In this document: one piece after another, positions 1-64,000 of the stretch | Position numbering within the stretch: position 1 is the stretch's first letter | Layout: every line of letters begins with the position of its first letter | Origin: Sedimentisphaerales bacterium | GTDB lineage: Bacteria > Planctomycetota > Phycisphaerae > Sedimentisphaerales > Anaerobacaceae | Direction: 5' to 3' | Assembly: GCA_963708075.1 (NCBI GenBank) | Contig: OY970194.1 | Span: 2,240,001 to 2,304,000 of the forward strand | Length of the DNA: 64,000 nt | Notes under the pieces: model-generated | Databases searched by the model: none | What the model was told of the DNA's origin: nothing | Seen by the model: the letters and a program-made list of their open reading frames with translations, nothing else | Made by a program: the position numbers and the translations under genes

Positions 1-13
1 GGTCCGCTATGTC

Positions 14-331
14 ATGACTGTCGCCTCCCCGGACATGACGATCCGCTGCGCAACGTTCGTCAATGCCCGCAAAGTAAAGCAGATCGCCAGGAATCCGGAG
101 GTCCATCTGACCTGCGGAATCACCGATCCGCAAAAGATGGCCCCCTACCTGCAGATCCAGGGCCGGGCGACCCTCAATACGAGCCGGGAGGCGCGCCACG
201 GCTTCTGGACCGATATGCTCGCGCCGATCTTCTCCGGCCCGGACGATCCCAACTACGGCATCCTTGAGATCGTGCCCTACTGCATCGAATACGTCACGGG
301 CATCGAGCCGGAGGTGTGGAGGGCTGAATGA
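14..331 (+). CDS. Pyridoxamine 5'-phosphate oxidase-like / general stress protein (probably 5'-truncated by window edge)
   Basis: T..ARKVKQIARNPEV motif and C-terminal W....F.GPDDPNY typical of the split-barrel FMN-binding family. Confidence 0.7.
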   Translation: MTVASPDMTIRCATFVNARKVKQIARNPEVHLTCGITDPQKMAPYLQIQGRATLNTSREARHGFWTDMLAPIFSGPDDPNYGILEIVPYCIEYVTGIEPEVWRAE

Positions 332-379
332 CGTCGCGGGCATGATGCCCTTGCATGACATGACCGAAAGGAGAATCCA

Positions 380-664
380 ATGACCGAGGGAGCAATCGCC
401 GGCGGCGTTGCAGCCGCTGCTATCGCCAATGCCATCCGGGCCTTCGGGGCCATCGTCACCGTGGAGTCGCGAGACTTCGAGGCGATCCTCATGAGGTCGG
501 AGGCGCCGCTCATCGTGTCTGCCCAAGGCGGACTCTTCTCCACTCACTACCAGTATTTGATGGCCTACAAGGGTCTCTTTTTCTACACGAGGACCCAGAC
601 TCCCCTGCCGTTCGCACCCAATGTCGAGATCATAAACGCAAAGAAAATCCTGCTTCCCGGCTGA
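380..664 (+). CDS. Conserved hypothetical protein (94 aa)
   Basis: AAAGGAGA RBS before ATG, GC3-rich codons. Confidence 0.7.
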   Translation: MTEGAIAGGVAAAAIANAIRAFGAIVTVESRDFEAILMRSEAPLIVSAQGGLFSTHYQYLMAYKGLFFYTRTQTPLPFAPNVEIINAKKILLPG

Positions 665-701
665 CTGATCCGCTTGCGATAGAGACGAGTCCACAGAACC
701 G

Positions 702-822
702 GGGTGCCATGCTTACGCTTGCGTAAGCATGTCTGGAGCACAAGCAGAAGATGTCCATGCAAGCATGGACCTGGCACCCGGCTTTCGCTTGGGTGGCATC
801 GGCACGCGCAGCTTGCCGATGG
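702..822. repeat. REP cluster: inverted GGGTGCCATG-palindrome pair (702-779) plus a GGGTGGCA-type REP (791-822)
   Basis: GGGTGCCATGCTTACGCTTGCGTAAGCATG...TGGCACCC; the same family recurs at 5412, 10447 and 50270. Confidence 0.8.
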
Positions 823-860
823 TTTGTCCGTTCGCCGCCGACGGAACCATGCCGTGCCGC

Positions 861-1850
861 TCAACTGATCCGCTTGCGATAGAGGCGGGTTTGCAGGGCG
901 TTCTGCCAGGCGGTCCAGTTCGATTCGCTCAGCTCCCCCGTGATGGCCGACGTCACCTGGTCCATCTTGGCGTCGAGGTCGTCGAGGTAGTAGACCATGA
1001 AGGCCTCCGCCGTCGCGGGCAGTTTCGGCGAGCCGAACTCGAAGGACCCGTGGTGAGAGAGAATGATGTGACTGAGTGAGTCCACGACTTCCGGGTCGAT
1101 CTTGACGCCCCGGGCCCGCAGCGCGTCCACCTTGCGCTGGATCATCAGGAAGCTCTTGGTGATGTGCCCGATGAGCTGGCCTGAGTCCGTGTAGGAGAAG
1201 GCCATGTCGTAGGCCAGTTCCTCCGTCTTGCCGATGTCGTGCAGGAAAACGCCGGCCAGAACCAGGTCCGCCTGCACCTGCGGGTACAGCGGCAGGATGC
1301 TCTTGGCGACGCGGAGCATGTTGTGCGTGTGCTCCAGGAGGCCGCCGATGCAGTCGTGGTGCAGCTTCATGCCGCCGGGGGCGTTGCAGAAGCTCGCCAT
1401 CAGGGCCTCGTCGGCCAGGAACTCGCAGGTGATGGCGGCAAGCTGCGGGTGCCGGATGCTCCCGACGATGTCCTTGACCTCCTTGAACATCTGGCCGCAG
1501 TCCTTGGGCGTCCGCGCCAGGTAGTGTTCCACGTTGACCTTGCTCGGATCGACCGTTACAACGCTATTCACCACAACCTGCAGGTTGTTCTGATACAGCT
1601 CGCTCCGGCCCTGGACGTGCACAAACCCCGGCTTGGGCAAGCCCTTATAGACCGCCTCCGTCGCCTGCCACATCCGCGCATTCAACTGCCCCGTGCGGTC
1701 GCACAGGAACATGGCGATATACAGGTCCCCTCGCGTCGTGCTGCGAAGAATCGGCTCGCGAACCACGTACACCCCGTTAACGACCTCCCCCGGCCCGATC
1801 TCATTGACAAACTTATGTGCTGCTGGTGCCTGCGCCATCATCGACTCCAT
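861..1850 (-). CDS. yhaM: 3'-5' exoribonuclease YhaM/Cbf1 family (OB-fold + HD domain)
   Basis: N-terminal OB fold (DRTGQLNARMW), HH...GGLLEHT, LHDIGK, ILSHHG..EFGSP, DDLDAK. Confidence 0.9.
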   Translation of the reverse strand: MESMMAQAPAAHKFVNEIGPGEVVNGVYVVREPILRSTTRGDLYIAMFLCDRTGQLNARMWQATEAVYKGLPKPGFVHVQGRSELYQNNLQVVVNSVVTVDPSKVNVEHYLARTPKDCGQMFKEVKDIVGSIRHPQLAAITCEFLADEALMASFCNAPGGMKLHHDCIGGLLEHTHNMLRVAKSILPLYPQVQADLVLAGVFLHDIGKTEELAYDMAFSYTDSGQLIGHITKSFLMIQRKVDALRARGVKIDPEVVDSLSHIILSHHGSFEFGSPKLPATAEAFMVYYLDDLDAKMDQVTSAITGELSESNWTAWQNALQTRLYRKRIS

Positions 1851-2293
1851 TTATGCCCACTATTTCCAACGCGGGCCTCATCATAGTTGCGCCTCCCCCT
1901 CGCTGGCAAGAAATGATTCCGGGAAAGGTCAAAGATTGGGTTGCACACACACGGATCACGTTTTTCGCGTTTCGGGTACCAGCGGGGAAGAGGGAGGCCT
2001 GGCATCATGCCGAGCCTTCCCCACTGCATACCACCGGCCTCGGCGCTCGGGTCGCTCGCCAGCGTTGCCACCTGCCTTCGCAGGGCAGGCTCTATCCTCC
2101 GGGCCGGCACAAGCAGTCTACCACGGTGCAGCACGCCCCACCAACCTCCCTACTGGTACCCACAAAGCGAAAAACGCACCTCGGCTTCCTATTGGGCGTC
2201 GCGACGCGGATGGGCCGAGGCCGGAGATGAAGTCCCCGTTCCGCGACGCGGCATCAGGCTCGAATTGACTATCCTCTTCTCCAAGACTCACAT

Positions 2294-2394
2294 GCCGAAC
2301 GCCCGCGTTCGCTTGCCGGGCCGGCAACAAGGAACGCGATGTCCAGGAGAATGATCGTAATGCCGGGCCGGTCAAGTGCAACGCCTCGTTCGAC
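2294..2394 (-). mobile_element. Integron attC site
   Basis: Minus strand: R'' GTCGAAC, 5 nt, L'' GTTGCACT (extra G), stem, L' AGCGAAC, 6 nt, R' GTTCGGC; begins just after the stop of 2401..3171. Confidence 0.8.
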
Positions 2395-2400
2395 GGCCCT

Positions 2401-3171
2401 TCAGTGGCCTTCCGCATCCCAGTCGTGCTGGTACTTCACCCGGTCACCGATACCAGCCCAACCACAATAGATGTTGCTATCCTTCGGGTCGGAGTCGAGA
2501 ATCTCGACTTGGCCGACGACTTGAAGCCGATCCTTCGCCTTACGAAAACCAATTGGCGGATACCAAGCGACATCCATTTCGTTGTCCCAACTGTGGTGAG
2601 TGAGAACGAGCCATTTCCGCTTGCGAAAAACCTCCATCGTCGGTCTGTCTCCTGAAAGATAGTCCAACATCGCGACGAGGTTCTTTCCACACTCCTCGAT
2701 GGAATGGTCAGCCGCCAGGACAATTGCTGCCGCGTATTGTCCCTCTGCCAATTGGATACTCAGACAATCGCCCGGCCGAAACTTAGGTGCTCGAATTACG
2801 GTGTTCGGCGGTTTCTTTGGTCGCGGATTTGGGGCCCCGATCTTCCTGATGAATTTTTCAAGCGCCGCTCGCCGGCGTGCAAGCCCACGCCGGTCCTCTT
2901 CCCACGCAAGCATGCTCCGGCCAGAAGCAAAGTCATCCTTGACGCGCTCAAGGACAGAAGCTTCCAATCCGCCATACGTCCATTGCATATCTGCCAGCGC
3001 GAGCCAAAAAAGCGGCCCATCGTTCGAGTCCTTAATCGCCCCGCCGAATTGTAACTCTACGGCCTTTGTAGCGTCGGCGACGCTCTTGCCGGCTTTCAAG
3101 AGATCCTCAAAAACGCCGATAACGTCGCAAACGAAATCGTCCTGTCGAATGCCATACCCCCACGCGCCCAT
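2401..3171 (-). CDS. Integron cassette gene, hypothetical (DUF4259-like N-terminus, Imm26-like C-terminus)
   Basis: MGAWGYGI..DD start; PKFRPGDCLSIQL..GQYAAA segment; bounded by GTTCGAC core (3191-3197) and the attC. Confidence 0.7.
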   Translation of the reverse strand: MGAWGYGIRQDDFVCDVIGVFEDLLKAGKSVADATKAVELQFGGAIKDSNDGPLFWLALADMQWTYGGLEASVLERVKDDFASGRSMLAWEEDRRGLARRRAALEKFIRKIGAPNPRPKKPPNTVIRAPKFRPGDCLSIQLAEGQYAAAIVLAADHSIEECGKNLVAMLDYLSGDRPTMEVFRKRKWLVLTHHSWDNEMDVAWYPPIGFRKAKDRLQVVGQVEILDSDPKDSNIYCGWAGIGDRVKYQHDWDAEGH

Positions 3172-3330
3172 CGAAGACTCCACATTGGCTGTCGAACAAT
3201 GATTATACAGTCCGTATAGAAGGGAAACGCAGACTGTCTCTTTCTGTATAAGAAGGTCCCGACTCTTCTCACAGTTCCTTTAAAATCTTTCATTCCAACG
3301 GATTACTGACTTCCTCTTCATCGACCGCTC

Positions 3331-3364
3331 CCGGTTTATACAGACTGTAAACTGTATAAACCGG
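3331..3364. repeat. Perfect 13-8-13 inverted repeat
   Basis: CCGGTTTATACAG-ACTGTAAA-CTGTATAAACCGG. Confidence 0.85.
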
Positions 3365-3520
3365 CCTGCAACTGAGCACACTTTCACCCAAACGTGTACT
3401 TGGGGCGCCGCCGACATCCGATTCTCCTTCAGCTATGTGAAAGAGCGTAGCACGGCAGGTCCTGCGAAGTCAACCAAGAAGCTCTTGAGCCAACTCTTGC
3501 GTGATTGTCGCACCTGCCGC

Positions 3521-3549
3521 TTGCGTCGGGGGGCAGTTTCGGCTATAAG
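3521..3549 (+). promoter_or_regulatory. Putative sigma70 promoter of proS
   Basis: TTGCGT-N17-TATAAG about 60 bp upstream of the ATG. Confidence 0.45.
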
Positions 3550-3607
3550 GATGGGCTCTTTCGGAGTCTAGGTGGCATAGAATAGATGGTGGAATTCGAG
3601 GCAGGAC

Positions 3608-5344
3608 ATGCGATATAGCCAGATGTTGATCCCGACGGTCAAAGAGGTGCCGGCGGAGGCGGAAATCACGAGTCACAAGCTGATGATCCGGGCGGGTCTG
3701 ATCCGCAAGGTGGCCAGCGGCACGTACACGTATCTGCCGCTGGGCTGGCGGACGCTCAAGAAGATCATCGCCATCGTCCGCGAGGAGATGGACCGGGCCG
3801 GAGCGCAGGAGATCATCGTGCCCTGCCTGCAGCCGCTGGAGCTATGGCAGCAGACCGGGCGAAGCGAGGATTACGGCGAGACCATGTTCCGACTCGAAGA
3901 TCGTCACGGCCGACTGAACGTGCTTGGCCCGACCGCCGAGGAGGTCTTCACGTTCCACGCGGCCGCGGAGCTCAATTCCTACAAGCAACTGCCGGTCAAC
4001 CTGTATCAGATCACGCCGAAGTTCCGCGATGAGTTTCGCCCGCGGTTCGGCGTCCTGCGGTCGCGCGAGTTCATCATGAAGGACGCGTACAGCTTCGACG
4101 CGACGCCCGAGAGCCTGCACAAGTCGTACATGGCGATGTACAACGCTTATTGCCGCGTCTTCCAGCGTTGCGGCGTCGAGTACGTGATCGTCGAGGCCGA
4201 GTCCGGGGAGATGGGCGGCACCGGCTCGCACCAGTTCACGATCCCCTGCGAGAACGGCGAGGACACTATCGTGTACACCGCCGACGGCTCCTATGCGGCG
4301 AACTTGGAAAAGGCCGCGGTCGATCCGCTGCCCAAGGAGCCGGCCCGCGATGTTCCACCACCGCAGGATGTGCACACGCCAAACGTTGGCACTATTGAGG
4401 CCGTCTGTGGGTTCCTCAAGACCCAGCCCCGGGACATGATTAAGACGCTCATCTTCGACGCACGTGGCCAGACCGTGGCGGCTCTCGTTCGGGGCGATCA
4501 CGAGCTAAACCCGGAGAAACTGACACAGGCGCTCGGCGGCGTACACGTCGAGCTGGCCGAGCCGGCGATCATCGAGCGTGTCACCGGCGCGAAGGTCGGC
4601 TTTGCGGGTCCTGTGGGATTGGCCGGCCGCGTATTCAAGATGATCGTCGATCACGCGGTCGCCGCGATGGCCGTCGGCGTCACCGGCGCCAACAAGACGG
4701 ACTATCATACAAAGAATGTCGTTCCCGGTCGGGACTTCCCGCTGTCGGGCGACAATGTCGTCGTGGCCGACATCCGCATGGCTCAGCCGAGCGACAAGCA
4801 TAACGGCGTTCCCGTGCTCTTCAAAAAGGGCATCGAGGTCGGGCAGGTCTTCAAGCTTGGCACGAAATACAGCCAAAAGCTCGGCGCCAACTTCAAAGAC
4901 GAAAGCGGCGAGCTGCACCCCTGCCTCATGGGCTGCTACGGCATCGGCATCAACCGCATCATGGCCTCCGCCATCGAGCTGTACAACGACGGGAACGGGA
5001 TCATCTGGCCGATTTCCATCGCCCCGTTCGAGGTGATCGTGACGCCGGTGAATCAGGACGACCCCGATGTCGTCAGGGTCGCGGAAGAGCTTCACCGCAC
5101 GCTCACCGAGGCCGGCGTGGAGGTGCTGCTGGACGACCGCGACCTTCGCGGCGGCATCAAGTTCAAGGATGCCGACCTGATCGGCATCCCCGTCCGGGTC
5201 ACGGTCGGCAAGAAGTCCGTGGTCGAGGGCAACGTCGAGGTCAAGCTGCGGGCGAAGCCCGAGAGCGAAAAGATCGCCATCGACAAAGCGGCGGAGAAGG
5301 TCATGGAACTGGTCCGGTCGCTCAAAGAGAAGGTGAATGCATAG
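3608..5344 (+). CDS. proS: Proline--tRNA ligase
   Basis: Class II motifs (FRDEFRPRFGVLRSREFIMKDAYSF; MGCYGIGINR), editing insertion, anticodon-binding domain. Confidence 0.97.
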   Translation: MRYSQMLIPTVKEVPAEAEITSHKLMIRAGLIRKVASGTYTYLPLGWRTLKKIIAIVREEMDRAGAQEIIVPCLQPLELWQQTGRSEDYGETMFRLEDRHGRLNVLGPTAEEVFTFHAAAELNSYKQLPVNLYQITPKFRDEFRPRFGVLRSREFIMKDAYSFDATPESLHKSYMAMYNAYCRVFQRCGVEYVIVEAESGEMGGTGSHQFTIPCENGEDTIVYTADGSYAANLEKAAVDPLPKEPARDVPPPQDVHTPNVGTIEAVCGFLKTQPRDMIKTLIFDARGQTVAALVRGDHELNPEKLTQALGGVHVELAEPAIIERVTGAKVGFAGPVGLAGRVFKMIVDHAVAAMAVGVTGANKTDYHTKNVVPGRDFPLSGDNVVVADIRMAQPSDKHNGVPVLFKKGIEVGQVFKLGTKYSQKLGANFKDESGELHPCLMGCYGIGINRIMASAIELYNDGNGIIWPISIAPFEVIVTPVNQDDPDVVRVAEELHRTLTEAGVEVLLDDRDLRGGIKFKDADLIGIPVRVTVGKKSVVEGNVEVKLRAKPESEKIAIDKAAEKVMELVRSLKEKVNA

Positions 5345-5347
5345 AAA

Positions 5348-5568
5348 CCATCGGCAAGCATTCGCTTGCCGCTGCCACCCGATAGTGTAAAGTGACATAG
5401 TCTTGTGATGTGGGTGCCATGCTTACGCTTGCGTAAGCATGTTTTGGTTACCGAGTTGGGCATGCATCCGTTGCGACGGGTGCGGAATGACACAGTACGT
5501 GTAGGGTGTGCACCGCACACCTTGGTTTTGTCTGGTCGATGGAGAGTGGTGTGCAATGCACACCCTAC
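5348..5568. repeat. Cluster of three REP families between proS and the next gene
   Basis: CATCGGCAAGC..GCTTGCCGCTGCCACCC (5349-5380); GGGTGCCATG REP (5412-5441); inverted GTAGGGTGTGCA...TGCACACCCTAC pair (5501-5568). Confidence 0.75.
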
Positions 5569-5582
5569 GAAGGAGAAGACCG

Positions 5583-6470
5583 ATGAATAGCAGTCAATCG
5601 ACACGAAGAAGCTTTATCCGCAATACGTCCCTGCTGGCGGCCGGGGCAGTCGTCACACGGCTGACCGGCAGTGCCGCCGCGGCGATTGATCTCGATAAGG
5701 TCGAGACTGTCGCCACCAAGGGGCGCATCAACCAGTCCGTGAGCCAGTGGTGCTATGGCAAATGGTCACTCGATGAGCTCTGCCAGGTCTCCAAGAAGCT
5801 GGGGCTCAAGGCCATCGATCTGCTTGGGCCGGCCCAATTCGAGACGGTCAAGAAGTACGGGCTGGTCGTCTCCATGGTCAACAGCCATTCGCTGACCGAC
5901 GGTCTGGCCGACAAGAAGTTCCACGAGGCGTGCCTGGCCAAGCTGCGCGAGACAATCGACGCGACCTCGGCGGCGGGATTCCCGAACGTGATCTCGTTCT
6001 CCGGCAATCGCCGGGGCATTCCCGACGACGTCGGTATCGAGAACTCCGTCGAGGCTCTCAAGAAGATCGTCGGCTATGCGGAGCAGAAGAAGGTCACGAT
6101 CGTGCTGGAGTACCTCAACAGCAAGGTCAACCACAAGGACTACATGTTCGACAAGACCGCCTGGGGGGCGGAGGTCTGCAAGCGCGTCGGCTCCGAGCGG
6201 GTGAAAATTCTGTACGATATCTACCACGCCCAGATCATGGAAGGCGACGTCATCCGCACGATCCAGACGTACAAAGACTACATCGGGCATTACCACACCG
6301 GCGGCAATCCCGGCCGCAACGAGATCGATGACACGCAGGAGCTCTACTACCCGGCCATTATGCGGGCCATCGCGGAGACCGGCTTCAAGGGCTACGTCGC
6401 CCACGAGTTCGTCCCGAAGCAGGACCCGCTGACCTCGCTGACCTACGCCGCCCGCATCTGCGACGTCTGA
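5583..6470 (+). CDS. Tat-exported hydroxypyruvate isomerase-family TIM-barrel protein
   Basis: TRRSFI twin-arginine signal; LYDIYHAQIMEGD, HYHTGGNPGRNE, HEF motifs; AAGGAG RBS. Confidence 0.9.
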   Translation: MNSSQSTRRSFIRNTSLLAAGAVVTRLTGSAAAAIDLDKVETVATKGRINQSVSQWCYGKWSLDELCQVSKKLGLKAIDLLGPAQFETVKKYGLVVSMVNSHSLTDGLADKKFHEACLAKLRETIDATSAAGFPNVISFSGNRRGIPDDVGIENSVEALKKIVGYAEQKKVTIVLEYLNSKVNHKDYMFDKTAWGAEVCKRVGSERVKILYDIYHAQIMEGDVIRTIQTYKDYIGHYHTGGNPGRNEIDDTQELYYPAIMRAIAETGFKGYVAHEFVPKQDPLTSLTYAARICDV

Positions 6471-6490
6471 AAGGACACCGATCAGACAAC

Positions 6491-7042
6491 ATGTGGGAAC
6501 TCAAGGAGCCCAGACCGGTCAAGCTGATCACAGGCATTCTCGCAGCCGACGAGCCATGCCTGGCGGCGGCAAGGAGCAGCCTGGAATCTGCCATCGGCCG
6601 GATCGACCTGGTCAGCGATATCTGGCCCTTCGAGCAAACGAGCTACTACGCGGACGAGATCGGCCCGCGGATTTTCAGGCAATTCGTCAGCTTCGCCCAG
6701 CTCATCGATCCGGGCGACCTGGCCGATATCAAGCACCGGACGAACACCATCGAGCAGGAGTTGGCCAGGTCTCTTGCCCTGCCCGTGCCCCGGCCGGTCA
6801 ACCTCGATCCGGGAATTATCGAGCCCTCCAAGCTTGTCCTGGCGACAACCAAGAATTATTCTCACCGTATATACATCGGCAAGCAGATGTATGCCGAAGT
6901 AACTCTGGTGTACGACAAAGGCGTCTGGCGGCCCCTGCCGTACACATACCCGGACTACCGTAGTCCGCCGTATTTCGACTTTTTTACAAAGGTTCGAGGC
7001 CGGCTCCTCGAGCAATTGAGGGCCATGGCTCGGGAACAATGA
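6491..7042 (+). CDS. DUF4416 family protein
   Basis: T.YY..E.G, R.VNLDPG, LATTKNYSHRIY, YTYPDY motifs. Confidence 0.85.
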   Translation: MWELKEPRPVKLITGILAADEPCLAAARSSLESAIGRIDLVSDIWPFEQTSYYADEIGPRIFRQFVSFAQLIDPGDLADIKHRTNTIEQELARSLALPVPRPVNLDPGIIEPSKLVLATTKNYSHRIYIGKQMYAEVTLVYDKGVWRPLPYTYPDYRSPPYFDFFTKVRGRLLEQLRAMAREQ

Positions 7043-8142
7043 TGCTGATTCTACTGGCGGCAGGTTTACTCGTCGGCTCCATGGCCTGTTCGGCGGTCTT
7101 GACGGCCGTGGCCAAGAAGGTGGCCCTGCGTGTCGGCCTCGTCGCGCATCCAAAGGCGGACAGGTACCACCGCTCGGTGATCCCGCTGGGCGGCGGCATC
7201 GCCATTTTCTGCACGCTGGCCCTGTTCCTTGTTGGGGGGGCAGCAGCCATGCAGAGTCGTTGGGCCCACGGCCTGCACTTCTTCATAGGACCTTTTGGCG
7301 CCTGGCCAGCCAACTTCCTGCACCACACAAATGAGCTCCTTGCGATTCTGCTCTGCGCCACGATCCTGTTCTTCGTGGGTCTCTGGGATGATAAGCGAGC
7401 CCTGGGGCCATACATCAAGCTGGCCTTCCAGTTCGGTGTGGCTTTCCTGGCCGCGTGGCTCGGCGACGTTCGCGTGGAATTCTTCATTCAGAACACCATC
7501 GTCACGTCCATGCTCTCGGCCTTCTGGATCGTCCTGCTTGTCAACGCGTTCAACTTCCTCGATAACATGGATGGGGCGTCGGCCGGAATCGCGGCAATTG
7601 CCAGCGCTGCCCTGCTCACCGCCGCGGCGTTCAATGGGCAGATCTTTGTCGGTGGCCTGGCCATCGTCTTCATTGGGGCGTTGCTCGGATTTCTCGTCTT
7701 CAACTTCCCGCCGGCCTCGATCTTCATGGGCGATGCGGGCTCGCTCGTCGTCGGCTTCTTCGTCGCCCTGCTGACGCTTCGCACCGACTATTATCAGCAG
7801 GCGCAGAGCGGCTCCTGGTACCCCATCCTGCTGCCTCTGATCGCCGTCGCCGTGCCTCTCTATGATTTCACCAGCGTCACGCTGCTGCGAATCAGCCAGG
7901 GCAAGAGCCCCTTCGTCGGCGACACCCAGCATTTCTCACACCGTCTCCGGCGGCGAGGGCTGACGGACCGGCAGACCGCCCTGACCTTGTACCTCGCCAC
8001 GCTGTGCACCGGCCTGGGAGCGACATTCCTGTACCAGGTGAACCTCGTCGGCGCGATCCTCATCGTGATCCAGACGTGCCTGATCCTGGCCATCATTGGA
8101 GTCTTCGAGACCACCGTTCGCAATGAGCCGAAAGACAGCTAA
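7039..8142 (+). CDS. MraY/WecA-family undecaprenyl-phosphate sugar-1-phosphate transferase
   Basis: PLGGG, GLWDD, NAFNFLDNMDG, FMGDAGS, D..HFSHRL; multiple TM helices. Confidence 0.92.
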   Translation: MMLILLAAGLLVGSMACSAVLTAVAKKVALRVGLVAHPKADRYHRSVIPLGGGIAIFCTLALFLVGGAAAMQSRWAHGLHFFIGPFGAWPANFLHHTNELLAILLCATILFFVGLWDDKRALGPYIKLAFQFGVAFLAAWLGDVRVEFFIQNTIVTSMLSAFWIVLLVNAFNFLDNMDGASAGIAAIASAALLTAAAFNGQIFVGGLAIVFIGALLGFLVFNFPPASIFMGDAGSLVVGFFVALLTLRTDYYQQAQSGSWYPILLPLIAVAVPLYDFTSVTLLRISQGKSPFVGDTQHFSHRLRRRGLTDRQTALTLYLATLCTGLGATFLYQVNLVGAILIVIQTCLILAIIGVFETTVRNEPKDS

Positions 8143-10432
8143 AGCCGCGATTGAGGACAGGCCGCTGAGAATCCTCGAAGCCGTTCTGCTGGGCCTGTGC
8201 CTGTGCATCCTGGCGCTCCGCGTGACGTACACGGAAGCACCGACCGTGCTGATGAGTGCCATGATGCCGGCCAATCTTACCGACACCTTGTACAGCCTGA
8301 CCGTGTCCAGCGTGTTAGTCTTTGCATTCGTCTTCTGGCTCGCCGTGCGCGTATATCGCGGCAGGCTCACGTACAGCGTTACGGGCATGGAATTCGGGCT
8401 GGTCCTGTTTGTCCTGGCCGCAGCAATCGCCGCGGCCGGCGCTTCGGACAAGCGAGCAGCGATCAATCAGACCTTGACGCTCGTGGGCCCGCTCTTCGCC
8501 GCCCTGCTGCTGACGCAAATCTTGAGCACGGATCTGCGAATCCGGCTGGTACTGGCGGTCGTGGTCGGCCTGGGTGTCGTCTCCGCGTACCAGTGCGCCG
8601 AACAACTCTTCGTGAGTAACAAAGCCACAATTGAGCAATACGAACAGGACCCCAAGATGCTGCTCGATCCGCTTGGCATCGAGCCCGGCACGTTCCCGCA
8701 GTTTTTGTTCGAGCACCGGCTGTACTCCCGTGGCATTCGCGGCCACTTCACCACAAGCAACTCGGCCGCCTCGTTCTCCATCATGGCATCATTCGCCGCC
8801 CTTGTCCTGCTGCTCCGCCGGCGTGCGGACCACAAGGCTCACCCCGACAAGTCCTCTCCGTCGCTATTGCCTGCATTGGCCACACTTATGGTCATCGCGG
8901 GGTTGCTCCTGACAAAGAGCAAAGGGGGCATCCTGGCGTTTATCGCCGGTGCGGCCCTGTTCGTAGGACTGCTGGCCCTTCGAAGGCAGCTTGCCGCGCA
9001 TAGGCGTCTCGTGCTCGCAGTCGCCGCCCCGCTGGTCATTCTGTTGGCCGGCGTAGCGGGCTATGTCATGGTCGGCTACGGCCTCCGGCACGACTCCCTG
9101 CCCGGCGGCAACTCCATGCTCGTGCGGTGGCAGTACTGGGCGGCCTCGGCACGCATGTACGCGGATCATCCCTGGACCGGAGTCGGACTCGGCAACTTCT
9201 CGAACCACTACCCGCACTACAAGCCGGCCCCGGCGCTGGAGTCCGTTTCCGACCCGCACAACGTCGCGCTGAGCCTGCTGACCCAATGCGGCCCGCTCGG
9301 GCTGCTCGGTTTCTTCGCGATGATCTTCGTGCCCCTGTGGCGGCTCGCCGGCTCCACCGCAGGCCCGCTTGCCGAGGATGCGCATCCGCCGTCGCCCTTC
9401 CGCAGGCCGGCCCTGCAGATGTTGTTTGCGGTATTGGGTTCGATGATTGTCTTGCGGCCGATGCTGATCCCAACCATGCCGGGCGGCGGAGTGGAAGTCC
9501 TGCTGTATGAGATCATCACTTTGTATGTCGCTCCGGCCGCGGCCTTCCTCATCGGGTACACGTTGATCACGGCTCCACTGGAACAGGAGCTTCCGCCGCC
9601 ATCGGTCTTCAACCGGACAATTCTGCTCGCGGCCATGGCCAGTGCAGTTCTTGCCGTGCTGCTGCACAATCTGATCGATTTCGCCATCTTCGAGCCGGGC
9701 GTGTGGATGACTTTCTGGGTCGCGATGGCCTGCCTCGTCGCGGGCAACTCGCCGCAGCGAGCCGACGCCCCTGCGGCCAGGCAACTGCCACCCGCGTGGC
9801 GAGCCGGCATCATTGCCGGAGCTGTGCTTCTGGCGGGAGCGCACTACTTTTATGTGTGGCGGCCGGTCTGGAGCACGACGGTTAAGATGCAGAACGCTTT
9901 GCAGGCAGCCTCTGCCGGCCAGTTCGATCGGGCGCACAGCGACCTGGATGCCGCCTTCGCCGTCGATCCGCTCTCTTCCATCACGGCCAATCTCAATGGT
10001 CGGCTCTACCTCCAGCAGTACGAGACAGCCAGGCAAAAGCAGCCCGAGCTACTTGAGCAAGCCACCAGGTACCTGCGTAAGGCTATCGACGCAAATCCGG
10101 CGGACTACAGGAACTATGAGAAACTCGCGCTCGCGTACAGCCAGTGGCAGCGATGGCAGGACGCTCACGACTGGTATCTCAAGGCTGCGGAACTCTATCC
10201 CGGCTGCGAGCGGCTCTGGTTCAAACTGGGGCAGGCGGCCGACCAGCTCGGCAAATCCGACGCTGCACTCACTTATTATACAAAAGCCGTCGAAATCGAG
10301 GAGAGCTATCAGCAACAGTTCCGGCGGATGTACCCCGAGCGGCCAAAAGTGATCAGCCGCCTCGGCGACAAGGATCTGGCCATCGCCAGGAAGCGGATCG
10401 AGGAGCTGTCAAGCCAGGCGGAGAACAAGTGA
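8123..10432 (+). CDS. O-antigen ligase-family membrane protein with C-terminal TPR repeats
   Basis: LTKSKGG, R..YW...HPWTGVGLGNF, DPHN; TPR-like C-terminus. Confidence 0.88.
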   Translation: MSRKTAKAAIEDRPLRILEAVLLGLCLCILALRVTYTEAPTVLMSAMMPANLTDTLYSLTVSSVLVFAFVFWLAVRVYRGRLTYSVTGMEFGLVLFVLAAAIAAAGASDKRAAINQTLTLVGPLFAALLLTQILSTDLRIRLVLAVVVGLGVVSAYQCAEQLFVSNKATIEQYEQDPKMLLDPLGIEPGTFPQFLFEHRLYSRGIRGHFTTSNSAASFSIMASFAALVLLLRRRADHKAHPDKSSPSLLPALATLMVIAGLLLTKSKGGILAFIAGAALFVGLLALRRQLAAHRRLVLAVAAPLVILLAGVAGYVMVGYGLRHDSLPGGNSMLVRWQYWAASARMYADHPWTGVGLGNFSNHYPHYKPAPALESVSDPHNVALSLLTQCGPLGLLGFFAMIFVPLWRLAGSTAGPLAEDAHPPSPFRRPALQMLFAVLGSMIVLRPMLIPTMPGGGVEVLLYEIITLYVAPAAAFLIGYTLITAPLEQELPPPSVFNRTILLAAMASAVLAVLLHNLIDFAIFEPGVWMTFWVAMACLVAGNSPQRADAPAARQLPPAWRAGIIAGAVLLAGAHYFYVWRPVWSTTVKMQNALQAASAGQFDRAHSDLDAAFAVDPLSSITANLNGRLYLQQYETARQKQPELLEQATRYLRKAIDANPADYRNYEKLALAYSQWQRWQDAHDWYLKAAELYPGCERLWFKLGQAADQLGKSDAALTYYTKAVEIEESYQQQFRRMYPERPKVISRLGDKDLAIARKRIEELSSQAENK

Positions 10433-10446
10433 TGTGAACGCATGCT

Positions 10447-10525
10447 GGGCGCCATGGTTACGTTTGCGTAAGTATGCTACACCCATCAAAACAAACATGT
10501 CCACGCAAGCGTGGACATGGTACCT
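10447..10525. repeat. Degenerate inverted GGGTGCCATG-type REP pair between convergent genes
   Basis: GGGCGCCATGGTTACGTTTGCGTAAG...CATGTCCACGCAAGCGTGGACATGGTACC. Confidence 0.7.
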
Positions 10526-10614
10526 GTGGCAATTCATTCCCTGGGAGTAACGCAACGGCGAAGCGATCCTGCCATATCGAAGTGGATCGCAAAGCCACTG
10601 CAGGGTCCAGGCAG

Positions 10615-11366
10615 TTACACGGAGACCTTCGCCATCACCTCTTCGGGGATATCGAAGTTCGCGTAGGCGTTCTGCACATCGTCGTGGTCCTCGAAGGCCT
10701 CCATGAGCGAGATGACCTTCCTGGCCGTATTCTCATCCGCGATGCTGACCGTCGCCTGAGGGATCTTGGCGACTTCCGCCGTCTCGATCGGAATCCCCTT
10801 CTCTTCCAGGGCCTTCTTCAATCCCTCATATGCGGCGGGTTCACTGGTGATCTCGTAGAACTTGCCCGTGTTCAGCATGTCCTCGGCCCCCGCGCCAGGA
10901 CGAGCTCCATCAGGTCATCCTCGCCAACTTTGTCCGTGGGAACCGTGATCATGCCCTTCTGCTTGAAGGTCCAGCTCACGCAGCCGGGAGTGCCGAGCGA
11001 GCCCCCGTGCTTTTCGAAGACCCGCTTGATCTCCGGGCCGGTGCGGTTGCGGTTATCCGTCAACACTTCCACAACGATGGCGACGCCGCTTGGCCCGTAG
11101 CCTTCGTACTGGATCGACTCGAAGTTGACCCCTTCGACACCGCCGGTGCCGCGCTTGATCGCCTTCTCGATGGTGTCCTTGGGCATGTTGGCCGCCTTGG
11201 CCTTGTCGATCGCGTAGCGCAGCGTCATGTTCATCCCCGGATCGCCGCCGCCGCTCTTGGCCGCGACAATGATCGCCCTCGCCAGCTTGCTCCACAGCTT
11301 GCCTCGCTTGGCATCAAGTGCGCCTTTCTTATGCTTGATGGTCGCCCAATGTGAATGACCTGACAT
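10615..11366 (-). CDS. yebC: YebC/PmpR-family protein, split by a 1-nt frameshift near 10890 (likely sequencing error)
   Basis: [30 protein letters not shown] in ORF 10872..11366; [12 protein letters not shown] in ORF 10615..10878. Confidence 0.9.
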
Positions 11367-11606
11367 TGTATCTCCTTAACTATCCGTGACGGGGTAACCC
11401 CAACCTATCATTTGTAACGCTGTATTATACCTTTCCTCCGGTCAATACATAGCGAATTTTCACCGAATCCGAGCGGCCGGGATTGCACGCAGGCCACCGG
11501 CCCGGCGAAATCGCCAATTGCTTTTCCCACAAGTATTTACGTTCGCTCCCCCCTTGCAGGATCGTTGAATCCCGGCAAAATTCGCACCCTGCCTCAGCCA
11601 CGCGCA

Positions 11607-11994
11607 TTACATGTAGTCGACCAGCCTGCTGATGCGGTCGTCGCAAAGCGTGAAGAAGGAGGCGCCGCGGAGTCTGAGTTCCTGGCCGGCCTTCCTGCCG
11701 TCCGGCAGGTCCTTCGCCAATCGGCACCAGTAGTCGATCTCCACAGCAACATGCCCCTCGTCGATCACCCAGGCGGTCGGCGTCTGCCGCCTCTGCTCGA
11801 ACCATTCGACGCTCATCCTCGCAAGCCGGCCCAGCTCCTCCCTGCCGGCGGTCCGAATCACGCCCGTCGTATTCGGAGACCGATTCAAAGACCGCATCCT
11901 CTGTGAAGAGCCCCACCATGCCATCGACATCTTTGTCGTTGTAGCAGCGCAGGTACCGCTCGATGAGCTCTCGATTGGCAGGATCCATGCCCAT
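11607..11994 (-). CDS. SnoaL/NTF2-like protein, frameshifted near 11875
   Basis: N-half ERYLRCYNDKDVDGMVGLFTEDAVFESVS joins, in another frame, NTTG...LRGASFF....ISRLVDY. Confidence 0.75.
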
Positions 11995-12033
11995 CCCTCC
12001 AAGTTCAGCCGGATAAGGCCGGCCCCTTCCGAC

Positions 12034-12642
12034 TCAATCCGCCTTCAACAGCCGGGTGGCCCAGGCGGCTTTGTCCACGCGCGGAGGCTTCCACACGGCC
12101 AGCTTATCCAGCAGCGCCTCCGGCGAATCATCGACCAGCAGCAGCGTTCGGTGAACAGTGTCGATGAACTGCTGCTCCACGGCATGATCGATAAACCGGA
12201 TCAGGTGGTCGAAGTAACCTTTGACATTGAGCAGGCCACACGGCTTTGTGTGCAGACCGAGCTGCGCCCACGTCAGGGCCTCGAAGAACTCCTCCGCCGT
12301 GCCGAACCCGCCGGGCATCGCAACGAAGCCGTCCGCCAGGTCGGCCATCATGGCCTTGCGGGCGTGCATCGTCTCGACCACGCGCAATGACGTTGCCGTC
12401 TTCAGTCCAAGCCCTCTGTCCATCAAATCCTTCGGAATCACGCCGATGACCTCGCCGCCACGTTGCAGGACCGTCTCGGCCAGGACGCCCATCAACCCGA
12501 TCCTTCCACCGCCGAAGACCAGGCCGAAGCTCCGTTCGACCAACGCACGCCCCAAAGCGCGGGCCGCCTCTGCATACTCGTCGCGCCCGCCTGCGCCACT
12601 GCCGCAATACACACATATCCGTCTCAGCATAATGTCTCTCAT
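12034..12642 (-). CDS. LOG-family (TIGR00730) nucleotide phosphoribohydrolase
   Basis: ICVYCGS, GGG..GLMG, MHARK, PGGFGT.EE motifs. Confidence 0.93.
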   Translation of the reverse strand: MRDIMLRRICVYCGSGAGGRDEYAEAARALGRALVERSFGLVFGGGRIGLMGVLAETVLQRGGEVIGVIPKDLMDRGLGLKTATSLRVVETMHARKAMMADLADGFVAMPGGFGTAEEFFEALTWAQLGLHTKPCGLLNVKGYFDHLIRFIDHAVEQQFIDTVHRTLLLVDDSPEALLDKLAVWKPPRVDKAAWATRLLKAD

Positions 12643-12837
12643 ATGCGGGATCAGCTATCCATGTTCACCTGTGACCTGCACGAGGATAGTGCAAATCAGC
12701 TCGCTTTTCCACAACAAGTCCCCCCGCCGCTTCACGAACGGCAATGGCAAACAGGATTTGCATTCTTGCGGGTCTGACTCTTACAATAGCATCATGTGGC
12801 CAGAGGCCGGTGTTCAAGATGGCACTGGAGAACCAAG

Positions 12838-13710
12838 ATGAATCCGGAAATTTACTCGACACCGTTTCACTCCATCAATGTCCGGCTCCTTTGGGCGGCA
12901 GGCTGCCTTCTCTTGATCACTGGGTGCACGACACACCCGGCGGCGAAGCCCACGCGTATTTACATCATGACCGATCTGGAGGGGGCGAGCGGCGTGTACC
13001 AGTTCGCGCAGACGCGCGAGCCGGGCCCGCTGAATGACAAGGCGAAGGAGTACCTGATGGGCGACATCGCGGCCGTGGTTCGTGGGCTGCGGGCGGGCGG
13101 CGCGACCGATATCGTGGTGCTGGACGGTCATGGGCCCGGAGCGTTTGTCCCAGCCCTGATGGAGCCGGGCGCCAAATACATCACGGGCAAACCCCGTTCC
13201 GGCTGGCTGACGGATCTCGACAGCTCGTTCGCCGGCGTGGTCCAGCTCGGCGCCCACGCGATGATGGGAACACCGGACGGAGTGCTCTGCCATACCCAAT
13301 CCTCGCGCACGGAGAATCGCTACTGGTACAATGGCGTGGAATCCGGCGAGTTGGCTCAATGTGCGGCCGTCGCCGGGGGCTACGCCATTCCGACGATCCT
13401 GGTGACAGGCGATGAGGCGACCTGTCGCGAAGCCTGTAAATTCTTCGGGTCCGAGTGTGTCACGGTGGCCGTCAAACGGGGCATCTCGCGCGAGGCGGCC
13501 GAACTCTATCCGTTCGAGCAGACACGTCGGGCTCTCTACGAGGGCGCCAGGCGAGCCGTGTCTGCCATCCCACGCTGCCGGCCCTACAAACTCTCTCTTC
13601 CTATCCAGGCGAAAAAGGAGTATCTGGTCTTTGAGAATCCCTCCGGGTCAAGCCGCCGGGTCAGTAAGGAAGGCACCATCGACGACGTCCTGAAGCTGCT
13701 GGATTTCTAA
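12838..13710 (+). CDS. M55-family D-aminopeptidase (DppA-like), possible lipoprotein
   Basis: IYIMTDLEGASG, DGHG, G.HA, L.HT, VTGD motifs; LITGC lipobox-like. Confidence 0.85.
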   Translation: MNPEIYSTPFHSINVRLLWAAGCLLLITGCTTHPAAKPTRIYIMTDLEGASGVYQFAQTREPGPLNDKAKEYLMGDIAAVVRGLRAGGATDIVVLDGHGPGAFVPALMEPGAKYITGKPRSGWLTDLDSSFAGVVQLGAHAMMGTPDGVLCHTQSSRTENRYWYNGVESGELAQCAAVAGGYAIPTILVTGDEATCREACKFFGSECVTVAVKRGISREAAELYPFEQTRRALYEGARRAVSAIPRCRPYKLSLPIQAKKEYLVFENPSGSSRRVSKEGTIDDVLKLLDF

Positions 13711-16700
13711 AGCGCGGCGGCCCCGGAGGCCCCCTGGTCCGGGACAGCAATCAGAATCCGGCTGCCCATGCCCGGCGTGCTCCGGATCTTCATCCGGCCA
13801 CCCAGCAGTCGGACGCGCTCGCGGATGCTGAGCAGTCCGACTCCGGCTGCCCCTTCGAGTCCTTGTGGGTCGAACCCCCGTCCCTGGTCGACTACCGACA
13901 GGTAGATGCTTTGTCCCATGCGTCGCACACGGACCCTGGCCTCGCGGACCCCCGCGTGCTTAACGACGTTGAACAGCAGCTCCTGAGCCACTTTGTACAG
14001 GAAGGCCTTCACCGGCTCTGAGGGTGAATCGACCTGGCCGTGAGCTTCCACGCGGACGATCAAGCCGTGTTTTTGCTCCATGTGACGGGCCAGCCACTCC
14101 AGGATCTCCGTCAGCTCGACCTGGTATATCGCCGGGCTGAGCTCGTGGGACAGACTGCGTGACCTCTCGATCGCGTCCCTGAGCAACTGTCTGACCTGCT
14201 GGATGATTCGCTGGGATTCTTCGGCACTGTATGTCCCACTGCACAGCAGATTCAGGTGGAACCTGGCCGCCGCCAGCATCTGCTGCACGTCCTCGTGGAG
14301 AATATCGGCAATGCGTTTGCGCTCGCGGTCTTCGGCCTGCGACAACTCCAACGTGAGTTGTCGCAGCCGGTCTACCGTACGGCGGAGGGCCTCCGTGCGC
14401 TGGGCGACCTGCAGCTCCAGTCGCTCATTCAAGCTGCGCAGCGCCTCCTCGGCCTGCTTGCGATCTGTGACATCCTGTATGTGCGTGACACAATAAAGCG
14501 CCCGGCCATTGGCATCGCGCACCGAGGCCGTGTTCATGTCGCCCCAGACGACGGCGCCGTCTTTTCGGATGTAGCGTTTCTCCATGCGGAAGGAGGATAT
14601 CTCGCCGCAGGCCAGCCGCCGGGTCCCGACGAGGTTCGCGGCGACATCGTCGGGATGGGTGATCTCGGTGAAGGACCGCCCGACGAGTTCCGACTCGCTG
14701 AACCCGAGCATCCGGCAGAAGGAGGAATTGACCTTCAACAGCGTCGAGTCCAACGCGGTCAATGCCATGCCCACCGCGCCCTCCTCGAAGGCGGCGCGGA
14801 AACGCTCCTCGCTCTCGCGCAGCGCTTCCTCCGCCCGTTTGCGTTCGGTGATATCTCTGAAGCCCACGATTCTCGCATTGCGCCCCTGGAACCGGCAGGA
14901 AGCCCCAAAGGACTCCACTTTCACGATGCGTCCATCTCGGTGCCGGAACTCGATCTCGAAGTACCCGGTCGCCCCGGAACGGATGTATTGCCGGATGCGC
15001 TCTTGCGATTCGGGGACGAACATGTCAATGGGCCTGGAGCCCATCAGCTCCTCGCGGGTGTATCCCGTCATCTCGGCCAAGCGGTCATTCAGTTGAACGA
15101 TCTGGAAGTCCTCATGCACGAGAATGCCGTCAAAACCGTGCTCCAGCAGAATCCGATACCGTTCCTCGCTCTCCAATAAGGCGGCCTGTGCCTGCTTCTG
15201 CTGCGTGATGTCCTGCACAGTGCCAACGAGCCGGACAGGTCTGTTGCCGTCGGCAAAGATCAACTCGCCTCGCCCGCTTAACACGCGGATGGAGCCGTCC
15301 GGAAAGATCACGCGAAACTCCATGGCCTCGGTATGCTCACCCGTCGCCATGGCTCTCATGGACTCACGCATCGCGTCGCGATCGTCAGGGTGCAGCAGGG
15401 CGATCATGGTGTCTGCGGAAGGCACGAACGCGTCCGGGGAGACTCCGAAGAGCCGATAGGTTTCACTGGTCCAGGTGACGGCATCGGTCGCCAGATCCAC
15501 ACTCCAGGTTCCGATGTGGCCGATCCGCTGCGACTCGGACAGGAGATGTTCTTTTTCCCGCAGCGCTTCCTCCGCCTGCTTGCGTTCGGTAATGTCCAAG
15601 GCCGTACCGATGTAGCCGCGCGATTCGCCTCCAGGTCCCAGCAGGGGCACAGCCGTGTCGATGACCCAGCGGTAGTCCCCCCGGCGGTTGCGGATACGAT
15701 ATTCGATGGAATAGCGATCCCCTCGCTCGATGGCAGACTGCATGGCTGTCACAACGCGGTCCCGGTCCTCCGGGTACACCTCGTCGGCCCAGTTCCAGCC
15801 GGCTTCCTCCTCAAGGGTCCTTCCTCGGAAGTCAAGCCACGCCTGGTTCAGAAAGGTGATTTCCCCCTTCTCGTTCGTGACCCCGATCATGATCGGGGCC
15901 TGGTCGGCCATGGCCCGAAACTTCTCTTCGCTCACTCGCAGCGACTCCTCCGCCCGCTTGCGTTCGGTGATGTCCCGGGCGAAGGCGCAGTCGTACTCGC
16001 GGCCGCCGAACTCCAGGTAATTCGCTCTGATTTCGACGGGATAGATCTTCCCGTCCCTAGCCTGATGGACCGTCTCAAAGACGATGCTCTTTTCCTTCTT
16101 GAGCCGGCGCCAGCTATCGGCCCACATGCTCTGCGTAAATGCCGGGTCGATATCATATACCGTCATCTTCAGCAGCTCATCGCGGGAATAGCCCAATGCC
16201 TGGCAGGCCGCTTCGTTCACGTAGAAGAACCCCGCATCTTTGGTCATCCAGAATGCGGCATCTGCCGTGTGATCCACGGCAAACTGGGTGAACTGCAGCG
16301 ACTCCTCCGCCCGCTTGCGCTCGGTGATGTCGTGGACCATGCCAAAGGAGCGGATGATCCGGCCGGATGCATCGCGGATGTGTTCACACTTCTCATGAAC
16401 GATGCGGATCTCGCCGGTGGACCTCCTGACGACACGGTGTTCGATCTCATAGGTGTCTCGTCCCTCGCGCAGCGAGCTGGAATAGGCGGCGTCCACCGCA
16501 TCGCGATCATCCGGATGCACATAGGTCAGGAAGGCTTCATAGGAAGCGCCGAATTCCTGCGGCTGCAGACCGAAGATCCGATACACCTCATCGGACCAGG
16601 ACAAATGATCGTTCGTCAGATCGAGCTCCCAGCTTCCGAGATGGGCGATCTCCTGCGCCCGCTTCAACCGTTGCTCGCTTTCTCGCAGCGCCTCCTCCGC

Positions 16701-18788
16701 CCCCTTGCGCTCGGTGATGTCCTGGGCCACGCCCTCTACAGCAATCACCCTGCCCTCCGCGTCAAGAACCGGCACTTCCTGTACCTCCAGCCACCGGCTC
16801 GATCCGTCCTTGTGCCAAATGTTGACCTCGTAGGGCGGCTGACGAATCCCTTGAAGGGTCAGTTCGGTATGCCGGCGTGCAGCCTGATTGGCAGGATGAT
16901 CTGTGAAGTATTTGCCATAATGAGGCATGCCTTCATCCAGCGTATAACCGAGGACCTCAGTGACCGACTCACTCACGTATGTAAGCATTCCCTTCGTGTC
17001 GTGCACGTAGATGAAATGAGACCCCTTGAGGTTCTCGATCAACCGCCGGTACCGCTGCTCGCTCTCCCGCAGCGCCTCCTCCGCCCGCTTGCGCGAGGTC
17101 ACGTCGCGGTCGATGCCCGTATACCCCAGGAAGGATCCGTCTTCTGCGAACATCGGCATGCCGCTGGTCTCGACGGCGACCAGAACGCCATCCTTCCGCA
17201 CGAGCGTGTTCTCGAGCAGCTCCAGGGGCTTCCGCGCGAGATAGATGGGGCGGAAGGCGTTCCTGACCCGCTGTGCTTCGGCGGGCGGCATGAAGTCGAA
17301 GGGCGTTTTTCCCACGATCTCCTCGGGCGCGTACCCCAGCAGTTCCAGCGAGCGAGGGCTCGAGTAGGTGTATACACCGTTCGCATCGATCTCCCAGACC
17401 CAGTCGTTGATCTTCTCCACCAGCCCGCGGTATTTCTTGCGGCTCTCGGCCAGCGCCTCTTCCGCCCGCTTGCGCTCGGTGATGTCCTGGACCGTCCCAT
17501 GCATCATGACAGGCCGCCCATCGCTGCTCCGCAGGACCTGCGCCTGTGCGTGAATCACCCTCTCTCGGCCGTCCGGCAGTGTGATTCGATAGTCCAGATC
17601 GTAGTCCCTGGTGCCGCTCAAGGCGTCGGCCAGAGCGTGATCGACGCGATGTCGGTCCTCCGGAACGATTCTTGAGAGGAAGTCCTCGCGATGCTGCTGA
17701 AGCGGCCCGCGAGCAATGCCGAAAATCCGGAACGTCTCCTCCGACCAACTGGCCGTGTCCTCGCCAACGCTCCACTGCCAGGAGCCGATGTGAGCCAGGC
17801 GCTGGGCGGCGACCAGCCCTGCCTCACTTTCCTGCAGCTCCCTCGTTCGTGCTTCGACCAACTCCTCCAAATGCTCCGCGTGCTGCCGGAGTTCCTCCTC
17901 CATCCGCTTACGCGCCGTGATATCGGAGAATATGCCGTGGGCATACCACTGTCCATCCTTCTCGTAGCTCGACACCGACCGGTCGTGCAGCCAGATCCAG
18001 GCCCCGTCCTTGCGCCGGATTCTGTATTCGACGTCATACTTCTTGTTCTTCGTGAACAGCTCGTGAAAGGCCTCTTCCATGCGCGGCCGGTCGTCGGGAT
18101 GAACGTTTCCCAGCCAGGTATCGCTCGCGGCGTAAATCTCCTCGGCAGAGTACCCATAGACGTCCATTACGTTCGGGCTGATGAACAGCGTGCGTCCCTG
18201 CCGATCCGTCGTCCACGTGACGTCGGGGATGTTCTCCACCAGGGAACGGTATTTCCGCTCACTCTCGGCCAGCGACTCCTCCGCCCGCTTGCGCTCGGTG
18301 ATATCCTTCAGGGCGACCAGCATATGTCGTCTGCCGTCGAGCAGCACCAGGTTGGGGCTCACATCGGCAAAAAGGATGCTCCCATCCTTTCGCTTGAATC
18401 GGATATCACAACGGACCGGCTTGCCCCCTTTGAGGAATTCCTCGATTTGCGCGTAGATAAAAGGAAGGTCCGCTTCGGGATGGATATCCGCGACGCTAAG
18501 CGTCATGAGCTCTTCCTCGGTATAGCCCAGCATCTGCGAGCAGGACTTGTTGCATATCGTGAGTCTCCGGGTTTCCAAATCGTGCAGAAAGATCCCGTCG
18601 CTGGTGTTGTCGAAGATCGTCTTGAATCTTTGTTCCGCCTCGCGCAGTGATTTCTCGGCTTCCGCGTTCACCGGCTCTTTGATCCGGCGGGCGAGCCGTG
18701 GCTGCGATTTGTTTGGGTGCAATCGCTCTGCATTCCGGCTTGGCCGGCGTATGTTCTCGCTCGTTCTGGACTTCCGGCTCCTGACCAT
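13707..18788 (-). CDS. Large cytoplasmic multi-PAS sensor histidine kinase (HisKA_3 type); start uncertain
   Basis: 11 PAS/PAC units ending in D[IV]T..K; ERKRIADILHEDVQQ H-box; ELLFNVVKHA, DQGRGF, GVGL. Confidence 0.93.
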   Translation of the reverse strand: MVRSRKSRTSENIRRPSRNAERLHPNKSQPRLARRIKEPVNAEAEKSLREAEQRFKTIFDNTSDGIFLHDLETRRLTICNKSCSQMLGYTEEELMTLSVADIHPEADLPFIYAQIEEFLKGGKPVRCDIRFKRKDGSILFADVSPNLVLLDGRRHMLVALKDITERKRAEESLAESERKYRSLVENIPDVTWTTDRQGRTLFISPNVMDVYGYSAEEIYAASDTWLGNVHPDDRPRMEEAFHELFTKNKKYDVEYRIRRKDGAWIWLHDRSVSSYEKDGQWYAHGIFSDITARKRMEEELRQHAEHLEELVEARTRELQESEAGLVAAQRLAHIGSWQWSVGEDTASWSEETFRIFGIARGPLQQHREDFLSRIVPEDRHRVDHALADALSGTRDYDLDYRITLPDGRERVIHAQAQVLRSSDGRPVMMHGTVQDITERKRAEEALAESRKKYRGLVEKINDWVWEIDANGVYTYSSPRSLELLGYAPEEIVGKTPFDFMPPAEAQRVRNAFRPIYLARKPLELLENTLVRKDGVLVAVETSGMPMFAEDGSFLGYTGIDRDVTSRKRAEEALRESEQRYRRLIENLKGSHFIYVHDTKGMLTYVSESVTEVLGYTLDEGMPHYGKYFTDHPANQAARRHTELTLQGIRQPPYEVNIWHKDGSSRWLEVQEVPVLDAEGRVIAVEGVAQDITERKGAEEALRESEQRLKRAQEIAHLGSWELDLTNDHLSWSDEVYRIFGLQPQEFGASYEAFLTYVHPDDRDAVDAAYSSSLREGRDTYEIEHRVVRRSTGEIRIVHEKCEHIRDASGRIIRSFGMVHDITERKRAEESLQFTQFAVDHTADAAFWMTKDAGFFYVNEAACQALGYSRDELLKMTVYDIDPAFTQSMWADSWRRLKKEKSIVFETVHQARDGKIYPVEIRANYLEFGGREYDCAFARDITERKRAEESLRVSEEKFRAMADQAPIMIGVTNEKGEITFLNQAWLDFRGRTLEEEAGWNWADEVYPEDRDRVVTAMQSAIERGDRYSIEYRIRNRRGDYRWVIDTAVPLLGPGGESRGYIGTALDITERKQAEEALREKEHLLSESQRIGHIGTWSVDLATDAVTWTSETYRLFGVSPDAFVPSADTMIALLHPDDRDAMRESMRAMATGEHTEAMEFRVIFPDGSIRVLSGRGELIFADGNRPVRLVGTVQDITQQKQAQAALLESEERYRILLEHGFDGILVHEDFQIVQLNDRLAEMTGYTREELMGSRPIDMFVPESQERIRQYIRSGATGYFEIEFRHRDGRIVKVESFGASCRFQGRNARIVGFRDITERKRAEEALRESEERFRAAFEEGAVGMALTALDSTLLKVNSSFCRMLGFSESELVGRSFTEITHPDDVAANLVGTRRLACGEISSFRMEKRYIRKDGAVVWGDMNTASVRDANGRALYCVTHIQDVTDRKQAEEALRSLNERLELQVAQRTEALRRTVDRLRQLTLELSQAEDRERKRIADILHEDVQQMLAAARFHLNLLCSGTYSAEESQRIIQQVRQLLRDAIERSRSLSHELSPAIYQVELTEILEWLARHMEQKHGLIVRVEAHGQVDSPSEPVKAFLYKVAQELLFNVVKHAGVREARVRVRRMGQSIYLSVVDQGRGFDPQGLEGAAGVGLLSIRERVRLLGGRMKIRSTPGMGSRILIAVPDQGASGAAAL

Positions 18789-19046
18789 AACACGATTCCC
18801 CGGGCACTTGGCGAAACGGAGGAATTCCTTTGCAAAGCTCAAAGCGATCGAAAGCAAATTCTCATAATGCGGGCATCTCTTGTACGTCTCTTGTACAAGA
18901 ATACTGAGGAATTGTCGGGGTGTTCTTCAGGAAATCCCTTGCCTCCCCGCGGCTCATTTCGAGCGCACTTCACCTGTCTGACGCCGCGCGCCTCAACCAT
19001 CATATGCCCGGATTCGCAGGTGCAAAAGACGCAGTAGCAACCGCGA

Positions 19047-19981
19047 TTACTCGAACGGGCGGTCGAGGTCGAAATCGGGAAGGTAGCGGTGGCGGCTGTC
19101 GAGCTCCTGGATGAAGGCGTTTTCCAGGCCCAGCTCGACGGCGTAGTCGGTGATCTCGTCGTACTCGTGGACGGTCAAGGGCCGGTTGATCTCGGGATAT
19201 TGGGCGGCACGGTACTGGGGGGAGTACTGCGACATGATACTGACATGGGTGGCCGGGGAGAGTTTGGCCAGGAGGGCCAGACACTGCCGGCTGTTGTCCA
19301 CGGCGCCGGGCAGGACCAGATGGCGGACAAGCAGCCCGCGACGAGCGATGCCGTCCTCGTCCACCTCCAGGTGGCCCACCTGCTCCAGCATCTCACGGAG
19401 CACGCCGGGAATGATGTCGGCGTAATCGCCGGCGGTCGAGTAGCGCCGGGCCAGGTCATTGGACAGGTACTTGATATCCGGCAGATAGATATCGACAAGC
19501 CCGCGCACCTGCCGCAGCGAGTTCACGGAATCGTACCCGTTCGAATTGTACACGATGGGAATCGCCAGGCCCTTGTTCTTCGCCGCAACGATGGCGTCGG
19601 CCGCCTGACAGATCACGTGAGAAGGCGGAGACCAGGCTGATGTTGTGAGCCCCGGCCTCTTGGAGGCGCAGCATCTCGCCCGCAAGAGTTTCCGTCGTCA
19701 AGCTCTGCATCTGGCTCGCCCGGAAGTCCTGGCTGATTTGATGATTCTGGCAAAAGACACAGCGGAGATTGCACCCGGCGAAGAAGATGGTACCGGAGCC
19801 GCGCGTTCCCGAAATCGGCGGCTCCTCACCGAGGTGCAGCCCGGCATAAGAAATCAGCGCATCGCCGGCGACCCGGCAGAATCCGGTTCTCGCCTTCCAG
19901 CCGGTTCACGCCGCACCTGCGCGGGCAGCATTCGCAATGCAGCAGTTGATCTCTAAATCGTTGAATCATAGCCAGGGCCAT
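19047..19981 (-). CDS. Radical SAM protein, PflX-like, with two frameshifts (about 19887 and 19627)
   Basis: C..CPRRCGVNR; GEEPPISGTRGSGTIFFAGCNLRCVFCQN; VDIYLPDIKY; LLVRHLVLPG spread over three frames. Confidence 0.85.
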
Positions 19982-20118
19982 CTTACCACAAAACCCGCAG
20001 TCTGTCGTTCTCAGGACCGGCGGGGTGAGAATCATCATTATCCGTTGAGTTTTTCGCCCGCACGCACGTCTATCCTACATAGACGTAAGCACGAGCATTT
20101 GTTCGCTCTTGAAAGGAC

Positions 20119-20310
20119 GTGATGAACATGGGTCCCGGTCTTCCGCAACAATCGTCGTACGCCATCGGCTGGGGAACGCTGGCCCTGATCAACGCCGGGC
20201 TCGCCCAGGCCAAGAACCGCAGCGGCTTCAACTGGTTCCTCCTCTCGCTTCTGCTCGGCCCCATCGCCACCTTCCTCCTGGTCCTCACCGACCCCCTGCC
20301 CAGGCCCTGA
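20119..20310 (+). CDS. Small membrane protein
   Basis: GWGTLALINAGLAQ.KNRSG..WFLLSLLLGP.AT pattern; AAAGGA RBS. Confidence 0.7.
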   Translation: MMNMGPGLPQQSSYAIGWGTLALINAGLAQAKNRSGFNWFLLSLLLGPIATFLLVLTDPLPRP

Positions 20311-20415
20311 TCAAGCCGCTTTTGTACCGCCCAATTCGTATGGCTCCACGGGAGCGAAGTGGTGGCGAGCGAGGACCTGGCTTGTGTACCTCGAACAGAG
20401 GGAAAGAGCAAAAGG

Positions 20416-21723
20416 TCAATTTGAGTCCAGGACAACACGAAAACCGAGGCCAACGCTCCGGAAATCGGGTGAGAAGACGTGGCGATTGGCGGAGCGGCAG
20501 AACCGGGCGCCGACGATCCAACCACCGCCGCGACAGACACGAGATTGCCCGGAGGAGGCCCCGAACGGGTTGACAGTCTGCGCGTTTGCGTAGCCCGCAA
20601 ACCAGTCCGAACACCATTCATAGACGTTGCCATGCATATCATACAGGCCAAACGAGTTCGGCTTCTTCTGACCGACCGCGTGGGTCGTACTGCCGCTGTT
20701 GCCCGAGTACCACGCATATTCGCCCAACTGCGCATCGTTCAGGTCATCGCCGTAGCAGAACCGAGTCTTTGAGCCGGCCCGGCAAGCGTACTCCCACTCC
20801 GCCTCCGTGGGTAGCCTGCCTCCAATCTTCCGGCAACACGCTGCGGCCTCCTCCCATGAGACAGTCTCGACGGGCAGATTCTGCCCGCTGAGCTTGCTCG
20901 GCTTGGTCCCCATGGCGGCCAGATATTGCTCTTGAGTCACCTCGTATTTGCCGATGTAGAATGCCTTGGCAATTTGAACCGTGCGCACTGGTCCTTCGTC
21001 GCTATCCCTTCCCTTTTCGGAATCAGGAGAACCCATGTCGAAGCTCCCGGCCGGCATCAAAACAAACTCCATGCTGACCCCCTTGCCCAGATCGATCGTT
21101 TTGCCGGTCAGGGCAGGTCCGGCACCTGTCGGCGGTGCGGGCCGGCCCGTATCCGCTGCGCCTGGCGCGACAACCGTTACGGCTGGAACTGGAGCACCGC
21201 CCCCGGAAACGTTGGCCGCAGACGCGGCGAGGATGACCCTCTTCGGTTCGTCAGTTGACGGTTGCGGCTGATTGTTTTGCTTCTGAACCGAGGTGACCTT
21301 CTGTATCTGTTCCTGCACCTGACTCCTGAGCTTCTCTACCATGGCCCGGGCATCTGCAAGTTCCGCAAGGGTTGAATCTCTATCCCGAGTGAGTTGAGTC
21401 AACTGGTCTTTCAGGGTTGTCACCTCTTTCGCGGCCGCCCGAAGCTTATCATGGGCCTGGGTGACGGCGGCCAGCTTGGTCTTGACGCTCTCAAGGGATG
21501 CCGAGAGATCGTTGACCTTTGTCTTCAAGCCGCCTCTTTCTTTTTGTGTCGCCTCCAATTCGGCCTTAACCTTTTCAAGTTGGATGTTGACCTCTGCAAG
21601 AGTCGTCCTCGCCGCTTCGGCATTGGCTGCGCCCTGCTCGTTCTCAGCATCCTTGCAGCCGCTGAGAACGAGCAGGCAAAACAATGCGAGCAAGGCCAAG
21701 CGATGCGTGGCGGGACTGGCCAT
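20416..21723 (-). CDS. Lipoprotein with coiled coil and C-terminal FGE-sulfatase (SUMF1) domain
   Basis: LSGC lipobox; RLPTEAEWEYACRAG, PNSFGLYDMHGNVYEW, RGG.W, GFRV. Confidence 0.9.
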   Translation of the reverse strand: MASPATHRLALLALFCLLVLSGCKDAENEQGAANAEAARTTLAEVNIQLEKVKAELEATQKERGGLKTKVNDLSASLESVKTKLAAVTQAHDKLRAAAKEVTTLKDQLTQLTRDRDSTLAELADARAMVEKLRSQVQEQIQKVTSVQKQNNQPQPSTDEPKRVILAASAANVSGGGAPVPAVTVVAPGAADTGRPAPPTGAGPALTGKTIDLGKGVSMEFVLMPAGSFDMGSPDSEKGRDSDEGPVRTVQIAKAFYIGKYEVTQEQYLAAMGTKPSKLSGQNLPVETVSWEEAAACCRKIGGRLPTEAEWEYACRAGSKTRFCYGDDLNDAQLGEYAWYSGNSGSTTHAVGQKKPNSFGLYDMHGNVYEWCSDWFAGYANAQTVNPFGASSGQSRVCRGGGWIVGARFCRSANRHVFSPDFRSVGLGFRVVLDSN

Positions 21724-22296
21724 CTCTCTATTCCTTTCTATTGTCGGAAATCAAGCGTCTAATGCTGATGATACGTCATAGGGCCCACAGACTTGGATAC
21801 CTATCGGCTGTTTCAATTGTACTTGGACGAACAGGTGGCGGCAATGGGAGTCTCCACTTCCTTTCCGGTTGCCTTCTCAAGCCTGCATCGGGGGGAGGAT
21901 CATACTTCGGTCTCGGGAGCTTTCCTGTCACGACGGTGACGGTGCGGAGGGGAATTCCGGGCGCTTTACGTTTCCTGGTCTTGAATTGAGGATGGCGTCC
22001 CAGCTATAGCAGGCGGTGCACAAATGGTTCGAAAAACGCACGATTCGCGCCACGGTTTAGAATGAAAAACGGCTGTTAAGTAGAAAAACTTTACTCCCGC
22101 CGGCACAAGGACTTACGTCAATTCGCCTGTCGCCGGCGCACAGAATTTTCGACCGATTCGCGCATCTCGGAGCATATATGGAGGGACGCGTTATTTCCCT
22201 CCGGCGGGCGGCGCATCGAGCCCGGCGCGGATCGGCCGGGAGCGGACCGATGCGTGGACGGCCCGCCAGCGTCAACCCGTGTTGGCAGGTACACGC

Positions 22297-22944
22297 ATGA
22301 GCGACCGCATGTTTCGCGTCCAAGTCTTCCTCGAAACCCATTTCGCCCCCCTCCTGCTCCTGTGTCGTCGGCTGCTCGTCGGCTACCCCTACCGCAAGAT
22401 CCCGCTGACGCAGGGCAAGTTCGCCCTCGTGGATCCGGAGGACTATGCCGCGCTCGCCCACCACAAGTGGTGTGCCGCCAGACAGGGCAACAGCTTCTAC
22501 GCCGTGCGCAGCGAGGGCGGCCGCCAGCTCCGCATGCATCGCGTGATCATGAATGCCCCCGCTGATAGGGTCGTCGACCACATCGACCACCAGGGCCTCA
22601 ACAACACCAAGCGCAACCTGCGCCCCTGCAACAAAGCCCAGAACGCGCACGATCAGCGCCCCCAGCAGGGCCGCTCATCCAAGTTCAAAGGAGTCTGCTG
22701 GAACAAGCGAGAGCAAAAGTGGTACTCGCGAATCCAGTACAACGGCCGCCCGCGCTCCCTCGGCCTGTTCGCCAACGAGCGTGACGCCGCCCGCGCCCTC
22801 CACGGCGAATATGCCTTCCTGAATCTCCCCCCCAAACCCTCCCTCCTGGCCGCTCTCAAACGAATCCTGACCCGCGGCCGATTCACGCCAACACGCACGG
22901 GTCCTCAACCACGCGTAACCAAGGTTGTGCCCAAGGATTCGTAG
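22297..22944 (+). CDS. HNH endonuclease with C-terminal AP2 DNA-binding domain
   Basis: IPLTQGKFALVD, MHRVI, VVDHID..GLNN...NLR, SSKFKGV.W...W..RI...LGLF. Confidence 0.85.
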   Translation: MSDRMFRVQVFLETHFAPLLLLCRRLLVGYPYRKIPLTQGKFALVDPEDYAALAHHKWCAARQGNSFYAVRSEGGRQLRMHRVIMNAPADRVVDHIDHQGLNNTKRNLRPCNKAQNAHDQRPQQGRSSKFKGVCWNKREQKWYSRIQYNGRPRSLGLFANERDAARALHGEYAFLNLPPKPSLLAALKRILTRGRFTPTRTGPQPRVTKVVPKDS

Positions 22945-23161
22945 GGTGGGTTCTCAACCCACGCGTCTCCAATATCCCTATCAACCCGGTCAAGCTCGGC
23001 ATGGTTGCGGCCCCGACGGACTGGCCCTGGTCAACCTGCCACCGGTACCTCAGTGACGCCTTTTGCGGCCGACAGAGCCTTCTCAACCAACGCTCCGAGT
23101 TCGAGGGTATTTCTGGAGGTGAATGAAGGACTTTAACGCGTGGGTTGAGAACCCACCCTAC
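22941..23161 (+). mobile_element. Internally deleted RAYT (REPtron) copy between inverted GTAG REPs
   Basis: GTAGGGTGGGTTCTCAACCCACGCG at both ends; interior aligns with the last about 145 nt of RAYT 24418..24969. Confidence 0.85.
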
Positions 23162-23229
23162 ATGCTCTGCTCCAGCGGAACAAATGGTTCGATGGCGGGC
23201 GGGCAGGCGAATAGCAGGCCGGTGCTCTC

Positions 23230-24042
23230 TCAGCGGGCAGGATTATAGCCTTGGCGCATGAATTCGAGATCGTCGGTCCCATCGTTGACGGGCCACTGGA
23301 TGGCTTTGGGATAGTCCACGTAGGTCATGGCCAGGGTGCTCTTCTGCCGCCACTGATGCTGGACGGCGTGACCGTCGGAGAAGCCCAGCACGCTGAGCGA
23401 GCCATGGCGCACGACGATCGGGTCCCACCAGCGGTCCCCCTGCTTCTCCAGGTTCCACGACCCCCAGTTCCAGCCGCCCACGTCGGTCTTCTCCTCGAGG
23501 AAGACATACTTCATGCCCGGATTCTTGATCTCCGTGAGCTTCTTATAGGAGGGATATCCCCAGTTCTGCATGAGCCAACTGGTCGCCCCGGTGCCGACGT
23601 CGCCGTTCATGCTGCCGGGAATGCCGTAACTGCGATGCGTCAACTCGCTGCGGTTTCTGCGGTCGCTGGGGCAGTGATAGAGATCGACCTCCCGCGCGTA
23701 GGGGAACAGGGCGCCGCGTTCGCAGCCGCGTTTCTGATCTTCCAGCCTGTCCGCGGCGATCGGCACCAGGGTCCCGTCCTCAGTCTGCGGCAGTTGCACC
23801 CAGTCATATTTTATGCTGGGCGAGCTGGTATGCCCGTCGTGGCCGCCAACGAGCTTGTGGTCGTTGTCCTGGGCGTACAGAATCCAGGCCAGCACGAGCT
23901 GGTGTTGATTCGAGAGGCACACGCTGCCCGCCGCCTGCCTCTTGATCCTCGAGAAGGCGGGGATCATAATACCCATCAACAGGGCGATGATGGCAATGAC
24001 GACCAGCAGCTCGATGAGCGTGAAACCGCATCGTCTCTTCAT
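23230..24042 (-). CDS. Prepilin-type N-terminal cleavage/methylation protein (planctomycete DUF1559-like)
   Basis: GFTLIELLVVIAIIALL, C.SN..QL, CPSD, RH....LGFSDGH. Confidence 0.9.
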   Translation of the reverse strand: MKRRCGFTLIELLVVIAIIALLMGIMIPAFSRIKRQAAGSVCLSNQHQLVLAWILYAQDNDHKLVGGHDGHTSSPSIKYDWVQLPQTEDGTLVPIAADRLEDQKRGCERGALFPYAREVDLYHCPSDRRNRSELTHRSYGIPGSMNGDVGTGATSWLMQNWGYPSYKKLTEIKNPGMKYVFLEEKTDVGGWNWGSWNLEKQGDRWWDPIVVRHGSLSVLGFSDGHAVQHQWRQKSTLAMTYVDYPKAIQWPVNDGTDDLEFMRQGYNPAR

Positions 24043-24369
24043 AGCGGCGTCTCCCATAGTACCATCCTCACCGGTCCGGCCCGCGGCAACCGGCTCACCT
24101 TTCTCCCTCTCAGTCTACCAAACCCGCACAAATACACAAGAAAAGACTCCCCCAATCCACCGAATCTCTGACGGGAATACGGCCAATTCTGTCCGTGGTC
24201 CGCACCCGGCGTCCTCAGTTGTCGAGCCCTCTACGGTGAATACGCCTCCTCAACCTCCCCCCAAACCCTCCCTGTTGGCCACCATCAAACAAAGACTGAC
24301 CCGCCGCCGATCCACCCCGACACACACGCATTCTCAACAGGGAGCGACTACGGCCGTGTCCAAGAATTC

Positions 24370-25004
24370 GTAGGGTGGGTTCTTAACCCACGCGTGATTT
24401 TGCAGAAGGATCGCGATATGTCCCATTATCGACGCGCCGATTCTCCAGGCGGCTGCTATTTCTTCACCGTCGTGACCTACGACAGGCGTCCGATCTTCGC
24501 CGAGGAGGCAGCCCGAGCCTGTTTGCGTCACGCGTGGCAGACGGTGAAGGAGCGCAAGCCCTTTGAGATCACCGCCCTGTGTCTCCTGCCGGAATACCTG
24601 CACTGCATCTGGAGACTGCCGCCCGACGATGCCGATTTCTCCAGCCGCTGGGCCGGCATCAAGGCGACCTTCACACGCGAGTACCTTCGCGCCGGCGGTC
24701 ACGACGTCGCTCGCAAGCCATCCCACCTGCGCAGCAATGAGGCCGCCATCTGGCAACGACGATTCTGGGAACACAAGATCCGTGATGAGCTCGACCTCAG
24801 CAGGCATATCAACTATATCCATTTCAACCCGGTCAAACACGGCTTAGTCACAGACCCAACCGACTGGTCCTGGTCAACCTACCACCAATACCTGCGCGAA
24901 GGCTACTACGGCCGACAATCCCTCCTCAATCAACGCTCCGAGTTCGAAGATATTTCCGGAGGCGAATAGCGGACATTAACGCGTGGGTTGAGAACCCACC
25001 CTAC
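24370..25004 (+). mobile_element. REPtron: RAYT flanked by inverted GTAG REPs
   Basis: REPs at 24370-24394 and 24980-25004; a further copy at 38072-38096. Confidence 0.88.
24418..24969 (+). CDS. REP-associated tyrosine transposase (RAYT, Y1/HUH); HUH motif reads EYLH
   Basis: YRR...GGCYFFTVVT, LP.YLHCIW, WQRRFWEH.IRD, YIHFNPVKHG, W.WS. Confidence 0.92.
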   Translation: MSHYRRADSPGGCYFFTVVTYDRRPIFAEEAARACLRHAWQTVKERKPFEITALCLLPEYLHCIWRLPPDDADFSSRWAGIKATFTREYLRAGGHDVARKPSHLRSNEAAIWQRRFWEHKIRDELDLSRHINYIHFNPVKHGLVTDPTDWSWSTYHQYLREGYYGRQSLLNQRSEFEDISGGE

Positions 25005-25884
25005 ATACTTGCGACCGACGGCGGACAGTTTGCGTCGCCGGTGGAACATTGTCACGCGATTTGCTCAGACCTGCAACACGACATCCACTTGAGGAATTGC
25101 AGATTCTACGGTGGCCGATCCCCTCCATTAATTCGTCCTTGAAATTGTAGACCAGCCTGTCCACTTCCCACGGCTCGCGCGCGGCATCTTCCGCAATCTG
25201 CCGGTAGAATTCTTCCTCCCCTGCATAGCTGTCGAAGTGGTATCCCAAGGCATTTGACAGGCTCTTAATGCGAGCGTCCACAGCAATCGACTGATGGAAA
25301 TCGGAATCATACGCATCCATCCAGATATTACGTGCGTACTTGTCGCCAATGCCATAAAACTGCTTCATGAAGCGGATCTTCGCGTCTGTACCTTTCTGAG
25401 CCAGTGCTCTGCTTTTCGCTCCCTTCAACCCACCCATGTTCTGAAGGATCGTCACATTACGGTTCAGGAGTTCCGCCTTTCGCAGGGGCCGATTCACCTT
25501 GGCATCGCGCAATATGCGTTCAATGTGCGCTCTGCGTTTGCTCTCCGACATTCGCATCAATACAGGAAACGTCACGCGACGATAATTGCATCGGTTATCG
25601 ATCAAACCGGCTCTTCCTCGTGAGTTGCCCCATGTGGAGAAGCTAAGGAGAAGGGCGTGCCAGATGAAGTCATCGAGGGCAAACCTTTCTTTGCCTTCGC
25701 GCTTCAAGGATGATAGTCTCCTGCGCATCTCGCGCGTGGGATTTCTGAGTAGAACTACCAACTTCTGGCGTCGTTGTTCTCGTCTCATTGATCTCCTCTT
25801 ATCTATCGCTCGACATAGGTCGGCTTGGCCTTCGGCGTGATTTCGGGGATGCCTTTTGACTTCCATCCGGCATCGTTGTGCCAC
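24976..25884 (-). CDS. Hypothetical protein with helix-hairpin-helix DNA glycosylase-like motifs
   Basis: FYGIGDKYARN hairpin, IAVDARI, WEVDRLVY; lower GC than neighbours; start uncertain. Confidence 0.55.
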   Translation of the reverse strand: MAQRCRMEVKRHPRNHAEGQADLCRAIDKRRSMRREQRRQKLVVLLRNPTREMRRRLSSLKREGKERFALDDFIWHALLLSFSTWGNSRGRAGLIDNRCNYRRVTFPVLMRMSESKRRAHIERILRDAKVNRPLRKAELLNRNVTILQNMGGLKGAKSRALAQKGTDAKIRFMKQFYGIGDKYARNIWMDAYDSDFHQSIAVDARIKSLSNALGYHFDSYAGEEEFYRQIAEDAAREPWEVDRLVYNFKDELMEGIGHRRICNSSSGCRVAGLSKSRDNVPPATQTVRRRSQVCRVGSQPTR

Positions 25885-25910
25885 CGACTACGCGAATGGC
25901 AACCCAGGGT

Positions 25911-26636
25911 TCAGACGGTGCGCGGCCGAGGCACGTCTGCATATCGAATCCGGTCCATCACATGCCGGCTCAGGCACAGGCGAATGATGGCGGCCGTCAG
26001 ATCGCTGGCCTTTTGTCGGCCACCATGAAGTGGGCAGCGGCCGGCCTGGTCTGTTCTGTGCCGTGGGAGAATCGAGCGACGAACCTCCTCCAATGTCCCC
26101 TCGTCCACAGGCAAGCCCGCACCCGACATCGTTACGAACTCGTAGTAAGGCAGAATCCTTGTTGCGACCACCCAGCCCTTCCTGGCAGTCCCGCCGGAAC
26201 CTATATCGACGACCAGATACTCACACCCCTCCGCTAACAGGTCGGTGACGCGAATGCCAACGCCCGGCAGAACCTCTGTTACCTGGGCGAGCGTGTAGAA
26301 CGACTCCAGCATGGCCTTAAGCACGGCGTATTCCTCTGAGCCGGGGTCCGGATTCGCATTCGCGACGTACTGCTCGACGGCGTTGCCCGCCTTCGGGCGA
26401 AAATCGTGGATGCAATAGTCCATCAAGACGCTCATCTCGTCCTCAGATTCGAAGACCAGCGTGCCCCGCTGCCAAAGGCCGAGTTTCTTGGCACACGTCT
26501 CAAACGCCCGTCTCGGCAGATACTTGGGCAGGACCTCGCCATTCAGTTTCCGCCCAATCTGCCGCAACCGCCGATACCGCTCCACCCGCCGAGCTTCGTC
26601 GCCGCTCTTGAACAGCCAATCCATCATCCGTGTCAC
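25911..26636 (-). CDS. Hypothetical protein
   Basis: 241-aa ORF with plausible codon usage. Confidence 0.65.
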   Translation of the reverse strand: MTRMMDWLFKSGDEARRVERYRRLRQIGRKLNGEVLPKYLPRRAFETCAKKLGLWQRGTLVFESEDEMSVLMDYCIHDFRPKAGNAVEQYVANANPDPGSEEYAVLKAMLESFYTLAQVTEVLPGVGIRVTDLLAEGCEYLVVDIGSGGTARKGWVVATRILPYYEFVTMSGAGLPVDEGTLEEVRRSILPRHRTDQAGRCPLHGGRQKASDLTAAIIRLCLSRHVMDRIRYADVPRPRTV

Positions 26637-26787
26637 TCCTGATCACAATTGCGAGACTCCTTCCCACACCGACCATCCGCTCGCAGTGTAGCACCGGCCA
26701 TCAGCAGGGGCAAACCCTACTTGGTTGCCCCTTGGTTCTCCTCGCGATAACACAGAGGGCAACGCCGCGCAGCACGGAGAAACGGCA

Positions 26788-26855
26788 GAGGCCGGCTCCT
26801 ATGCGGAACCGGCCCTTGTAAAGAACCCCTGGCAATCACCTACTCTGGCCGCAAA
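26788..26855 (-). repeat. Displaced 5S rRNA 3'-end fragment plus terminator (copy 3)
   Basis: GGAACCGGCCCT...CCTGGCAATCACCTACTCT matches 27988-28028. Confidence 0.85.
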
Positions 26856-26935
26856 TACTCTGCTGACAACCGCGTTCTCCAAGGACTCCAACTCGCCCGT
26901 GCGGACCGCGCAAACGTGACGGCATACTCAGCCAT
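26850..26935 (-). pseudogene. Truncated RelE/ParE-family toxin
   Basis: MAEYAVTFARSAR / ELESLENAVVSRVF (frameshifted), start overlaps the antitoxin end, cut off at the 5S fragment. Confidence 0.7.
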
Positions 26936-27119
26936 TGAGTTTGCCCTTGCGTTGCAGGCGTCTCTTTACCGAGGCCAGCGACTCGCGACGCTCATTCACT
27001 CGGCTTTGGGCGATCAGCGTGTCGTAGAAGTCCTCCCAGACATCCCCGAATTTCTTCAAATCGATGACGACCGCCTTCTCGGCGCCCTTATCAGCCACCA
27101 CGAATTCGATACCACTCAT
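26928..27119 (-). CDS. Putative antitoxin (63 aa)
   Basis: IEFVV..KG..KAVVIDL...WEDFYD pattern directly upstream of the RelE-like remnant; GAGGTGG RBS. Confidence 0.7.
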   Translation of the reverse strand: MSGIEFVVADKGAEKAVVIDLKKFGDVWEDFYDTLIAQSRVNERRESLASVKRRLQRKGKLNG

Positions 27120-27171
27120 AACAAACCACCTCTCTCCGGCCCCAGGTCGGACTGAGAGCCTTCAAAGGACT

Positions 27172-27200
27172 ATTATGAAGCGGCCAGACATTCCGGGCAA
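27172..27200 (-). promoter_or_regulatory. Sigma70-type promoter of the antitoxin-relE cassette
   Basis: TTGCCC-N17-CATAAT. Confidence 0.55.
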
Positions 27201-27230
27201 GTAGTTTCCTGCAAGCCCCCGCGCAAAAGG

Positions 27231-27308
27231 AAAGCCCTGTCGAGGCTACCCGACAGGGCTTGTAAAAACTTCCTGGCCATCACCTACTCTCGCCGCAAAG
27301 CGACTACC
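27231..27308 (-). repeat. Displaced 5S rRNA 3'-end fragment plus terminator (copy 2)
   Basis: AAGCCCTGTCG..CGACAGGGCTT hairpin next to TCCTGGCCATCACCTACTCTCGCCGCAAAGCGACTACC. Confidence 0.85.
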
Positions 27309-27456
27309 CATTTCACCGCCATTCAGATGGCATATCCGGCGACTCACCGGCAGATTTGTGCTATCCCGGGGCATGGGTGCGGTGTGAAATGCCAGGTGAG
27401 CCGCGAATGCCTGCTCGGTCCCATCGATGAGCATACGCGGCCGGGACTGGGAAACG

Positions 27457-27639
27457 ATGAAAGAGAAGATAGTCGAAGACTGGCTCTCACTCGCTCAGTA
27501 CGATCTGGCAACCGCTTACATCGAATCCCGCTACACTGAGGACATTCAGGAGTTGGCCGCAATCCTGACCGAGGCAAAGGCCGGTGCGATTCTGAAATCT
27601 ACGCGCGAGGTGTTTGCATGGATCAGGTCGAAGCTGTAA
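27457..27639 (+). pseudogene. HEPN-domain protein with internal deletion
   Basis: W...A.YDLATA fused directly to YIESRY; the central QQA.EK...H.L region is missing; overlaps the MNT gene. Confidence 0.7.
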
Positions 27640-27941
27640 TTCGCGAGAAGATTCTTCGATTCCACGAATCGGCCAGCCGGCAGTTCCCGATCCGCAAGGT
27701 GCTGCTCTACGGCTCGTACGCAAAGGGACGCGCCACGCCGCAGAGCGACATCGACGTCGCCGTCGTCGTGGAGGAGGCCGACCATACGAGGCGCATTGAG
27801 ATCACCGCAGCGCTCTTCCACTGGGCAGCCCAAGTCGACCCGGCGATAGAACCCAAGTGCGTCTTTTGGGATGAGTACAAAAACCCAGACACAGCCAGCA
27901 TTCTGTCCGAGATCATCGCCACGGCCATCGAGATCGTGTGA
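27618..27941 (+). CDS. Minimal nucleotidyltransferase (MNT) antitoxin
   Basis: LYGSYAKG.....SDIDVAVV motif, 107 aa. Confidence 0.9.
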   Translation: MDQVEAVIREKILRFHESASRQFPIRKVLLYGSYAKGRATPQSDIDVAVVVEEADHTRRIEITAALFHWAAQVDPAIEPKCVFWDEYKNPDTASILSEIIATAIEIV

Positions 27942-27965
27942 AGCGTCGCGTTTCACCGAGTAAAT

Positions 27966-27999
27966 AAAAAAGGGCCGGGTCCTTTAGGGAACCGGCCCT
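27966..27999 (-). terminator. Intrinsic terminator of the rRNA operon
   Basis: AGGGCCGG..CC/GG..CCGGCCCT hairpin followed by a U-tract on the minus strand. Confidence 0.8.
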
Positions 28000-28007
28000 C
28001 ATAAAAA

Positions 28008-28119
28008 TTCCTGGCAATCACCTACTCTCGCCCCGAAGGACTACCATCGGCCGCGACGGGCTTAGCTTCTGTGTTCGGAATGGGAACAGGCGTTTCCCCG
28101 TACGTAAGGTCACCAGGAA
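28008..28119 (-). rRNA. rrf: 5S rRNA
   Basis: CCTGG terminal helix, CCCATTCCGAACACAGAAGCTAAG, GAGAGTAGGT; about 110 nt. Confidence 0.95.
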
Positions 28120-28263
28120 ATTCGTATATCAGGCTTTCGCCTGACAATTTCCAATCTCAGATCTCAAAGAGCCCCCCCTGCCTGTGCAGGGAGGAATCTT
28201 TGAAGTGTAAGCGGATGCAATGAGCGTCATTGGCTACTTGACCCATGCAATCCATGATTGATA

Positions 28264-31192
<2,929 letters not shown>

Positions 31193-31370
31193 ATATCAAT
31201 CAGAGATTGAATAGGTTTGAATCAGTTGTGCTCAAGTCGCCTAATGAGTGCTCATATCAAGTTCCCATATGGAATGGGAGTACTCGATGGGAATTATATT
31301 TCCCACGCATCCGCTATACACTTGTCAAAGATCACTTGCCACTTTTTTTCCGTGTGCTGGAAAGCCTTGT

Positions 31371-31398
31371 ATTCTACGCCAAGTCTTTTCCATTGCAA
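31371..31398 (-). promoter_or_regulatory. Putative internal promoter upstream of 23S
   Basis: TTGCAA-N16-TAGAAT with an AT-rich upstream tract; boxA-like GATCTTTGACAA at about 31322-31333. Confidence 0.55.
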
Positions 31399-31530
31399 CC
31401 GGAAAATCTAAAAAAGCTCAAAAATTTTTCGTCAGTCGAGATGCCCGCGGCTGGTCGTGCTTGCCTCAGCGTCGCAGACACAGATCCACATCATCCCGTC
31501 CGACTCCTCCCTCGCCTTCGCGAAGGAGAA

Positions 31531-31603
31531 TGGAGACGACCGGGGTCGAACCGGCAACCTCTAGCTTGCAAAGCTAGCGCTCTCCCAGTTGAGCTACGTC
31601 CCC
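31531..31603 (-). tRNA. tRNA-Ala(TGC), CCA not encoded
   Basis: GGGGACGTAGCTCAACTGGGAGAGCGCTAGCTTTGCAAGCTAGAGGTTGCCGGTTCGACCCCGGTCGTCTCCA. Confidence 0.95.
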
Positions 31604-31657
31604 CGGACCGCACCAAAGGTATCTGAGATCTCAAATTTGAAATCACAGATCTCCAAG

Positions 31658-31731
<74 letters not shown>

Positions 31732-31975
31732 TTGATCCAACCTCAGCTTTGTACTGCAAAACCGGTCAGCCTCAATTGGTTCGAATCGTCGGTTTATATC
31801 TTTGTACTTTAGAAAGAGCAACAAAAAAACCGCTGCTTTTTTCTGCCAGCGGTTCGGGTACCTTCACACAGGTTTCCCAGGCAGTCAAAGCTTGAATTTG
31901 TTACAGGTTATCAGGACTCGTTTCAAAACTAACGATGCCTTTCAACTGGCGTTTACACTCACCATTGAGATCGGT

Positions 31976-32004
31976 ATTCTACTACGCTATCGGCTCGTCG
32001 TCAA
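31976..32004 (-). promoter_or_regulatory. rRNA-type promoter of the tRNA-23S-5S unit
   Basis: TTGACG-N17-TAGAAT, A-rich UP-like tract, boxA-like TGCTCTTT at about 31813-31820. Confidence 0.75.
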
Positions 32005-32147
32005 CACTATTTTAGTTTTTTCTCTCTACGATGAGCCGCACATATCTTTACGCCCCTCCCGGCCCCGTGTTCGCCCATCCGCCGCTCTTTCAATTTCTTC
32101 CCCGCCCCTTGTCATCATTACTGCGGACAGTCGCAACTCCCGCCCTG

Positions 32148-32980
32148 AGAACTGACAACCGTCAACTGAGCTTCTCGCCGGTTCCCTGGCGGGGTGCACA
32201 GGCAAACGATCAATTCTTGACTCTCAAAGAGCTTCGGGGATGCAGTCTCTCTTTGACCTTCCTCATCACAGTATTCTACGCCCAGCCCTCCTCCCAGGTT
32301 CTCCCCCACCCCCATTTTCTCACCGATTTCCGCGAAACCCGTGCCCAAACCAGCTTGCCGCAGAGCACACAGAGAAAACGATGCAGACACGGATTCACGC
32401 GGATACACACAGATTCCGAACCGAGAACCGACAACTGCAAACCGCCAACCGCCGATGAAGGCTGTTGAACACGGATAGAGGGTCAAAATGCGGCTTCGGC
32501 GAGAGCCGGTAGGGTGGGCTCTGCCCTGTTTGTTCTACACATCTCGGCGCAGCGGCCCCGAAGGGGTGCGGTCGGCATTCGGTGGCGGATTCGGGGCTCC
32601 GCGTAGGACGAGCGTCCTCGCTCGTCCTCTTTCGGCTGTGGCCTTGTACAGTATCCAGTCCGTTGCAAGGGCCCGGACGGGTCGTGCGGGGACGCACGAC
32701 CTACGAAGAGGCTCGCCGATTGCCACCGTATTCCGACCACACCCCAAAGATGTGTAGAACAACAAGGGCTCTGCCCACCAATGGTCCCGGCCGCAACGAA
32801 GAGCGTCTCTCGCCGGGGCCGCAGAGGCCCGAAGACTGAAGGAAAGAGGGTAAGAAACAAGGACGGCAAGAGCAGCCCGACAACCGGCAACCGCCAACTG
32901 ACAACCGGCACCGACTCCGCAATCCGGCGTCCCGCCCCGGCTCCCTACTCCGCACTCCGAATTCCGCATTCCGCAATCGC
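32148..32980. repeat. Non-coding tract of heptamer repeats (GACAACC, ATTCCGC) and nested GTAG REPs
   Basis: Runs at 32149, 32420, 32878 and 32948; GTAG REPs at 32508, 32603 and 32679. Confidence 0.7.
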
Positions 32981-33131
32981 CTTGCCCGCACGTGGGTCAA
33001 AGGGAAAATGCCCAGAGACTATCCCTGCCGCTGTCGCTTCTCGCCCGAGACGGCCTGCAGAAGGTGTCTGACACCATCGTGTTGCGCGAACCTCCCCGCT
33101 TGCGCAGCGGGGAGGTTCGTTGTCTCCTCGC

Positions 33132-33467
33132 TTATTTCGGGCCAACAACAGCGCAACGATACACTTCGTCCGTCACGACGAGAGTGATTTCAGGACAGGG
33201 TTCGGCGGCAGCGTCCAGGACCTCCTCGTCAGAGAAGAACTGGTGAGGCGTAAACCCGTCATTGAAGACGATGAGGACTTGAAGCCACAAGGGATTGAAC
33301 CCGTCACCCTGGATGGCATCGATCACAGGAATGAAATCCTGTTCCTCGTCCAGATCGTTCGAAGCATAGATTACGTTGATGCTCTTGTTGTGCTCGATTA
33401 ACGGGTCGGAGTTGGGCATCTCCTTCATGTTGACGGTGAACAGCTCAGCGTCGTAGTAAGCCGGCAT
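33132..33467 (-). CDS. Hypothetical acidic protein (possibly 5'-truncated)
   Basis: MPAYYDAELFTVNMKE...YRCAVVGPK, GC3-biased codons. Confidence 0.55.
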   Translation of the reverse strand: MPAYYDAELFTVNMKEMPNSDPLIEHNKSINVIYASNDLDEEQDFIPVIDAIQGDGFNPLWLQVLIVFNDGFTPHQFFSDEEVLDAAAEPCPEITLVVTDEVYRCAVVGPK

Positions 33468-33974
33468 CTGACCTGCTTTGCCGTTCTCGTTTCCTTGCGC
33501 AGCGCCACATTCGTCTGATCCAGACATGCGCTCCAGCAAATGCAGAGCAACACAAGAGCAATGAATGCACAAGCCGATTTCCTTCCGATGTCCATATTGC
33601 TTCTCCTCTGTTCAAGTGGGTACGTTGATCAAACGGCGGTCTCCCTATCGGCGTGTCCCGTTCCGCCAATAGCCGCCATCCCGTTTCAACACTACAGCAA
33701 TACTAGGTCATCCGCAGCCTCTCACAATAGGGGAAGACCCTGATTCTTCCGTGGGAGAAACCCTACCCCGCTCTCGGAGGATGGAATGATGGAACGTTGG
33801 AGTGATAGGTTGACAGTAGCTCCGACTTCACACTTCGCACTTCAAACCTGACACTTCCCCCTGATCCGCACCCCGGCGTCCCCCCTCTGACTTTACACTT
33901 CAAACCTCAAACTTCCCTCACTCAGCACCCCGGCGTCCCGCCGTACATTGCGCACTCCGCATTCCGCACTCGCC

Positions 33975-34325
33975 TCACCCGCCGGATCGTTTTACGGCGT
34001 ATCCTCGCCGTTTGAGCTCTTCCACGAGCAGATCGCGATGATCCCCTTGAATCTCGATGACCGATCCTTTCACAGTGCCCCCGGCCCCGCACCTCTGCTT
34101 AAGCTCCGTCGCCAGCTTCGCCAACCCCTCCCGATCCAACGCCAGCCCAGTGATCACCGTCACCCCCTTGCCCTTACGTCCCTTCGTCTCCCGCCCCACG
34201 CGAATGATCCCATCCCCCGCCACCGCCGGCGGAGATGCTTTGCGACAAACACACTCCGCCACTGGCCTAGCGCATTCAGGACACATGCGCCCGCCTGATG
34301 TAGAGTAAACAATCCGATCTTTCAT
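33975..34325 (-). CDS. yciH: Translation initiation factor SUI1-family protein
   Basis: IVYST...CP.C; RETKGRKGKGVT, CGAGGTVK...IEIQGDHRD. Confidence 0.93.
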   Translation of the reverse strand: MKDRIVYSTSGGRMCPECARPVAECVCRKASPPAVAGDGIIRVGRETKGRKGKGVTVITGLALDREGLAKLATELKQRCGAGGTVKGSVIEIQGDHRDLLVEELKRRGYAVKRSGG

Positions 34326-34433
34326 CGTTGTATCCTACCGCACAGGCACCACTCTACGCCAGCAAACGACGATTCGAGCGCCCCCCTACTCCGCATTCCG
34401 AAATCCGCATTCCGCAATCAGGGCGTCCCGCCC

Positions 34434-34508
34434 CCACTCCCCTACCGGCCGTCCACACTCCGGACACATCCGTCCCCCCGCCGTCGAATAGACAATCCCA
34501 TCTTTCAT
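34434..34508 (-). pseudogene. Duplicated, synonymously diverged 5' end of yciH (25 codons)
   Basis: MKDGIVYSTAGGRMCPECGRPVGEW vs MKDRIVYSTSGGRMCPECARPVAEC, with similar upstream RBS region. Confidence 0.85.
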
Positions 34509-34711
34509 AGCCTTACATCCTACAGCACAAGCGTCTGAGTCGGGGAGAAAGAAGATCGTAAAGGAATCCGCAGATTTCGCCGATTTGCGCAGATTTCTCA
34601 ACCGAGAACCGACAACTGCACTCCCCCGCCTCTTACTTCAAACTTCACACTTGCCACTTCCCCTCATTCCGCGTTCCGCAATCCGAAATCCGCAATCACA
34701 ACGCCCCGCCC

Positions 34712-34924
34712 CTACTGCCGCTTGCGGGAGCCAAGGTCAATCAGCCAGCCGACCACGAATCCGCTCACGGCTCCCGACAGGATCAGCATGCCGGCGATGG
34801 CAAGCAGAACCATCATCTCAAAGTGCCCCGGCATGGACGGAGTCGCAACAAACATAATGACGAGCAGACTCGCCCCACTGAGCACTCCGAGCACCATCCC
34901 AACAGCAGCCAACCGCCACTTCAT
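34712..34924 (-). CDS. Small two-helix membrane protein
   Basis: MKWRLAAVGMVLGVLSG..., hydrophobic, basic C-tail. Confidence 0.5.
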   Translation of the reverse strand: MKWRLAAVGMVLGVLSGASLLVIMFVATPSMPGHFEMMVLLAIAGMLILSGAVSGFVVGWLIDLGSRKRQ

Positions 34925-34980
34925 ATATGCAACTCTCTTCCCTTCGCGGTCCCTTCGCGGAGAACCAACGGATGGCTCCC

Positions 34981-35328
34981 TCATCCCCACAGGAAATGGC
35001 CGCTGATGGTTATCGCCAAGCCTATGAGGCCCCAGCAGAGTAGGATGATGCCCAAAACAAGCAGGGAGTACAAGCAGGCCTTGATCGTGCGTGACACAGG
35101 TCTCCCAACGAGCCGCTTGTATCTCCTTGCCACGACCAACGATGTGCCGAGATAGCCGGCGCAGATAATCATTGAGCACATGCCCCCAAGAGTCGCCCCA
35201 AGGAAACTCTCTTGCGGGACCGCAGAGAGCGCTCGCTCGGATGCGTAGGCGACAACGCCGCTCGCTGCGAACATGATCGCCAGAGGCCACGCTACACGCC
35301 AAGCCAGAGTGACTTTCTTTGATGCCAT
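34981..35328 (-). CDS. Small membrane protein
   Basis: Three hydrophobic segments; GGAG upstream. Confidence 0.5.
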   Translation of the reverse strand: MASKKVTLAWRVAWPLAIMFAASGVVAYASERALSAVPQESFLGATLGGMCSMIICAGYLGTSLVVARRYKRLVGRPVSRTIKACLYSLLVLGIILLCWGLIGLAITISGHFLWG

Positions 35329-35554
35329 CTCCAACGCTCCAGGAATCCCCAACCGCAATCGCGAACCAGACGAATCGGTGGGCAAAGCCCACCCTGCCGG
35401 CTCTCGCCGAAGCTATGCCGTGACCTCTTGTCTGCGTTCATCCACGTTCATCAACAACTTCAATCCCTCTGCCCCCACCGGTTCCGTCCCGGCCCGTGAT
35501 GTCCATCAAACCAATAATTCGATAATTGAAGATGCGGCCCCGTCCCCCCCCCAT

Positions 35555-36841
35555 TTATCCACGTCGCCGGGTCTCTCTGACCAACCTAATGATATCTGCG
35601 TTGTCCTGTAGCTTGACATCACCCTCGGTGCAGTACCGGTAGAAGAGGTCCAAGCGGTCGGTGTCCCGCAACACGGCCCTTCGTTTCAGAAGCCAGCGGA
35701 TACCTGACACGCACGCAATCTGGATGAAATATATGTACTCCGCATCCACTTCTTCGACGATGCCCCTATGAACGATGCAGTTGCGATTTTGAGCAATCGC
35801 CGTCAGTGCGTCCTGGAGAGTCGTCTGGTGAACGTCTTTCAGGCCTGCACCGAACCAGGCCAGCCTCTTGACAACAACATCTGTCTTGCCGCCATACTTC
35901 TCCGACAGAGTCAGGTACTCCGCCATCTGCCACAAAGAGAGCAGACAGTATCTCGAATCGACATCATCAACAGAGCATGAATACAGCCGCAGGCAGTTGG
36001 CGATCAGGAGTTCAATTGACTTGTCCGGAGGTACCCTACTAAGCAGTCTTGCGACAGCTCTAACTTGCTTCAATTCCTTAGACGTTACCGTATGTGCCTT
36101 TTCGATCTTTTCGTCATGCAGCTTTGGGAAATAGTAGAAATCACATTCTCTTGTCTCAGACATGCCAATCACATATGAGGGGAAAGGAAGACAGAAGCGT
36201 GGCTTGAATGGTGAGCTAAACTGGAAGGATAAGCCGTTCGCCACCATCTCCAATAACCCCCTCAAAGCACAGAAAGGCAGTGCGATTTCACCCCATGACT
36301 CATGGAATCCGACAGTTGTTGTCTCACACATGAGCCAATGCTTAGGGAGGCTCTTCGGGTCACAGTTGGCATAGCATGAGGCCCGCTTGACGATATCTGC
36401 AAATCGCGAGCTTCCCATTCTGTCTTCTATGGTCTTCAGTGAGGTCACTTTGAAAGTGAGTCCGCATATTGTTATCCGGCGGAGAGGATCATTGGGCGGA
36501 AAGTCTATTTTCAACGGAATGCAGGAAGTCCAACGGAAGCAACTCTGGGTACGTCTCTTTGCCTCAAGATTGAGGTAGGCCTGCTCAAAGGTTTGGTGGT
36601 ACGGCTTTGACAGGCCATGCTCAAGAACCTTCATGATCATGCTTTCAGAGAGCTTGTCCGGCTGTGCACACCCGGACAGGGCCAAGAAATCCAGAGCGGT
36701 ATAGAGGTTGGCCGGCCAGGAAATGGCATCTACTATGCCCTTCCACATAGATGCCGAGTTGACACTGTTTCTCGCCTTCAGAAGCCTCTCGATTATGGCA
36801 TCCGCTCGCCCCTCTGCGTCCTTCTTCCAGAGGTTACCCAT
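35555..36841 (-). CDS. Hypothetical protein with C-terminal HEPN-like RX4H motif (ApeA-like architecture)
   Basis: LSLWQMAEYL...RNCIVH; low GC; 428 aa. Confidence 0.6.
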   Translation of the reverse strand: MGNLWKKDAEGRADAIIERLLKARNSVNSASMWKGIVDAISWPANLYTALDFLALSGCAQPDKLSESMIMKVLEHGLSKPYHQTFEQAYLNLEAKRRTQSCFRWTSCIPLKIDFPPNDPLRRITICGLTFKVTSLKTIEDRMGSSRFADIVKRASCYANCDPKSLPKHWLMCETTTVGFHESWGEIALPFCALRGLLEMVANGLSFQFSSPFKPRFCLPFPSYVIGMSETRECDFYYFPKLHDEKIEKAHTVTSKELKQVRAVARLLSRVPPDKSIELLIANCLRLYSCSVDDVDSRYCLLSLWQMAEYLTLSEKYGGKTDVVVKRLAWFGAGLKDVHQTTLQDALTAIAQNRNCIVHRGIVEEVDAEYIYFIQIACVSGIRWLLKRRAVLRDTDRLDLFYRYCTEGDVKLQDNADIIRLVRETRRRG

Positions 36842-36988
36842 CTGTCTACACCTTCTTTACTCGCACATCTCGATTATCAACACCATCTCGCCCATCAGGA
36901 TTGACATTCGCTATCCCTGTACATAGGGATGCCATGCTCAGTTCCCAGGCGAAATAGGTAAGCATTTCTGGAACTCCTCACAGAAATC

Positions 36989-37528
36989 TCACTCTGCCTT
37001 GGGCTTAGGATCAGGCTTCACATCGCCAAATTCGTCAATTTCCGGGGCCACTTTACGAAGTTGCTCAACGAGTTTCACATCGTCTACCTTCCAGATAGTC
37101 CCATCCTTGAGACGCGCCAGTCGCACATAGGCAATGCCGGTGAACACCTCTTCTGCACCCAGACTGCGAGTTCCGTCTCCGTTTGACTCTCCCGGTTCAA
37201 GTGGTTTCCAATCGGCACTGTCTTTCCCTGTTACCGTCCAACGTGTCCCCAGTAAACGACGGTTAAAAGCGTCGTACTTCAGGATAACAATCTCGAAGGC
37301 AACAAGTGGTTGCTTTCCGATGTTCTTCCATTTCATATCCTGATTGAATCGGGTGCTTCCCCGATCATAGCGATTAGCGAAAGAGAAGGCGCTCAACTCG
37401 ACATGAGGGCAGATGTTGACAATAAGGGCCTTCCTATCCGGGTAGTTTGCCCCGTCTTGTGCACTTGTACGGTCACCGGAAATAACGAATAGGAATACCA
37501 GGAATGTCAATGGGTTAATAACACGCAT
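36989..37528 (-). CDS. Secreted hypothetical protein
   Basis: Signal-like MRVINPLTFLVFLFVISG; AGGAG RBS; low GC. Confidence 0.7.
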   Translation of the reverse strand: MRVINPLTFLVFLFVISGDRTSAQDGANYPDRKALIVNICPHVELSAFSFANRYDRGSTRFNQDMKWKNIGKQPLVAFEIVILKYDAFNRRLLGTRWTVTGKDSADWKPLEPGESNGDGTRSLGAEEVFTGIAYVRLARLKDGTIWKVDDVKLVEQLRKVAPEIDEFGDVKPDPKPKAE

Positions 37529-37773
37529 GCCAAATCTCCTTCCTACATACACACAGCTAAATGATTTCATTGTTCTTCACATGCTCAGAGAAAAGTTAAC
37601 GGAGTCCAGGGGACGCCATACTCAATGCGTGGCCATACACACAACCTTGTGTGTCTTCATTTTCCACAATCACACGCACGTACTGACATGCCGCTAACCA
37701 TATTTCACCACACTCTTTCCGACCGTTCAAATCCTATGTCCGCAATTGCTGTTTTGACTTCTCGGGCCTCACA

Positions 37774-37836
37774 GGATTCACCGCAAATCGCTGAGGGACA
37801 TTATGGCGGGAGTTGGCCGGAGGGGCAAGGGGAAAA
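37774..37836 (-). promoter_or_regulatory. Repeated promoter module, copy 1
   Basis: TTGCCC-N17-CATAAT (37800-37828); near-identical to 38689-38750. Confidence 0.75.
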
Positions 37837-38216
37837 ACCGGTTGTCGGTAGTCGGTAGTCAGTCGCCGGTTGAGACTCTGCGAAAATCTGGAGATTGCCG
37901 CGCTGCGCTCGCACTTGTCTGATCTGCGGATAAGAACAGATCGGAAGGCGGAGCCCACCCTACCGGCTCGCGCCAATGCCATGCCGTGACTCTTATCAGC
38001 GTTGATCTGCGTTCATCAGCGGTTCCATTCTCTCTGCGTCCCTGCGGCTCTGCGTGCAACATGAGATTGAACGCGTGGGTTGAGAACCCACCCTACAGCT
38101 TTCATCGACGTTCGTCGACGGTTGATAGTCAGTTGTCGGTTGTCAGTTCTCGGTTCGGAATCTACGTACATCGGTGTGAATCCGTGTCGGTGTCATTTCC
38201 TCTGCTCGCTCTCCGG

Positions 38217-38591
38217 TCACCCGTCGTGCGGGAGATCAAGATACGCGTGAAGCCAGATGAGGAATCCAGTGAATCCGAAGGGCAGGAAGGACAGAAACAA
38301 AAGTGCTATCCCTATAAAAGGCCTTTCCTTGCAGAAGATCACCACGATGGCAATCAGCGGCAGAAGGATCGTCCCCGCCCAGATCAGCAGCGAGCCGGGG
38401 CGGGAGTGCCAGAAGAGGACTGTTCCGTCTGAAACGTGTTTGGCCAGGTACGCAATGGTGTACATGCCATCGTTATGGAAAGGGGGAGCGTGATATCGCT
38501 CGAGTTTGTCAATGCCCACGTAGCCCATGCATACGGCGAGGACATTGAGGAAGAACAAAAACGCTATTACCGCCTTCGCACTCGTTCCCAT
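38217..38591 (-). CDS. Hypothetical membrane protein
   Basis: Three hydrophobic segments; GAGGGG RBS. Confidence 0.55.
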   Translation of the reverse strand: MGTSAKAVIAFLFFLNVLAVCMGYVGIDKLERYHAPPFHNDGMYTIAYLAKHVSDGTVLFWHSRPGSLLIWAGTILLPLIAIVVIFCKERPFIGIALLFLSFLPFGFTGFLIWLHAYLDLPHDG

Positions 38592-38688
38592 AGGCCCCTC
38601 ACGAACCAGGACAGCTCGACTCCATAGCACACACGACCGTTCATCCCCTCTTACGACCAGCACGCAGACGCCTTATCGAGTTCGGTTC

Positions 38689-38750
38689 GGATTCACCGCA
38701 ATTCGCTGAGGGACATTATGGCGGGAGTTGGGCGGAGGGGCAAGGGGAAG
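38689..38750 (-). promoter_or_regulatory. Repeated promoter module, copy 2
   Basis: TTGCCC-N17-CATAAT (38715-38743). Confidence 0.75.
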
Positions 38751-38932
38751 AATCAGTAGCCGGTAGTCGGTTGTCCGTTATCAGTTGAAAACCTGAGAAG
38801 TCTGCGGATAAAGAAGCCTCTGGATTCCCGCCTTCGCGGGAATGACAGGGTCGGTATCGGCGTTCATCTGCGTTCATCCGCGGTTCCATGTTCTCTGCGT
38901 CCCTGCGGCTCCGCGAGCAACAGAAGACCGAC

Positions 38933-40081
38933 TCAATTTGACGTGGAGGCTGCCGTTTTCTCGGGGCGGAGAGCAATGGTCTTCCAGACCTTGTCGGAAT
39001 CACCGATGTGGATGTTCGCGCTGACGCCTGTGTCTGACACGTGGATGACGGCGTATCCGGGGAAATCGGCGCACTCGAAACCGCCAATGTGTGGTTTCTC
39101 TCGCTCAAGCAGGGTTCGCCGCTCTGCAACTGTGTCGGGCTGGAATTCCGGCTCGAGATCGACGAGTGACTCGCTGTAGCTTTCAACGCCTTCGAGGTGG
39201 TTGCGCACGGATACATTCGGCGAATCGATCACGCTGTTCACGCTGAACTGTACGAAGGCACCTCGCAACGTCTTTCGCGCGACAACACCATACTTGTGCA
39301 GGTGGGCGGTGAGCAGGATCACTTCGTTTGCACCCAGTATGTTCAGGAATCTGTCGCGCCTGTCCAGCTCTTTCTCTCTCCAGAACAGATGCCACGTCGA
39401 TCTGGCGGTATACGGAACCGCCGGGGGATGCATGACAACAAACGCATAGCGATGTCTGTTGCGGCCGAGCGTCTCCTCCAGCCAATTGAGGTCGTTGTTA
39501 TGATAGGCATCGAAGAACACGAACAGGTCCGGCCCTTTCGTAAAGAAGAAGGACGCGGAATCGATCTGCTTTCCACATTCCTTCGACAACCACGGCAACA
39601 TCACGGCATCGAAGGCTTCTTTCGACCCGGGGCCGGTGATATCGTGATTGCCCTTGGCGAAAATGAACGGAGTCTGCGGGATATAGTCGCGAACGAACCG
39701 CCTGGCATCTTTGCACTGCGTCTCCTGAAGCTCACGGCTGCCACAGAGTCCCTCCGTCAGGTCTCCGCCCTGGAGGACCATTTGAATCCGGCCGTCACTG
39801 GCTTTGATCGAGGTCTGAATTCGCTTTAGGAGACCAGGAGCGTGTTCCTCGGTATACTTGGTGTACCCTTCTATCTGGCTGATATCCCCCGGCTGGTTGG
39901 CCTTCACCCACTCGAAATCATGATGCGATCGTTTATCGAGATGCAGGTCGCCGAGATAGACGAAAGAATAGGCAGGATCATGCCCGCCACCCTTAGCTTC
40001 GCCGGCCCCAAGGGGCGATACGGCAAGGTACATACAAAGTATCGCTGCGACCACCACGGTATTCTTGCTGAAGGATCTCAT
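38933..40081 (-). CDS. Secreted calcineurin-like metallophosphoesterase
   Basis: GDLH, GGDLTEG, GNHD, MHPP, AHLH; signal peptide. Confidence 0.88.
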   Translation of the reverse strand: MRSFSKNTVVVAAILCMYLAVSPLGAGEAKGGGHDPAYSFVYLGDLHLDKRSHHDFEWVKANQPGDISQIEGYTKYTEEHAPGLLKRIQTSIKASDGRIQMVLQGGDLTEGLCGSRELQETQCKDARRFVRDYIPQTPFIFAKGNHDITGPGSKEAFDAVMLPWLSKECGKQIDSASFFFTKGPDLFVFFDAYHNNDLNWLEETLGRNRHRYAFVVMHPPAVPYTARSTWHLFWREKELDRRDRFLNILGANEVILLTAHLHKYGVVARKTLRGAFVQFSVNSVIDSPNVSVRNHLEGVESYSESLVDLEPEFQPDTVAERRTLLEREKPHIGGFECADFPGYAVIHVSDTGVSANIHIGDSDKVWKTIALRPEKTAASTSN

Positions 40082-40236
40082 TGTGACTCGTGCCTTCCAA
40101 ACTTATTGTGTATGTCTATTGATAAAGAGTCTCATGAAACGGCCGAGAGGATTGCCGGTCCCAGGAGCCACGGGGCGACGCGCCGCCAATCGATCCGGCG
40201 ATTATGTATAAGGTTGTTGTGTCGTTCAGCGTCCAT

Positions 40237-40324
40237 ATTCGCTGACGGACATTGTGGCGGGACCTGGCCGGAGCGGCAAGGGAAAAGATCGCCGGAAAAG
40301 TCGCTTGTCGAGGGACAAGAGGAA
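40237..40324 (-). promoter_or_regulatory. Repeated promoter module, copy 3
   Basis: TTGCCG-N17-CACAAT (40251-40279); its distal part is repeated at 41251-41280. Confidence 0.65.
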
Positions 40325-40498
40325 CTACTCCGCATTCCGCAATTCGAACTCCGCAATTACCCTCCGCCAGCCCGACGTATGATCTAAGCGATTTCTCGCA
40401 CCGCCTCGATACTGTCGCGTACTAGGCTCCAAGAACTAAGTATAGTGAATAGGTGGGCAATGCCCACACATGGATCGGCAGATAGGAAAGGATGGGGT

Positions 40499-41110
40499 AT
40501 GAAGGCGTTGCGAAGTACACCTTGGGTGCATGTTCTCGTAATTACGCTGGTCCTGGGGGTGGTCGCGACAACCGGCGGCGTGAGGCCGGCCGCGATGGAG
40601 CCGCTGGCGGCGATCCCCGGGGGGGTTACTGATGGCACGCCGGCGGTCGAGTCGTTCTTCGATATCTTCCTGGAAATCGAAGGCGTGGAGGGTGAGTCCA
40701 CAGTTCTGGGTCACGGGGGGGCCATTGAAGTCCTCTCCTGGAGCTGGGGAGTCTCACAGATGTCCACCGGGGGCGGCGGTGGTGGCGGCGTGACGGCTGC
40801 CCGAGAGAAGACCGGCCATGTAACACTCATCAAGCGGATCGACAAGGCTACGCCGTTGCTGTTCAAACGCTGCGTCGATGGCACGCACATCCCTCGCGCC
40901 GTGGTTCATCTGACTCGCGAGGACGGCCAAACCTACCTGAAGTATGAGTTGAAGGAAGTGATGGTCAGTTCCATCATGCACGGGGGCGACCTGGATGGCG
41001 ACGGATGCCCGGATGAAACGCTCGAGCTGACGCTGGGTGGGACCAAGCTCACCCACACACAGTTCGACGCCACAGGCAAGCCGGTCGGCCAAACTTCGGC
41101 CGAGTGGTGA
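40499..41110 (+). CDS. Hcp (T6SS tube)-family protein with N-terminal signal-like extension
   Basis: IFLEIEGVEGES....IEVLSWSWGV, KRIDKATPLL, YLKYELKEVMVSS, P.E.L.L. Confidence 0.85.
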   Translation: MKALRSTPWVHVLVITLVLGVVATTGGVRPAAMEPLAAIPGGVTDGTPAVESFFDIFLEIEGVEGESTVLGHGGAIEVLSWSWGVSQMSTGGGGGGGVTAAREKTGHVTLIKRIDKATPLLFKRCVDGTHIPRAVVHLTREDGQTYLKYELKEVMVSSIMHGGDLDGDGCPDETLELTLGGTKLTHTQFDATGKPVGQTSAEW

Positions 41111-41657
41111 TGACGATTTGGAATCGTTCCTCACCGTGGCCGTCCCGATTGTGTCGGGACGGCACGCAGGACGTTGCGGTGAGCGCGCCCGCAACGTCCT
41201 TTTTCCCATTGGGCCCGGACGGTTGCGACGGGCAAGAGAAAAGCCGGCTGGAAAAGCCGCTTGTCGAGGGGCAAGAGGAATCGATGTGCGCTGTACACCC
41301 TGCCGGCTTGAAATCCAAAGCACGAAGCCCGAGAACCGAAAACGGATCGAGAATCCTAATTTGCGTGGGCGGGTTTGAAACCCGCCCCTACGAGTTGCCG
41401 AGGCCGTGTCGTGACTCTTACGGCGTTCATCCGCGTTCATCCTCCGGCATCGCTCAGAGCCTGCCCTGAGCTTGTCGAAGGGACGGCGTCTGCGGTTTCG
41501 TCCTCTATCGGCCGCATCTACCGGACAAATACTGGAAAATACGTGACTTGGGCCGGGGATTCGGTTACAAGCGACTTTGCAAGAGGCGGTTGCATGGATG
41601 CGGCAGCCCTGCACCAGGCTGTTCAGGAGTCGCAAATACCCGTAAAAGGAGACCGTT

Positions 41658-41825
41658 TTGGCGAAAAACCAGTACACGTTTGAGAAGCGCAGGCGAGAAA
41701 TCGAGAAGAAACGCAAGAAGGAAGAGAAGCTTCAGCGCAAGGCCGACAAGCAGGAGCCCTCGCCCGAAGGGAATGCGGAGGCGCCCGTCGCCGAAGACCA
41801 GACTCAGCCGAGCCCGGAGGAGTAA
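41658..41825 (+). CDS. Small basic/acidic protein (55 aa, TTG start), absent from the ORF track
   Basis: AAAGGAG RBS; MAKNQYTFEKRRREIEKKRKKEEKLQRK... Confidence 0.7.
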   Translation: MAKNQYTFEKRRREIEKKRKKEEKLQRKADKQEPSPEGNAEAPVAEDQTQPSPEE

Positions 41826-42036
41826 CGCACGGGCAACCACGGGATCGTTTTCTTGTCATCTCGCTCTATCGTAGATTGGGCCCGATCACGGCTGGATTGC
41901 CGGGATCGGCGACCCATTCGGCGCAGGAGCCGCCACGATATCTGGTCGCACACCGCCGGCTGGAACGTGCCGGAAAAGGATAGGGCTGCGAGTGGCGGTC
42001 GCAGCCCCGGAATCGCGTTCGTGTCGTGGTGATGCG

Positions 42037-42606
42037 TTATGAGATTCTGCGGCGGACCCAGCCGACGAGGCCCGCGCCGATGAAGCCCAGGACGGCGGCG
42101 CCGGGGGCCGGGATGCATCCTACGCTGGCAATGGAGTTCAGCGCCTCGACGGCATCGAGGTCGTAGCCTTCGAATTCGCCGCTGTCCTCGATTCCGACGA
42201 ACCTGACGAAGTCGACGAAATTCAGGCCGGGGTAATCGGCGAGGTCGAAGCCGTCGCTGTTGGTGATTCGGCCCAGGAACGTGCACGGGCCGTCACACGA
42301 GCGGCCATAGACATCGACGGAGGCGCCGCAGTTGCCCGCCTCGTAGATCCACAGATCCAGGCCGGGACCATCGTAGACCCTGTTGTCCGTGAAGGCGAGG
42401 GTCAACTGCTCCGGCGTATCGACGGAGACGAAGGCGCCATCCCACGGGCCCAGGGCAGCGGACGGTGGGCCCCCCGTATCGGAGGAGCCTGCGGGCTGAA
42501 TGAAGTCAACTACGGCATCCGCCCATGGCGTGCTCGCGCCGAAGCACACCGGGCCGCTCAAGCCAACCACCAGGACAAACGTGATTCTCAACAGTCTTGT
42601 GTTCAT
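42037..42606 (-). CDS. PEP-CTERM (IPAPG variant) surface protein
   Basis: Signal peptide; C-terminal IPAPGAAVLGFIGAGLVGWVRRR. Confidence 0.85.
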   Translation of the reverse strand: MNTRLLRITFVLVVGLSGPVCFGASTPWADAVVDFIQPAGSSDTGGPPSAALGPWDGAFVSVDTPEQLTLAFTDNRVYDGPGLDLWIYEAGNCGASVDVYGRSCDGPCTFLGRITNSDGFDLADYPGLNFVDFVRFVGIEDSGEFEGYDLDAVEALNSIASVGCIPAPGAAVLGFIGAGLVGWVRRRIS

Positions 42607-43192
42607 ACTCTTTCCTCCTAAGAATGCACCGAGCTCCGAACCAGATTTCTCCCCGTGAGAAAGTCCGCTGATCCGCTATTCGGTTGTTGTCCGCTTCTCC
42701 GTGCCCGCCATGCGACGCCGTCGTGGATCGCATGCCCGCCAAGTCGAACTTCCATAGACTCCCCATTACGTAAAATCCTGATCGGCCTTCGCCTTTCTCC
42801 GACGGCAGATATCCTATGCCGAACAGATTTTGGAGCATTTGCCTTAGGACGAGTAGTACTGCGTTTCTGCCTGCAGGGCATTCAGGAAAAGGCGAGTTTG
42901 GGTATAGCGAAATGCCCGGTCTGTTGTAGGTGATTGGCGGGTGTGATCTGTTGTGGCAGGTAGAGGCTGCATTCACGGCATGAAATGCGGCCTAAAATGA
43001 GTGATGCCCCACCGATCTGTCGTTGATGCGAGTTGCATCAACCGATTCGGTGGGGCAACACCCTGTATCTTGAACAGGCCGCCATTGGAATCGGTGAGAG
43101 CGAAGCGTTGTGCCTTTTTCAGTGTTCTAAGCTCCCACGCGGTCCTGGTTATCCTTGCCGGCGATAAGCCGGGAAGAGGACATGGGTACGAT

Positions 43193-43882
43193 TTACCTCT
43201 TCCTCCTCGACTTCGGCTCCTTGCGCTCGACCTCTATGTCCTCTTTGCGGACTTCGCCGCTAACCTCCTCTTCTTCCGTGCGAGCTTCCTTATGGGCCCG
43301 AATTTCCTCTTTCACGACCGGCCGCTTGCGGACCTCCACCTCCTCTTCCACGATGGGGATCCTCACTTCCTCTTCGCGGAACTCCGCTTCGCCGATATCG
43401 CGTCCATAGGGCTCTTCCACAGGCGTTCGCTCTATTACGACTTCCTCTTTCTGTATCGGAACCTTCATTTCCCTGGTCTCGGTGTGGACGACCTTGTGGA
43501 GTCGTACTTCGCCTTCGCGCTGCTGCTTCTCGGCCTCGAGCTCCTCCTCGCGGAGCGGGATCTTCGTTTCTTCTCGCTGGCCCGCTTCTCTCGTGGTTTC
43601 CCTGTTGGCGCGATCATAATCATCCCAGCCGGTATAGCCTTCGTCCCGCCATCCCTCCAGGTCGGCACGGCTTCGGCTGACGACCAGATGGTCCTCGCGG
43701 ATATCTACGACGTCGTCATAGCGGATCGTGAAATCCCTGGGGAAGAACCAGCCCTTTTCGATCGTGATGCTATCGTCGTCGAGTCGTTCGACTTCGCCGA
43801 GCTTCTCGCCATCTACGCTAAACGCATCCATGCCCGTATGAAGGTCGGGATGCGTGTTGAGAAATTCATCTTTGTTCAACAT
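43193..43882 (-). CDS. YsnF/AvaK (DUF2382) domain protein
   Basis: DGEKLG.V, IPLREEEL..EK, GEVR..KVV, EEV.IER, V.KE. Confidence 0.88.
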   Translation of the reverse strand: MLNKDEFLNTHPDLHTGMDAFSVDGEKLGEVERLDDDSITIEKGWFFPRDFTIRYDDVVDIREDHLVVSRSRADLEGWRDEGYTGWDDYDRANRETTREAGQREETKIPLREEELEAEKQQREGEVRLHKVVHTETREMKVPIQKEEVVIERTPVEEPYGRDIGEAEFREEEVRIPIVEEEVEVRKRPVVKEEIRAHKEARTEEEEVSGEVRKEDIEVERKEPKSRRKR

Positions 43883-44223
43883 GATAATGCTCCTTGCTTC
43901 TTGATGCCGAGCCTATGATCACTGCCATTCTCTTCAGTTTCATCCCTTGAGGGATCAACGTCTCATCTTTCCTGTCTACATGTTTCTACGACGCGGGCCC
44001 GGATGCAGACCGGGCCGGTCGGATAGCATCCGACTGAATCGGCCTTCCATGTTTACCTAGCGCAAGGCGAAGAGCCTGTGGGATGTGTAGAAACTGTGTT
44101 CGATATGAAGCACCCGTTGGGCAGGACGCACTATGAACGTGAGGAATAGCCGGCGTCCCTACGCGATCCACACATGGCCAATCCGGACTCCAAGTGGCAT
44201 CGTCAAGCGAAGCTTGTTCGTAA

Positions 44224-46056
44224 TCAATGACGCAGCCTGACGTCCATTTCGACGGCGTGTTCCATACAGTACGCGCGGATCCTTTCGATCATGACGCGGC
44301 CGTACTGCTCGCATTTCGTCTCGCCGACGCCTCTTACATCAAGGAAACGGTCGAGCGTCGAAGGCCGGCGGCGCGCCATGTCGCGCAGCGCCGCATCGCC
44401 GAAGACCACGTAGGCGGGCACGCCCCGCTCGCGTGCCAGCGTAGACCGCAACGTGCGCAGAGTCTCGAACAGACCCTTGTCCACGCCCTCCCAGGATTCG
44501 GCGCTCGCCTTCGCGGTGCGCTGCCGCTCAGGCTTGCGCGCGGGCTGCAGCAGCCGCGGCGTTACTTCGCCTTTGAGCACGCGATAGCCTTCCGGCGTAA
44601 CGCACAGGACGTTGTACTCGCCGGTCTTTTCGACGAAGCCCTGCCCGGTGAGTTGCTCGATCCAGTCGTGCACGATCCGTTTGTCGTGCTCGCCGAGTAG
44701 CCCGTGGGTGCTCAGGGTATCGTGCCGGTTCTCGAGGATGCGCTGGTCTTGCGAGCCGGTCAGGACCAGGGCAGTATAGGCGCCGCCGAAACGCTGGCCC
44801 AGGCGCAGGATGCAGGAGAGGATTTTCTGGGCGGTAACCAGGGCGTCATCGATGGAGTCCACGTGCCCCAGGCAGATGTCGCAGCCGCCGCAATCGGGCT
44901 GCTTGTACGGCTGGCCGAAGTATCCGAGGATCGCCCGGCGGCGGCAGACTCCTTCCGTGCAGTAGCCGTACATCCGCGTGAGCTTGGCCAAAGCGATTTC
45001 CTTGGCTTGCGGCTCCATGTCGCCCAGCAGGGTCTTCCACACGGCGTAATCACCGCCGGAGTAGAACAGGCAGCATTCAGCCTCCAGCCCATCGCGCCCG
45101 GCCCGCCCGCTCTCCTGCTGGTAGTGCTCCAGCGACTTGGGCATGCCGGCGTGAATCACGTAGCGAACGTTCGACTTATCGATCCCCATGCCGAAGGCAA
45201 TCGTGGCAACGATGGTGTCTACCTTTTCCGAGACGAAGTCATCCTGGCTCTTCTTTCGTGCTTCATCCGCCATGCCGGCGTGATAGGGCGCTGCGCGATA
45301 GCCGTGTGAGACGAGCGTGCTGCACATCTCCTCAACATCGCGGCGGCGGATGCAGTAGATGATGCCGGACTCACCCTTGTGTCGGTCCATAACCTCGCGG
45401 ACCTGCTTGACGATCCGGTCGCGCGGCTGGACCTTGTAGATCAGGTTCGGCCGGTCGAAGGAGCCGACGAGCATAGCGGGCTCTTTCAGCCGCAATTGCT
45501 CGGCGATGTCGAGGCGGACCTGCTCGGTCGCCGTGGCGGTATAGGTGCCGATGGTCACTTCCGGGAAGATTTTACGCAAGGACCCCAATTGCCGATACTC
45601 CGGCCGAAAGTCATGCCCCCACATGCTGATGCAATGCGCCTCGTCGATCGCGATAAACGACAGTTTCAGCGAGCGCAGCATCGAGCTGAACCCCTCGGAC
45701 ATGAGCCGCTCGGGGGATATATATAGGAGCTTGAGCTGCCCCTTGTGGAGGCGCTCCATGGCGCTATCCCGCTCCTCCGGACTCAGGGAGCTGTCGATTC
45801 GTGCCGCTGCCACGCCGCACTCCGTCAGCGCATCCACCTGGTCCTTCATCAGGGAAATCAGCGGAGAGACCACAACAGCCAGGCCGGGCGCGATCAGGGC
45901 CGGGACCTGAAAACACAGCGACTTGCCGCCGCCGGTCGGCAGGACCACAATGACATCCCGCCCGCCGCAGAGATGCTCCATGGCCTCTTTCTGCAGTGGC
46001 CGGAACTCTTTGTAGCCCCAGTATTGCTCTAACGCCTTCTTGAGCCGCTCAACCAA
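44224..46056 (-). CDS. recQ: ATP-dependent DNA helicase RecQ (likely TTG start at 46056)
   Basis: PTGGGKSLCFQ, DEAHCISMWGHDFRPEY, QESGRAGRDG, Zn cysteines, RQC and HRDC domains. Confidence 0.96.
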   Translation of the reverse strand: MVERLKKALEQYWGYKEFRPLQKEAMEHLCGGRDVIVVLPTGGGKSLCFQVPALIAPGLAVVVSPLISLMKDQVDALTECGVAAARIDSSLSPEERDSAMERLHKGQLKLLYISPERLMSEGFSSMLRSLKLSFIAIDEAHCISMWGHDFRPEYRQLGSLRKIFPEVTIGTYTATATEQVRLDIAEQLRLKEPAMLVGSFDRPNLIYKVQPRDRIVKQVREVMDRHKGESGIIYCIRRRDVEEMCSTLVSHGYRAAPYHAGMADEARKKSQDDFVSEKVDTIVATIAFGMGIDKSNVRYVIHAGMPKSLEHYQQESGRAGRDGLEAECCLFYSGGDYAVWKTLLGDMEPQAKEIALAKLTRMYGYCTEGVCRRRAILGYFGQPYKQPDCGGCDICLGHVDSIDDALVTAQKILSCILRLGQRFGGAYTALVLTGSQDQRILENRHDTLSTHGLLGEHDKRIVHDWIEQLTGQGFVEKTGEYNVLCVTPEGYRVLKGEVTPRLLQPARKPERQRTAKASAESWEGVDKGLFETLRTLRSTLARERGVPAYVVFGDAALRDMARRRPSTLDRFLDVRGVGETKCEQYGRVMIERIRAYCMEHAVEMDVRLRH

Positions 46057-46147
46057 ATCCGTCGCCTCTAAAACCAAGGGGGGTCCAAACGCCACGGTAT
46101 TATACACGACATCAATGCGCCAAGCCAGCCCACAGGCCCAGCGATCG

Positions 46148-46800
46148 TGGCTTTGTTTCGCACAACCGCCCATGCAGCCCCCTTCGGCCTCCCGCCTACC
46201 GCCTCCGGCCCGTTCCCCGCAAATTGGCTTTGTTTCGCACAATCGCTTATCCCCTCTCCGGCGGCCGCGTCAAGCGAAGCTTGGCGATGGTCGTCCCGAG
46301 ACACCTCAGATTGGCTTTGTTTCGCACAACCGCCCGTGCAGTCCGCTCCGGCCTCCAGGCTGTTCCCCGCGAATTGGCTTTGTTTTGCACGACAGGCCCT
46401 TCGCCATCTGGCAGGTGGGCTCTGCCCGCCATCTGTCCGGCAGGGCCAATTGGCTTTGTTTGGCGAGGCAGAGCGAGCGGCCCCGCTGGTCCCAGGTTGC
46501 CGGACGGAGTCCCGGCCCCCGAATTGGCTTTGTTTCGCATCATCGCACAAGCGAACATAACCCCTTTCCCACAAAGAACTTTCCGCTGATCCCGCCCACC
46601 GACGTTGGCTTTGTTTCACAGAATCACTCACCACAGTCTGCGTGGCAGCGGCAAGCGCATGCTTGCCGATGCCACCCGTCTTAGGACTCCTCAAATTGGC
46701 TTTGTTTTGCAGATTCAGTCATCCGCTCCCCGCCTTCAATCCGCACTCCGCATTCCGCACTCCCAGGCTCCGGCCCGTAATTGGCTTTGTTTTGCACAAC
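46148..46800. repeat. Nine-unit repeat-spacer array, consensus (AAT)TGGCTTTGTTT(C/T)GCAC, no cas genes
   Basis: Cores at 46148, 46225, 46312, 46375, 46451, 46525, 46606, 46697, 46782. Confidence 0.92.
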
Positions 46801-47299
46801 TTGGCCCCACCGGGGCGACTTGCACCTGACCGGTCATGGCAAGCCCTCCTGGAATTCACGATTTACGAATTGTGATTTACGATTTGAGCACGGCCGCTGG
46901 GCCTGCCTTTCCGGCGCGCCGGCGAATCGGCGAGACTTGGTCATCCGCCCATATAACAGGGACGCTCACGGCGTCGGATTGTTGCAGGGATTTCCGTCCA
47001 GAGATGAAAATGCTTACAAGCCTTTGTACCTCATGGACTTACGGCCCCGGATTTTTCGCGCATACCCCAAAGGTGGATGTAACCTCTTATGCCGCCACGA
47101 TTTACGCCGGGTGGCATCGCCAAGCGGAGCCGTTCATGGACCTTTGGCGCACCCAAGAGGATGAAAATGGTGTCGGTCGGCCAGATTTACGTAAGTCTCG
47201 GCCGGTGCGAGACTTGGCCAACTTCGCATCGCTTTTCACCTACTGTATTCTCAGAGGAGTCCTCGGAGCTTGCCGATGGCGTTGCCCCGACACGGGCGC

Positions 47300-47602
47300 G
47301 CGCCCTTGGAACAGGTGCCCGCTTCGCCGGTGCCGGCGGTTATGCCATGAGCCGTACGCCACTTGCAGCCACTGCATCGCCGCCGAGAGGTTCGCGTCGC
47401 CCGTCTTGACCAGAAGGTCGTAGTGGTTGCCCATGAGCACATAGGCAAAGACACGCAACTCGAACCGCTGCGAGCACCGGCCCAGCCGGTCGAGAAAGCC
47501 CTCGTAGTCGTGCTCATCGCGAAAGATCACTCGCCGCTCATTGCCGCGATTGAGCACGTGATAGAACGTATCCTCCTGATCGATGCGTAACGGTCGTGCC
47601 AT
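47300..47602 (-). pseudogene. Truncated Y1/HUH transposase (IS200/RAYT-like)
   Basis: MARPLRI...YHVLNRGN.R..IF, YVLMGNHYDL (HUH second His to Asp); homology ends after GHLFQGR, before the catalytic Tyr. Confidence 0.85.
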
Positions 47603-47675
47603 GAACAGCAGGGTGCAACATGTCACAACGTGCGGTCAAGCAAGTAAATCCTTATTCCTTATTCCGAACGTGAAA

Positions 47676-47760
47676 GGAGAAAAGGGGTCAGGCTTTGGAT
47701 GTAGGTGCCGACCCTATTCTTCCGCGCCAATACCTATGTCCAAAGCCTGACCCCTTCTCC
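47676..47760. repeat. Long inverted repeat (GGGGTCAGG...CCTGACCCC) next to the Y1 transposase
   Basis: AAGGGGTCAGGCTTTGGATGTAGGT ... ACCTATGTCCAAAGCCTGACCCCTT. Confidence 0.85.
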
Positions 47761-50154
47761 TCTGTGCAGCGCCTGTTCACGGATCGGATCATCCTCGATG
47801 TGCCGATCGTCACCATCGGGAAGGATTCGAGCGTCGTCATCGACATGGACGCGATGCTGATCGGCCAATGCGAGAAGTTCTTCGGCAGCCGTTTCAAGGG
47901 CTCCAACCCCAAGCTGGCGAAGATTCAGAAGGCCAAGGCGTTCCCGGAGAACGTCGAGCTGGCGTTCGAGATCCCCTCGGCCGGCGGCCGGCTTCAGACG
48001 GTGCATTACTCTATCAGCGTCATCCCGCCAAACACAGGCTACAAGCCGCGAAAGGCTGATTCACGCGTCGGGTACTTCACCACGACCTTCAGCGATTACG
48101 GGCAGTTCAAAGAGCCCGAGACCAAGGTGCGGTACGTCAACCGGTGGAACGTGGAGAAGGCCGACCCGTCGCTCCAGGTCAGCCCGCCGAAGAACCCGAT
48201 CGTCTTTTACATCGAGAACACGACGCCCGTGCGGTACCGCCGCTGGGTCCGCCAAGGCATCCTCTACTGGAACCAGGCCTTCGAGAAGGTCGGCATCTCC
48301 AACGCTATCGAGGTCTACTACCAGGACAAGAAGTCGGGCGCCCACATGGAAAAGGACCCGGAGGACGTGCGATACAACTTCATCCGCTGGCTGAGCAACA
48401 ACCAGGGCACGGCGATCGGCCCCAGCCGCGTCAATCCGGAGACCGGGCAGATTCTCGACGCCGACGTCGTTCTGACGGATGGCTGGATCCGGCATTACTG
48501 GACCACCTATCACAAGATTATGCCGCAGCTCGCGATGGAAGGCATGAGTCCCGAGACGATGGCGTGGCTGGCGGACCATCCCCGCTGGGACCCGCGCCTC
48601 CGCCTGGCCCCGCCCGCCCAGCGAGAATTCCTGCAGCAGCAGATTGCCCAGGAGCGAAGCATGCCCTACGGCGGCCATCCGATCACCAAGGTCCGGCCGG
48701 AGCTGATCGGCGACGACGAATACGATGGCCTGGCCGGCACGATGTGCCAACGCAACGGGCTGTGCACGCTCGAATGGGGCAAGGCCTTCGATGTGGCCAT
48801 GTTCCGGATGGAATTGGCCTTCGCGGAAGCCGAGGAGAAGAACAAGGCCGAGGACGGAAAGAAGGAAGAGGATAAGGACAAGGAGCCCATGATCGACGGC
48901 ATGCCCGAGTCCTTCATCGGTCCCCTGCTGGCCGAGCTGGCCTGTCACGAGATCGGACACACGCTCGGCCTGCGGCACAACTTCAAGGCTTCCAGCACGT
49001 ACACCATGGCGGAGATCAACAGCAAGGGCATGAAGGCCGCGAAGCCACACGCCGGCTCCGTCATGGACTACCTGCCCGTCAACATGAACGTCGAGGACGG
49101 CGAGGTCCAGGGCGACTACTGCATGATCTGCGTCGGCCCCTACGATTACTGGGCCATCGAGTATGGATATGCACAGGACGAGAAGAAGCTCAAGGACATC
49201 CTCAGCCGGGTGGCCGAGCCGGAATTGCAGTACGCGACCGACGAGGACACGTTCGGGCCCGACCCGCTGGCTCGCCGGTACGACTTCAGCAAGGACCCGC
49301 TCGACTACGCCCGCAACCAGATGCGCATCGCCACGCGCAACCGCGGGAGAATCCTCAGCGACCTGGTGAAAGAGGGCGACAGTTGGTCCAAGGCCCGCCG
49401 CTACTACGAGCTGACCCTCGGCCTGCAGATGCGGGTGGTGGGCATGATGGCGAACTGGCTCGGCGGCGATTTCATCCATCGGGACAAGAAAGGCGACAAG
49501 AACGGCCGGGCGCCCATCGAGCCCGTTCCCGCCAGGCAGCAGCGGGATGCACTGGCGTTCGTGGTCGAGAACGCCTTCCAGGATCAGGCGTACGGCCTGA
49601 CGCCGGAGCTGCTCAGCCACATGGCCGAGGAGAAATGGTGGGACGACTGGTCGTCGATCGTCGAGGATTCCACATGGCCCATACATGATCGGATCATGGG
49701 CTTCCAGGCCTACACGCTGACGATGTTGATGAATCCCGACACGTTGCGGCGAATTTATGACAACGAGTTCCTGATTCCCGCGCAGGCGGACGTCCTCAGC
49801 CTGCCGGAGTTGCTCGAAGCAATCAAGCAGGCCGCCTGGACCGAGCTGGATCAGCCGGCCGGCGCCAAGCATGACGCGCGGAACCCGATGATTTCCAGCC
49901 TGCGGCGCAACCTGCAGCGCGAGCACATGGAGCGGCTGATCGACCTGAGCCGATCGGACGCCATCGGCTCGGCCGTCTATAAGCCAATCGCCACGCTCGT
50001 CGTCGAGCAGCTTCGCCAGCTCAAGGGGAAGATCGATTCCGTGCTCGACACGCACAAGGAGTCGCTGGACCCGTACACCCAGGCGCACTTGAGAGACGCC
50101 AGCGTGCAGATCCAGAAGGCGCTGGACGCCCAGTACATCTATCAGGGGCTCTGA
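47761..50154 (+). pseudogene. Metzincin zinc metalloprotease (EcxA/DUF5117-like), 5' end missing
   Basis: DSRVGYF, HEIGHTLGLRHN, SVMDY Met-turn; no signal peptide or native start, homologous-looking sequence begins right after the inverted repeat. Confidence 0.75.
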
Positions 50155-50213
50155 TACGCGGAGGCTGCTGCAGATCTTCGCGGCGCAAGAGAGCACCAGG
50201 CTATGAAGACCAC

Positions 50214-50250
50214 ACGGGGCTGCGAGCGACCCTCGCAGCCCCGTTCTTTT
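50214..50250 (+). terminator. Intrinsic terminator
   Basis: ACGGGGCTGCGAG-CGACC-CTCGCAGCCCCGT followed by TCTTTT. Confidence 0.8.
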
Positions 50251-50269
50251 GCCGTCGTGATGAACGGCC

Positions 50270-50447
50270 GGGTGCCATGTCTACGCTTGCGTAGACATGT
50301 TCCGTTCGACAGGCAAGGCATGCTTACGCGAGCGTGAGCATGGCACCCGGCGATTTTGTCATCCTGAGGCGAAGCCGAAGGATCCGGTCATCGAAAGAGA
50401 GGTTTCTCCCGCTCGCGGGCCAGATCCTTCGCTTCGCTCAGGATGAC
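50270..50447. repeat. Two adjacent REP pairs
   Basis: GGGTGCCATG...CATGGCACCC (50270-50348) and GTCATCCTGAG...CTCAGGATGAC (50358-50447). Confidence 0.8.
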
Positions 50448-50479
50448 AGACGCGACGTGTGAATCAACTACAATCCGCG

Positions 50480-51331
50480 TCAGGCATTCAACATGGCCTG
50501 AGTCACTTTGATCACGTCGAGCATGGGGCCGACGTCGTGGACGCGGAGGATGGACACGCCGGCGGTGACGCACATGGCGACCGCGGCGGCCGTGCCGAAG
50601 ACCCGGTCGGATGGTTTGTCCCGGCCTGTGATCCTGCCGATGAACGCCTTGCGGCTCGGGCCAACGAGGACCCGATAGCCGGTGGCGGCCAACTCGTCGA
50701 GGTGCTTCAAGAGCAGCAGGTTGTGCTGCAACGTCTTGCCAAAGCCGATGCCCGGGTCGATGATGATCCGCTCGCGGGCGATGCCGAAGCCCTCCGCCCT
50801 CTTCGCGCGTTCGACGAGAAAATCGCGAACCTCTTTCACCACATCCGTGTATGTCGGCTCGACCTGCATGGTGGCGGGCGAGCCCTGGATGTGCATCAGG
50901 ACGACAGGGACCTGCTCTTTGGCGGCCAATTCCGCCACTCGCTCGTCGGCCAGCGCCGTGATGTCATTGATGATCGACGCTCCGGCCTGGAGCGCCGCAC
51001 GCGCAACCTCAACGTCACGCGTATCGATGCTGATGGGGATGTCGACTCTCTCGGCGAGCGCTTCGATCACCGGGACAACGCGATGGATTTGCTCGGCCGA
51101 GGGGACCGGCTGTGAGCCGGGCCGGGTCGATTCCCCGCCGATGTCCAGGATGGCGGCGCCGTCATTGATCATTCTCAGGCCGTGCTCCACCGCCCTGCTG
51201 AAGTCGAAGAACTGCCCGCCATCACTGAACGAGTCCGGCGTGATGTTCAGGATGCCCATGAGCAGGCAGCCGCAGGAGAAGTCCAGTTGTCCCTTCGGCC
51301 ATTGCAGTACGGCTTCTCCTGTCGATTTCAT
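50480..51331 (-). CDS. folP: Dihydropteroate synthase
   Basis: MGILNITPDSFSDGG, DIGGESTRPG, DPGIGFGK, SRK, RVHDV. Confidence 0.96.
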   Translation of the reverse strand: MKSTGEAVLQWPKGQLDFSCGCLLMGILNITPDSFSDGGQFFDFSRAVEHGLRMINDGAAILDIGGESTRPGSQPVPSAEQIHRVVPVIEALAERVDIPISIDTRDVEVARAALQAGASIINDITALADERVAELAAKEQVPVVLMHIQGSPATMQVEPTYTDVVKEVRDFLVERAKRAEGFGIARERIIIDPGIGFGKTLQHNLLLLKHLDELAATGYRVLVGPSRKAFIGRITGRDKPSDRVFGTAAAVAMCVTAGVSILRVHDVGPMLDVIKVTQAMLNA

Positions 51332-51332
51332 G

Positions 51333-52487
51333 TCACTCGCCTCCTTCCACGTTGAACTCGATGCCCCGCAGTTTTCGTACCAGGGCTTGCCGGGCCTGAT
51401 CGAGCACGACCATCGTATTGTGGAACTCCCGGCGGACGGGGTAATTCTTCCGCAGCGAGTCGAAGAAACGCCCTCGCTTCTCCGGCGGCTGATCCACTAT
51501 CCGCCGGAGATCCCGGTCATCCCGCCTCACACTGTACACCTGCTCCACCGCGCGGGCGAGCAACTCCTCATCGGCCAGACCTTCCGTGTGCAGTTCCAGT
51601 CGCGGGACCTCCGGGGGCGGCAGGAAATCCCGCGTATCGAATCGCGGCTGCAAGTGGAAGTATTCACAGAAGGCTCTGTAGATCATCGTCATGCCGGCGA
51701 TTTTGCCATCGAGCGAATAGCCCGCGATGTGAGGCGTGCCGAGATCGACCGTTTCCAGCAACTCGGTGTCAATGTCCGGCTCGCCCTCCCAGACGTCGAG
51801 CACGACCGCCCGCAGTCGGCCGCTGCGGATCGCGGACTTCAGGGCCTCCGTGTCAACCACCGCCCCCCGTGATGCGTTCAGGAAGACCGCCCCGGGTTTG
51901 AGCGAAGAGAAGAATCCATCGCCGGCGAGGTGGAACGTCTTGTCGATGCCTTCGTGCGTTAAAGGCGTGTGAATCGTCAAACAGTCACAGCCATAGAGCG
52001 ACTCGACGGGCACGTACTTTGGGTCGCCGGTCTTGCGTTGCAGCGGCGGGTCGTTGCGCAGCACGCGCATGCCCAGGGCCTCGCACTTGCGGGCCACCCG
52101 GCTCCCGACATTCCCCACGCCGATGACGCCAATCGACTTACCCTCCAGTTGAATTCCGTGCTTTCGCCCCACTTCCAGCAAGGCGCCGATGATGTACTCG
52201 GCCGCGGAGTTGGCATTCGAGCCCGGCGCCGAGGCGAAGCCGATGTTGTTCTTTTCGAGATATGGCAGGTCCACGTGATCGAAACCAATCGTGGCCGTCG
52301 CGACAAAACGTACGCGGCTGCCGGAAAGCAATGCCTCATCGACTCGCGTGATGCTGCGAACCAGCAGCGCATCCGCAGCGGCGATCACTCCCGGCGTGAT
52401 GTCACGCCCGCCCAGGACCTCCACGTCCCCCACCGATGAAAAACACTCACGAACGAACGGAATATTGGCATCCGCCACGATCTTCAT
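51333..52487 (-). CDS. pdxB: 4-phosphoerythronate dehydrogenase
   Basis: MKIVADANIP, VRSITRV, TATIGFDH, GVGNVG, TPHIAGYS, LRKNYP.RREF. Confidence 0.93.
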   Translation of the reverse strand: MKIVADANIPFVRECFSSVGDVEVLGGRDITPGVIAAADALLVRSITRVDEALLSGSRVRFVATATIGFDHVDLPYLEKNNIGFASAPGSNANSAAEYIIGALLEVGRKHGIQLEGKSIGVIGVGNVGSRVARKCEALGMRVLRNDPPLQRKTGDPKYVPVESLYGCDCLTIHTPLTHEGIDKTFHLAGDGFFSSLKPGAVFLNASRGAVVDTEALKSAIRSGRLRAVVLDVWEGEPDIDTELLETVDLGTPHIAGYSLDGKIAGMTMIYRAFCEYFHLQPRFDTRDFLPPPEVPRLELHTEGLADEELLARAVEQVYSVRRDDRDLRRIVDQPPEKRGRFFDSLRKNYPVRREFHNTMVVLDQARQALVRKLRGIEFNVEGGE

Positions 52488-52493
52488 GCTACC

Positions 52494-53528
52494 TCACAAC
52501 CCAACGCCCGCGATTTGCGTCCCGCACTGCGGGCATTTGAAATCCTGGATATGATTCGCCACGATCCGGTAACCCATCCGCTCGATGAGCATTCGGCCGC
52601 AACTATGGCAATAGGTGTTCTCGGCGTCCGTGCCGGGCACGTTGCCGAGGTACACGTAATGCAGGCCGGCGGCCTTGCCGATCCGCTCCGCCCGCTGCAG
52701 CGACTCCAGCGGCGTCGGGCCGGAATCCGTGTACTTGTACTGCGGATAGAACCGGCTGATGTGCCAGGGGACATCGGGTCCGGCCTCCGTGACCAGCCAG
52801 TCAGCGAGCTTCTTCAACTCCTCTTCTGAATCGTTCTGGCCGGGCAGCAGGAGGGTCGTGATCTCGATCCAGATCTTCGTTTGTTTCGCGATATACGCAA
52901 TCGAGTCCAGCACCGGTTGAAGCCGGGCGCTGCACAGCTTCTTGTAGTAATCATCGGTGAACGCCTTGAGGTCCACGTTGATCGCGTCGAGCCAGTCAGC
53001 GGCGAAATCAATCGCCTCTCGCGTCATATAGCCGTTGCTGACGAAAACGTTGGCCAGTCCCCTCTCTTTGGCCGGCCGGGCGCAGTCGTTGCACAACTCC
53101 ATGAAGATCGTCGGCTCGGTGTACGTGTAAGCGATGCTCCTGCATCCGGTTCGGACGGCCGCCGTGACGATCTGCTCCGGCGACGTCTTCTCGCCGTCGA
53201 TCCGGCCGGTCTCGATGGCGGCCTGGCTGATCTGCCAGTTCTGGCAAAACTCACATCGGAAATTGCAGCCGATGGCGGCGATGGAGAAGCTTCGGCTGCC
53301 CGGCTGAAAGTGATAGAGCGGCTTCTTCTCGATGGGGTCGGGATTGGCCGCACAGATCTTGCCGTAGTTCAGCGAGTACAGCTTTTCGCCGATATTCTTA
53401 CGCACATAGCAGTGCCCCAGCTTGCCCTCGCCGATCAGGCAACGGAAATTGCACAGGTGGCATCGCACCCGCCGGCCCTCGGCAGGCTCCCAAAGCACCG
53501 CTTCCTTAAATAGTTCTGTCGGTTCCAT
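52494..53528 (-). CDS. amrS: AmmeMemoRadiSam system radical SAM enzyme
   Basis: DPIEKKPLYHF.PG, GCNFRCEFCQNWQISQ, IAYTYTEP, YVYLGNV. Confidence 0.92.
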   Translation of the reverse strand: MEPTELFKEAVLWEPAEGRRVRCHLCNFRCLIGEGKLGHCYVRKNIGEKLYSLNYGKICAANPDPIEKKPLYHFQPGSRSFSIAAIGCNFRCEFCQNWQISQAAIETGRIDGEKTSPEQIVTAAVRTGCRSIAYTYTEPTIFMELCNDCARPAKERGLANVFVSNGYMTREAIDFAADWLDAINVDLKAFTDDYYKKLCSARLQPVLDSIAYIAKQTKIWIEITTLLLPGQNDSEEELKKLADWLVTEAGPDVPWHISRFYPQYKYTDSGPTPLESLQRAERIGKAAGLHYVYLGNVPGTDAENTYCHSCGRMLIERMGYRIVANHIQDFKCPQCGTQIAGVGL

Positions 53529-53613
53529 ATGCCAGGGTTTACCATTCCACGGTACTATGCACAAGTGGGTGATTTCCTATGTCTCAGCGCGAACGCAAAA
53601 CGGCCTAACATGG

Positions 53614-53703
53614 CGGGTGGCAGCGTCAAGCGCAGCTTGGCGATGGCGACTGTCACACGCGCAGGACCATCGCCAAGGCCTTCGGCCTTGACGCTGCCAC
53701 CCG
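53614..53703. repeat. Inverted GGGTGGCAGCGTCAAG REP pair
   Basis: CGGGTGGCAGCGTCAAG ... CTTGACGCTGCCACCCG; relatives at 791, 5349, 46643 and 58578. Confidence 0.8.
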
Positions 53704-53790
53704 GCGAACGTCTTCAACACATCCATTGGTGGGACTCTGCAATCACCTGCACTTATGCGCCGAGAGACGCTGCCGGACGCCATTTCCCCA

Positions 53791-56652
53791 TCACAGCCCG
53801 TAGCTGCGGGCGATGAGCTTGACGGGGTGCGTGGCGACAGCGGGCGCGATGTGCTCGATCTGCATCTTGCAGGCGGCGCACTCCGTGATGATGTCCTGCG
53901 TCGGCGAGGCCTTGATGGCACTGCGCAGACTCTCGGAGATCTGCGCGCATAGATCATAATTCTTCGCCTGCATGCCGAACGTGCCGGCCAGGCCACAGCA
54001 GCCCGCACGCAGGTCCGCAACATCTACCTTGAAGTGCTCCTGCAACAGCCGCAACGTGACCGTGTCGTCGCCCAGCGCACACTGATGACACGGCAGGTGG
54101 TAGCCAAATTTGCCCGTGATCGCCTGCTGCGGGGCCTTGAGTTTGCCCTGACCTCGCAGGTCCAGCAGATAGGTCATCAGCTCACGGGTGTTCTGCGCGA
54201 CGAGCGTCGCGTCCTCGCCCGCGACATAATGGCGCAACTCCTCTTTCAGGCACAGGGCCGCACTGGGCTCGGAACAGACGATCTTGCAGCCGCCGCGCAC
54301 AGCCGCCGCAAGATGTCTCACGTTATATGCGAGATCGCGCCGCGCGGTCTTGACATTGCCATAGACGATGGCCGGCAGCGGAGCGGGCCGCTGCTCGGGC
54401 AGGATAACCTCCACGCCGTTGTGCCGCAGAACATCAAGAACGGCAAAGCCAAGCTCGTGGTCGTTGTAGTTGGCATACGTATCGACGAAGTACGCCACCT
54501 TGTCCACCGGCTCTACGATTGGCTCGCACGCGGCCAGGTACTTGCGGCCGGCTCCCAGGAATGAGCCTCGCACAAATCTCGGCATACTTCGCCGCGCGTC
54601 AATGCCTGCGACTTTCTCCAGCAGCCATTTCGAGGCGGGTAATCGCATCAGGACGTTCGAAAGAGGCGCGAACAGGCTGCCCATTCTGCTGAGATAGCGA
54701 TTACGACTCAGCACGAACTCAGGCCGGCGCGAGCCCTTGCGTTTGACATACTCGGCACGGGCCGCCGCCATCAGCGTCGAGACTGTGACCCCGGAGGGAC
54801 ACTCCCGCTCACACATCTTGCAGTTCACGCAGAGATCGAGAATCTTGCGGAACTCCGGCGACTCGAAGTCCTTCTCGTCAAGCTGCCCCGTCGCCCAGTA
54901 ATGGAGCAGATTCGCCTTGGCCCGGGAGCTGCCCAGCTCATCGCCCATCGCACGGAACACCGGGCACATGCGCAGCCCCGGCTCCCTGCCCAGGCACAGC
55001 CCGCATCCGTAACATTGCTCGAACTCCAGTTCCAGCTCGTTCGGCTTGAAGAGCATCTCCGACCTGGCCCTCTCGGGTCGAACGAGGTGTGCCCGGCGAA
55101 GGTCCTTGAACATCACGTCAGGGTCTTCATTGAGGATTTTGCCCGGGTTCATCAACGCCGCCGGATCGAATATCGTCTTGATCTTCTTCAGGATCTCGTA
55201 ATATTCGTCACCGTACTGCCGGCGGACAAATCCAGCGCGAATCAAGCCCACCGCGTGCTCCCCGCTGATGGTGCCTCCGAGGGACCATGCGAGCGAGTAC
55301 ACGTCCTCCGCAATCGCAAGCATCTTCTCGCGATCCCTGGGATCGCTCAGGTCGATGTACGGGCGTACATGCAGTTCCCCATCGCCGGCATGGCCGAAGA
55401 ACGACATCGTGATGTCATACTTCTTCGCGATTGTCTGGAGCCCGGCCAGGTAATCCGCGAGCTGCCTGTGGTCCACGCTGACGTCTTCCATGAACTCCGC
55501 CGGATGCTTGCGGCTGCGTCCCCGGTACAGCAAGGGCCCTGCGTCCTTGCGGGACTTCCAGGCGCGGGCCTGGGCCTTTGGCTCCATCATGATCGTCCGG
55601 CCGGCAGCTCTCTTGCCGACGGCCAGATCGGTCGCTCCGATCTTCTCGCGGACCTCGGTCTGCGAGCCTCCCACATGCTCGACCAGAAGCACGGCAGCCA
55701 CGCCGGCAGGAAGAATATCCCGGTACTGGGGAAGCTGATCGATGGCCATCCGGATCAGGGACTGATCCATCACCTCACACGCCGTCGGGTTGGTTCGAAT
55801 GATCGTCGGAACGGCCCGGGCCATGCTGTCCAGCGAGTCGAACTCCAACTGGAGAAGCCCCTTCACGGCCGGCAGAGGCACGGTCCGCAGACTGATGCTG
55901 GTGAGGATCGCCAGCGTCCCCTCCGAGCCGGCCAGAAGACGCGCCAGATCGATCGTATTGTCATAGCAGATCCCGGCGATATTGTAGCCGCAGCGGTTGC
56001 GTTTCGTGGCGGGCAGCGCCTTGTCGATGACGGCTTTGTTGGCGGTCAGCAGCGACCAGCATTCCCGGGCTATCGAGCCGGCCCTGTCCCCGCGCGCCTG
56101 CCCCACGTCCACCGCGTTGTGGAACTCCGCCGTCCCACCGCCGGCCAGCACGGCATCGACGCTCTCCACGAAGGCGCCGATGTGCCCGTACTGGAGAGAA
56201 TGGGAGCCAGTCGCGTTGTTCGCCACTACGCCGCCTACGGTCGCCCGGTTGGCGCTCGACGGATCGGGTCCGATCTTGCGGCCGAACTCCGCGAGCCGCT
56301 TGTTCAGATCATCCAGCACGACGCCCGGCTCGCAGGTCACAATCTCATCGGACATGCGGACAATCCGCTTCATATAGCGGGTCATGTCCAGGACGATCCC
56401 GCTGCACAGGGATTCGCCCGCCAGCCCGCTGCCCGCGCCCTGCGCCGCTACCGGCAGGCCCTCATTGGCCGCATACCGGACAATCGCCACAATCTCCCGC
56501 ACGTCGCGAGGCGCCACGACGCATTGCGGCACGATCCGGTAGCTGCTGGCGTCCGTGCTGAACGCGACGCGATGGATGATATCCGCAAATACATCCCCAC
56601 GGATAAGCTTCGTCAGATCGGCGGCGATTTGTGATGGCTCTTTCTGTCCCAT
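53791..56652 (-). CDS. FAD-binding and Fe-S oxidoreductase (GlcD/GlpC-type fusion)
   Basis: GSEGTL, GHAGDGELHVRP, GEHAVG, 4Fe-4S CxxCxxC motifs, CCG domains. Confidence 0.92.
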   Translation of the reverse strand: MGQKEPSQIAADLTKLIRGDVFADIIHRVAFSTDASSYRIVPQCVVAPRDVREIVAIVRYAANEGLPVAAQGAGSGLAGESLCSGIVLDMTRYMKRIVRMSDEIVTCEPGVVLDDLNKRLAEFGRKIGPDPSSANRATVGGVVANNATGSHSLQYGHIGAFVESVDAVLAGGGTAEFHNAVDVGQARGDRAGSIARECWSLLTANKAVIDKALPATKRNRCGYNIAGICYDNTIDLARLLAGSEGTLAILTSISLRTVPLPAVKGLLQLEFDSLDSMARAVPTIIRTNPTACEVMDQSLIRMAIDQLPQYRDILPAGVAAVLLVEHVGGSQTEVREKIGATDLAVGKRAAGRTIMMEPKAQARAWKSRKDAGPLLYRGRSRKHPAEFMEDVSVDHRQLADYLAGLQTIAKKYDITMSFFGHAGDGELHVRPYIDLSDPRDREKMLAIAEDVYSLAWSLGGTISGEHAVGLIRAGFVRRQYGDEYYEILKKIKTIFDPAALMNPGKILNEDPDVMFKDLRRAHLVRPERARSEMLFKPNELELEFEQCYGCGLCLGREPGLRMCPVFRAMGDELGSSRAKANLLHYWATGQLDEKDFESPEFRKILDLCVNCKMCERECPSGVTVSTLMAAARAEYVKRKGSRRPEFVLSRNRYLSRMGSLFAPLSNVLMRLPASKWLLEKVAGIDARRSMPRFVRGSFLGAGRKYLAACEPIVEPVDKVAYFVDTYANYNDHELGFAVLDVLRHNGVEVILPEQRPAPLPAIVYGNVKTARRDLAYNVRHLAAAVRGGCKIVCSEPSAALCLKEELRHYVAGEDATLVAQNTRELMTYLLDLRGQGKLKAPQQAITGKFGYHLPCHQCALGDDTVTLRLLQEHFKVDVADLRAGCCGLAGTFGMQAKNYDLCAQISESLRSAIKASPTQDIITECAACKMQIEHIAPAVATHPVKLIARSYGL

Positions 56653-56657
56653 GTCGT

Positions 56658-57542
56658 CTATTGCTCGAAATCCCTGGGTAGGAACTGTGATGTCGCCGCG
56701 GCCCCGGTCATTCGCAGCACGGCCAGATCGTCCTCGCTGACCTGACCATTGATGAACTGCTGCACCACCGGATGGGGGTGGTTACGGATATAGTCGGCGT
56801 CCCCGTCCGCAATGATTTTCCCGTTGTGCAGCATGATGATCCGGTCCGCCACTTTGTACGCACTTTTCATATCGTGGGTCACCACGACGGTGGTCACGCC
56901 CAGTTCCCGCTCCAGCTTGAGGATGAGCTCGTTGATGATATCCGAGCGAATCGGGTCCAGGCCCGTCGTCGGCTCATCGTACAGGATCACCTCGGGATTG
57001 AGGGCAATCGCGCGGGCCAGGGCCACCCGCTTTCGCTGGCCGCCCGAGAGACTGGCCGGATAGTAGTTCTGAAAACCGTCCAGCCCAACCATCGCCAGCT
57101 TCGCCTTTACGAGCTCATCGATCTCCCGCGAGCTCCTCATCCTGTGATGTTGCTGGATCGGGAACAGGATATTCTCCGCGACGGTCATGCTGTCGAAGAG
57201 CGCTCCTTCCTGAAAGAGGTACCCGAAGTGCGTGCGCACATCCTCCAGCTCATGCTCGCTCAGGTTGTCCACCCGCCGGCCCTTGAAGAGCACCTCGCCT
57301 TCGGACGGCCGGATCAGAACGATGAAATGCTTGATCAGCACGGTCTTGCCGCAACCGCTCGGGCCGATCACGACGGTCGTTTTGCCCTTCTCGATCGACA
57401 GCGATATGTTGTCGAGGACAAGCTTCTCGCCGAACCTCTTGGTCAGGTTGCGGGCCTCAAGGATCGCTTCCGACCGGCCGTTCCCGTGCCCCTGGTTGTT
57501 ATCGCCCGTCATACCATCCAAAACCGGCTCTCCATGATTCAC
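56658..57542 (-). CDS. ABC transporter ATP-binding protein, MlaF/Mkl family
   Basis: GPSGCGKT, FQEGALFDS, LSGGQRKRV, YDEPTTGLDP; GTG start overlaps the permease stop. Confidence 0.92.
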   Translation of the reverse strand: MNHGEPVLDGMTGDNNQGHGNGRSEAILEARNLTKRFGEKLVLDNISLSIEKGKTTVVIGPSGCGKTVLIKHFIVLIRPSEGEVLFKGRRVDNLSEHELEDVRTHFGYLFQEGALFDSMTVAENILFPIQQHHRMRSSREIDELVKAKLAMVGLDGFQNYYPASLSGGQRKRVALARAIALNPEVILYDEPTTGLDPIRSDIINELILKLERELGVTTVVVTHDMKSAYKVADRIIMLHNGKIIADGDADYIRNHPHPVVQQFINGQVSEDDLAVLRMTGAAATSQFLPRDFEQ

Positions 57543-58351
57543 GTAACTATGCTCGTAAGCGGCCAGAAGATCTCGTAGATGTTCTTGGCAATCACCGCAA
57601 TCGCAAAATCCAGGGCCAGGATCGAGATGAAGCTGGCGACAAACGCCTCTGTACAGGCCTGTCCGACCCCATGAGCGCCTTCCTTGCAGGTAAAGCCCTT
57701 GTAGCAGCTTATGGCGGCAATGGCCCCGCCGAAGAAGAATGCCTTGATGATCCCAATGGAAACATCCCACATCGCCACGGCCGAAGCGCTGTGGTTCCAG
57801 TACGCGCGGCTGTTGATCCCCAACTGGAGGAAGCTGACCAGCGCGCCGCCGACGACGCCCATGAGGTCCGCGAAGACGGTCAGCACCGGCGTAAGCAGCA
57901 GGCTGGCCAGGAGCCGGGGTGCGACAAGATAGCGAATCGGGTCTGTTCCCATGCTTCGGACGGCAGCGATCTGCTCGGTAACGTTCATCGTTCCGAGCTC
58001 CGCCGTCAGCGCCCCGCCGATGCGACCGGCCAGCATGACCGCCGCCAGCACGGGCCCCAGCTCTTTGACCACGGAGATATTGATCAGCACCCCCAAGTGC
58101 TCCTCCAGTCCCATGCCCGCAAGCTGATCGTACGCCTGGACCGCCAGCGTCATGCCTACGAATGCGCCGGTGATCATGACCACCGGAACGCTGCGCACCC
58201 CGATGAAGAACATCTGGTTCCAGATGAGTGGATAGGTGCGGCGATGAACGAAACTGCGTGCCGAGGTGGCCGTTGCCCGCCAGGCAAATCGCCCGAAACG
58301 ACCGGCGTCGATTACTTCCTGGACGGTTCTTGATCCAAGCGATGTCAGCAT
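57539..58351 (-). CDS. ABC transporter permease, MlaE family
   Basis: ELGPVL...AGRIG....AELGTM.VTEQI.A. Confidence 0.92.
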   Translation of the reverse strand: MLTSLGSRTVQEVIDAGRFGRFAWRATATSARSFVHRRTYPLIWNQMFFIGVRSVPVVMITGAFVGMTLAVQAYDQLAGMGLEEHLGVLINISVVKELGPVLAAVMLAGRIGGALTAELGTMNVTEQIAAVRSMGTDPIRYLVAPRLLASLLLTPVLTVFADLMGVVGGALVSFLQLGINSRAYWNHSASAVAMWDVSIGIIKAFFFGGAIAAISCYKGFTCKEGAHGVGQACTEAFVASFISILALDFAIAVIAKNIYEIFWPLTSIVT

Positions 58352-58705
58352 ACGGCAATCCGATTACGACAGGCAAGAAACACCGTGGCCGAATCCATTT
58401 TCAGCCATCGCATGGAGTTGTTTCTAACCCCTGTGTACGTTGTTGTCAAGGGATGGTAGTGCACACCGCGAAATAGGCGAGGCATGACATTTCGCAAGAT
58501 CCGGGCCGATGGGAAGCGGGCAGGATGACCTTTAGCCCGTGCGGATGGTTTGGCAATCGCCAGGGTACAGGAGCTCCGGGTGGCACGGGCAGACTCGTTT
58601 GCCCGTGGGGTCTCGAATGGACTGGGCCAATCGAAACAGCACCGTCAAACGAGTTGGGCGGCGCCACCCGGCGTACTTGGGCGTTTCGTCAGGCAATGCA
58701 GCGAC

Positions 58706-59806
58706 CTATGGCCGGCTGGCCTCCTGGCCCCGTGAGGGCATGAACACCCGCACCGTGTTCTTGCCGGACTGCTTCGCACTGTAGAGCGCCCGGTCCGACC
58801 GGCTGGTAATATCCTCCGGGCTTACATCCGGGCCGTATTGCCCCACGCCAACGCTGACCGACAACGGGATTTGCGTCCGTTGCCAAACCACCGGGGCGCC
58901 GGAAACGGCATCGACAAGCCGCTCCGCAACGACTACGGCATCTTCCAGGGCCGTGCTGGGCAGGATCACCGCGAATTCATCGCCTCCGTAGCGGGCCGCC
59001 AGATCGATCTGGCGGATGCAATCACGGATGTGCCGGCTTACTTCCTTGATGACCTTATCGCCGGCCCGGTGGCCGTACGTATCGTTGATTACCTTGAGGT
59101 TGTCGATATCCGCCATCATCAGCGAGATCGTCCCGCCGTATCGCCGGGACCGCCACAGCTCTTTCTCCAGCGCCTCATAGAAGGTCTTGTGATTGACCAG
59201 ACCGGTCAGGCCGTCCATTGTCGCCTGACGCTGGATCCGCTCAAACAGCTTGATGTTCCCGATGGATGCCCCGATGAGCTGTCCGAATAGCTCGATCAGG
59301 GAGATATCCTCCCGGGTGAAGGCGCCCGCGTCCGCCTTATCCGCCAGGTTCAACACGCCGACAACCCGCTCCTGACAGACGAGCGGTACGATCGCGCAAT
59401 TGGTGGTCTCGTAGTTCCCCGCAAAGGCTCGCTGCGACCGTCTGATCACCGGTTTCGTATGCGTGTCGATGTTGCCGGTCAGGATCAGCTCCTTGCTCTT
59501 GATCGCCATAACCATCGGCGACGGCGGGCTTTGGCTCAGTGAGACGATCCTGTTTATGGGAAACGGGTGGTTGTGGCCGACCAGATGCAGGATGCTGCCA
59601 GTCTCGTCCAGCATATACAACGAGGCGAACCGTGTGCCCACCATGGAGGGGATCTTCTTGACGCATGCGTCTGCGACGCGATGAATATCAAGGCAGTTGA
59701 TCTGCCTCGCCAGCGGAGTCACTTGCTCCAACAGAGTGGCCTTGCCGGCACAGGCAACCACGCTTTCCGTGGATTTGCTGTCTTCGCTCATCATCCTATC
59801 TGCCAT
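58706..59806 (-). CDS. GAF-GGDEF diguanylate cyclase
   Basis: DGLTGL.N, D.DNLK.INDTYGH, RQID I-site, RYGGDEF. Confidence 0.92.
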   Translation of the reverse strand: MADRMMSEDSKSTESVVACAGKATLLEQVTPLARQINCLDIHRVADACVKKIPSMVGTRFASLYMLDETGSILHLVGHNHPFPINRIVSLSQSPPSPMVMAIKSKELILTGNIDTHTKPVIRRSQRAFAGNYETTNCAIVPLVCQERVVGVLNLADKADAGAFTREDISLIELFGQLIGASIGNIKLFERIQRQATMDGLTGLVNHKTFYEALEKELWRSRRYGGTISLMMADIDNLKVINDTYGHRAGDKVIKEVSRHIRDCIRQIDLAARYGGDEFAVILPSTALEDAVVVAERLVDAVSGAPVVWQRTQIPLSVSVGVGQYGPDVSPEDITSRSDRALYSAKQSGKNTVRVFMPSRGQEASRP

Positions 59807-60028
59807 TTATCTGACTTGTGATCGTGTCCGTTGTCGTTGCCGCTTCTCTATCGTCCATTCTCTCGCGCCCATTTGGAAAAAATCCCGCACCCCCTTCATA
59901 GTCGTGGAGGTTGCGAAATCACGCAGTAGTTATAGGCCCTCTTCTGTCGGCTTGACTGCCGCACGAGTCGGTCCCGCCACCACATCGATCCCAACTCATC
60001 TTTTTTAAAAAATTCGCCCGAAAAAGTG

Positions 60029-60057
60029 TTGACAAGGTTGTGACATTCGCCTATTTT
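60029..60057 (+). promoter_or_regulatory. Putative sigma70 promoter
   Basis: TTGACA-N17-TATTTT with an AT-rich upstream tract. Confidence 0.5.
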
Positions 60058-60396
60058 GCGTTTTACAAAACGTAAAAGACGTTTGGCTTCAGAAGACTTG
60101 CAGGTTTGGTGTGCCGTAGGTCGCAGCGTCGGATCGCAATGTGTCACGAGGCGGTTGCGGTTTCCGCTAAGCGTCACGGATGTGTCACGATGCGTTTGGG
60201 AAGTGGGAGGTTGCGTTTGTTTCACCGTATTCCCCGGCCCTGGTTGGACAGAGGATCATTGATGGAGGTCTCCGCAGTTGCCGTCACATGCCATCGAGGT
60301 CACCGTTCCTCCCGCTTTGCGGACAGGTTCCCGTCGGAATCTGAGGGGCGTGGTTTCAAAGGTTATTGGACCGTGCACGACGCAACCGCGTGAGCT

Positions 60397-60777
60397 ATGC
60401 CCATGATGTGGAATCATGAGACTCATACGTTGAAGGTCCCGGCGAAACGCTATCGGATCGGAGAGCTTGTTCGCTACAGCCCCTTCTCCCGTCAGACGAT
60501 CCACAACTATACCATCATGGGGCTCATTCGCGAGGCGGAGTGGACGCAGGGCGGCCACCGGCTTTACGACGAATCCGTGTTCGACCGGCTTTCGCGAATC
60601 ATGGAGATGAAGAAGACGAAAAGCCTCACCGAGATCCGGCGGATCCTCACTGATGAGGAGAAAGCCTCTCAATCTTCGGTGGAGGATCGCAGGAATACCC
60701 TCGGCAGTCCCCTGACGTTGGAGGACTCGGGCCACACGGATGTGGACCGGACTGCACACGAAGAACGCAGATGCTGA
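60397..60777 (+). CDS. MerR-family HTH protein
   Basis: YRIGEL...SRQTIHNY...GLI....T.GGHRLY. Confidence 0.85.
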   Translation: MPMMWNHETHTLKVPAKRYRIGELVRYSPFSRQTIHNYTIMGLIREAEWTQGGHRLYDESVFDRLSRIMEMKKTKSLTEIRRILTDEEKASQSSVEDRRNTLGSPLTLEDSGHTDVDRTAHEERRC

Positions 60778-61108
60778 GAACATAATTGAAGTGCGTGACG
60801 GAAGAACAGGCCCGCGGGAGCGATGACCTTGGATGGTTGCAGCTCGCCGGGTGATTCAAGGAAGACCGAAAGGATCAAGGATGGTGCATGCGGCTTCATC
60901 TCTACCGGGTGGTTTCCGTTCTCTTCAGTTCTTCACACCGGACACTATCGCGGTACAGGACCACCCGAGGTCCGCGCCCCCTCTTCGGGTCAGACACCTA
61001 TCCTTACCTTTGATCCACGTGAATTCGTCGCATGACGAGACATCGTTCAGCCTGCGTTGCCGAACGATTGGTGCATAGGACTGTGAGGACTTGCTTGAGG
61101 GGACGCCT

Positions 61109-61600
61109 ATGGACTTGCTATCGTTCATCCCAGACAACGTCACTGAGGTCCTGGTAAAGATTGTCCAGTTCACGGAGCTGCGCCGCGGCATCCTGAACGG
61201 GAATATACGGGGCATGGACACGCCGGGCTACATACCCCGGGATTTGCCCGTCGTCGAGTTTGCCGAGTTGCTCCACGTAGCCATCAGCGAGCACCTTCAA
61301 TATCAGCGACTCCTGTTTCGGGACACGGCAAACATCACCTTTGGAGATGGCGGCACAATGCGCATCCATCCCGTCGCGGATGACCACGCCGCTGCCCTTC
61401 TCAAGGCAAACCCCGATGAATATCTGAACCTGCAGATCAACAGGCTTGTGGAGAATTACCTGAACGGCAAGGTGGCGCAGGAGCTGATACAGCGACACTC
61501 CGGAATGCCCTGCTGCCCGCCTAACGTGGATTCTGCCAATGTGGTGGCGACCGACGCGTCCCCGGAGGACCTGTCGTCACGCCAAGCGGCAACGGACTGA
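61109..61600 (+). CDS. Divergent FlgB-like protein
   Basis: RR.IL.GNI..MDTPGY.PRDL resembles the FlgB N-terminal motif; next to flhG and fliA. Confidence 0.55.
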   Translation: MDLLSFIPDNVTEVLVKIVQFTELRRGILNGNIRGMDTPGYIPRDLPVVEFAELLHVAISEHLQYQRLLFRDTANITFGDGGTMRIHPVADDHAAALLKANPDEYLNLQINRLVENYLNGKVAQELIQRHSGMPCCPPNVDSANVVATDASPEDLSSRQAATD

Positions 61601-61622
61601 GCGGAGACATCGCAGGAAAGCT

Positions 61623-62465
61623 ATGGGAGATCAGGCAGTCAACTTGCATCTGGCAGACGCTCGCAGCCCCCTGGCGAAGGTTTTCGCCGTGACCAGCGGC
61701 AAGGGCGGCGTAGGCAAGACGAATATCGCGGCCAACCTGGCCATCTGCCTGGCCGCTTTGAATAAGCGAGTACTCCTGCTGGATGCCGATTTCTCGCTGG
61801 CCAACCTCGATGTCGTGATGGACATCCGCCACAAGTACGACATCTCGCACGTGATCAGCGGGCACAAGCGCATGGAAGAGGTCATTCAGCCCGGTCCCAA
61901 GGGCGTGCAGGTCATCTGCGGCGCCTCCGGGCTCGACAAGCTCGCCGACCTCAGCGAGGGCGAGCAGCGCCACCTGTTGCACCATCTGTCCAAGCTGCAG
62001 CAGGAGACCGACATGATCGTGGTGGACACCGCCGCGGGGATCTCCCGATCCGTGGTGAATTTCTGTCTCGCCGCCGATCACGTGTTGGTGGTCACGACGC
62101 CGGAGGCCACGGCCTTGACCGACGCTTACGGCATGATCAAGGTGCTCGCCCGCAAGCGATACCAAGGACCGATAAGCATCGTGGTGAATATGGCTCGCGA
62201 CATGGCGGAAGGCAAGCGCACGTACCAGCGCATCGCCGACGTCGCCCGCAAGTTCCTCGAGAGAGACCTCTATTTCGCCGCCGTGCTGCCGAAAGATGAG
62301 CGGTTGTGCACGGCGGTACGCTCGCGAAAACCCGTGGTTCTGGCGTACCCCAACGCCCAGATCAGCTCATCGCTGGCCAAGCTGGCGGGACGATTGAGTG
62401 ATGTTCGTCGCGACGTGGAGGTCTCCGGCGGCTTCTTCCGAAAGGTCGTCAAGTGGTTGAACTAA
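61623..62465 (+). CDS. flhG: FlhG/FleN (MinD/ParA-family ATPase)
   Basis: TSGKGGVGKTN, DAD.SLAN, DTAAG, TTPE.TALTDAY..IK. Confidence 0.85.
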   Translation: MGDQAVNLHLADARSPLAKVFAVTSGKGGVGKTNIAANLAICLAALNKRVLLLDADFSLANLDVVMDIRHKYDISHVISGHKRMEEVIQPGPKGVQVICGASGLDKLADLSEGEQRHLLHHLSKLQQETDMIVVDTAAGISRSVVNFCLAADHVLVVTTPEATALTDAYGMIKVLARKRYQGPISIVVNMARDMAEGKRTYQRIADVARKFLERDLYFAAVLPKDERLCTAVRSRKPVVLAYPNAQISSSLAKLAGRLSDVRRDVEVSGGFFRKVVKWLN

Positions 62466-62489
62466 AGTCCGGCACGATGAGGCCGATAA
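62463..62489 (+). promoter_or_regulatory. Sigma28 promoter upstream of fliA
   Basis: Exact TAAA-N15-GCCGATAA. Confidence 0.75.
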
Positions 62490-62616
62490 AGAGGTTGTGG
62501 GGTTCCGTACGGAATCACGCAGGCTGTCTGGAGGGTGATAACGGTACGCACGCGACAGTAAGGGCTGTAGTACTGCGCAAAAGGATGCATGTTGCAGATC
62601 GTAACGGAGACAACCC

Positions 62617-63414
62617 GTGAAGACAGAGCAGGCAGGCAAGATGGATGAGAAGCTGACGATCGAGCAAGTCTGGGAGGCATTCCACAAGACTCATGAGGAT
62701 CGTTACCGGAATCTTCTGATGGAGAACTACCGGGACCTGGTGAAGTACGCGGCGGAGCGGCTGCACAGCAAACTGCCTGACAAGGTTGAGCTCGACGACC
62801 TGATCAGTGCCGGGATCTTCGGCCTGATGGACGCTATCGACGCGTATGATCCGTCCCGCGGCGTGAAATTCGAGACGTACTGCGCCCCGCGAATCAAGGG
62901 CTCGATCCTCGATGAGCTTCGCAGCATGGACTGGGTGCCCCGCCTGGTCCGGGCCCGGGCCCACCAGTTGGCCAAGGCCACGCACACGCTCGAGATGCAC
63001 CTTGGCCGCAGACCCGACGAGCAGGAGTTGGCCGAGGAACTCAACATGGATGTCGAGGAGTTCGGCCGCCTGCAGCGGGACGCGAACGCCGCCTGCCTGG
63101 TGTCGCTCAGCACCAAGTGCGGTGACAACGAGGGAGAGAAAGACGTTTGCGAAATCGACGTCATCAAGGACCACCGGAGCGAAGACCCCCTGCTCGAAGC
63201 GCAGAAACGCGATCTCAAGAACCTCCTGACCAAGGGACTCACCCGCGCCGAGCGTCTCATTATCGTCCTATATTATTACGAAGAAATGACGATGAAAGAG
63301 ATCGGGGCGACACTCGATCTGTCGGAGTCCCGCGTCTCCCAGATGCATTCGTCCATCGTCGCCCGCCTCAAGGCCCAGATGAACACCCGCAAAAAGGAGT
63401 TCGCGGTCGAATAG
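62617..63414 (+). CDS. fliA: FliA/WhiG-family sigma factor (sigma28)
   Basis: DDL.SAG.FGL.DA, RI.G.I.DELR.MDWVPR, YYYEE.TMKEIG..L.LSESRVSQ.H. Confidence 0.95.
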   Translation: MKTEQAGKMDEKLTIEQVWEAFHKTHEDRYRNLLMENYRDLVKYAAERLHSKLPDKVELDDLISAGIFGLMDAIDAYDPSRGVKFETYCAPRIKGSILDELRSMDWVPRLVRARAHQLAKATHTLEMHLGRRPDEQELAEELNMDVEEFGRLQRDANAACLVSLSTKCGDNEGEKDVCEIDVIKDHRSEDPLLEAQKRDLKNLLTKGLTRAERLIIVLYYYEEMTMKEIGATLDLSESRVSQMHSSIVARLKAQMNTRKKEFAVE

Positions 63415-63563
63415 CGCATAAACCCCTGCTTTTGAGGAGGTGGTGGGAGGAATAAAAGCAGGGGCCAAATGAAAAAGCATCCTTATTATGCGCCCTTTCC
63501 AGGCCCGAGTCAAGCAAAAATGCCTCGTGGATGACGGCTGTGTGACTCTATCAAAGAAAAACC

Positions 63564-63598
63564 AAAGGGCCGGCGGCTCCGTTCTCCGCCAGCCCTTT
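63564..63598. terminator. Probable bidirectional terminator between convergent genes
   Basis: AAAGGGCCGGCGG...CCGCCAGCCCTTT. Confidence 0.6.
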
Positions 63599-63624
63599 CC
63601 CGTTTGCCATAGGGGTGATGCGTC

Positions 63625-64000
63625 CTACGGCTGGGCCGGTGGGTTCGCCTTTTCCCACTCGGTCGTGAAGACCTTCAAATCCTCGATGTCCACTACACCG
63701 TCGCCCCAGGCATACGGCCCGATGTCGTAGAGCGTGTTGTCCGTGCCCCAGTTGTCGATGTCGATCAGCAGCCTCAGGTCGTCCAGGTCCACATTGCCGT
63801 CAGCGTTGAAGTCCACGATGGGGAGGATCGGGGTCTTGATGAGGTACGGGAAGCCGTCTCGGATGAAGTACAAGGCGGAGCCATCGGGAGCAAGACGCGG
63901 CATGTACTCTCCAGTCGGTCCGTTGACAGTGGGACCCAGACTCACCACCGGCTCCCAAGAGGCGGAGCGGCTGGCCCGCTGCGTCATCCACAAGTCACCG
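63625..64000 (-). CDS. C-terminal part of a secreted PD40-repeat protein with a dockerin/EF-hand-like tail (runs off window)
   Basis: LGPTVN....E..P.LAPDG..LYF; PIVDFNADGNVD..DL...GDGVVDIEDL. Confidence 0.7.
   Translation of the reverse strand, partial: GDLWMTQRASRSASWEPVVSLGPTVNGPTGEYMPRLAPDGSALYFIRDGFPYLIKTPILPIVDFNADGNVDLDDLRLLIDIDNWGTDNTLYDIGPYAWGDGVVDIEDLKVFTTEWEKANPPAQP

Follow-up and report, generated by a model that had tools for sequence, protein, structure and literature searches.

Stacked remnants of the 5S rRNA 3' end and its terminator in Sedimentisphaerales: a possible slot for gene capture without a dedicated integrase

An integrase and a tRNA-type att site are regarded as requirements of additive islands in bacteria, and a locus in which genes appear to have been added in series behind an rRNA gene raises the question of how they came to be there. 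The locus lies within a stretch of 64,000 nucleotides (the window) of a Sedimentisphaerales genome of 7.5 Mb (G000), which has a single 23S-5S unit, within the window, and an unlinked 16S gene 1.07 Mb off (C1:1194084-1195618). A tRNA-Ala and a tRNA-Ile are found upstream of the 23S gene at 31531-31731, with no 16S gene before them. The features, in window coordinates and in the order in which the rRNA unit is read, are these.

28263..31192, minus strand: 23S rRNA gene, single copy in the genome
28009..28117, minus strand: intact 5S rRNA gene, the only copy in the genome, with the CCTTCGGG stem-loop allele
27972..27998, minus strand: terminator hairpin T1, nearest to the type behind 5S in G015 (92.5% over 40 nt)
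27618..27941, plus strand: MNT nucleotidyltransferase antitoxin gene, 107 aa, uninterrupted (PF01909, E=6.5e-11)
27457..27639, plus strand: HEPN gene remnant, 60 aa, middle part absent
27272..27308, minus strand: 5S remnant f1, 5S profile positions 72-107, with the CGCTTTGCG allele
27234..27259, minus strand: terminator hairpin T2, of the type behind full 5S genes in G021, G022, G013, G011 and G006
26928..27119, minus strand: antitoxin gene, 63 aa, uninterrupted
26856..26935, minus strand: relE/parE 5' remnant, about 27 codons with a 1-nt deletion, ending at the f2 joint
26828..26855, minus strand: 5S remnant f2, 5S profile positions 81-107
26790..26814, minus strand: terminator hairpin T3; in L190-L192 intact 5S genes end in sequence 85% identical to f2 and T3 together
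25911..26636, minus strand: gene of 241 aa, with no Pfam or NCBIfam family

A first reading, made from the sequence alone, held that the 5S 3' end plus a terminator hairpin is present three times, and this is borne out by the gene with T1, f1 with T2 and f2 with T3, both remnants being downstream of the 5S gene, on its strand and each with a hairpin after it. The 3' 22-mer of 5S has three matches genome-wide (up to 2 mismatches, either strand), all inside these 1.2 kb. By blastn against the whole genome f1 is found with E=5e-8 and f2 plus its own terminator with E=8e-11, the significance of f2 needing the terminator to be included, as f2 without it is not significant genome-wide (nhmmer E=3.8). 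No Rfam family is found in the window's intervals by Rfam search, a CM search that is insensitive to such remnants, having missed the window's own, and that served for gene location only. The same reading took the displaced fragments to come from another functional 5S allele, which is also correct, since the CGCTTTGCG stem-loop is present in intact, full-length 23S-linked 5S genes in two of three genome hits (L099, L100) and three of four metagenome hits (L190-L192). A head-on conflict between replication and transcription was considered and set aside, both rRNA units (23S-5S and 16S) being co-directional with replication by GC skew.

The two intervals measure 701 and 417 nt and had been described as holding a HEPN-MNT pair and an antitoxin-RelE pair, a description that is right as to the pairs and not as to their completeness. 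In the first interval, where the cassette is inverted relative to the rRNA, the MNT domain gene adjoins the HEPN gene in the arrangement of HEPN-MNT toxin-antitoxin pairs; against NF047752 it scores 43.4 bits, under the 60-bit cut-off. The HEPN remnant matches Pfam profile positions 79-116 of 117 only and is not a full-length toxin, the gene having presumably suffered an in-frame internal deletion. In the second interval the 63-aa antitoxin overlaps a ParE/RelE gene, identified through the homologous pairs L117 and L064, which match PF05016, and through DNA alignment that agrees; homologues of this antitoxin come before ParE/RelE toxins in L117, L064 and L192, and after the full 5S gene in G006. 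The toxin gene is frameshifted and truncated. Thus both toxins are broken and both antitoxin ORFs are uninterrupted, and the toxin-antitoxin pairs of the window are decayed, not intact. In G006 (L010, C234) the full 5S gene is followed by this antitoxin with the first four relE codons only, fused in frame to an unrelated gene, which is an independent loss of the toxin. The RelE 'RVGDY' codons that mimic the 5S tail were examined as the joint and rejected, the joint being ~75 nt upstream of that motif. Elsewhere in the window a gene like a REP-associated tyrosine transposase (24394-24969, PF01797 just under cut-off) is flanked by 26-nt inverted REP copies (region 22941-25004), and a further REP pair is found at 22941-23161 after an HNH/AP2-like ORF.

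Misassembly or a strain chimera, named in the first reading as a way in which it could fail, has to be considered in an uncultured genome that is 92.8% complete with 3.8% contamination. A 370-nt short-read contig covers 26821-27190 with one difference and no gap, bridging the distal relE/f2 joint, and other short-read contigs run across the HEPN deletion and across T2 with part of f1; at the f1 joint the overlap is 14 nt only, and no bridge of 31 nt is found, among the matches listed. As the best-matching read runs may stem from the window's own sample, these contigs check the assembly and not the spread of the feature. No joint that skips a cassette is seen in the short-read contigs, which at their low depth is a weak negative on excised circles. 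With the remnants differing from the gene and the pattern found again in 32 other genomes of the order, with joints in common, an artefact of assembly has next to no chance of being the explanation.

The spread was followed by screening 400 genomes of the order with the 5S 3' half as query, scoring up to 2 candidates per genome. A match was found in 209 genomes and a second match in 31, two of which (G144 and G065) were dropped as full copies or contig edges; the other 29 carry remnants, that is 29 of the 209 genomes with a 5S match. Two more were found among 20 single-match loci chosen for their long flanks, and the collection stands at 61 remnants from 36 loci in 33 genomes, in stacks of up to four. 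Every one of the 44 remnants behind a resident 5S gene (25 loci) is on the strand of that gene, and for the remaining 17 of the 61 no resident 5S was seen in the DNA examined. In G191 a single 20-nt tail repeat, seen by self-blast only, was left out of the counts. No opposite-strand hits were obtained in 50 control loci, no remnants were found at 14 other full 5S loci of the genus, five of which have less than 4 kb of flank, and none at 40 loci (10 kb flank) of other Planctomycetota with a test that recovered 20 of 20 known cases.

Across the order the cargo between copies is 0.2-9.5 kb long and includes other gene types, so that the sub-kb toxin-antitoxin cargo described at first holds for the window and not for the order at large. 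Genes of toxin-antitoxin type are present at 14 of the 25 loci with remnants; among 5S genes without remnants, 8 of 45 have such genes no farther than 1.5 kb away, the lengths compared being unmatched between the two groups. A tandem duplication of the cargo was tried as an explanation and discarded, as cargo in the form of a tandem copy of what follows it was not seen in 50 intervals, except for a paralogous large gene in G044 and short repeats. Many of the remnants (L066, L072, L077, L083, L064) are interrupted at ~80 and ~90 by short palindromic REP-like insertions. A separate case is L048 (G026:C15:963-7060), in which four internal 5S pieces, ending near 78-84, have GNAT, TerB and TPR genes in the gaps; the 16 kb examined hold no full 5S gene.

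It might be assumed that the remnants are decayed extra 5S genes, each a whole-gene duplication behind whose terminator cargo was inserted independently. Near full-length copies do exist in G161, G359 and L189, a second full 5S gene is present in G144, and the 8 remnant-free loci of 45 show that toxin-antitoxin genes can follow 5S where no remnant is seen. Remnants that are 98-100% identical to the gene are nevertheless already 5'-truncated, cargo ORFs run into remnants, and a tail of 16S, which is scarred in the same way (see below), is not a copy of a gene. Ancestral tandem 5S genes with constant intervening genes, the case that the first reading had set against itself, are also contradicted by intervening genes that differ between genomes, and duplication followed by decay is given a slender chance.

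Comparison with relatives gives the layers of the window a likely source. The full 5S gene, terminator, spacer and antitoxin of G006 are 80% identical over 388 nt to window 27308-26925. In L190 a full 5S gene with the allele of the remnants has a T3-like terminator behind it, then an MNT-HepT pair, and the 241-aa gene (88%) at a distance of 1 kb; in L192, where no remnant is present, a 5S gene of the same allele precedes an antitoxin-relE pair that is intact, and the 241-aa gene comes after that pair; and in G021 the 241-aa gene comes directly after 5S. By these arrangements the stretch from 5S to the 241-aa gene, which is its downstream boundary, is a variable slot that is filled with or without a scar. 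f1 with T2 is also 89% identical over 91 nt to a displaced 5S copy in L189 (1203-1402), which is full-length though degenerate, has a spacer of ~35 nt and a T2-like terminator, and is preceded by an ATPase-like ORF in place of 23S. Each remnant with its downstream gene thus matches an intact rrn end elsewhere (G006, L190), in agreement with the proposal that cargo was added serially at the 5S 3' end. When remnants were compared with 76 alleles, the 5S of their own genome was in the top 5 for the remnant body in 12 of 17 cases, and for the terminator in 5 of 17 only, and the mismatches of allele and terminator are compatible with a donor tract in the anchor.

If an integrase had made these scars then a fixed crossover would be expected, and the starts of the remnants are of interest here. 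The 61 remnants, which are not mutually independent and were collected with the 5S 3' half as query, start at positions 2-85, with 30 of them at 42-55 and 14 at or before 27. Young remnants (98-100% to their own gene) start at ~61-65 in G042, G059 and G077. In the GTDB loci tested no remnant extends into 23S, and no 23S piece was found downstream.

The 16S gene, which in its repeats has no sequence in common with 5S, was found to bear the same scars. With the 16S 3' end as query a second match is present in 30 of 207 genomes, of which 23 were followed, the other seven being near-complete genomes with apparently two operons. Eight of the 23 have a 16S piece on the same strand and contig 2-6 kb downstream, two of the eight being internal pieces and one cut by a contig end. 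The repeats include the trailer and reach 593 nt at 98.8% in G112 and 221 nt at 99.1% in G328, with 181 nt at 98.3% in G313, cut by the contig end; the starts of these young remnants differ (1183, 1325 and 1485, respectively). As starts vary even among remnants of 98-100% identity, in 5S and 16S alike, the variation is not due to erosion alone. With the 16S 5' end as query a second match was found in 13 of 226 genomes, and no upstream remnant on the same contig among the seven that were followed, the other six being near-complete genomes in which each of the 16S searches gave two matches. The process is thus not specific to 5S and is polar to 3' ends. Extra 16S hits in G237 were excluded as divergent rRNA of another origin.

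The cargo of the 16S intervals comprises a methylase cluster, two-component pairs, a glycosyltransferase, DruA and an efflux operon. In L108 (G321:C13) DruA and an ORC/CDC6-kinase gene are found between the 16S end and the remnant, and in L102 (G328:C52) a C5-methylase/ATPase/HhH cluster, both being possible defence genes. In G000 itself a 110-nt internal 16S piece (C1:1202917-1203026, positions 1225-1333, 90%) is present 7.3 kb downstream of 16S, with a kdpABCD operon between.

Reverse transcription, suggested by the 5' truncation of the remnants, was ruled out as their origin, since RVT_1 is present in 3 of 26 remnant-bearing genomes versus 8 of 18 remnant-free ones and L189 includes spacer DNA. 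The only reverse transcriptase of G000 (C1:1191259-1192818, 519 aa, 1.3 kb upstream of 16S) is by its appearance presumably of the defence type.

An intact target with a displaced 3' fragment on the same strand is what integrase islands show, and it is found in 44 of 44 cases, from which the first reading took the locus to carry the attL/attR signature of an integrase that targets 5S. This is not upheld by the rest of the evidence. Rather than a fixed crossover and a short att core there are starts from 2 to 85, a spacer included in L189 and 16S repeats of up to 593 nt, with the cluster at 42-55 remaining; rather than a single specific target the unrelated 16S 3' end bears the same scars. No integrase or recombinase is found in the 108 ORFs of 25 5S loci, which hold one IS200 transposase, nor in the 34 ORFs of nine 16S intervals, young cases included, which makes none in 142 interval ORFs. 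That no integrase is in view was rightly noted at the outset, and the search for a linked recombinase, then proposed as a check, found none in the intervals. The nearest PF00589 tyrosine recombinase in G000 is 123 kb away, the genome has four PF00589 and two PF00239 genes, all elsewhere, and no PF07508 large serine recombinase was found in it. Among the 150 PF00589 matches listed for 30 remnant-bearing genomes, which have 99 further ones, none is in an array and two are ~20 kb from one. No carrier of an rRNA tail was found in viral contigs, phages or plasmids, which is a weak negative.

G000 does offer a contrast in its tRNA-Phe pieces, which end at one fixed point as expected of integrase scars. 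There are eight partial copies of tRNA-Phe (~positions 22-63), found at C1:4087590-4177368 and also at 2097732-2097761 and 3099765-3099799, six of them 6-96 kb downstream of tRNA-Phe; seven of the eight were inspected and have the same end in the T-loop, several with a common upstream arm. Their appearance is that of site-specific att scars, in unusually large number and without the tRNA 3' end.

A site-specific recombinase that acts in trans, or has since been lost, with its att site in the 5S gene and the remnants as eroded attR, could nonetheless be envisaged. The architecture equals that of stacked tRNA islands (bioRxiv 2020.12.28.424599), nearly half of the starts (30 of 61) are within 42-55, the limit to one order (none in 40 loci elsewhere) and to 3' ends would suit a lineage-specific enzyme, and G000 has the six recombinase genes mentioned. 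The 14 remnants that start at or before 27, the spacer in L189, 16S repeats (221-593 nt) that share nothing with 5S, and the lack of a recombinase in the intervals, of PF00589 in any array among the matches listed and of a carrier make such an enzyme an unlikely author of these arrays.

Of the 61 joints, 34 have the stop codon of a co-directional cargo ORF no more than 50 nt away, against a null mean of 6.5 and a maximum of 16 in 2000 draws, a null that ignores intergenic placement and is applied to remnants that are not independent. Ten of the 34 ORFs stop inside the remnant, and such stops may explain the cluster of starts just before the TAA of 5S. Joints are also common to homologous cassettes across genera and families, with the same antitoxin-relE cassette in G345, G328 and G396 having its joint near position 46-49, and with further sharing between G143 and G044, G044 and G087, and G190 and G326. 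The second cassette of the window looks as if this antitoxin-relE cassette had undergone a deletion that runs from relE into the remnant, and the relE/f2 joint is probably that secondary deletion; microhomology, inspected at this joint only, is 2-3 nt.

Taken together, it is reasonably likely that the slot behind the rRNA terminator is a site of gene capture that works without a dedicated integrase, by a homologous crossover in the rRNA tail and a non-homologous joint, with later trimming by deletion. The reasons are that remnant and downstream gene equal an intact rrn end in relatives, that remnants are on the same strand with starts that vary even in young ones, that the 16S 3' end is scarred likewise with no linked integrase, that joints are shared and near stops, that remnant bodies resemble the host's own 5S more often than the terminators do, and that cargo does not duplicate in tandem what comes after it. 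A second joint that is not fixed, which is a trait of homology-facilitated illegitimate recombination, is seen here, in young remnants as well. ComEC, DprA and Ku are encoded in G000, a matter of gene presence only and not evidence of transformation.

By such a route the incoming DNA of a relative, consisting of the 3' part of an rRNA gene, its terminator and the neighbouring genes, would pair with the resident through the conserved rRNA tail and would be joined non-homologously at its other end. Where this joint fell downstream, resident genes would be replaced without a scar, as may have happened in L190 and L192; where it fell inside the rRNA gene, the gene would be restored whole, with the old tail and terminator displaced behind the cargo. 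Repeated events would give the stacks of up to four remnants that are seen, and deletions and REP-like insertions, such as those observed, would erode the scars. Joints that supply a cargo gene with a stop codon and a terminator would tend to be retained through selection on the cargo 3' end, in keeping with the stops described, and cassettes bounded by tails may later move as units by recombination on those tails. For the window f2, T3 and the 241-aa gene would be the oldest layer, f1 with T2 and antitoxin-relE the next, and the present 5S end with T1 and MNT/HEPN the last, both toxins having perhaps decayed after the last insertion.

Several observations do not sit easily with capture through the rRNA tail. 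The cluster of starts at 42-55 (30 of 61) would also be expected from a preferred crossover site, the absence of remnants that reach 23S in the GTDB loci fits only if it is further assumed that long repeats pop out, and the shared joints could have come about by vertical inheritance with homogenisation by gene conversion. Capture of this kind also fails to account for the limit to one order and to 3' ends, because homology-facilitated illegitimate recombination is not lineage-specific. Furthermore, L192, with antitoxin-relE directly before the 241-aa gene and no remnant, allows the reverse order of events.

L192 also bears on the possibility that the anchor is the downstream gene, with a donor that ends in its own rRNA tail recombining there and joining non-homologously on the left, the remnant then being donor DNA and the full gene never having been displaced. 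The order of 5S, terminator, antitoxin-relE and 241-aa gene in L192, without a remnant, would be as expected, as would the match to L190 of the f2-T3 region upstream of the 241-aa gene in the window, and the lack of 23S-bearing remnants would be explained, long homology giving a clean replacement. Cassettes share joints across families in which the downstream genes differ, though, remnant bodies are usually like the host's own allele, and stacks of three to four are not easily produced in this manner, which makes a downstream anchor distinctly improbable.

Capture behind the rRNA tail may be compared with several known systems. Additive islands at the 3' ends of tRNA and tmRNA genes, such as tycheposon islands (bioRxiv 2020.12.28.424599) and the additive fGIs of Alteromonas (PMC5217437), have the same intact RNA gene, cargo and same-strand partial copy, with older material pushed outward and distal decay. 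Here the targets are 5S and 16S, the cargo is integrase-free, the old terminator travels with the remnant, and in place of a fixed att core of ~40 nt there are repeats of 27-593 nt with variable starts. The feature thus resembles an additive stable-RNA island, but lacks three of the defining marks of that family.

Homology-facilitated illegitimate recombination has been described in S. pneumoniae as well as in A. baylyi and P. stutzeri and shares with the present case one homologous anchor, one non-homologous joint and a gain of foreign DNA without mobility genes (PMC2884548, PMC6382021). It is known there from laboratory constructs; in the present case an rRNA tail would serve as anchor, part of the target is duplicated, the events form stacks and are polar, and RecA dependence is putative. 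The tRNA-linked repeats rrA/rrB/rrF of E. coli also have a copy of the 5S 3' end and then a second terminator downstream of rrn, and are reported with an 18-19 bp repeat, a conserved 150-bp spacing and a conserved small RNA (PMC8144298). The repeats described here are longer than those of E. coli and the cargo between them is variable, protein-coding and of 0.2-9.5 kb (701 and 417 nt in the window), so that the arrays do not belong to this class of repeat.

Two further systems share single traits or more. Starships such as Voyager are eukaryotic elements that insert into 5S rDNA, a multicopy target, with their own recombinase; the site is in common, and here 5S is single-copy with no linked enzyme. 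Integrons hold stacked cassettes in which toxin-antitoxin and defence genes are plentiful; the newest presumably lies closest to the fixed end, and boundaries are near ORF ends, all of which is similar to the rRNA arrays. Unlike in integrons, no IntI, attI or attC is seen here, and it is rRNA tails with terminators that separate the cassettes. Cassettes of this kind in bacteria were not found described in the literature searched, which was mostly outside subscription journals and without supplements.

More tentatively, and as a possibility to be held loosely, the order may run an integron-like gene pool without an integrase, in which tail-bounded cassettes exit and re-enter on the 3' ends of 5S or 16S and cross genera and families, the tail providing the cargo with its stop codon and its terminator; both the polarity and the limit to one order would then be explained by a lineage-specific factor at the ends of rRNA transcription.

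In the order, one genome in seven or more thus appears to use single-copy rRNA genes as landing pads, for cargo that is free of enzymes of its own. On this reading the partial 16S and 5S copies in these genomes are real and not assembly noise or contamination, and rRNA 3' ends may be mosaic. If capture through the rRNA tail is correct, the most conserved DNA of the cell would act as a cross-family anchor for gene transfer, and the stacked scars would record in nature, in a form that can be dated, a process for which laboratory transformation has been the main source of knowledge.

Follow-up and report, generated by a model that had tools for sequence, protein, structure and literature searches.

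The window analyzed here, a stretch of 64,000 nt from a Sedimentisphaerales genome (contig OY970194.1, positions 2,240,001–2,304,000), contains upstream of recQ a series of short direct repeats separated by spacers. What is this array, and what do its repeats do? The original prediction offered a guide or non-coding RNA system, a recombination-site array, or an iteron-like protein-binding scaffold. We find that the array belongs to a family of cassettes present in many copies, and that this copy has lost the family's unnamed gene, which carries a TerS motif. Its features, in window coordinates, are:

46145–46796, minus strand: array of nine repeats of the 18-nt motif A, presumably protein-binding, with eight mosaic spacers of 51–79 nt
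46558–46582, minus strand: motif B, an IHF-like dyad in the third spacer from the leader, about 20 nt past the repeat; part of the A–B–A′ core described below
46642–46675, no strand assigned: REP hairpin of the GGGTGGCA family in a spacer type common to nine arrays (sequence comparison)

As predicted, nine direct copies of TGGCTTTGTTT start at positions 46148, 46225, 46312, 46375, 46451, 46525, 46606, 46697, and 46782, with periods of 77, 87, 63, 76, 74, 81, 91, and 85. The full repeat, motif A, spans about 18 nt, reads TGCGAAACAAAGCCAATT on the minus strand, and is asymmetric, not palindromic. The 15-nt repeat pattern yields 186 matches, and the reversed pattern yields 0, hence, a chance origin of the repeats is excluded. 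Contigs of the short-read run X1, possibly the source sample, are identical to the window over 46191–46530 and 46655–46831; a second short-read run contains a variant with unchanged spacer order across 46171–46410.

Units 1 and 3 are indeed related (88% alike across 50 nt), and the heptamer ATTCCGC is present in unit 8; of the two REP-containing units claimed, unit 7 holds a hairpin of the GGGTGGCA type, while unit 2 has only a degenerate relative. The whole 7.5-Mb genome contains 254 exact cores, and 319 hits with one mismatch allowed, 288 of these within 42 one-directional clusters of 2–13; arrays occupy 0.36% of the genome. Relatives in another array exist for 172 of 246 spacers, and all eight window spacers have such relatives, 71–88% identical. 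Hence, the array does contain REPs and heptamers from the stock of the genome's other mobile repeats, but it did not newly acquire them at this position. Both repeat types are enriched in arrays (24 of 537 copies of the REP core and 31 of 146 heptamer runs), with the majority found elsewhere.

A guide or CRISPR-like system is not supported by these spacers. The leader-proximal spacer is the most widely shared type, with one family seen in 13 of 28 gene-less arrays, which is the opposite of CRISPR growth; no match of the spacers to phage DNA was found, and Rfam gave nothing close to the gathering score. CRISPR arrays are defined by unique regular spacers, newest at the leader, and by a palindromic repeat of 23–47 nt, none of which is seen here, the spacers being shared, old, and irregular in length. 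The original prediction also named, as an objection to itself, a real repeat protein encoded by the region. This applies to the gene-bearing copies, where in seven of eight the reading frame continues across the array into a conserved tail, but not to the gene-less arrays, which are fully open equally often on either strand (5 of 29 on each), nor to the window copy, which stops after 33 codons. Despite the repeat–spacer look, a CRISPR-like guide array or a repeat-protein gene is therefore largely refuted, and we consider it extremely improbable.

The immediate neighbors of the array are:

44224–46065, minus strand: recQ (Pfam DEAD, RQC, HRDC), start codon not fixed
47240–47602, minus strand: truncated RAYT-type Y1 transposase (Pfam), outside the cassette; similarity to paralogues stops near codon 101
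47679–47759, no strand assigned: hairpin with 28-bp arms, from a repeat family that occurs in many places without an array (sequence comparison)

Both recQ and the Y1_Tnp fragment are situated where predicted, the latter scoring 27 bits against a cut-off of 80. The proposed tie of the transposase to the array looks incidental, however, since the 13 Y1 hits of the genome occur near just 3 of the 42 arrays. None of the recQ orthologues in 11 of 11 congeners has an array upstream; in eight of them the gene opposite is htpX-like, and in one a lone degenerate repeat occupies this position. The G+C content is 57.8% on the leader side vs. 60.9% (3 kb, leader counted in). No target duplication or uniform ends of the copies were found, and no neighbor gene family recurs beside the cassettes. 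A stand-alone gene of the Hcp family (Pfam T6SS_HCP) lies at 40445–41110 of the window, where no nearby secretion cluster is seen. One Y1 fragment, a REP arm, and a second B dyad beside the leader are common to three arrays; as all these parts are shared, the junction was apparently copied as a block:

Window 47103–47290; C1:481667–482232; C1:4445146–4446578: arrays sharing the Y1 junction

The Y1 neighborhood bears on the recombination-site suggestion, in which the array would be a NIME- or BIME-like mosaic repeat, i.e., a recombination platform spread in trans by a transposase (e.g., the neighboring Y1) with the gene as a passenger. NIME (dRS3/RS) likewise have an invariant short repeat and recurring families of 50–150-nt spacers, and are intergenic and dynamic (PMC1797815); the REP hairpins in the spacers and the break of synteny at recQ fit as well. 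dRS3, however, is a 20-bp inverted repeat to which neither a gene nor a promoter is linked, and NIME arrays are syntenic between strains (PMC1797815); motif A is asymmetric, unrelated to dRS3 in sequence, and follows one gene family across phyla. With Y1 near so few arrays, we regard such a platform as highly unlikely. REP/RAYT elements (REPIN, BIME) do not match either, as motif A is non-palindromic and Y1 is truncated.

The gene family is seen in the full form of the cassette. Generally, a cassette consists of a promoter, a gene, and a repeat array; it is 1–1.5 kb long, contains a single gene, and exists in multiple copies. A leader of about 250 bp, on the side opposite recQ, is common to 18 of the 42 arrays and is conserved in the window over 46835–47041. 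It comprises, in this order, the motif B dyad, TG(C/T/A)AAC-N16-CGTC, which we take to be a putative ECF-sigma promoter, and a ribosome-binding site:

47017–47041, minus strand: leader motif B (IHF-like dyad); similarity between copies starts about here (sequence comparison)
46961–46986, minus strand: putative ECF-sigma-type promoter TGCAAC-N16-CGTC, directed into the array
46736–46849, minus strand: ribosome-binding site, start codon (46837), and 33-codon stub, the remnant of a deleted gene (sequence comparison)

In nine copies the gene is located between leader and array; eight are intact and read on through the array, and seven gene-bearing copies finish in the conserved tail. The leader-to-start stretch of the window copy matches that of the gene-bearing copies, and since its reading frame reaches a stop 33 codons after the start, the gene is deleted here, with the promoter and the start codon kept. 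A scan for sigma-70 promoters found none; a sigma-54 reading of the repeat was rejected by the spacing. The same ECF-type promoter precedes host genes at C1:2315710, 2408629, 2479057, 2815583, and 4195559, a regulon through which the sigma factor might be identified. At the far end of gene-bearing copies (L001, L002, L004, L005), a 60-nt stretch with a hairpin resembling the tRNA T-loop is conserved directly behind the stop codon.

Searches of Pfam, NCBIfam, and PHROG with five of the nine gene copies gave no family match, and no TerS family among them; ESM Atlas contains unnamed clusters only. Related proteins come from Sedimentisphaerales and other Phycisphaerae, and the family as a whole, with members in Planctomycetota, Acidobacteriota, and Alphaproteobacteria, amounts to thousands of protein clusters (at E 0.001, 24,985; at 1e-10, 8,232), some of which share the N-terminus alone. 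The gene is under purifying selection, with dN/dS of 0.37 in the study genome (first 95 codons, eight copies) and 0.09 in genome G207 (20 of 26 copies). In G207, the array is upstream of the gene, with one copy of the repeat inside the gene; the near-identical gene copies of this genome (L163–L182) consist of a few alleles reshuffled as a mosaic, suggesting frequent gene conversion among copies.

The proposed genome- and phylum-wide search for linked genes yields one such gene, with motif A beside it. Motif A is found downstream of the gene, in the sense orientation, at 60 of 79 related loci (79 of 80 GTDB loci being anchored), with 133 hits downstream in sense, 0 upstream in sense, and 13 downstream in antisense. 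The downstream copies occur in any frame and often beyond the stop codon, hence, motif A is a nucleic-acid signal. Among 80 genomes of the order, the gene is present in 12 of 15 with at least eight motifs vs. 7 of the 65 others, although kin are not independent. The motif itself occurs in 24 of 24 congeners, in 6 to 785 copies, and tracks one gene family across phyla.

A signal of this kind could act as RNA or as DNA. In the former case, the putative ECF promoter would yield stress-induced, many-sited transcripts, whose unpaired A-rich repeats titrate an RNA-binding protein. This fits the promoter retained by gene-less copies, the one-directional layout of all arrays of the study genome, and the A-rich repeats with hairpin-bearing spacers on their flanks; the co-orientation of host genes downstream of arrays (30 of 42, by crude gene calls) is also compatible with a transcriptional role. 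However, repeat orientation is mixed within clusters of at least four congeners, and motif A is antisense downstream in 13 loci; the motif may lie upstream, inside, or downstream of the gene, and about half of the arrays have no leader. Neither the window array (z +0.82) nor 19 core units of related loci (mean z −0.46, empty consensus) show a folding signal as RNA. We consider the RNA reading distinctly unlikely. On DNA, the array strands show no bias relative to replication (16 leading and 26 lagging, by our own count), and a KOPS-, Chi-, or Ter-like role was rejected on this ground.

The evidence favors instead the suggested protein-binding scaffold, now with a linked gene that may encode the binding protein; the binding itself we infer. 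The repeats are probably the DNA sites of the cassette protein, which is TerS-like; in one gene copy, its N-terminal domain is encoded at C1:2846309–2846863. Its residues 2–42 match phage proteins in a profile comparison with 98.7% (E 2.7e-16, 41 columns), and a second profile comparison gives 97.3% across 53 columns, with no likeness further on. Of ten proteins with the shared N-terminal motif that were scanned, five match TerS families. In viral contigs, 20 of the 42 genes following such proteins were scanned, and 9 of the 20 are TerL; full-length relatives are found near TerL in three viral contigs. At the cassettes themselves, TerL is absent next to the gene in all nine copies. Searches of PDB sequences with both alignments returned nothing.

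The structure model is all-helical with a long antiparallel hairpin (pLDDT 86.5); its N-terminal part forms two helices joined by an STGP loop, with no match to a canonical HTH. A four-copy model scores 0.80, with the best control at 0.00, agreement between runs in 56% of contacts, and pLDDT 74; in the calibration, which differs from the four-copy job, the score mark was attained by 20 of the 30 solved pairs and by one of the 23 single chains. Each chain uses two different faces, head to tail, with residues 1–40 outside the interface; hence, the helical hairpin is predicted to oligomerize head to tail in a ring-like manner. The TerS plan comprises an N-terminal DNA-binding part, a helical-hairpin core, and a variable tail (PMC9611059), and the modeled layout of the cassette protein fits it. 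A fold search of PDB and BFVD at E 0.001 gave no match, which carries no weight against TerS; the best VIA Z was 8.0, to generic coiled coils, and no TerS is among the matches listed.

The arrangement of sites points in the same direction. In relatives, the core consists of A, about 20 nt, B, and A′ at 89–92 nt, B being presumably an IHF-like site. Among 19 A–B–A′ units drawn from 81 loci, CAA-N4-TTR is found between A and A′ in seven, six of these at one offset (shuffle mean 0.9, maximum 5), and the strict IHF consensus in one; the study genome has three HU/IHF genes. In genome G190, A–B–A′ units of about 90 nt have a sharp end after the last repeat. At 52 phage terS loci sharing the N-terminal motif alone, motif A gives 3 stray hits, and it is absent from the host terS/terL loci. 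Family genes of five prophage-like contigs (L093–L097) follow YqaJ and ERF recombinase genes, near DUF5681 and TerL; motif A precedes the gene start by about 30 nt in four of the five.

Phage packaging sites have comparable parts. In lambda cosB (R3-I1-R2-R1), two of the TerS repeats flank an IHF site (PMC4856287), and P22 pac is an asymmetric site inside terS (PMC7672466). The cassette likewise has a repeated, asymmetric site that lies within its gene or beside it, with an IHF-like site between two repeats, and its protein shares the N-terminal motif and the predicted helical-hairpin ring with phage TerS (PMC9611059). It differs from phage TerS in having no adjacent TerL, portal, or prophage, and no match to the HTH fold of solved TerS; unlike pac/cosB, it exists in dozens of chromosomal copies, mostly gene-less, with 2–13 sites and mosaic spacers. 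The best reading, by analogy, is that a cassette works like a pac/cosB site with its own TerS.

We propose, at slightly short of an even chance, that this is a selfish cassette of TerS plus sites, which profits by biasing a packaging motor of a GTA-like system or of a phage. Gene-bearing copies would supply a terminase-like ring protein that binds the 18-bp repeats; motif B, as an IHF site, would bend the DNA between them, as in lambda cosB; and the bound protein would steer a phage-type motor to begin packaging at the array, which thus would serve as a DNA address. The helper would be the host's GTA-like machine or an infecting phage. Packaged array-ended fragments would recombine at the repeats, which would explain the mosaic spacers and the new sites, while gene-less copies would be non-autonomous riders, similar to MITEs. 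Counted against this reading are the restriction of the TerS likeness to 41–53 columns and the retention of a promoter by gene-less copies, since a pure DNA site would have no use for one.

The TerS likeness and the promoter fit equally well a terminase decoy or regulator, which poisons or titrates phage or GTA packaging or represses its own cassette, the arrays being an operator or sponge. In known TerS, the C-terminal tail binds TerL (PMC6854486, PMC9611059), and in the cassette protein this is the variable, repeat-coded stretch; packaging-blocking satellites are also on record (PMC11417361). However, a decoy has no need for 42 dispersed arrays, mostly gene-less, or for a 100-fold spread of copy number, and we deem it unlikely.

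A possible helper for packaging is encoded in the study genome:

C1:6070072–6110250 (L204, L205, L219): TerL, TerS-like, ParB-like, and sigma-like genes, and a 12-kb portal–scaffold–capsid cluster

This TerL, at C1:6.07 Mb (C1:6070072–6071658), is the only one found in the genome and stands alone among housekeeping genes; the 12-kb portal–scaffold–capsid cluster has a divergent sigma-like gene. TerL was found with PF17289, while phrog_2, PF03237, PF05876, and PF03354 gave none in the genome; PF05133 matched the portal/capsid, and PF04860 and PF05065 matched none. In the order, TerL is present in 76 of 81 genomes and the capsid in 68 of 81, nearly always once, at 51–84% identity. The packaging genes are thus conserved, single-copy, and outside a prophage, as expected of a GTA host module, and they form a candidate GTA, i.e., a domesticated phage module of the host order. 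As in GTAs of the RcGTA type, the host portal, scaffold, capsid, and TerL are single-copy and conserved among housekeeping genes; the cassette is not part of the module. Two points against the proposed packaging role are that the module carries a TerS-like gene of its own and that most genomes lacking arrays have the module as well.

The cassette may instead serve the host, i.e., the bacterium would use cassettes as packaging starts, so that GTA-like particles carry the adjoining variable islands. The lower G+C content on the leader side and the presence of the motif in all congeners are consistent with this; the missing syntenic conservation at recQ and the lack of arrays in most module-bearing genomes of the order argue against it, making a host-serving role quite improbable.

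A link between cassette and module is seen in the promoters of several relatives. The leader profile of G190 (15 leaders) has the portal promoter as its best match in the study genome (E 4.5e-8) and matches 17 of 20 portal-upstream regions at E 0.01, the best E of the reversed control being 0.43. Conversely, the portal-promoter profile (14 promoters) matches directly upstream of the cassette gene at 16 of 20 G190 loci, a count with some circularity because the bounds were taken from the G190 profile, and at 10 of 81 other loci; it matches 0 of 20 G207 loci and no array leader of the study genome. The cassette promoter profile of the study genome fails to pick up the portal promoter (best E 2.1); the two share the −10 box and differ in the −35 box. 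The distance from B to CGTC is shared by both promoters, at 54–55 nt in five of five measured and 52–54 nt in 8 of 17. Judging by sequence, the cassette has a copy of the portal-operon promoter in several relatives, not in the study genome.

It is possible, although we lean against it, that these cassettes form a new class, a minimal one-gene genetic parasite of gene transfer agents. Such a parasite would switch on with the host's domesticated capsid operon, its small terminase would lend sequence specificity to a machine whose packing of DNA is random without it, and the chromosome would be seeded with tens to hundreds of gene-less address arrays. SaPI/PICI satellites use their own TerS to borrow the helper's TerL and capsid, and lateral transduction starts from integrated pac sites. 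The cassette would similarly combine an element-encoded specificity subunit with borrowed helper TerL and capsid; unlike SaPI/PICI (10–15 kb), it is about 1 kb long, has no integrase, att, replication, or repressor gene, exists in many copies per chromosome, and its helper may be a domesticated host module. By the features compared here, the cassette is outside the PICI, CRISPR, NIME, and REP families and, with no TerL beside it, appears not to be a phage TerS proper. Known GTA TerS are described as having no domain for specific DNA binding, and GTA sites are not known (PMC6854486, PMC11841831); hence, packaging could be biased by a sequence-specific TerS supplied in addition.

GTA particles are generally taken to be filled with host DNA regardless of its sequence. 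Such a system should be open to cheats, none of which were found described in the literature searched. The openly accessible papers searched contain no description of the cassette element, and no GTA described in Planctomycetota was found; PMC11266412 mentions neither phage nor terminase nor capsid. If cassettes do bias packaging, they would be cheats of a GTA, and their arrays would be the first packaging sites defined in any GTA-like system. Simple coverage profiles would then suffice to test particle-borne transfer, a role would be assigned to an unnamed protein family that ranks among the largest (8,232 clusters at E 1e-10), and the "hypothetical proteins" of sediment genomes that are encoded by such repeats would be explained as a class. 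Even without a packaging role, no element is described that combines multiple copies, an unnamed gene, a repeat of its own, and non-autonomous derivatives.

A further point against the packaging reading is that the gene also occurs without a host-type TerL, in four genomes of other lineages. Among five gene-bearing genomes outside the phylum sample, only two have a TerL domain, both homologous and beside a portal-like gene. Two Bryobacterales genomes (L223, L224) have a TerL (66%) and portal-like (78%) pair in common, and an equivalent packaging module in Acidobacteriota is possible from these sequences. Copies of the portal-operon promoter are also present at six HNH/AP2-like genes (window 22083–22944; C1:2151337, 3490796, 4227080, 4285610, and 6705427), which may be a second family hitch-hiking on the portal regulon.
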